From: Nitrospinota bacterium
GTDB taxonomy: Bacteria; JADFOP01
NCBI GenBank assembly: GCA_022562795.1
Contig: JADFOP010000023.1
Coordinates: forward strand, 1 to 33,013
Direction: 5' to 3'
Length of the DNA: 33,013 nucleotides
Below, in pieces: positions 1 through 33,013 of this stretch (position 1 is the first letter of the stretch; each line of letters begins with the position of its first letter). The position numbers and the translations under genes were made by a program. Under the pieces are notes generated by a model. That model had not been told where the DNA came from and did no database searches. It saw only the letters and a list, made by a program, of their open reading frames with translations.

Positions 1-285
1 AATGAAAGTCATCATGGAATCACTTTGGGCTGGCTTGGACAGGGACAGCTTCGTCATCAGCTGATGCTGTTGACGGGACCACAGCGAGAGCACGACGCTT
101 TTCTGTATTCTGTCAGCGGCCCGAGTTTTCCGTTGGCGGTGATGCATCGCCAGCTTCAAGCCGACGCCTGGCCGCTGGTGCTTCACGGCACCGAGTACGT
201 TGGTTCGACTGATAGCGGTGTACACATTTTCCGACCGGTCGAGTATCTGTTGTCACAACAGCCAGCCAAACAGACGACGAAGTGA
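1..285 (+). CDS. Possible 3' part of a hypothetical protein (frame open from the window edge)
   Basis: Frame 1 has no stop from base 1 to the TGA at 283-285. No recognisable motif. Confidence 0.3.
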   Translation, partial: NESHHGITLGWLGQGQLRHQLMLLTGPQREHDAFLYSVSGPSFPLAVMHRQLQADAWPLVLHGTEYVGSTDSGVHIFRPVEYLLSQQPAKQTTK

Positions 286-413
286 ACAATGCGAGCGTCG
301 TTGGCATGACGTAGTCCGCGTTGTCCAGCTGGTAAAATGGTACGTCCACTTTTACCACCCGCCGTCATAGCAGTGCTTGTTTAACACTGAGATCAAGGCA
401 GTTTTCCTTTTAA

Positions 414-538
414 AATCATTGAGTTATGGGAGGAATTGTCCCATATTTGTCCCATAACGCCCACAATATGGGAAACGCAACACTGTCAGCTATTGATTTT
501 ACTGGTCGAGACGGCCGGATTCGAACCCGCGCCCACCG
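414..538 (-). mobile_element. att-like site: degenerate tRNA-Pro 3' end plus arm-type repeats and IHF-like sites
   Basis: 503-538 matches the tRNA-Pro 3' end (2292-2327) at 31/36 nt (23/25 over 503-527) and includes CCA. TTGTCCCATA occurs at 436 and 447, and inverted TATGGGA at 425 and 467. One-mismatch WATCAANNNNTTR sites lie at 414-426 (+) and 486-498 (-). Confidence 0.6.
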
Positions 539-548
539 AAGCCGTGGC

Positions 549-1301
549 CTAGGCCGGCTTGATGGCCCGGAACGTCGCACCGATGGTCTCGTCGGAAGTC
601 TGGTAGCCGGTGAGGTCGACCTGCTCCGCCTCGGCGAACCCCGCCTTTTCGAGCAATGCCAGGAACTCCGTTCCCGGTAGGGCCCCGGCCACTCATTGGC
701 TCCACAGATCGGGGTCTTGAAGGGCCTCCGGCGGCAGGGGTTTCAAAAGAAGCATGTCCGCCACCATGAATCGCCCCCCGGGCTTGAGAACGCGGTGGAT
801 TTCTAAGAGCAGCGGCCTCTTTTCCGGCAGGAGGTTGATAACACCGTTGGAGATTACGACGTCGCATAGTTCATCGGCGAGCGGCAGGTTCTCGGCCAGC
901 CCTCGGAAGACCAAGACCTGCTTGGCCCCCTGAGCCTCGACGTTCTGGCGGGCCTTCTCGACCATCTCCGGGACCATGTCGAATCCAACGACGCTTCCCG
1001 TAGGGCCCACGAGTCGGGCCGCGATCAAGGCGTCGAGCCCGCTTCCGCACCCAACGTCAAGGACCGTCTCTCCAGGCTTGATGGGCCCGAGGCTGAAAGG
1101 GTTTCCAACCCCCGCGAAGGCCTCGGTGACCTCCGTCGGAAAGGAGTCGACCAGCTCTTCAGGATAACCCACAGCCTTTGCGCTCTCAGGCCCGATCGGA
1201 AATGGGGAGACCTGGGCTACCGCTACGCCGCTGAATCGGTACCAGATCTTGTTCCTGATCTCTTCGATGACCTCTTGGGGGAAGGACTCTCCAGGGCTCA
1301 C
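549..1301 (-). CDS. ArsM-like class I SAM-dependent methyltransferase, probable selenoprotein (UGA at 695-693 = Sec), about 250 aa
   Basis: Motifs GVGNP, VLDVGCGSGLD and VVISNGVINL. After the TGA the frame continues VAGALPGTEFLALLEKAGF...GATFRAIKPA to TAG at 551-549, matching the ArsM C-terminus (W..C[IV]AGAL...AGF...A.KP). GTG start at 1301 is preceded by GGAGAGG. Confidence 0.88.
659..677 (-). promoter_or_regulatory. Bacterial SECIS-like hairpin
   Basis: Minus strand CCGGGAAC-GGA-GTTCCTGG: 8-bp stem with one G-U pair, G-initiated apical loop 23 nt 3' of the UGA. Confidence 0.7.
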
Positions 1302-1504
1302 GATACCCTCTCCACGTTGGATTTCCTGGGAATTTGGGAATCTATTGACAAACGACAAACGCGCTCATAACGAGCGGATACCGTCCGGTTGGAATTCTAC
1401 ATTTGTGGGAGCTAAAAGAAAAGTAAGATTTTTTATGAGCAGGAGAGGGTGATTTGCTCTCTCAACCTAAGGGCGAGGACGTCGTCGGGAAGGAGAAGTT
1501 AAGC

Positions 1505-2200
1505 CTAGCCAGTACATGGGTAAATGGGAGGAAGGTCCTTCATGCCTGGAGGGGGCTTCGTAAAATACTTTGAATTTAATTTTTGGATGCGGGCCTGGTC
1601 TAACCTGAATTTTTTAATTTTAGGATTGTAGGGATAGCCGGTCTCGGTGAACCCCATTATGCAGCGGTTCGAACCATTTGGATTCTCCCACTCGATCTTT
1701 ACGGCGAAATACATCTTTCCTCCTTCATCGAGGTAGTCTAGCTTTCCCTCGATGGGATTGGACTTTAAAATCGCCTCAAAGGTGGCCCCTGGTTTAATAA
1801 CGGACGTAGTAGGGGCCTTTCGAAATTTCTTTCCCAGTAGGTTTGCGAAATATTCAAACGGATCGGGTAACACCGTTTTCGATTCATCCCATCGAGTGCC
1901 GTTATAATGTTGAAAATTGATTTTAAGATTGGATGCCGTGTAATCGCTGACGTTGATTACCTTTATTAATGATGTGACCGCTACAGGACCTTCGAGGAGC
2001 CGGGCGTTGCCTGATTTAACAATTTCCAGGGTGGCAACTCGCTGGATTGCAGTCGCGCCAGGCGCGGCAGGCGCGCGAGACGCGGTAGGCGAGGGAGTCG
2101 CGCCAGGCGAGGGAGGCGAGGAAATCAAATCTTTACCTACTACCAGGACAACAACGCCAACCAAGACCACTAAGAAAACTGCTATGAGGAATTTTTTCAC
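1505..2200 (-). CDS. Hypothetical membrane-anchored/exported protein
   Basis: 231-aa ORF with basic N-terminus, hydrophobic anchor and Pro/Ala/Ser linker. Visibly AT-richer than the core genes. Confidence 0.75.
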   Translation of the reverse strand: MKKFLIAVFLVVLVGVVVLVVGKDLISSPPSPGATPSPTASRAPAAPGATAIQRVATLEIVKSGNARLLEGPVAVTSLIKVINVSDYTASNLKINFQHYNGTRWDESKTVLPDPFEYFANLLGKKFRKAPTTSVIKPGATFEAILKSNPIEGKLDYLDEGGKMYFAVKIEWENPNGSNRCIMGFTETGYPYNPKIKKFRLDQARIQKLNSKYFTKPPPGMKDLPPIYPCTG

Positions 2201-2291
2201 AGGCTATATCCTAGTCGGATTCAGAAATTGAGTCAAGTTTTTACTAAACCACAAGCTAGCAATACCAATCGCTGTTTCAAAAGAGGATTCA

Positions 2292-2368
2292 TGGTCGGGG
2301 CGGCCGGATTCGAACCGGCGACCCCCGGCTCCCAAAGCCGGTGCGCTACCAGGCTGCGCTACGCCCCG
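2292..2368 (-). tRNA. tRNA-Pro(TGG)
   Basis: CGGGGCGTAGCGCAGCCTGGTAGCGCACCGGCTTTGGGAGCCGGGGGTCGCCGGTTCGAATCCGGCCGCCCCGACCA: 77-nt cloverleaf, anticodon TGG, encoded CCA. Confidence 0.98.
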
Positions 2369-2441
2369 ACCGCTTATCTAATACCACGAGGGGGCCCGCC
2401 CCGGCAAGAATGGCGAGGGCTACGCCCGCTGGGAGAAAATA

Positions 2442-3047
2442 TTACGACTCCCCTTCAAGGAGCGCCTCTAAGACCTTCCGGGCGCCCGCCAGGGCCCGGC
2501 CCCGGTGGCTTATGGCGTTCTTGATGTCTTCCGGCAGCTCTCCAAAGGTGAGAACCGAGGCTGGGACGAAGAAGAGCGGGTCATATCCGAATCCCTTATC
2601 GCCCCGCTCCTCGCGCGTCACAAAGCCCTCGCAGACCCCCTCGGCCACCTCGACCCGGCCCTCAGCCGTGGCGACGGCCATAGCGCACCTGAACCGCGCC
2701 GTTCTCTCTTCGTCGGGGACATCCGCCATGAGGCTCAAGAGCTTGGCGTTGTTTGAGGCGTCGGTGGCGTCGGGCCCGGCGAAGCGGGCCGACTCCACCC
2801 CGGGGGCGCCGCCGAGCGCGTCCACCTCAAGCCCCGAGTCGTCGGCAAGAGTGACGCATCCCGTCTCGCGGGCCACGTGAATGGCTTTCTTGATGGCGTT
2901 GGCCTCGAAGGTCGCCCCGTCCTCCTCGACGGGCTCAATCTCTGGATAGTCGGCGAGGGAGACGACGTCGACGGGAAGGTCGGCCAGGATGGCGCGGATC
3001 TCCTTGAGCTTGCCGGTGTTGCCCGTGGCTACGACGAGCCGCTTCAC
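2442..3047 (-). CDS. rdgB: dITP/XTP pyrophosphatase (Ham1 family)
   Basis: [50 protein letters not shown]; overlaps the rph stop. Confidence 0.96.
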
Positions 3048-3796
3048 GGAAGCTCTAACCCCTTCAAGGCCTCGCGCTGAGCCTTAACGAGCCTCCGGAT
3101 GCCCCGGGCGGCGAGGTCGATGAGGCGCTCCAGGTCGGAGCGGCTGAAGGGCGAGCCCTCGGCGGTGCCCTGTACCTCCACGAGGGCGCCCGAGCCGGTC
3201 ATCACGACGTTCATGTCGACGTCCGCCCCCACGTCTTCCTCGTAAGAGAGGTCAAGCATCGTTCGGCCGTCGACCATCCCCACGCTCACCGCCGCCACCA
3301 TGTCTCTGAGGGGGAGCGCTTTCAAAGCTCCGGCCTCCTTCAGCTTTTGGACGGCGAGGGCGAGGGCTACGAAGGCGCCCGTGATGGCGGCCGTCCGCGT
3401 GCCGCCGTCTGCTTGGATGACGTCGCAGTCGCACCATATCGTCCGGTCGCCGAGGGCCTTCAGATCGACTACGGCCCTGAGCGCCCGGCCGATGAGGCGC
3501 TGGATCTCCTGCGTCCGGCCCCCAAGCCGCCCACGGACCACCTCTCTGACGATTCTCTCGGGCGTGCTGCGGGGCAGCATGGCGTACTCGGCCGTGACCC
3601 ACCCTCCGGCCACCTTTTGGCTCCGCATCCATGGGGGAATCTTATCCTCGACCGTCGCCGAACAGATGATACGGGTTGCCCCGAGCTCGATGAGGACGCT
3701 CCCCTCGGCGTGCTCCAGGTAGCCGGTGGTGATGGTGAGGGGCCGCGTCTGATTGGCCCTTCGGCCGTCCGTGCGGCCCGAGCGTCGTTTCGTCAT
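3044..3796 (-). CDS. rph: Ribonuclease PH
   Basis: [56 protein letters not shown]. Confidence 0.97.
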
Positions 3797-4650
3797 TCAG
3801 GCTCACTCCGGGCCCCGGGAAGGGGCGACGTTAAGGCGGAGAGATCGAGCAGGTTCACCCTCTCGACGGGCTCTCCGAGAAAGCGGGCCGCCAGCGCCGT
3901 GGCGTCCGGGGGGAGGTCTGTGGCCAAAAGCTGGCTCGTTGGGGTCGTCCCTTCCGGGGCATTCATGCCGTGGAGGTCCAGGTCGTCCGCCACGGCCTTG
4001 GCCGTCGCCTCCGCCGAGTCGATGAGCGCCACGCCGTCGCCGACGGCCCCTCCGATGGTCGCCCTGAGGATGGGGTAATGGGTGCAGCCGAGCACCAGGA
4101 CGTCCACCCCCGCGGCCACCAGCGGGGCGAGGTATTCCCGGGCGATCGCCTCGGGCACGGCTCCTTCGGTCCAGCCCTCTTCGGCCAGCGGGACGAAGAG
4201 GGGGCAAGCCCGGCTGAATACCATCGCGGAGGAGTCCAACGACCTGATGGCCTCCTTATAGGCGCCGCTCCCTATCGTGGCGCGGGTTCCTATGACCCCG
4301 ATTTTGCCGTTCCGGGTCGCAGCGACAGCGGCTTCGGCCCCGGGCGTGATGACCCCTTTTACGGGCAGCGAGATCTGCTCCTTGAGGGCGTCCATGGCCA
4401 CCGCCGAGGCGCTGTTGCAGGCGGCTACGAGGTACTTGATCCCCTGGGCCTCAAGGTAGGAGGCCACCTCCAGGGCGTTTCGGATGATGGCTTCCGGGCT
4501 TTTGGTCCCGTAAGGCACCCGGGCGGTATCGCCCACGTAGAGGGTCGACTCATTGGGGGCGGCCTGCCGGATGGCCCTCAACACCGTCAGGCCCCCGACC
4601 CCGCTGTCGAAGACCCCGAGAGGGGCGGTCCGGTCCCATTGACGGCTCAT
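3793..4650 (-). CDS. murI: Glutamate racemase
   Basis: [23 protein letters not shown] and LGCTHYP, with both catalytic Cys. Confidence 0.97.
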
Positions 4651-5255
4651 CGTCGGACCACGAGCTCCCGGTCGCGGCCGAGCAGCCCGCTTGCTCGGAC
4701 GTGCCCGGCCAGGGTCTCGCGCTGCTCCCCGTCGGTGAAGAGCCGCACGTGGGCGATCTCCGGGAAGTTGTACATGAGCGTGTTGACGATGGAGGCGATG
4801 GTCAGCCGCTCGGCGAGCACCCCGCCGGGGTGGCGAGAGGTGACCTCGCCTGAGAGGTCAACGTAGGCCGTGCCAGCCTCGTCGATGTATAGCTCCCTGA
4901 GCCGTGTGCCCTTGGGGACGACGGCCACCAGACTGCTGCGCGGCCCCTTGAGGAGCTCCAGCAGGGCCTGCTTGGCCTTTACGTCAAGTTGAGATGAAGC
5001 GTATATGGTGCGGGCCTCAGCTTCCAGCCGCTGGCGGCGGGGGGAGCCAAAGAAGACCTTGATGAGCAGCGGTTTATCCTTGTCCACCACGATGCTCGGG
5101 GTTTTGGGCGCCACGGGCTTGGCGATTCGGCGGCGCTCCTTCCAAACTACGAGGCCGAGGGCGAGGGCCAGGAAAAGGAGCCCCACGATCCACCAGCGGG
5201 GCAGTGGAGGTCCAGCCCCCAGGCCCCGTTTGGCGATGGCGTCCCGCCAGCTCAC
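4647..5255 (-). CDS. GerMN domain membrane protein
   Basis: N-terminal TM helix, then LLELLKGP...PKGTRL...AYVDLS...SIVNTL...TLAGH; typical position between amidase and murI. Confidence 0.85.
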   Translation of the reverse strand: MSWRDAIAKRGLGAGPPLPRWWIVGLLFLALALGLVVWKERRRIAKPVAPKTPSIVVDKDKPLLIKVFFGSPRRQRLEAEARTIYASSQLDVKAKQALLELLKGPRSSLVAVVPKGTRLRELYIDEAGTAYVDLSGEVTSRHPGGVLAERLTIASIVNTLMYNFPEIAHVRLFTDGEQRETLAGHVRASGLLGRDRELVVRR

Positions 5256-6055
5256 CGGGAAGTCTCCAGCGCCGCCCGCACACCCTTGAAGAGGGTTTGG
5301 ACGAGGGCCTTACGCGTGGATGCTTGTCGAAGGGAAGCCTCTTCGGCCGGGTGGGTTAGGGTGGCTATCTCGACGAGGCAGGAGGGCATCGCCGAGCCCT
5401 GGAGCAGCGGCAGGTCGGCCTCGTGGAGCTCGCCGGCCTCGACCACGCCCCCCTTCGCGAATGCGGCCAGTATGGCCCCGCAGGCCCTACGGCTGGCCGC
5501 GCGGTGGGGCGAGTGGACCGCCTCCCAGCGTACGGGAGTGGCCCGGGATTTCTTGAGGCGACTGCGGGTCGGTCGGAAGGGCTCGGGGGGGCTGCCGTTG
5601 AGGGCCAGGTAGCCCGTCCTGCCAGGCCGCGAGGCCAGATAGACCGATGCTCCCTTTGCCCCCGGGTGGAATGAAGCTCCCACATGAAGGCTCACAAAAA
5701 GGTCAGCCCCCAGGCCGTTGGCCAGAGCCGTCCGCTCGGCCAGCGACGGGTTGCTCCCGCTCGAGCGTGTCAGCACCACCCTAGCAACGCGCTCAGCCTC
5801 AAGGAGCAACTTGAGCCCAGAGGCCTCGTCCCAGACCACCTCGGCCTCATTGAGCCCGCTCGGGCCCACGACGCCAGAATCCGGCCCGCCGTGGCCTGGA
5901 TCTAGGACCACCAACGGGAGCTTCTTTAGAGCCTGCGCATGCTCCCGAGCCATGGGGGGTCTGGTCACCCCCTTATCCTCTTCGGCGCCCGAAGCCGCCG
6001 TTACAAAAAGCAAGGCGACAGCGGCTAGGGCGCCCGCGGCGTATCGCCGGTCCAT
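5252..6055 (-). CDS. N-acetylmuramoyl-L-alanine amidase (Amidase_3), exported
   Basis: Signal peptide; VVLDPGHGG, E, VLTR, LFVSLH and LVE zinc/catalytic motifs. ATG at 6055 preferred over the ORF-track start at 6061. Confidence 0.9.
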   Translation of the reverse strand: MDRRYAAGALAAVALLFVTAASGAEEDKGVTRPPMAREHAQALKKLPLVVLDPGHGGPDSGVVGPSGLNEAEVVWDEASGLKLLLEAERVARVVLTRSSGSNPSLAERTALANGLGADLFVSLHVGASFHPGAKGASVYLASRPGRTGYLALNGSPPEPFRPTRSRLKKSRATPVRWEAVHSPHRAASRRACGAILAAFAKGGVVEAGELHEADLPLLQGSAMPSCLVEIATLTHPAEEASLRQASTRKALVQTLFKGVRAALETSR

Positions 6056-6335
6056 AACCACGGACGCTACCCCCCGGGCGGCCTCTGTTCCTCAGAAATC
6101 TCGGCGCAATTCATTGAACAGGAAGGAGAACCGCCTCCTCCGCCCTTCTACCACATCGTCCCCGTGGTGTAAAGCTCCGGGGGCGGTATGGGAATTGGGT
6201 TGACCTGATATACAACCATGGCTGCTAACACCCGGAATGGTACAAATTTGGGCTGCATCATGGTAATGTAAGAGTACATATGCGGTGGGGGAGGAGCCGA
6301 CAGATTATTGTTCGGACATATGAAGAGCTTTTGAA

Positions 6336-6434
6336 ATGGACATTGCAGACTGGTTTTCGAGGGGCTACCGGTTCTGGGGACTAATGCTATTCGTGGTGGT
6401 GTTCTTTTGGTGGGCGTTTGCGTATCGAAGATAA
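6336..6434 (+). CDS. Putative 32-aa single-TM small protein (MDIADWFSRGYRFWGLMLFVVVFFWWAFAYRR)
   Basis: ATG at 6336 to TAA at 6432-6434; aromatic-rich hydrophobic stretch ending in RR; weak SD (GAAGAG). Below the ORF-track size cutoff. Confidence 0.45.
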   Translation: MDIADWFSRGYRFWGLMLFVVVFFWWAFAYRR

Positions 6435-6580
6435 CAGCCTAAGCCAATAAATTAGCCCACCGCTTCTGTGGGTGCGTCGTTGCAATCCCCCCATTCTTAT
6501 GCTATCTAAAACATTTAATGTCTTGATATTGCTGCGCCAAGGCGGGGCAGGGTTATAAGCGCCATGGGGGATTGGTAATC

Positions 6581-9187
6581 ATGCGACTCAGCGTCCGGGT
6601 CAAGTTGTCGGCCCTGATGATTGTCATGGTCGGGGCGGCCATCCTGATCACAGGCTATCTAACCTACCAGCACGAGAAAGTCGAGGCAGTCGAGATGCTC
6701 GGCGAACGGCTTCTTGCCATCGCCCGGACGGCCGCGCCGCTCATCGACGGCGATAAACACCAGTGGATATCCGAGCCGGAGGATGCCAACGGGCCCTTCT
6801 TCGAGGAGATCCGCCAACAGTTGATGGATATCAAAGAGCAAAACAGTCTGGCCACGGCCCTCTATACCCTGAGGAGCCATACGACCGGCCACCCCTCGCA
6901 TAAGCAGGCCGGCCTCTTCCCCCTCTCGCTTCTTGGCGCGTACAAGACCACCTTTGTCGTTATGACCAACGACCAGACATTCGTCAAACAGGACTACATC
7001 CTATTAGAGGAGATGAAGCCCGCTTTAGAACATGGCATCGCCACAAGGACGGGAATTTACGAGAACCTCATAGGCCAATGGATCAGCGCTTTCGCCCCGA
7101 TCAAAAGGAGCGACGGGACGATTGACGGCATCCTGGGGGTGGACTACCGGGTGGATGTCTTCCTGGAGGAGCTGGTCAAACGGCGGGCGGTCATCTTGCG
7201 CTACTCCATCATCGGGGCGCTGGTGGCCGTGGTAGCCGCTCTAATCTTCGCCCAGTTTATCTTCGTGGGGCCCATCAATACACTTGCCAGGGGAGCGAGG
7301 GCCCTGAAGGCAGGACGCTATGACGAGCCGATCCTGGGGCCAGACGACCAGCTGCCCCTCTACTGGCGCATTAAGCGGCGGGTGCCCGATGAGGTGGAGC
7401 ACCTGGCCGAGACGCTGGATGAGATGCGGAAGGCCCTGAAGGAGAAGATCGGTGAGCTGGAGAGCGTAAATCAAGACCTAGGGGCCCGAACCAGCGAGCT
7501 CTCCGAGACGACCAACTTCTTGAACAACATCCTCGAGGCCTCCACCGAATACGCCATCATAGCCTTCGACCTGGATGGGACCATGCTCACCTTCAACGAG
7601 GGGGCGCGCCGCACATACGGCCACGAGCCCGAGGCCATGGTCTACAAGCAGGGCCTGGCGGCCCTCCACCCCCCAAAGGCTCGAGAGGCTGGTAAGCCTG
7701 AGGCGATCCTGGCCAGCGCCCTTGGCGAGGGACGCTTCGAGGGTGAGCTTGAGCGTATCGACTCCTCGGGCCGCTCCTTTCCCGCCCACGTAGCCCTTAC
7801 ACTGAGGCGCGACGGAGAGGGCCGGCCCTTGGGCTTCGTTGAGGTCTCCCGGGATATCACCGTAAGGGTTAAAATGGAACGCCAGCTTCAGGACTACGCC
7901 GATAATCTAGAACAGATGGTCAAGGAACGGACCGAGGAGCTCGGAATCGCGCAGGACAAGTACAAAGCCCTTTTCGAGACGGTTCCAGACGGCATCTTCC
8001 AGTTCACCGCCGACGGGACCATGGCCTCCATCAACCCCGCCGGGGCCGAGATTCTCGGCTACGCGTCGCAAGCGGAGGTCGAGGGGCGCCTCTCCACACG
8101 GGATATCTACCACGACCCGGACGAGCAAGCCAGGCTCGACGCCGCCTTCGCCCAGAGCGACCAGCCGGTTGTGAAAGACTACCTGCTCCAGCTTAAACGG
8201 CGCGACGGCACTCCTTTCTGGGCCGAATTCTCCTCGAGGTTGGTCATGGGTGAGGATGGCGAGCCGGCCGCCATGGAAGGGGTGATGCGTGATGTCGACG
8301 AGCGGATCACCCTCCAGCAGCAGATTCAAGAAAACGCGGACCGTCTCGAGCGCTTGGCCCACGAGCTCGAGGTCAAGAACCGTGAGCTCCTCATCCAGAA
8401 CGAGCGCGTCTTGGAGGCCAACCGGCTCAAGAGCCAGTTTCTCACCAACATGAGCCACGAGCTTCGCACACCGATGAACGCCATCATCGGCTTCACAGAG
8501 CTCGTCCGTGAGGACGCCCGGGTCGTGCTAACCACGCGCCAGGAGGAGAACCTCCGCAAAGTCTCTAGGAACTCGAACCAATTGCTCAATCTCATCAACG
8601 ACATCCTCGATCTCAGCAAGATCGAGGCGGGCCACATGGACGTGGTGCCAGAGAGGGTGGAGCTGGCCGATGTGGTTGATGCCGCCTGGACGACGGTCCA
8701 GCCTCTGCTCAAGGGCAAGGAGCTTAATGTGGAGACGATGCTCGATTCGTCAATTCCTCCACTCCTGACCGACAGGAACAAGCTCCGCCAGGTGCTGGTC
8801 AACCTACTGTCCAACGCCATCAAGTTTACGCCGAGCGGAGAGGTTCGACTAACGGCCCGCTCCTACGACGGGCGCCTGGAGCTCAGAGTGACCGACACGG
8901 GCGTCGGCATCGCCAAAGAGGACCAGGAGATTATCTTCGACGAGTTTCGCCAGCTCGACGGAACCTCGACCCGAGAGGTGGGAGGCACGGGTCTCGGGCT
9001 CTCAATTTCGAAGAAGCTGGTTGACCTCCTGGGCGGCGCCATCGCGTTGGAGAGCGAACCGGGCCGGGGAAGCACATTCATCGTGAATCTGCCGCTCACG
9101 GTTCTGCCCCGAATGGCGGAGGCCCTGGAAGCAGCCGCCGTCAAGGTCGGCCAGGAGGCTAGCCGTGAAGACCATCCTCCTGATTGA
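6581..9187 (+). CDS. Membrane sensor histidine kinase (periplasmic sensor, HAMP, 2x PAS, HisKA, HATPase)
   Basis: Two TM segments; PAS motifs; H-box FLTNMSHELRTPMNAIIGF; NLLSNAIKFT, DTGVGI and GGTGLGLSI boxes. Confidence 0.95.
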   Translation: MRLSVRVKLSALMIVMVGAAILITGYLTYQHEKVEAVEMLGERLLAIARTAAPLIDGDKHQWISEPEDANGPFFEEIRQQLMDIKEQNSLATALYTLRSHTTGHPSHKQAGLFPLSLLGAYKTTFVVMTNDQTFVKQDYILLEEMKPALEHGIATRTGIYENLIGQWISAFAPIKRSDGTIDGILGVDYRVDVFLEELVKRRAVILRYSIIGALVAVVAALIFAQFIFVGPINTLARGARALKAGRYDEPILGPDDQLPLYWRIKRRVPDEVEHLAETLDEMRKALKEKIGELESVNQDLGARTSELSETTNFLNNILEASTEYAIIAFDLDGTMLTFNEGARRTYGHEPEAMVYKQGLAALHPPKAREAGKPEAILASALGEGRFEGELERIDSSGRSFPAHVALTLRRDGEGRPLGFVEVSRDITVRVKMERQLQDYADNLEQMVKERTEELGIAQDKYKALFETVPDGIFQFTADGTMASINPAGAEILGYASQAEVEGRLSTRDIYHDPDEQARLDAAFAQSDQPVVKDYLLQLKRRDGTPFWAEFSSRLVMGEDGEPAAMEGVMRDVDERITLQQQIQENADRLERLAHELEVKNRELLIQNERVLEANRLKSQFLTNMSHELRTPMNAIIGFTELVREDARVVLTTRQEENLRKVSRNSNQLLNLINDILDLSKIEAGHMDVVPERVELADVVDAAWTTVQPLLKGKELNVETMLDSSIPPLLTDRNKLRQVLVNLLSNAIKFTPSGEVRLTARSYDGRLELRVTDTGVGIAKEDQEIIFDEFRQLDGTSTREVGGTGLGLSISKKLVDLLGGAIALESEPGRGSTFIVNLPLTVLPRMAEALEAAAVKVGQEASREDHPPD

Positions 9188-9545
9188 GGATGTGGAGGAC
9201 AACCGCGACCTGGTTGTGCAGATTCTGGAGAGTGAGTATACTGTCGTGGAGGCCCGAGACGGGCAGGAGGGGCTGGAGAAGGCCCGGGCCGAGCAGCCCC
9301 ACCTCATTCTCCTGGACTTGGCCCTGCCAAAGATGGACGGCTGGGAGGCGGCCCGGCGCCTCAAGGCCGACCCTGCCCTCAAGGCCATCCCCATCATCGC
9401 CCTGACGGCTTTCGCCATGGAGGGCGACGAAGCCCGCGCACTGGAGGCGGGCTGCAACGCATACGTGGCAAAGCCCATCCTGCCAAAAGACCTGCGCGCC
9501 CACGTTCGAAGGGTGCTGGAGGAGTTTGAGGCCCAGGGGGCCTGA
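9165..9545 (+). CDS. Single-domain response regulator (DivK-like)
   Basis: ILLIED, ILLDLALPKMDG, IIALTA and KP receiver motifs; overlaps the kinase 3' end. Confidence 0.93.
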   Translation: MKTILLIEDVEDNRDLVVQILESEYTVVEARDGQEGLEKARAEQPHLILLDLALPKMDGWEAARRLKADPALKAIPIIALTAFAMEGDEARALEAGCNAYVAKPILPKDLRAHVRRVLEEFEAQGA

Positions 9546-9551
9546 GCATCT

Positions 9552-11315
9552 ATGGACGAGGCCCGTACCATCCTCATCGTCGACGACGAGCCCGATAACG
9601 TCGACCTGGTTGACCAGCACCTTCGCCGCATAGGCTACATCACTCAGCTCGCCTACAGCGGTGAAGAGGCCTTGGAGCTCTTCGAGCGCCAGAGGCCCGA
9701 CTGCGTGCTGCTCGACGTCATGATGCCCCGCATGAACGGCTTCGAGGTCTGCCAGCGCATCAAGGCCGCCACAGGGGCATCCGACTACGTGCCTGTCATG
9801 ATGGTCACCGTACTCGACGACATCGACTCCATCGTCGAGGGCCTGGAGCGAAGCGGCGCTGACGACTACCTAACCAAGCCGTTCAAGGCCCGGGAGCTTA
9901 TCGCCCGGGTCTCGACCCTCATCCGCTCCAAGGTCTACTGGGATCGCCTCCAGGCCGCCCACCAGGAGCTCGTCCGAAAAGACCTCTACCTGGAGCGCAT
10001 GCTCGACCCGCTGTGGATTCTAGACGAGGCCGGCCTCACGGTGGAGGTGAACCCTGCCTTTTGCCGCCTGGTCGGCAGGGAGCGTGATGCGGTCCTTGAG
10101 CGGCCCGCCGAGGCGTTTTTCGGCGACGAGGACCGAGGCCGGCTCGAGGCGGCCCTGCGGGCCCTCCGTGGGGGAGATCGACCCGAGCCCATGGAGCTCT
10201 ACGTCATTGACTCGGACGGGCAGCCCCTGCCGGCTCTGGCCTCCCTCAGCCCGATACTGCAGAATCGAAAGATGCTGGGCACGATCGTAGTGCTCAGGGA
10301 TCTTAGGGAGAAGAGGGCCCTGGAGGAGGCTGTGGCCGAGCGGGAGGCCCAGCTTAAAAGCCTCGAGGAGCAGCTCGAGGCATTCCATCTCACCAAGCGC
10401 ATCGTCGGAACCTCCCGGCCCCTGCGCCAATCTCTGGAGATTACCCGCCAGGCGGCAGCCTCTTCGGCGAGCGCCCTGCTGGTCGGCGAAAGCGGCACAG
10501 GCAAGGAGCTTTTCGCCCACGCCTTCCACCGGTGGAGCGAGCGGGCGGAGGGGCCTTTCGTAACGGTGGCGTGCGCCGCCCTGCCGGACGCCCTCCTGGA
10601 GGCAGAGCTCTTCGGCTCCGAAGAGGGGGCGGAGGCGGCGGGCCGCAAGACGGGCCGCATCGAGCAGGCCGACGGCGGCACCCTCTTTCTTGATGAGATC
10701 GGCGAGACGAGCCCCGCCGTCCAGGTCAAGCTCCTGCGGCTCCTCCAGGAGGGAGAGTTCGAGCCTCTCGGGGCCACCGAGGCACGAACGGTCGATGTCC
10801 GCCTCGTCGCCTCAACCACCAAGGAGCTGGCCGCCGAGGTCGAGGCCGGGCGCTTCCGCGAGGACCTCTACTACCGGCTCTCCGTCATAACCATCCCCCT
10901 GGTGCCTCTGCGCGAGCGCAAAGAGGATATCCCGCTTCTCATCGACCACTTCCTGAAGCTCTACAACGAGAAGAACCACAAAGCAGTCCAGGGCCTGGCG
11001 AAAAAGGCCTCCTACGCCCTTGCCGACTACTCATGGCCCGGAAACATTCAGGAGCTGGAGAACACGGTCGAGCGGGCGGTGGTGCTCTGCCGAGGAGACC
11101 TCATCACCGAGGAGGACCTCCCCGAAGAGGTTCGCCTGGAGGGCGAGGAGAAGAAAAAGCTCGTCATCCCAATGGGAGCGACGCTCGAAGAGATCGAGAA
11201 ACGGGTCATCGTCGAGACCCTCAAGCATTACCGGGGCAACAAACAGGCGGCCGCCAGGGCTCTCGGCATCGCCGCGCGGACCATCTACCGCAAGCTCGGC
11301 CAGGACAAAGACTGA
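9552..11315 (+). CDS. NtrC/Fis-family regulator (REC-PAS-AAA+-HTH) with a degenerate sigma54-contact loop
   Basis: Receiver domain, PAS, Walker A GESGTGKE, Walker [18 protein letters not shown] and Fis HTH. GAFTGA is replaced by GAEAAG. Confidence 0.92.
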
Positions 11316-11556
11316 ATCTAGTGACCCTCCTCCGGCGGGCCTGAGGCGGACTTGCGACACTCTGTCCCAGGATTCACCCCTTCCCAGGCGTACAGCCACA
11401 GTCGGGGCGGCGTTAATCCCGGCTCACCTCCTCTTCAACTTTTTTGGAAGTTCGGAGTTCCAGGGAAATCTTAATCCGGGCCACCTAAGAGGAATTTGCG
11501 CCTTCATCGTCTATACGTAGCATATTCACAGAGCAAAAGGATTGCTCATAGGGAGC

Positions 11557-13815
11557 CTAGCCTCCTTGCCGAAGCTGGTGAGCAAGGGCCCGGATTTGCT
11601 CAATCCGGGGGTGGTTGGGTTCGAGGCGGATGACTTCCTCCAGGTGGTGAAGTGCCTTCTTTGGAGCCCCGAGGTGTTTGAGATAGAGTTGGGCGAGGTT
11701 GTAGTGGGCCCGAGCGTGGCGAGCGTCGGCGGCTATGGCCCGGCGGAATGCGTCTTCGGCCTTAGCATAGTTTCCCTCGGATTCCAGCAATATTCCCAGA
11801 TTGTTGAGAGCCTTAGTGTAGGTCTGCTCCAGCCGGATTGCCTCTCGGTAGGCCGCCTTGGCTTGCTCCTTAAGGCCCTGGCGCTCATATGTTTGACCCA
11901 GATTGAAGTGTGCCCGGGCGTAGCTCGGGTCGGCGGCTATGGCCCGGCGGAATGCTCCTTCGGCCCTAGCATAGTTGCCTTCTGAGACCCACAAGAGTCC
12001 GAGGTTGTTGAGCGCCATGGGGGAGTTCGGCTCCAGCCGGATTGCCTCTCGGTAGGCCGCCTTGGCTTGCTCTCTAAGGTTCTGGCGCTGGTATAGGAGC
12101 CCCAGGTTGTAGTGGGGAGAAGCGTAGGTTGGGTCTGAAGCTATGGCTTGATGGAAAGCGTTCCCCGCATCGGTATAATTGCCCTCCGAGTCCCACAAAA
12201 GTCCGAGGTTGTTGAGCGCCAAGGGGAAATTCGGCCTAAACCGGATTGCCTCTCGGTAGGCCGCCTTGGCTTGCTCTCTAAGGTTCTGGCGCTGGTATAG
12301 GAGCCCCAGGTTGAAGTGAGCCCAGGCGGACCAGTGTGGTCGCAAGTTGGGTAGTGCTCGGCGAAGAAACTCGACAGCCTGCTCGTCCTTTTCCTGGTCG
12401 ACGTAGATTTTCCCCAGCGCGAAGTAGGCCTTGCCCTCCACGGGCCAACGACGGATAGTGGCTTTGAGCTGTTCTTCGGCCTCAACGTATCGGCCCTTCT
12501 GCCCCAGCGCAACGCCCAGATTGAGATGAGCTTTGTGGCTGTCGGGCTCAAGACGCGCCGTTTCGCTCCACAATGTGATGTCGTCACGCCACATGGTGTT
12601 TTGCGTCAAGGTGATGGATGCCCAGGCGACGAGTACCGAGGTACCGAGTGTGGCGACGGCTCGTCCACCCGGAACACCCCACCGTTCTTTCGCGGCCCGG
12701 CCCCCCTCGACCACACACCAACCCACGATGGCGCAGAAACCGACTGAGGGCAGATAGAGGAAGCGATCCGCCATGGGAGTGCGAATAGGGACCAGATTAG
12801 TGACCGGGATGAGTGTCAAACCGAGCCACGCGAGCCCCAGCGTAAGAGTTGGATGGCGACGGCGTGCGAACCACGCCAAGGCCGCCAGGGCTGCCAGAAG
12901 CGACCACGAAACGATACTGGCGGCATCAAGGCCCGTCGACGGGGTGATGACATAATCGGGTCGGATGTTGAAAGGCAACAGTAGGTGACCTAGGTAGGCG
13001 ATGAAAATCCGGCCTGTGGTCAGCAGGGCTGCCAAGGGCGAGCCGCCCAGGTAGGTATCCCCCTGGTGGACGTTGGTAAACAGCCCGAAACGAAGCCAGC
13101 TATAGAAAGCAGCAGCAATAGTGTAGCCAATATAAGGCAGAACACCTCGGCGGTTTAGTAATGCCTTCGGCCTGTCCTTGCGAACGTCGAGGAAGAAAGC
13201 TACCAGCGGTACGGTCGCGCCCATCTCCTTGCCCGTGCACGACAGAAAGTAGCTCACCGCCGCAAGGCCCGCCCAGACCAGAGGCCAGTTGTTAGGTCGG
13301 TCTCGAAGGCGAAGATGGCACAATAGGGCGGCGATGAAGAAGGGTGTCGCTAATAGGTCCACCTGCATAGCCGATACTTGGACAAGCTCTATGTGAATGG
13401 GGTGGACGGCGAAGGCCAGGGCCCCAACGAGGGCAACCACTTCATCGGAGGTCAGCTGTCGGAGGACCACAAGGACGAGCATGGCGTTGAGAGCGTGGAG
13501 AAAAATGTTGTAGAGGTGATGGCCAGGTGCGTTGAGGCCAAAGAGGGTGTAGGCCAGAAGCCAGGAGAGATTCTCCAGCGGTCGGTATGAGAAAATATGG
13601 AAGGTTCGATTGTATGTGGAGGTGGGGTTGACAAGCTCCCACATATTGGACCAGGAGCGGATGGTGGTGTTTTGAACGATGGAGACCCAGTCGTCGTAGA
13701 TGAACTCGTTCTGGAGGCTGTTGGCAAAGACACCAAATGCCACGGCGGCCACGAGCAATAATGGTCCCAAGCGCCGGAGCAGGGAGGGTGCAGGACTTAT
13801 GGTGGGTGATGTCAT
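11557..13815 (-). CDS. TMTC-like GT-C membrane glycosyltransferase with C-terminal TPRs
   Basis: Multi-TM N-terminal half with FIYDD, YRPL, AVHPIH.E, KE.G.T.P, ADRFLYLPS.G and W.DD.TLW; about 9 TPRs. Confidence 0.85.
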   Translation of the reverse strand: MTSPTISPAPSLLRRLGPLLLVAAVAFGVFANSLQNEFIYDDWVSIVQNTTIRSWSNMWELVNPTSTYNRTFHIFSYRPLENLSWLLAYTLFGLNAPGHHLYNIFLHALNAMLVLVVLRQLTSDEVVALVGALAFAVHPIHIELVQVSAMQVDLLATPFFIAALLCHLRLRDRPNNWPLVWAGLAAVSYFLSCTGKEMGATVPLVAFFLDVRKDRPKALLNRRGVLPYIGYTIAAAFYSWLRFGLFTNVHQGDTYLGGSPLAALLTTGRIFIAYLGHLLLPFNIRPDYVITPSTGLDAASIVSWSLLAALAALAWFARRRHPTLTLGLAWLGLTLIPVTNLVPIRTPMADRFLYLPSVGFCAIVGWCVVEGGRAAKERWGVPGGRAVATLGTSVLVAWASITLTQNTMWRDDITLWSETARLEPDSHKAHLNLGVALGQKGRYVEAEEQLKATIRRWPVEGKAYFALGKIYVDQEKDEQAVEFLRRALPNLRPHWSAWAHFNLGLLYQRQNLREQAKAAYREAIRFRPNFPLALNNLGLLWDSEGNYTDAGNAFHQAIASDPTYASPHYNLGLLYQRQNLREQAKAAYREAIRLEPNSPMALNNLGLLWVSEGNYARAEGAFRRAIAADPSYARAHFNLGQTYERQGLKEQAKAAYREAIRLEQTYTKALNNLGILLESEGNYAKAEDAFRRAIAADARHARAHYNLAQLYLKHLGAPKKALHHLEEVIRLEPNHPRIEQIRALAHQLRQGG
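11700..12320. repeat. Three intragenic 204-nt tandem units (two TPRs each)
   Basis: CCGGATTGCCTCTCGGTAGGCCGCCTTGGCTTGCTC recurs at 11833, 12037 and 12241. Boundaries approximate. Confidence 0.9.
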
Positions 13816-14196
13816 TAGGGCCTGTCAGTGTCGGGCAGTATGGTCTCCTTTTAAGCCCGAATCACTTTCAAAGCGGTCTCCGAAGCGGCATCAATTGTCC
13901 TCATGGAGCGCAACCACCTCATTACAATGGATCAACGAGAAATGCCGAGCCATTTATTGAAGGTCACCTCGGCCTAGAGCTCTGCATCCTTGCCCCCCTC
14001 AGTTGGCTTCGCGACTTTCGACGGTACTGCGAGCTTGGACTGGAGAAGTGGTGTGTGTGAAACATTACATAATTCAAGTAGACTGTGCAAGCGCCATTCC
14101 CAGGCCCGCCTCCGGCGTCTCTTCACCCCCATGGGGATAGGGCTGGCTCCGTCTTACGCGGACCATAAAGACTGTCCCTACATCTCCGGGTAGTCG

Positions 14197-14213
14197 GTCC
14201 GCCTGAGGCGGAC
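14197..14213. repeat. Short palindrome GTCCGCCTGAGGCGGAC (other copies at 14336-14351 and, partial, 11339-11354)
   Basis: 7-bp inverted arms around TGA; recurs three times, always intergenic. Confidence 0.75.
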
Positions 14214-14253
14214 TTGTCGCTCCCTGTCCGAGGGCTTAAAGGGCAGGTCTTGT

Positions 14254-14311
14254 GTAGGGACAGGGCTTGTCCCTGTCCGAAACGACGGACAGCCACAAGG
14301 GCTGTCCCTAC
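14254..14311. repeat. GTAG-type REP doublet (REPIN-like)
   Basis: GTAGGGACAGGGCTTGTCCCTGTCCG-AAACGA-CGGACAGCCACAAGGGCTGTCCCTAC; near-identical to 16490-16547. Confidence 0.9.
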
Positions 14312-14488
14312 ATCTCCGGGTAGTCGGGGTCAGGGGTCCGCCTGAGGCGGAACTACCCTTTTATGGTTACCTGTCCGAAAATTGACTTTCTACCTTAAAA
14401 ATCCGAAAAAATTTTCCCTCCTATCCTTCTTTTTTTCAATAAGTTCCGGGCGGGGCAAAAAAAAATCCTCTCGAAGGCCCTTTTTTCC

Positions 14489-14518
14489 TTGACAAGATTA
14501 CCCAGTATGGATTATATT
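14489..14518 (+). promoter_or_regulatory. Sigma70-type promoter of the porin gene
   Basis: TTGACA-N18-TATATT with A/T tracts upstream. Confidence 0.6.
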
Positions 14519-14725
14519 TCATGTAACTCTTGGACAATATGACAGGGTTCATAATTCAAATGAAAAACATCATGACAGAAGTTACCAAGTTGGGTCAATC
14601 CAGAAGGAAAGGAGGTGGGAAAAAGGAGGACCCCCTAAGGGGGAAGTTTTCACACCGACCAGAGACGGTCGGAATGGGTCAAGTAAGTAACATTTCAACT
14701 AATGGAATTGGATAGGAGGTAAGTC

Positions 14726-16354
14726 ATGAGGAAGGTATTTATCGCGAGCGTGGGCACGCTCCTGGTACTTTTCCTCGCCACTTCCGGTTACCCGGCACAG
14801 GGTGCGGCAGCGGTGCAGGCTTCAGGAGACATCACGCTCCACTTCGGCATTCAGCAAGAGAACGACTACGAGGTCCGGGACAACTACGACCTCGACAACG
14901 GCCTGACCGACGGCTGTACGAGCCGACTGTTCAGGGGTGAACACGCGACAGACGGGTTCTTCACCCAAGAAACGCGTCTCATCTTCCAGGGCTCCCAGGG
15001 CGACATCTGGAAGGCGCGGATCACCCTGGAAAGCGCAGGAAACGAGGTTCCGTTGGGGGATCAGGAGCAAGTCAACATTCAGATAGAGAGGGCCTGGGCG
15101 GACATCAAAATCTACGACACGCCGGTCCGCGTCAAGCTTGGCGCCCCTCTGTGGGACCAGCTCGATCCTTTCCGGCTGATCTGGTCCGATGACGATATGG
15201 GGATCAAAGTTTACGCCACCCACGGTAACATCTCGTGGGCATTCTGGTGGTTGAAGGAAAATGAGTCGAACAACGCCGGCATCTCCGGCCACGAAGCTGG
15301 CCGCGACGGCGACCAGGACTACTACCTGGCCCGCGTGGACCTCGACTTCGGCTCCTTCCAGGTCAGCCCGATTTTCGGCTACGTCCGGAACCGCACCGCA
15401 GTCAAGGATGCTCGGTGGGGCAGGGGCGTAAACGGCGACTTCTCGAACGATACCACCGTCATGGTGGCTGACGAGAACATTTACTACCCGGGCGTCATCG
15501 CCAAGGGCACCTTTGGGCCTGTCTCCTTCATCGGCGAGTTCGCCGCGGCCCTGGGTGAGATCGGCGACGACTCGTCCGTGGACTCCCAGCGCGAGCAGGA
15601 TGTCTCGGCCTTCATGGCTGCCGTCGACATCGGCGTGAAGCTCGGCGCCTGGACGCCCCACTTCGGTATCATCTGGATGTCGGGTGACGATAACCCGCTC
15701 GACGATGACGCAGAGGCCTGGGCGCCCATAGCGTCCGACAACGAGAACCTCCTCGGCACGCGCGGCATCATTATGGACGACTCGATCGGCGTGCTTGAAA
15801 TCTCCGACGACGCCCTCACGGCGGACGGCGTCAGCCCGACGTCCCGGCAGTTCTTCACCCAGCCGGGCATCATCGCCGTGTTTGCGGGGCTTAAGGGTCG
15901 GCCGACGAAGAAGATCAAGACCGACCTCAACCTCGTCTACTTCCAGTGGGATTCGGAGAAGCAGTTCGAGTACAGGGACGGGATCGTGACTACGGTAAAC
16001 TGCGACGGTAGCGCTGACTGTCCCAACACCACGTTCACCAACGCGGTTGCCGATTCGTCCGGGCTCGTCACTACAATTGACGACGAGGTCGGCTGGGAGC
16101 TCAACGGCCAGGTCACTTACACCTACAACAAGCACGTGACGCTGACCATGGCGGCGGCCGTCTTCTGGCCGGGTGACGGTGCTGAGCAAGTGGCCCAGTG
16201 CATCAACGCCATTGACAGTCAAGGGAGCGTCAACAGCACCCCTGCTCATATCGGGTCCCCTATCACTGGTTGTAGCCCTAAAGGGGAAATCACCAACGAG
16301 CGTGGCGACGACGAGGCCTTTAACATCGAGGTGGAGCTGCTGGTGCAGTTCTAA
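14726..16354 (+). CDS. Outer-membrane beta-barrel protein (porin-like)
   Basis: AGGAGGT SD; signal peptide; alternating amphipathic strands; C-terminal beta-signal VELLVQF; acidic; strong C-ending codon bias. Confidence 0.85.
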   Translation: MRKVFIASVGTLLVLFLATSGYPAQGAAAVQASGDITLHFGIQQENDYEVRDNYDLDNGLTDGCTSRLFRGEHATDGFFTQETRLIFQGSQGDIWKARITLESAGNEVPLGDQEQVNIQIERAWADIKIYDTPVRVKLGAPLWDQLDPFRLIWSDDDMGIKVYATHGNISWAFWWLKENESNNAGISGHEAGRDGDQDYYLARVDLDFGSFQVSPIFGYVRNRTAVKDARWGRGVNGDFSNDTTVMVADENIYYPGVIAKGTFGPVSFIGEFAAALGEIGDDSSVDSQREQDVSAFMAAVDIGVKLGAWTPHFGIIWMSGDDNPLDDDAEAWAPIASDNENLLGTRGIIMDDSIGVLEISDDALTADGVSPTSRQFFTQPGIIAVFAGLKGRPTKKIKTDLNLVYFQWDSEKQFEYRDGIVTTVNCDGSADCPNTTFTNAVADSSGLVTTIDDEVGWELNGQVTYTYNKHVTLTMAAAVFWPGDGAEQVAQCINAIDSQGSVNSTPAHIGSPITGCSPKGEITNERGDDEAFNIEVELLVQF

Positions 16355-16377
16355 CCATCTGCCTCCTTCACTCTTTC

Positions 16378-16421
16378 CCGAGGCCCCCTGCTCTTCACGG
16401 GCAGGGGGCCTCGGCCTGTTT
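16378..16421 (+). terminator. Terminator-like hairpin after the porin
   Basis: CCGAGGCCCCCTGCTC-TTCAC-GGGCAGGGGGCCTCGG; the U-tract is weak. Confidence 0.65.
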
Positions 16422-16440
16422 GGGGAATGGGGCAGCCCCT

Positions 16441-16547
16441 GTAGGGACAGGGCTTGTCCCTGTCCGTGCGTATGAAGGGCGAGCCTTGCGTAGGGACAGG
16501 GTTTATCCCTGTCCGAAACGACGGACAGCCACAAGGGCTGTCCCTAC
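16441..16547. repeat. Single REP (16441-16466) plus REP doublet (16490-16547)
   Basis: GTAGGGACAGGG(C/T)TT(G/A)TCCCTGTCCG units, with the inverted partner ending CCCTAC. Confidence 0.9.
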
Positions 16548-17026
16548 AGGTTGGGATCTGGGATACCCAGGCTAGACCAGCGGTATTCCTCCCATGTCTC
16601 GACCATCCCTTTGCGCACCTGGTTATGGACAATATACTCTGCTACTCGCTCGATGCTCTCTTCCCGCCGAAGGACGTGATCGTAGAATCTCCCTTGCCAA
16701 AGCTTCCCTGGCAGGCCCGTCCTCCATGCCAGACGGGTGCTGAGCCCTTTGAATCGCCCAACCCAATCCGTAAGGGAAAGACCGTCACCCGGCATCTCCG
16801 CGAGCAAATGGATGTGGTCTGGCATGAGGCAGTAGGCGTGGAGCATGACGCGCTCTCTGCGAGCGTGGTTCACAAGGAGGGTAAGAAGCGCTCGGTTCAG
16901 GGGGGAATCGATGAAGACGTTCCGTTGGTGAAGGGTGCAGATGGTGACAAAGTAGCACCTGGGCTCAGAATAATCGAAACCTTGCAAGCGGGGAGATGTT
17001 CTTTGTGAGGGATGTTCTCGTCGCAT
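16544..17026 (-). CDS. rayT: REP-associated tyrosine transposase (RAYT, HUH Y1 family)
   Basis: RL.GFDYS...YFVTICT, LMPDHIH (HUH), LWQGRFYDHVLR, YIVHN and YRWSS; REPs on both sides. Confidence 0.92.
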   Translation of the reverse strand: MRREHPSQRTSPRLQGFDYSEPRCYFVTICTLHQRNVFIDSPLNRALLTLLVNHARRERVMLHAYCLMPDHIHLLAEMPGDGLSLTDWVGRFKGLSTRLAWRTGLPGKLWQGRFYDHVLRREESIERVAEYIVHNQVRKGMVETWEEYRWSSLGIPDPNL

Positions 17027-17121
17027 ACATTGATGACGAGGGAACGCGGGAAAATATTACAATTATCACCCTGATAATGAGAACGGCGGACTCGGCCTTT
17101 ATTGAGAATGGGGCAGACGAT

Positions 17122-17257
17122 GTAGGGACGGGGTTTATCCCTGTCCGAAAAAAACGGACACCCATTAAGGGTGTCCCTATAGAAAGCAATGCTAAAAGGT
17201 GTCGGGGTGTGGGGCCACCTCGACTTTGGTAAGGCGGACAGCCGTAAAGGCTGTCCG
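17122..17257. repeat. Diverged REP doublet (17122-17180) and REP-core hairpin (17235-17257)
   Basis: GTAGGGACGGGGTTTATCCCTGTCCG...CGGACACCCATTAAGGGTGTCCCTAT; CGGACAGCCGTAAAGGCTGTCCG. Confidence 0.85.
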
Positions 17258-17262
17258 TGAGC

Positions 17263-18099
17263 TCAGGCCTCGTCAGATAGGCGGCTGCGCTTGAGCAAAG
17301 GCTCGTTCATCGAGCCCGAGCGGAAGCCCTCGAGATCGAGGGTCACGTAGCAGTAGCCGAGCTCCTTGAGGCTTTTGGTTACCCGCTCGACGAGGCCGTC
17401 GCGAAAGAGGCGCTCGAAATCAGCCGGGCCTAGCTCCAGCCGGGCGATGTCTCCGTGGTGGCGGACCCGAAAGTGGGTGAACTGGAGCGAGCGCAGCACG
17501 TTTTCGGCGGCGTCCACTTGCTTGAGCTTATCCACGGTGATTTTATCTCCATAGGGAAAGCGCGACGAGAGGCATGCGAAGGACTGCTTCTCCCAGGTGG
17601 GGAGGCCGAGCTCGCGCGATAGGGTGCGGATATCGTCTTTGGTGAGGCCCGCCTCCTGGAGTGGGCTTCGGACCGCGTGCTCGCGGGCGGCCTTCCTGCC
17701 TGGCCGCCAGTCGCCAAGGTCGTCGACGTTGGAGCCGTCGAGCACGGTCTCGTAGCCTAGCTCTTTGGACAGGGCCGAAAGCCGTTCGAATAGCTCTGTT
17801 TTGCAGAAGTAGCACCGCTCCGGGGGGTTGTCTTCGAAGCCGGGCCGCTGTAGCTCGTAGGTCCGAATAACCCGGTGGGCCGCCCCCATGGAGCGGGCCA
17901 ACGCCTTGGCTTCTTCAAGCTCTGCGCTCGGGAGGGTCTCGCTCGAAGCGGTCACCGCCAGCACCTTCTCTCCCAGAGCCATGTGCGCCACCTTGAGAAG
18001 CAAGGTCGAGTCAACGCCGCCGCTGAAGGCGACCATCACCCGCCCCATATTTCCAATTACCGCTTGAAGCCTCTCGTACTTCTCTCTGAGTTCCGCCAT
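17263..18099 (-). CDS. larE: LarE-family PP-loop ATP-dependent sulfur transferase
   Basis: AFSGGVDS, NPPERCYFCK, DGSN.DD..D.RPG, ACLSSRFPYG, FRVRHHG and GFRSGSMN. Confidence 0.9.
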   Translation of the reverse strand: MAELREKYERLQAVIGNMGRVMVAFSGGVDSTLLLKVAHMALGEKVLAVTASSETLPSAELEEAKALARSMGAAHRVIRTYELQRPGFEDNPPERCYFCKTELFERLSALSKELGYETVLDGSNVDDLGDWRPGRKAAREHAVRSPLQEAGLTKDDIRTLSRELGLPTWEKQSFACLSSRFPYGDKITVDKLKQVDAAENVLRSLQFTHFRVRHHGDIARLELGPADFERLFRDGLVERVTKSLKELGYCYVTLDLEGFRSGSMNEPLLKRSRLSDEA

Positions 18100-18288
18100 T
18101 TGGTGGTCCCGGCCTTTTTCTGAGATACAGAGTAGGGAAGGGGCGCTACGAGGCTCCTCTCTCTCTCCATCTTATCCGGCCTCCAGCCCCCTTAAACGCC
18201 TCCAATCTAGGCCAGCCCACCCCGCCCTGTCAAGGCGGGTTGTGGTATACTCCTCCTTCATCCGGAACCCCTTGTGGGAGAAGGACCA

Positions 18289-19101
18289 TTGGAGTCTCAC
18301 GGCTGGGGGCTTCTGGCCCTCGATCTCGACGGTACGCTGCTTGACGACAACCTCGCCGTCAACCCCCGCGATAGGGCCGCCCTGGAGCGCGCCCGCGCCG
18401 GCGGGGTTGAGGTCACCCTGCTTACCGGCCGGATGCTTCCCTCGGTCTGGCCTTACCTGTCGGAGCTTCAGATTACCGCACCCGTCGTCCTCTACAACGG
18501 GGCGCTGATCCACGACCCTCGGCTGGGCCAGCAGACCGTCCTGGGGCGGCTGCCGCCTAAGCTGGCCTCCCGGCTCCTCGGCTTGGCCCGCCACCATCCC
18601 GTTGGCGCCCAGCTCTATATCGGCTCGGAGATCCTCATCGCCGAGGAGACCCCTGCCCAGCGCTCCTTCCTGGACCGCGAGCGTTTGACCGCACGGGAGG
18701 TCGATGACCTTTCCGATGCGGTGAGCGGCGAGCCCGTCAAACTCCTCTTCATCGGCGAGCCTTCCGTGCTCGACGACCTGGAGCGCCGGTGGGGGCCCCT
18801 GGTGGCGGGCGAAGCGAGGCTTGTGCGCAGCCAGACGAACTACCTCGAGTGTCTCGCTCCCAACGTCAATAAGGGTGTGGCCCTCAAAGTGGTGGCGCGC
18901 AGCCTCAATACGTCCATGGAGGCGGTAATCGCTGTTGGTGACCAGCCCAACGACGTCGAGATGATTGCCGAGGCGGGCCTGGGTGTGGCTGTGGCCAACG
19001 CTCATGAGGCCTGCAGGGCGGCCGCCGATGTGGTGCTCGAGCGAACAAACAACGAGGCAGCCGTCGAGGAGGTCGTGGAGCGGTTTCTCAAGTTAGGCTA
19101 A
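18289..19101 (+). CDS. Cof-type HAD hydrolase
   Basis: LDLDGTLL, TGR, YNGA, VNKG.AL and GDQPNDVEM. Start uncertain (GTG 18274 or TTG 18289). Confidence 0.92.
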   Translation: MESHGWGLLALDLDGTLLDDNLAVNPRDRAALERARAGGVEVTLLTGRMLPSVWPYLSELQITAPVVLYNGALIHDPRLGQQTVLGRLPPKLASRLLGLARHHPVGAQLYIGSEILIAEETPAQRSFLDRERLTAREVDDLSDAVSGEPVKLLFIGEPSVLDDLERRWGPLVAGEARLVRSQTNYLECLAPNVNKGVALKVVARSLNTSMEAVIAVGDQPNDVEMIAEAGLGVAVANAHEACRAAADVVLERTNNEAAVEEVVERFLKLG

Positions 19102-19129
19102 GAGTTGGCTTTAGGAATGAGGAACAACT

Positions 19130-19396
19130 CTATGCCTCGATGCCTTCCTGGTAGGCCTTGAGGCAGGTCTTAGAGCAGAAGTAGTGCTCCTCGCCCCGGA
19201 CCGTGCTCTTTATGCCCGCTGCAATCGGCAGGTAGACCCCGCACTGAGGGTCTCTAACCAATAGCTCCTCGGTTGGGCCGCGCTGGGGCGCACGGCGTCT
19301 CGGCTTGCTCCCGGGCAGCTGGGGCCTAAATAGGGTCCGGACGATTTGGAGGACGATAAGTCCGATAATGGCGTAGAGCAACGCTCGGGAGATCAT
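19130..19396 (-). CDS. Small membrane protein with a YHS/TRASH-like Cys motif
   Basis: N-terminal TM helix, then DPQCGVY...HYFCSKTC. Confidence 0.85.
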   Translation of the reverse strand: MISRALLYAIIGLIVLQIVRTLFRPQLPGSKPRRRAPQRGPTEELLVRDPQCGVYLPIAAGIKSTVRGEEHYFCSKTCLKAYQEGIEA

Positions 19397-19561
19397 GGCC
19401 CGCTCACGCTACCATGGAGCCCGCTGAGGTGTCAACGGAGGGCGCTTCTCCCAATCGGTCTGAGGCGCGCTACCTGCCGGGGGGTGAGAAAAGCCCTTGC
19501 ACCCGCAGCGCCGCTGGCCTATACTGCCCACTCTTCAGATGGGACGTGGAGAACGACGAGC

Positions 19562-20002
19562 ATGGAGACGAGCAAGCGACCCCGCGATGGACGCGACCAG
19601 GCCCGCAAACGCCTCGTTATCACCAGTTGCGAAGTAACGCCCATCGATGCTCATGGTTTCGGCCACGGGGTGCGAGGTTTGGCCACCATCACCCTCAACA
19701 ACGCCCTCGTGCTTAGAAGCCTGCGGATCATGAAGGACCGCAACAGCGAGCTAACCGTTGCCTACCCTTCCCAGTTGGGCCGCGACAAGACCACCTACGA
19801 CTTGGTCGAGCCCAAGAGCGAAAGCCTTCGGAAGGAGATATCCATCCGGGTTCTCGACGAGTACGCCAGAGCCGTCGCTCGGACCGAGTCCGCCGAGGCT
19901 CCTGAGTCGGAGCCTGCAGAACCCGAGCCCACCGAAGATTCTCCTGAGACTCAATTGATCGAGCCAGCCTCCGAACCTTCGCCTTCTGAAGCCACACCCT
20001 AG
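19562..20002 (+). CDS. SpoVG-like protein with an acidic Pro/Glu tail
   Basis: IT...V...RGLATITLNNALVLRSLRIM...LTVAYPS...YDLVEP...LRKEI...VLDEY follows the SpoVG pattern. ATG at 19562 avoids overlap with the divergent gene. Confidence 0.75.
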   Translation: METSKRPRDGRDQARKRLVITSCEVTPIDAHGFGHGVRGLATITLNNALVLRSLRIMKDRNSELTVAYPSQLGRDKTTYDLVEPKSESLRKEISIRVLDEYARAVARTESAEAPESEPAEPEPTEDSPETQLIEPASEPSPSEATP

Positions 20003-20122
20003 GAGCCGACCACTTCAATCGGCAATCTCTAACAGACCCACCACAGTTTATTTGCCCGAGCGGTCTCCACCTCCTCCAATATCTATGTTAGAGGAGTATC
20101 CCTTGTAAAATCAATGAGTAGC

Positions 20123-20216
20123 TTGACACTTGAAGAATCACGATGGTAGACTGCCGCCTCAGCTCGGCCCCGACGGTCGAGTTTTGGGAACTTTTGACCC
20201 CGGAAAGCGTGTCTAA
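20123..20216 (+). promoter_or_regulatory. Tandem promoters of the ECF operon: sigma70-type and sigmaE-type
   Basis: TTGACA(20123)-N18-TAGACT with extended TG; GGAACTT(20187)-N17-GTCTAA(20211). Confidence 0.65.
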
Positions 20217-20269
20217 GCAAGTGATGATGAACGCGCTTCCGAGCTAGAGATAAAGGAAGCGAGGAGACG

Positions 20270-20851
20270 GTGGATCAGGATGTTTTCCTGGTTGAGAGGT
20301 GCCTCGGCGGTGATGAGGAAGCCTGCGAGACGCTGGTGCGTCGATACCAGGACCGGGTTTTCTCCCTCGTCTATAGCATTATAGGCGGAACCGACCAGGT
20401 AGAGGACATCGCCCAAGAGGCCTTCCTCAAGGCCTTTCGGTCCCTGAAGAGCTTCCGTGGGGGGTCGAGCTTCTACACCTGGCTCTACCGCATCACGGTG
20501 AACACGGCCTTGAACGCCCTGCGCTCCAAGGGGCGCAGGCAGGAAGCATCCCTTGAGGACCTGGGAGGACTTGAGTTCCTGGTCGATCCTGACGTCGGGC
20601 CGGCAGAGTCTGCTGCCCGTCGACAGCTCGCCAGTCGGGTGAGGGAAGCGATCGATCGGCTGGACGAGCAGTACCGGACAATCGTCTACCTGCGGGAGCT
20701 TGAGGACTTAAGCTACGAGGAGATTGCCGAGGTGGTAGAGCTTCCAGTGGGCACCGTTAAGAGCCGACTATTTCGGGCCCGACAGCATCTAAAAGAGCTC
20801 CTTGAGGACCTCTTGCCCGCTCCGGCGCGCGAAAGAGGGACGTCCTCGTGA
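20270..20851 (+). CDS. rpoE: ECF sigma factor (RpoE/SigW-like)
   Basis: EDIAQEAFLKAF, FRGGSSFYTWLYRITVN, LSYEEIAE and GTVKSRLFRAR. Confidence 0.93.
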   Translation: MDQDVFLVERCLGGDEEACETLVRRYQDRVFSLVYSIIGGTDQVEDIAQEAFLKAFRSLKSFRGGSSFYTWLYRITVNTALNALRSKGRRQEASLEDLGGLEFLVDPDVGPAESAARRQLASRVREAIDRLDEQYRTIVYLRELEDLSYEEIAEVVELPVGTVKSRLFRARQHLKELLEDLLPAPARERGTSS

Positions 20852-21348
20852 CGACGTGTCTGAAAGTACAGGAATGGGTTTCCGCACGCCTTGACGGCGA
20901 GGCGGCGCCCGACGAGGCGGCCACCGTTGAGGATCATTTGAAATCCTGTGGGGTGTGCTTGCGGGAGGCCAACAAGCTATCGGCCCTGAAAGCCTTAGTG
21001 GCCCAAGGGTTCGAATCGGCTCCCGTCCCCCATCCCCCGCCGATGTTCGCTGCTCGAGTGGCGGCCAACATCCGGCCCGTCCGCCGGTGGCCCTTCGCCT
21101 GGCCTGCCCTGGCCGCCGCCGCCGCCGCGAGCTTTGCCTTGGTCTGGTTTCTTGCAAGCGGATCGGTCAACCAGGAGCTATTGAGCATATACGAGCTTAA
21201 GCCGGTTGAGCCCACTGCGGTTTCCGTGGCCTATAGGTCCGAGCCTCCTTCAGTGGAACACTACTTGGAGGTGCACGTCAGGGAGGCGAACAGCGCTCCG
21301 CCCGTGGGCCCGCAGGGAATGGTTGAGTATGTGGGCTTCCGTCGCTAG
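20848..21348 (+). CDS. Zinc-finger (ZAS) transmembrane anti-sigma factor
   Basis: SARLDGE, HxxxCxxC (HLKSCGVC) and one TM helix; coupled to the sigma gene. Confidence 0.9.
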   Translation: MTTCLKVQEWVSARLDGEAAPDEAATVEDHLKSCGVCLREANKLSALKALVAQGFESAPVPHPPPMFAARVAANIRPVRRWPFAWPALAAAAAASFALVWFLASGSVNQELLSIYELKPVEPTAVSVAYRSEPPSVEHYLEVHVREANSAPPVGPQGMVEYVGFRR

Positions 21349-22357
21349 GCGCCTAACGGCGGCTCTGGCCCTCGCAATGGTTGCGGGAGTGGCCTTTGCG
21401 GGCACTGCAGCCGCCGATGAGGTTACAGCGGTTCTTGAGAAGCTCACACGAGCTCAACTCACCCTTTCCTACCAGGGCCAAAAACACGTCTTCAACTTTT
21501 ATTCCTCCACCCCCAAGCTCACAACCTACCGAATAACTCATACCCCATCGGGCGAGCGGCGGGAATATAGCGGCGCCCGAGCACCCGTCATCGTCATCGA
21601 CGACGGCCGCTACCAATGGGTATACCGTCCCAAGAAAGGCTTGGTTACCAGACGGTCGAGCCCCTCCGAGCCACTACGCCGCCGTCTGGCGTTGCGGAAC
21701 CTGGCCCTCCTTATGAAGAACTACCGAATGGAAATTCTTCAGGGTGATGCGAGGATGGGTGGGCGCTCCTGCATGGTGGCGAAGTTTACGCCCCGCTTTG
21801 GCGTGGGCCGCCCGGTCCGTACTCTATGGATTGATCGGGAAAAGGGGCTGCCCCTTAGGACCGAGGTTTACGATTCCCAAGGACTTCGGGTCATGACCTA
21901 TTTCTCCTCCATCACCTACGGCTCCCCTCCCTCCGATGATGCGCTGGCGCTCAAAGTCCCTCCGACGACCCGTTTGGAGACCGAGCCCGATGAAATGGTC
22001 CTCTCACCCAGGGACATCCCCAAGGCCGTGGGCTTTCCCGTTCGCCAGCCCAAGACTCTCCCGCCTGGATTCGCCCTCGTTGGAGCCAGGCTGAAGGGCA
22101 ACGGGCCCAATGCGGAACTTCGGATTCTGTACTCCGACGGCCTATCCACCATCAGCCTGTTCCAACGCCGCCGGGCGCTCCCCAGCCGCACCGGGAGTCC
22201 ACGAGCGACCACCGTGGCGCTTGGGGATACTGAGGGAAAGCTCTACCGCTTTGGCCTCCTCGGCATGGTCGAGTGGGAACGGCCGCCGGTTACATTCACG
22301 ATGGTCGGGGAGGTGAGCGATGAAGAATTGTTGGCGACGGCTAGAACCATCCCCTAG
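21329..22357 (+). CDS. RseB/MucB-like periplasmic regulator
   Basis: Signal peptide from ATG 21329; LSYQG, LWIDREKGLPLR, LPPGF, YSDGLSTISLF and MVGEV motifs; operon position. Confidence 0.85.
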   Translation: MWASVARRLTAALALAMVAGVAFAGTAAADEVTAVLEKLTRAQLTLSYQGQKHVFNFYSSTPKLTTYRITHTPSGERREYSGARAPVIVIDDGRYQWVYRPKKGLVTRRSSPSEPLRRRLALRNLALLMKNYRMEILQGDARMGGRSCMVAKFTPRFGVGRPVRTLWIDREKGLPLRTEVYDSQGLRVMTYFSSITYGSPPSDDALALKVPPTTRLETEPDEMVLSPRDIPKAVGFPVRQPKTLPPGFALVGARLKGNGPNAELRILYSDGLSTISLFQRRRALPSRTGSPRATTVALGDTEGKLYRFGLLGMVEWERPPVTFTMVGEVSDEELLATARTIP

Positions 22358-22432
22358 AGCCCTTGGGGGATCTATTGGGTAATGTTTAGGACACAGATAG
22401 GTAGAGAAAACGGCCTTTAGGAGGAGTAAGGA

Positions 22433-23833
22433 GTGATAACGCAACGAGTTTTCCGCCGCCTCTGCCAGGCGGGTGTGGCCACAGCTATGGTATTGGTCTG
22501 GCTCGGTACGGTCCCGGCGGCGGAGTTCGGCTTTGACACTTTCATCAAAGTTGCCGAGGCTAAGAAACCAGCGGTTGTCAACATCTCCACCACTCAAATC
22601 CAGATGCGACAAATCCGCCCGCGAATACCTCGCCTCCCGGGCGGCCAGCATGACCCTTTCGGGGAGTTTTTCGAGCGCTTCTTCGAGGGTATCCCCCAGC
22701 AACGGACCCACCGTAGCTTGGGCTCCGGGATAATTTACGACAAGGATGGCTATATCATTACCAACAATCACGTGGTCGAGCGGGCCACCGAGATCAAGGT
22801 CAAGCTCCAAAACGGCAACGAGTACGACGCCAAAGTCATCGGCACCGACCCGAAGACCGATCTGGCTCTCATTAAGATTGAAGCCGATAAGCCGCTGCCC
22901 ACGCTCGACCTGGGCGACAGCGACGCCCTCCGGGTGGGCGAGTGGGTCATCGCCATCGGCAACCCGTTCGGCTTAGACCATACGGTGACCGTTGGGGTTG
23001 TGAGCGCCAAGGGCCGGGTCATTGGGACCGGACCGTATGACAATTTCATTCAGACCGACGCCTCCATCAACCCGGGCAACTCGGGCGGGCCGCTGCTCAA
23101 CACAGCCGGCGAGGTGGTCGGCATCAATACTGCCATTGTAGCCGCCGGCCAGGGCATCGGGTTTGCCATCCCCAGCAACATCACGCGCCGGGTGATCGAG
23201 GACCTCCGGACGAAAGGCAGTGTGGTGAGGGGCTGGCTCGGCGTGGGGGTCCAGCGCATGAACCCGGAGCTTGCCAAGAGCTTTGGATTGGAAGGAAGCA
23301 TGGGCGCCCTGGTGGCGGAGGTATTCGAAGACAGCCCGGCGCAGAGGGCCGGCATCAAGCGCGGGGATGTCATCATTGAATTTAACGGATCGAAGATCAC
23401 GACGATAGACACCCTGCCCCGTAAGGTGGCGGCAACGAGGCCCGGGACGAAGACTACGGCCACGCTTCTTCGCGACGGCAAGGAAAAAACGGTTTCTGTA
23501 ACCATCGGGACCCTCGAGGAGGAGAAGCTCGCCAAAGCCAGATTGACGGAACAAGGGCTCGGTATGACTGTCCAGGAGATTACCCGCGAGCTGGCGGAGC
23601 ACTTCGGACTGAAGGGAAGCGAGGGCCTCATCGTCTCGGACGTGGAGCAGGGCAGCCCCGCCTGGGAAGGCGGAATCCGGCGCGGGGACGTAATCGTGGA
23701 GGTCAACCACCAGACCGTCAAGAAGGCGGAGGACTACCGCCGGGCGCTGAGCAAGGACGCCGGGATGGACACTGTGCTGCTGCTCGTTCGCCGTGGTGAG
23801 AACACCCTTTACGTGGCTATCAAGCCGGGCTAG
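22433..23833 (+). CDS. DegP/DegQ (HtrA) serine protease with two PDZ domains
   Basis: ITNNHVV, TDLAL, QTDASINPGNSGGPL and two PDZ domains; AGGAG SD. Confidence 0.96.
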   Translation: MITQRVFRRLCQAGVATAMVLVWLGTVPAAEFGFDTFIKVAEAKKPAVVNISTTQIQMRQIRPRIPRLPGGQHDPFGEFFERFFEGIPQQRTHRSLGSGIIYDKDGYIITNNHVVERATEIKVKLQNGNEYDAKVIGTDPKTDLALIKIEADKPLPTLDLGDSDALRVGEWVIAIGNPFGLDHTVTVGVVSAKGRVIGTGPYDNFIQTDASINPGNSGGPLLNTAGEVVGINTAIVAAGQGIGFAIPSNITRRVIEDLRTKGSVVRGWLGVGVQRMNPELAKSFGLEGSMGALVAEVFEDSPAQRAGIKRGDVIIEFNGSKITTIDTLPRKVAATRPGTKTTATLLRDGKEKTVSVTIGTLEEEKLAKARLTEQGLGMTVQEITRELAEHFGLKGSEGLIVSDVEQGSPAWEGGIRRGDVIVEVNHQTVKKAEDYRRALSKDAGMDTVLLLVRRGENTLYVAIKPG

Positions 23834-24004
23834 GCGTCCGTCGCTCCCCCGATCATTCCTTTCCCCCTGACCCTCACCCTCCCTCCCATAGGCTCAAAGA
23901 ACCCTATAATCCGGCGACCACCACCGGCTACGCACCATCCGCCCACGCCCGTAACGGCTACCAGGTGACCTTCGAGCCGTAAAACATTATCTCTGACAAA
24001 TTCC

Positions 24005-24038
24005 TTGACATATTTTAACCTTAGTACTATATTAGTAC
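24005..24038 (+). promoter_or_regulatory. Sigma70-type promoter of the Fic gene with an overlapping palindrome
   Basis: TTGACA-N17-TATATT; GTACTA-TAT-TAGTAC (24024-24038) covers the -10. Confidence 0.65.
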
Positions 24039-24069
24039 CTGATTACACTGTGATTGCTGTGACAAAATC

Positions 24070-25218
24070 ATGGACAAAACCGTGGACAAAAACAAGGTCA
24101 AAAGGGTCGATACCTTCAAGTCTGGGCGTTTTGCCTTCAGCAGGAACTATTCTTCGGAGGCGATCTTAGAGCTACAGATTCGCGCAAGTATATTGTACCA
24201 AACCATCGCAGACCTTCCTATCCTGCCTGACCTCGCCTCTAAATTGGAGGAGGACGTCATCAGAAGGTCCATTTTTGGCACGGCGGCCATCGAGGGGAAT
24301 CCACTTACCGAAGAGCAGGTTGGAGAAGTCCTCGAACTCTTTCCAGAGGGAGAGCCAACGCTTGAAGAGATAGCTGAGAGAGAAATTTCTAACCTCAGGG
24401 CGGCATACCGGGTCCTCGACGAGGCCGAGACGGAAGACCATCGCATTTCTGAAGGTCTCATACGACGAATTCACAAAATGATTACGCTAGGCATAGAACA
24501 CCCGGAGAATGTCCCAGGAAAATATCGCGGCCACATCGTTAAAATCGGCGACAAAGACCATGGAGGAATATACACCCCCCCAAAGATTTTAGACGACATC
24601 AAAATGCTAATGAAGGAACTTGTTACGTGGATAAATTCCAAAGAAGTTAAGGAATTAGGTCCAATAATACGCGCGGGATTGGCCCATTACCATCTAGCCA
24701 TAATCCATCCTTTCGGAGACGGGAACGGAAGAACAGCGAGGCTCATCGAAGCGCTCATCATGCGAGGGGCCGGTATTTGGTACGCTCCGTTAATGTTGTC
24801 AAATTACTATTATAAGAACATTGATGAATATTTCTGGGCTTTTTCTAAATCAATAAAGAATAAGGAGAAAGATGTCACACCATTCCTTGAATTTGTATTC
24901 AAGGGACTTTGCGAATCTTTGGAGGAAATAAAAGGAAGAATAACACACTTTATTAGACTCTTTACAATGAGAGATTATTTTGCCTCCCTCAGGAATGGGC
25001 GAGGGATTACGCAGAGACAACACGATTTGTTAGGCATACTCCTGGACTACCTTGCCCCATTTACACTTAATGACTTATATTCGAAACCACTGTTCCGACT
25101 ATTGTACCGATCCGTTTCTGAAAGAACAGCGAGGAGAGATCTTCATAAACTTGAATCCATGAATATCCTAACCAAGAAAAGTGGTGAGTATCTATTGAAT
25201 CTCAGGGCGTTGGGTTAA
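24070..25218 (+). CDS. Fic-domain protein (class II, autoinhibited) with a probable C-terminal winged HTH
   Basis: HPFGDGNGRTAR catalytic motif; N-terminal inhibitory TAAIEGN; C-terminal SERTARRDLHKL; AT-rich. Confidence 0.92.
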   Translation: MDKTVDKNKVKRVDTFKSGRFAFSRNYSSEAILELQIRASILYQTIADLPILPDLASKLEEDVIRRSIFGTAAIEGNPLTEEQVGEVLELFPEGEPTLEEIAEREISNLRAAYRVLDEAETEDHRISEGLIRRIHKMITLGIEHPENVPGKYRGHIVKIGDKDHGGIYTPPKILDDIKMLMKELVTWINSKEVKELGPIIRAGLAHYHLAIIHPFGDGNGRTARLIEALIMRGAGIWYAPLMLSNYYYKNIDEYFWAFSKSIKNKEKDVTPFLEFVFKGLCESLEEIKGRITHFIRLFTMRDYFASLRNGRGITQRQHDLLGILLDYLAPFTLNDLYSKPLFRLLYRSVSERTARRDLHKLESMNILTKKSGEYLLNLRALG

Positions 25219-25253
25219 TCTAGGGCGAGCTCGCTAAAATGAATAATGAATAG

Positions 25254-27305
<2,052 letters not shown>

Positions 27306-27398
27306 GTGAGCGCGGCTCGAATGCGACCTACATGGGCAAATTCAATTGTAATCTTTACTTTTCCGCCTGATAGTCAGAATTACGACTTCTGGGATTAT

Positions 27399-28484
27399 CT
27401 AACCTTCAATAGTAATACCGCTAGGTACAAAGTACGTCGGGTCAATCTCCGTCAGGCCAATTTTTTCTTCGTGTTTCCTGACACGATCAAAGAGCCTCAT
27501 GACAGCCGTCTCTACGGCGTGGTAGTCAAGCGCGTCGACGATTACCGTGTCGCGCATATTGCCATCAGGATCGGGCACTTGGCGGGATCTCTTAATACCC
27601 TCATCGATTGCTTTTCGGTTTGGAATACCGAGGTTCTTGAGCGCCATTTGGAGGACGTCGCGAGTATATTGGCGGGGGCCGTAGATGGCGCCTTGGTAAA
27701 GTGCCTCGGCAAAGCGTGACTCCTCGGGAAGGAGGTGCATAGCAGGCATCCCAAAATGCTTGATCACTTCAACCAACGCCTCAAGCGCCTGGGCGGGATA
27801 GTAGTACAGATACAGACGAGCAAGTTCGAGAAAGAAATTGAAGTGGGCGGCTTCGTCTCTGGCAATCGTTTTTGCGGCCTTGACCAGCACCGGGTCAGCA
27901 GAGTTTGTAAATCCAGGTTTGTCGCTCTTGCCCATCGCAATTAGTTCGAGATTCAGGTAATTCAGTTGCGTAGCTCGCTCTTGGATGACGGTATAGAACG
28001 TCAAGTGAAGAGCATCATCCCATGGCAGCTGCCACTCCCCGTTGCGCAAGAAGTCCATGTAATCTTCAATCCACTCAGGCGTTCGGAAGCGCAAGAATAG
28101 CAAGGTGTTCCGCCAGAGGTCGGCGTGCTTTTCTTCCTCTGCACCCCAACGCAGTTGGTATTGCGAGCGACCGTAACTTTTGCGCATCATGTGGGTTGCC
28201 TTGGAGGTGTAGTCTGGCACATACTGTTCGATTGCAAAAAAACCTTCGATAACGGAATTCAGCTCAGGCGAGTGATCAGTGCGTAGAGCGCGCCAGTTGA
28301 ATGATGAGTCCGGGTGCCAGTTACGGGCCTCTTGTGAGCGAACCGTATACCAACGATATAATGCTCTGATACAGCGCTCAATAATTCTATCTTTCTCCTG
28401 CCGACTCAACAGCCCGGCAGGAAAAGGTGGGCGTTGCTCTTCAATTTCTTTGACAATCGTCTCGTCAGGTTTGGCAATTGTCAT
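27399..28484 (-). CDS. Acyl-ACP desaturase-like ferritin-fold diiron protein
   Basis: WGAEEEKH, QERAT and IARDEAAH give two ExxH motifs with desaturase spacing; F.MP motif; AGGAGG SD. Confidence 0.8.
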   Translation of the reverse strand: MTIAKPDETIVKEIEEQRPPFPAGLLSRQEKDRIIERCIRALYRWYTVRSQEARNWHPDSSFNWRALRTDHSPELNSVIEGFFAIEQYVPDYTSKATHMMRKSYGRSQYQLRWGAEEEKHADLWRNTLLFLRFRTPEWIEDYMDFLRNGEWQLPWDDALHLTFYTVIQERATQLNYLNLELIAMGKSDKPGFTNSADPVLVKAAKTIARDEAAHFNFFLELARLYLYYYPAQALEALVEVIKHFGMPAMHLLPEESRFAEALYQGAIYGPRQYTRDVLQMALKNLGIPNRKAIDEGIKRSRQVPDPDGNMRDTVIVDALDYHAVETAVMRLFDRVRKHEEKIGLTEIDPTYFVPSGITIEG

Positions 28485-28719
28485 TATCTCCTCCTGGATT
28501 AGATGAGGGGGGTGTTGACCTATCCAATTTATTATACCACCTTTTGGAGTTTTGTGGGTTTCTTCTTTCTTAGGAGATGGTTTGGGCTAATTGGGGAGCG
28601 GGCAGGCCCCAAACGCTTCCCGGGGACAAAAACGGAGGGTTGCTCGCATTCTTGTAAAGAGGGGCGTCCTGCGAGATGATAGACAGGTAAAGGCCGAACC
28701 CTGTTGTGAGGGATGCACG

Positions 28720-29196
28720 ATGACTCGGGGCAGTAAGGGCGGTATCCAGGTGATAACGGAGAACCGCAAGGCCCGCCGCGACTACCACCTGGAGGAGTCC
28801 TTTGAGGCCGGCTTGGTGCTCGTGGGCACCGAAGTAAAGAGCCTGCGCGAGGGACTGGGCAACCTGAGCGACGCTTACTGCGGCGTTGTGGACGGCGAGC
28901 TCTGGCTCTTGAGCGCTCACATCAGCCCTTACCCTCACGGCACCCACACGAATCACGAGCCCAAGAGGCCCCGGAAGCTCCTTCTCCATAAGCGGGAGAT
29001 TAAGAAGCTCATCGGACGGGTAGTCGAGCGGGGCTTCACTCTGATTCCCACCAGGCTCTACTTTCGAAGGGGGCTCGCCAAGGTGGAGGTGGCCCTGGCC
29101 AAGGGCAAACGGGCCCCGGACAAGCGGGAGGTCCTCAAGCGCCGGGTCCAGGAGCGGGAGATGGAGCGGGCGATAAAGGACCACAGCCATCGTTGA
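28720..29196 (+). CDS. smpB: SsrA-binding protein
   Basis: NRKARRDY, EAGLVLVGTEVKSLR, RKLLLHKREI and LAKGK...DKRE. True start is ATG 28720. Confidence 0.97.
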   Translation: MTRGSKGGIQVITENRKARRDYHLEESFEAGLVLVGTEVKSLREGLGNLSDAYCGVVDGELWLLSAHISPYPHGTHTNHEPKRPRKLLLHKREIKKLIGRVVERGFTLIPTRLYFRRGLAKVEVALAKGKRAPDKREVLKRRVQEREMERAIKDHSHR

Positions 29197-29234
29197 CAGC
29201 CTTCCGATTGTGTGCGGGATCGACCGCCGGCGCC

Positions 29235-29293
29235 TTGCGTTTTTGTTTAAGCGTTGTTATATTAAGAGAGTGCCCCATCCGGGCTCTTTGACA
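29235..29293 (+). promoter_or_regulatory. ssrA promoter and boxA-like element
   Basis: TTGCGT-N17-TATATT with extended TG; GCTCTTTGACA at 29283-29293. Confidence 0.55.
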
Positions 29294-29315
29294 TTATCCC
29301 GTTGAGATGATTTTT

Positions 29316-29682
29316 GGGGGCGAACAGGGCTCGACGGGGAGGAATGACGTCGAGGCTGCATGTCGAGGCCCGCGACCTCGTAAAATACGCGGAACATGAC
29401 AACTGCCAATCCACAACTGGCAATGGCCGCTTAACCAGCAGTGGCCCGTGCCTTTCCGCATTCGCCTCTGGGGCGGTAAGGGGCGTCAGACTACAGGGGT
29501 GGACGATCCGGCAGGCGCCGATGGGCCGGGAGCCGTCCTTAATTTAAGTCGGCTAGCCTCCCGGGCGGTGTCCCTGTCGGTGGGGCGGCGCGGGCGGCGA
29601 AGCTTCAAATACACCGGATAAGCATGTAGATGTCTCGGGGAAACCTCTTCGGACGGGGGTTCGATTCCCCCCGCCTCCACCA
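29316..29682 (+). ncRNA. ssrA: tmRNA; tag (A)ANPQLAMAA* at 29405-29434
   Basis: 5' GGGGGCG...CTCGAC; 3' GGGGGTTCGATTCCCCCCGCCTCCACCA; tag ORF ends in AA*; directly downstream of smpB. Confidence 0.97.
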
Positions 29683-29686
29683 TCTT

Positions 29687-29724
29687 GGGGCCTGCAATTT
29701 CTATGGGTTGCAGGTCCTTTTTTT
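29687..29724 (+). terminator. Rho-independent terminator of ssrA
   Basis: GGGGCCTGCAA...TTGCAGGTCCT stem followed by a T run. Confidence 0.85.
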
Positions 29725-29911
29725 GCGCCCTTCTATTTTCCGCGATTTTCCGATATTAGGTGTATTTTAGCGCCTCGGCGCAAACCCGCACCGCTTGCTC
29801 TCGAACTTGGCCGTAGCGAGATATTGTGGACCGTAATCGCTATGACGAATTTGGTTTGAAGCGCGCGCCGCGGCCATAGATTTCACATGACTTGTTGAGG
29901 CCGGGAGTTGA

Positions 29912-31915
29912 TTATTGCACTGCCCGAATCTGCTCGGCGCGCTCGAGCAGTCTCTTCGCTTCGTCATCCCTGCCCATCTTTATGTAGAGTTCTGCCAAAT
30001 TGTCTAATATTGCTGCCAATTTTTGATGGTCAGGCCCCAGGGCCTTCTCATGAATCGCCAGCGCCCGCTTAAAGAGCGGCTCGGCCTTGGCGTACTGGCC
30101 TTGGACGTGGTAAAGCAAAGCCAGGCTATTGAGGGTTGTGGCCAACCGGGGATGGTTGGGTCCTAGGACCTTCTCACGGACCGCCAATGCCCTTTTGAAG
30201 AGCGGTTCAGCCTTGGCGTACTGGCCCTGGGCACGATAGAGAACCGCCAGGTTGTTCAAGCTCGTGGCCAGAGAGGGATGATCGGGCTCCAGAGCTTTCT
30301 CTTTAATCGCCAGCGCCCGCTTGTAAAGGGGCTCGGCCTTGGCGTACTGGCCTTGGTCGTTGTAGAGCACCGCCAGGTTGTTCAAGCTCGTGGCCACACT
30401 GGGGTGGTCAGGTCCCCAAGCCGTTTCATTATTCGCAAGCGCCCGTTGGTAAAGGGGCTCGGCCTTGGCGTACTGGCCCTGGGCACGATAAAGTTCCGCC
30501 AGGTTGTTCAAGCGCCTGGCCAGATAGGGATGATCAGGCCCCAGAGCTTTTTCTTTAATCGCCAGCGCCCGCTTGATGAGGGACTCGGCCTCGGCGTAGC
30601 GGCCCTTCCGCGCCAGCAGGCTGCCCAGGTTGTTGTGGGCCCGGAAGCTTAGGGGCGACTGGCGCACCGTCTTGTCCCATAAGATAAAATTGTTAGACCA
30701 GTCCTGGTTGCGCTTAATGGTGTTCGCGGAGAAGAGGACCAACACCGCTAACACTAGCGCCCCGGCCAGAGGAATGGGAGCCCGTGAAGAATCCTCCTTC
30801 AGCGGCTTAACCCCGCGGGTCATCACCCACGCCAGAGCCACGCAGGCCCCCAGCGAGGAGAAGTAGAGAAACCGTTCGGCCCCCAGCTCTCCAATGGGAA
30901 CGATGTTGGAGACTGGAAAGAGGGCTAACCCCGACCAGAGAATCCCCCAGGCTACGGGTGGGGCTGTCCGTCTTACAGCCCAGGCCAGCACAAGGAGCCC
31001 TACTATGAGAGCCAGGGCGAGGAGGGGCAAGGCCCCGTCGGTGAGCCCCCTGGCGTTGGGCACGTCCCAGGAGGCGTTCAGGTTGACCGGGAAGAGGAGC
31101 CTTCCGACGTAGGCGGCGCCCACCTTGAGCATGGTCGGCCCACGGACGCTCAGCGGTGCTCCTACGAATACCTGATATGACTCCGGGAAGCCGAACGTGT
31201 GAAACACGCTCCAGCGGAGCGCGACATAGGCAAGTGCCCCCCCTATGTAGGGGCCGTATCGTGTTGCAAGGCGTCCAGGGCGCCACCATCCCGAGGGACG
31301 GCCAAGGAGAGCGTCAGTCATCAACAGCAGAAGGGGGAGGGTGGCGGCCATCTCCTTGGCTCCCAGAGCCACCAGCCAGGCCGCCACCGCGGCAATTTTC
31401 CAGAGGTAAGCTTTGGATTTCCCACGGTCGGCGCGCAGGTGGGCCCAAAAGGCCAGAAGTCCCCAGAAGGCGGCAAGGATCTCCGAGCGCCCTGAGACCC
31501 ATGCGACCGCCTCGGTGTGAACGGGATGGACCGCAAAGAGGGCGGCTGCTCCAAAAGTCATAAGTGGCTCGTTAGGCCAGAGTCTCCGCAGGAGGACCAA
31601 AACCAATAGAGATGCGGCGGTATGCCACAAAAGATTTTCTAAATGAAAACCGAAGGGATTGGGCCCGTAGAGTCGATGATCGATCAAATAGGTGAGGGTC
31701 GTGATAGGCCGAATGAAATCCTTACGTTTTCCCCTATGGGGCAAAGGCGTGGTGAAAAGCTCGGGCAGTCGATCCGGAGCCCATAGTAGGGTATTGTCAA
31801 CTATGTCTCTATGGTCATCGGAGACGAAGGAGCCGCCGAGGGCATTCAGATAACACCCGCTGGCCAAAAAGGCTATTATGAGGAAGGCCACCCAAGACCG
31901 CGACCAACGCTCCAT
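29912..31915 (-). CDS. Second TMTC-like GT-C glycosyltransferase with 42-aa TPR repeats
   Basis: FVSDD, RPI, FAVHPVHTEAVAWVSGRSE, KEMA.TLP, AERFLY and W.N..LW, then LATSLNNLA.LY..QG.YA.AEPL..RAL repeats. Confidence 0.88.
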   Translation of the reverse strand: MERWSRSWVAFLIIAFLASGCYLNALGGSFVSDDHRDIVDNTLLWAPDRLPELFTTPLPHRGKRKDFIRPITTLTYLIDHRLYGPNPFGFHLENLLWHTAASLLVLVLLRRLWPNEPLMTFGAAALFAVHPVHTEAVAWVSGRSEILAAFWGLLAFWAHLRADRGKSKAYLWKIAAVAAWLVALGAKEMAATLPLLLLMTDALLGRPSGWWRPGRLATRYGPYIGGALAYVALRWSVFHTFGFPESYQVFVGAPLSVRGPTMLKVGAAYVGRLLFPVNLNASWDVPNARGLTDGALPLLALALIVGLLVLAWAVRRTAPPVAWGILWSGLALFPVSNIVPIGELGAERFLYFSSLGACVALAWVMTRGVKPLKEDSSRAPIPLAGALVLAVLVLFSANTIKRNQDWSNNFILWDKTVRQSPLSFRAHNNLGSLLARKGRYAEAESLIKRALAIKEKALGPDHPYLARRLNNLAELYRAQGQYAKAEPLYQRALANNETAWGPDHPSVATSLNNLAVLYNDQGQYAKAEPLYKRALAIKEKALEPDHPSLATSLNNLAVLYRAQGQYAKAEPLFKRALAVREKVLGPNHPRLATTLNSLALLYHVQGQYAKAEPLFKRALAIHEKALGPDHQKLAAILDNLAELYIKMGRDDEAKRLLERAEQIRAVQ
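30020..30640. repeat. Intragenic 126-nt tandem repeats
   Basis: CCTTGGCGTACTGGCC at 30085, 30211, 30337 and 30463. Boundaries approximate. Confidence 0.9.
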
Positions 31916-32351
31916 TTACGGCTCCAGCACACTAACCAGAAAGGATGATGGGAGATTTTCCCGGTAATAGTAACCTACTATTTCTGTTGGCGGAAGCACA
32001 TAGTTGACCAGAAATTGTCCCTAGAGGTTGAGGGATACCAGGGGCGACCATATCACGAATGAGAAACGGGACAAAAGAAGTTTGGTTGTATTATAATTCA
32101 AATGGGCCTCCTCGCAACAACAGATCATACTGAGAGACTTTCACAGGCAATCTTAACTCTGGCCAACCGACCTAAAAGTTAATATTTCATCTGAAATCGC
32201 CCCTGAAGGCAGAGGAGCGTGAGGGGCAACTACATCCTTTCTCATACCGGTCAACCTTTGTGAGATGATAGAAGCCTCGATCTACTGTCGTGGATTATAG
32301 CCGAGAGAACCTGTGATGGACAACGCCCGATGGTGCGGCCTAGATCCTGAT

Positions 32352-33013
32352 CTATGCGCCGCCAAAGACCCTGGCCCGCAACAGCCGCAGTATAAGCAGA
32401 TCCTCACGCTCGAGACGCTGGAGGAGCAGGAAACCGACGTAGCAGAGGCTAAAGACTCCCGTGGACGAGGCAAGGTTCCATGCGGGCGATGCCACAGGCG
32501 CCAGCCACTGGAGCCCCGCCACTGCCAGGCCTCCAGCAAGGCCGGCAACGAGCGGTTTAGCCCACTTTCGGTCATAAGGAGAGAGTTTCAGCAACCACCA
32601 AACCTGCATGAGGCCCAAAGAGTTGCTTACAGCAATCGCCGACCCGGTCGCTATTGCTGCCCCCAATATGCCAAAGCGGGGGATTAAGAGGAGATTGAGC
32701 AAAAAGTTCAACGCACTCACCGCAAAGGTGTTGGCCAAAACCAGGCGGGTCCAGCCAGCCATGCGAATTATAGCACCACACGAGCCGACACAAGAGTTGA
32801 AGAAAAAGGCCGTGGCCAAGATGATCAGGGCGAGGCTGCCCTGCGTGAACTGAGCGCCAAAGATGACCAGGATGTCCCGGCTAAGAAGAACCACGAGGAC
32901 AAAGAGGGGCAGGGTGAGGGTAAAGACCCAACGGGTATCGATTTTGAAGAGCTGATCGAGGCCCTCCATGTCGTTGCGCTGTAGCAGCTCGGCGATTATC
33001 GGAGCGAACATTG
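32352..33013 (-). CDS. Wzx-like oligosaccharide flippase (MOP superfamily), C-terminal part; truncated by the window
   Basis: Multi-TM; FAPIIAEL, IL.IFG.QF and LNLLLIPRFGILGAAIAT motifs. Confidence 0.85.
   Translation of the reverse strand, partial: MFAPIIAELLQRNDMEGLDQLFKIDTRWVFTLTLPLFVLVVLLSRDILVIFGAQFTQGSLALIILATAFFFNSCVGSCGAIIRMAGWTRLVLANTFAVSALNFLLNLLLIPRFGILGAAIATGSAIAVSNSLGLMQVWWLLKLSPYDRKWAKPLVAGLAGGLAVAGLQWLAPVASPAWNLASSTGVFSLCYVGFLLLQRLEREDLLILRLLRARVFGGA

Follow-up and report, generated by a model that had tools for sequence, protein, structure and literature searches.

Does the ArsM-like methyltransferase gene near one end of the window stop at the TGA codon where gene callers stop it, or is that TGA read as selenocysteine (Sec), and what might such an enzyme act on? 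The window is the whole stretch of DNA analysed here, 33,013 nt from a Nitrospinota bacterium (contig JADFOP010000023.1). Read directly, the gene occupies 1301..549 on the minus strand, from a GTG start (1301-1299) to a TAG stop (551-549), with a TGA in frame at 695-693 following ...DLWSQ and 47 further open codons (VAGALPGTEF...RAIKPA) leading on to the TAG. The read-through product has 250 residues, of which Sec is residue 203, versus 202 if translation ended at the TGA. The GTG start is backed by the 202-residue database product and by the N-termini of close homologs, and a likely ribosome-binding site, GGAGAGGG, lies 4 nt ahead of it (1306..1313, minus strand). The extension after the TGA (549..692, minus strand; 47 codons plus the stop) is conserved in homologs and usually omitted by gene callers. 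The initial annotation had reported this TGA with its 47 open codons, and a hairpin with a G-initiated loop 23 nt after the UGA; direct reading of the sequence agrees with it on each.

The column of the TGA (693..695, minus strand) was examined in alignments of homologs. All 17 full-length homologs have Cys there, within the motif W-x-x-C-[IV]-[AG]-G, and all five short homologs end one residue earlier. This is the pattern of a Sec gene, in which an in-frame UGA falls on the Cys of homologs and the frame is conserved beyond it. The best 120 database hits comprise 68 that end at W-x-x (including the window's own 202-residue product, P0002), 42 with Cys, one with Ser and nine outside the pattern used. 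Every one of the 13 closest clusters (P0002-P0014, 71-100% identity) is cut at the TGA site, and the same stop position recurs in homologs down to ~45% identity. In 17 of 32 parsed sources the stop proved to be a TGA at precisely the motif position, followed by a conserved peptide. Another phylum, the one holding locus L035, was surveyed in 301 sampled genomes, 81 of which gave a match at E <= 1e-40; one in-frame TGA is present in each of the 22 best matches, and 29 of 97 among the matches listed carry a TGA.

Sequence variation in other samples bears on the same codon. Two metagenome contigs from two other studies span the TGA with no difference at 693-695 (X1 record 2, covering 541-1386, and X2 record 15, covering 567-1500), and they differ from the window at 10 and 12 other positions, respectively. 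Near-identical copies of the gene that keep the TGA were found in sediment metagenomes of several studies. Among the differences listed between the gene and other samples, 10 of 16 fall at third codon positions, and in the part after the TGA 4 of 5 do. A sequencing error at the TGA was considered and is ruled out by the recurrent stop position in homologs and by the TGA-bearing contigs of the two studies. The initial annotation had made its case depend on homologs aligning Cys with the TGA and on the codon not being a misread TGC, TGT or TGG, and on both counts the case has held. Partial cover of the gene came from run X17 (652-684 and 949-1261) and run X19 (528-680 and 772-803), with none at 400-473, a pattern that bears on neither expression nor absence; an RNA-library contig covers 528-680 only and says nothing on translation. 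The numbers of promoters and terminators predicted across 380-2420 fell within the range expected of shuffled sequence.

The predicted structure extends across the TGA. The AF2 model of the read-through protein has a pLDDT of 95.1 over the whole length and a pTM of 0.92, and the residue blocks of 201-250 score 95-98, with a helix at 210-219 and strands at 223-230 and 239-247. Since the residues after the TGA are predicted to form a confident part of the fold, a 202-residue product would miss part of that fold, two strands included. If the TGA were a true stop, the gene would yield a 202-residue truncated protein or be a pseudogene, and the downstream frame would be a leftover; the public gene calls of ~202 residues, and the lack of selA and selB matches in the assembly described below, would agree with this. 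It would, however, have to explain an identical stop position in 68 of the 120 best homologs down to ~45% identity, a downstream frame that is conserved and varies mostly at third codon positions, the loss of residues 203-250 from the predicted fold, and a conserved hairpin with compensatory changes. We find a true stop scarcely credible. Going by the sequence comparisons, the TGA very probably encodes selenocysteine in an ArsM-like SAM methyltransferase.

Bacterial SECIS elements are stem-loops that closely follow the UGA on its 3′ side and have a G in their apical loop. Just such a SECIS-like hairpin is found at 677-659 (659..677, minus strand), where an 8-bp stem pairs 677-670 with 666-659 and closes on a GGA loop (669-667); the spacing from UGA to loop is exactly 23 nt, and the stem occupies positions 19-26 and 30-37 when numbered from the U of the UGA. 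Its fold energy is not below that of shuffled sequence (z = -0.16; RNAfold on 630-700, minus strand), so support for the hairpin is comparative. Across 11 homologs in the same register, pairing holds in 98.9% of cells, versus no more than 64.8% with a slid 3′ arm, in a comparison that drew on sequences outside the clade formed by the window gene and its 71-88% identical homologs. Two stem pairs have changed on both sides and are thus compensatory: pair 24-32 is A-U in nine homologs and U-A in two, and the loop-closing pair 26-30 is A-U in five, G-C in four and C-G in one, with one sequence unpaired. The stem overlaps a conserved peptide, PGxxFL. Pair 26-30 joins a second codon position (Lys/Arg/Thr) to a synonymous third position of the next codon, and its covariation is therefore hard to explain by protein selection alone. 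In other subgroups the hairpin is offset by a few bases, with loops that begin with G; a search for related loci gave four metagenome and three genome loci, all at no more than 52% identity. The median local hairpin energy is -12.8 kcal/mol in 18 Sec-form genes versus -6.1 kcal/mol in eight Cys-form genes, a difference to be read with the Cys controls all belonging to the SNCV branch and the sequences being related. A search of 380-760 against Rfam at E <= 10 gave chance-level matches only, with no tRNA or SECIS family among them.

Decoding of UGA as Sec needs its own machinery, which we sought in the source assembly (97.1% complete, 84 contigs). The tRNA-Sec gene (C58:1708-1801) is present, with a Rfam score of 77.6 bits and the anticodon TCA by ARAGORN. 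The selD gene is also present, truncated by a contig end (C41:1-672, minus strand), and itself contains a TGA, in GGG-U-ACK. Two genes of the AhpC/TSA family have an in-frame TGA, in W-U-P-W-C (C1:42483-42824) and in W-U-H-Y-C (C48:7533-7901), and these W-U-x-x-C genes probably encode thiol-disulfide oxidoreductase or peroxiredoxin-like selenoproteins. The formate dehydrogenase profile TIGR01553 found no TGA-containing gene in the source genome. Among 1,120 open frames measured from stop to stop and at least 300 codons long, 484 end in TGA, and genome-wide reassignment of TGA, which we also considered, is excluded by this use as a normal stop. Two further matches belong to the same inventory. 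A separate 72-residue match to the C-terminus of SelD falls within a longer open frame at C77:16036-16257. ARAGORN also reports a second tRNA-SeC (C58:15724-15811), but no gene is there: ~14 kb downstream of the real tRNA-Sec, its 3′-terminal 57 nt are repeated without a mismatch, which is the signature of an element integrated into selC.

Neither selA (profiles TIGR00474 and PF03841) nor, above cut-off, selB (TIGR00475 and PF09107) was found in this 97.1%-complete assembly, and tblastn with SelA and SelB of the same genus gave only EF-Tu-like matches in the source genome. The initial annotation had named a lack of selABC in a complete genome as a refutation; here selC is present, selA and selB were not found in the incomplete assembly, and the missing pair is the main caveat to the Sec reading. 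In a genome of the same genus (G001) and one of the same class (G002), selA and selB are both present and adjoin scpA-scpB. The genes that flank selA-selB in these relatives sit, in the source genome, near the start of C52 (1-1900) and near the end of the 3.75-kb C3 (2700-3750). Both contig ends face the expected selA-selB interval, and the sequence adjoining them is unlike that of the relative; tblastn and blastn with the relatives' selA, selB and neighbour genes found no selA or selB remnant at the two ends.

One explanation of these observations is that this strain has recently lost selA and selB, so that its selenoprotein genes, the window gene included, are no longer decoded and have begun to decay. 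The absence of both genes from a 97.1%-complete assembly and the rearrangement here of the neighbourhood that holds them in relatives fit this account. It sits poorly, however, with an intact tRNA-Sec, with selD and at least three other genes keeping an in-frame TGA and open frames on both sides of it, with the near-identical TGA-bearing copies of the window gene in sediment metagenomes of several studies, and with contig ends that flank the expected position and both face the gap; we consider a recent loss very unlikely. A gap in assembly or binning is the explanation of the missing genes in which we have high confidence.

Turning to the protein, the read-through product (CDS 549..1301, minus strand) matches Pfam Methyltransf_31 at 110.8 bits against a cut-off of 27, which places it among the class I SAM methyltransferases (Methyltransf_31/_11/_25), and the confident AF2 model shows the alternating strands and helices of a Rossmann-like fold. 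Its best solved matches are ArsM enzymes. The closest PDB sequence is 5evj (3.8e-32 by HMMER), and the best fold match found with Foldseek on the AF2 model is 4fr0 (TM 0.75, rmsd 2.2 Å, 35% identity). The HMMER alignment to 5evj pairs FWGCGNP with FAGVGNP, SNCVINL with SNGVINL, and ECLAGAL with Q-[TGA]-VAGAL. In this alignment Val and Gly take the place of the two ArsM motif cysteines that lie upstream, and the TGA falls on the third; the N-terminal 60 residues likewise lack Cys. Of the four cysteines required in ArsM (44, 72, 174 and 224 in CmArsM), only the equivalent of 224 is present, as the putative Sec, and the 174-224 pair is also incomplete. The comparison supports placing the Sec at the position of CmArsM Cys224 and hAS3MT Cys206. 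The initial annotation had recognized both the C-terminal conserved Cys of ArsM/AS3MT at the TGA and the replacement of the other motif cysteines (GVGNP, SNGV), and the 5evj alignment, with Cys in 17 of 17 homologs at the former, substantiates it.

These replacements extend well beyond the window gene. In the best 120 hits together with the window product, the variable position of GxGNP is Thr in 56, Val in 44, Ser in one and Leu in one (19 unmatched), and that of SNxV is Gly in 112, Val in five and Ala in one (three unmatched), with Cys at neither; no Cys column in the homolog alignment is invariant or at least 90% conserved. As judged from these alignments, loss of the other ArsM cysteines is a trait of the whole subfamily and not special to the window gene. 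Four of the homologs (P0051, P0057, P0065 and P0090, of 411-415 residues) have a match to the mercury-transport family MerC (PF03203) besides the methyltransferase domain.

A quick maximum-likelihood tree was built from 147 rows, namely the window product, the 120 database hits and the locus proteins with X at the TGA, none omitted; the sample is biased towards relatives of the window protein, and the tree is arbitrarily rooted. Nine canonical SNCV/Cys forms are split from all others by a branch with 99% SH-aLRT support. On the single-chalcogen side, Sec and Cys forms are interspersed, with at least 16 changes of the Sec label, seven of them forced by well-supported branches. The window protein's own clade has 14 rows, all Sec.

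How the gene came to its present place can be read from its surroundings. A decayed direct repeat of the 3′ end of tRNA-Pro (503..534, minus strand; 28 of 32 positions match) starts 14 bases after the TAG, at 534, and forms the outer border of a segment whose inner border is an intact tRNA-Pro gene (TGG anticodon; 2292..2368, minus strand), called by both ARAGORN and Rfam. Between them, 535-2291 contains only the methyltransferase gene and a second open reading frame (1505..2200, minus strand) for a 231-residue protein with a hydrophobic N-terminus, for which Pfam gave no match at E <= 0.1. No integrase gene was seen within the segment. In the same-genus genome G001, the 19 nt that follow the repeat here directly follow tRNA-Pro, with 15 of 19 identical, which represents the empty site (L088 2933-3028), and the contig from run X1 departs from the window sequence at 541. 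From the decayed tRNA-Pro copy, the empty site in the relative, the departure of the X1 contig and the two-gene content of the segment, we conclude that a ~1.8-kb insertion at tRNA-Pro brought the methyltransferase gene into this genome. Elsewhere in the window is an ordinary tmRNA gene (29316-29682, plus strand) with the tag peptide ANPQLAMAA, which marks the source as bacterial.

Our best explanation as a whole, to which we assign a probability of roughly 0.85, is a 250-residue single-chalcogen ArsM/AS3MT-like Sec methyltransferase, with hairpin-directed recoding of the UGA, a selenol that acts as single ligand or nucleophile, and a gene inserted at tRNA-Pro. Under this explanation the hairpin at 677-659 would direct SelB and tRNA-Sec to insert selenocysteine at the UGA (695-693). 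The enzyme would be a SAM-dependent methyltransferase of a large subfamily that appears to keep one ArsM active-site chalcogen, that of CmArsM Cys224 and hAS3MT Cys206, and in which Sec and Cys seem to have replaced each other many times. The inferred selenol may hold a soft substrate with a lone pair beside the SAM methyl, acting as its sole covalent ligand or nucleophile; candidate substrates would be a dimethylated arsenical or, in the form of an Se-S or Se-Se adduct, a sulfur or selenium species. The proposals of the initial annotation, Se, Te or Sb species or thiols as substrates and a possible methyl-Sec intermediate, are speculative.

The choice of substrate turns on how many thiolates canonical enzymes use. 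According to sections of two studies (PMC3877260, PMC6138428), the number of Cys ligands falls from three for inorganic As(III) to two for MAs(III) and a single one for DMAs(III); the same sections report that the human AS3MT mutants C156S and C206S have no activity towards As(III) or MAs(III), and that the first methylation requires the full set of four conserved Cys. Because an enzyme working canonically has to offer As(III) three thiolates, or MAs(III) two, the one chalcogen predicted here would make that mechanism impossible; the initial annotation had likewise supposed that the multi-thiol As(III) site was missing, and our alignments point the same way. Given these thiolate requirements, we lean towards a single-ligand species as the substrate over inorganic arsenite handled canonically.

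An ordinary arsenite methyltransferase could still be imagined, in which the Sec holds As(III) or MAs(III) jointly with external thiols, from glutathione-type conjugates or a partner protein, that replace the lost cysteines. The nearest solved folds and sequences are indeed ArsM/AS3MT, the reviews, in the entries cited below, file the Sec family as 'arsenite methyltransferase', the ArsM subfamily model NF008823 is the next NCBIfam match after three Sec models, and a second ligand might come from the additional Sec or Cys module that fused relatives carry. The window protein, however, has no such second module, it scores 204.4 bits against NF008823, under the cut-off of 263, and it lacks three of the four cysteines that the cited sections (PMC6138428, PMC3877260) describe as required. 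Nor do its relatives sit among arsenic genes, as no ArsR, ACR3/ArsB or ArsC family member occurs within ~1.5 kb of the gene in 23 Sec-form loci. An ordinary arsenite methyltransferase is therefore an improbable reading of the gene, and we return to the single-chalcogen enzyme as the preferred one.

A bolder form of that preferred reading is that the GVGNP / SNGV / W-x-x-U/C branch is a distinct enzyme class, not an arsenite methyltransferase, whose lone selenol or thiol carries single-ligand substrates, and which may spread in marine-sediment bacteria as the cargo of very small, integrase-less, tRNA-flanked insertions. We offer this as a speculation that we ourselves doubt. If it were true, examples of the reaction would be a third methylation, turning dimethylarsenite into volatile trimethylarsine, or one in which sulfide or selenide receives the methyl group while held as an Se-S or Se-Se adduct.

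The consequences for annotation are more immediate. Public gene calls end the protein, like most of its close relatives, at residue 202, losing the predicted active-site Sec and the last two predicted strands, and since 68 of the 120 best hits are cut at the Sec site, databases under-describe the family systematically. A branch unable to bind As(III) canonically may account for thousands of the proteins annotated as 'arsenite methyltransferase', which matters wherever arsM counts in sediment metagenomes are taken as arsenic-methylation potential. Neither the annotation gap nor the non-canonical branch is new in kind.

The window protein can be compared with three groups of known enzymes. Canonical ArsM/AS3MT (CmArsM 4fr0, CrArsM 5evj and human AS3MT 8xt7) share its fold, its SAM-binding core and a chalcogen at Cys224/Cys206. 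Unlike them, the window protein has no equivalents of Cys44, Cys72 and Cys174 and no C-terminal domain, it has Sec in place of Cys, and it lies across the 99% SH-aLRT branch from the canonical SNCV forms.

The second group is the Sec arsenite methyltransferase of the NF008823/PRK11873 type (Fomenko et al. 2007, Science 315:387). In the table of a 2026 review (PMC13188914) it is entered as 'Arsenite methyltransferase, NF008823, UxxG, 1 Sec', under 'Experimentally verified' and with Fomenko et al. 2007 as the reference, and an excerpt of a 2022 review (PMC9312934) carries the same entry. Fomenko et al. are credited, in a passage of another paper (PMC4211708), with proposing Cys157 and Cys207 of mouse AS3MT as active-site residues. 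By these descriptions the 2007 protein is of the same family with the same Sec position, the U-V-A-G of the window protein fits UxxG, and it likewise has one Sec, paired with the active-site Cys206/Cys207 of AS3MT; the window protein falls below the NF008823 cut-off, and its likeness to the 2007 protein is drawn from the review descriptions only. The text of BSepDB has no mention of 'methyltransferase' or 'arsenite'.

The third group comprises the three Sec models of NCBIfam, whose fused families, ArsM/AhpD, ArsM/DUF2284 and UXPK-star, the 2026 review (PMC13188914) credits, in its relevant passage, to Haft and Tolstoy 2025; a literature search for UXPK selenoproteins matched this review alone. 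The best NCBIfam match of the window protein is NF041537 (ArsM/AhpD; 276.6 bits, cut-off 510), followed by NF047649 (methyltransferase/UXPK-star; 269.3 bits, cut-off 460; model positions 9-249 of 283) and NF041536 (ArsM/DUF2284; 246 bits, cut-off 575). All three matches cover the methyltransferase part only (model ~10-249 in NF041537 and NF041536), and the window protein has neither the AhpD nor the DUF2284 domain whose fusion, with a further Sec, defines the NF041537 and NF041536 families. Members of NF047649 share with it a ~49% identical methyltransferase domain, the motifs W-x-Q-U-[IV]-G-G, GVGNP and SNGV, and a hairpin in the same register. True UXPK-star members, of which we identified L038 (505.9 bits) and L039 (472.6 bits) as well as L035 and L036, have two TGA each. 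They differ from the window protein, which ends at residue 250, in a C-terminal tail of ~34 residues ending in the second Sec, and no U-x-P-K tail or comparable sequence lies 3′ of the window TAG in the sequence as read. They are also flanked by a flavin reductase and a second methyltransferase, and the window gene by neither. Among UXPK-star loci (L048, L051 and L055), a flavin-reductase-like gene and a second Methyltransf_11 gene recur near the double-Sec methyltransferase.

The initial annotation had presented the Sec ArsM-like enzyme as a novelty and had itself suspected that such proteins might already be catalogued. The suspicion proved right and the novelty does not stand, as the kind is credited to 2007 in the entries of the two reviews, and NCBIfam holds three Sec models (NF047649, NF041536 and NF041537). 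With the Sec form of the ArsM-like family known since 2007, the window gene is a sound find and not a new kind: a genuine misannotated selenoprotein gene, whose product is a stand-alone, single-Sec member of the family outside the cut-offs of the curated models.
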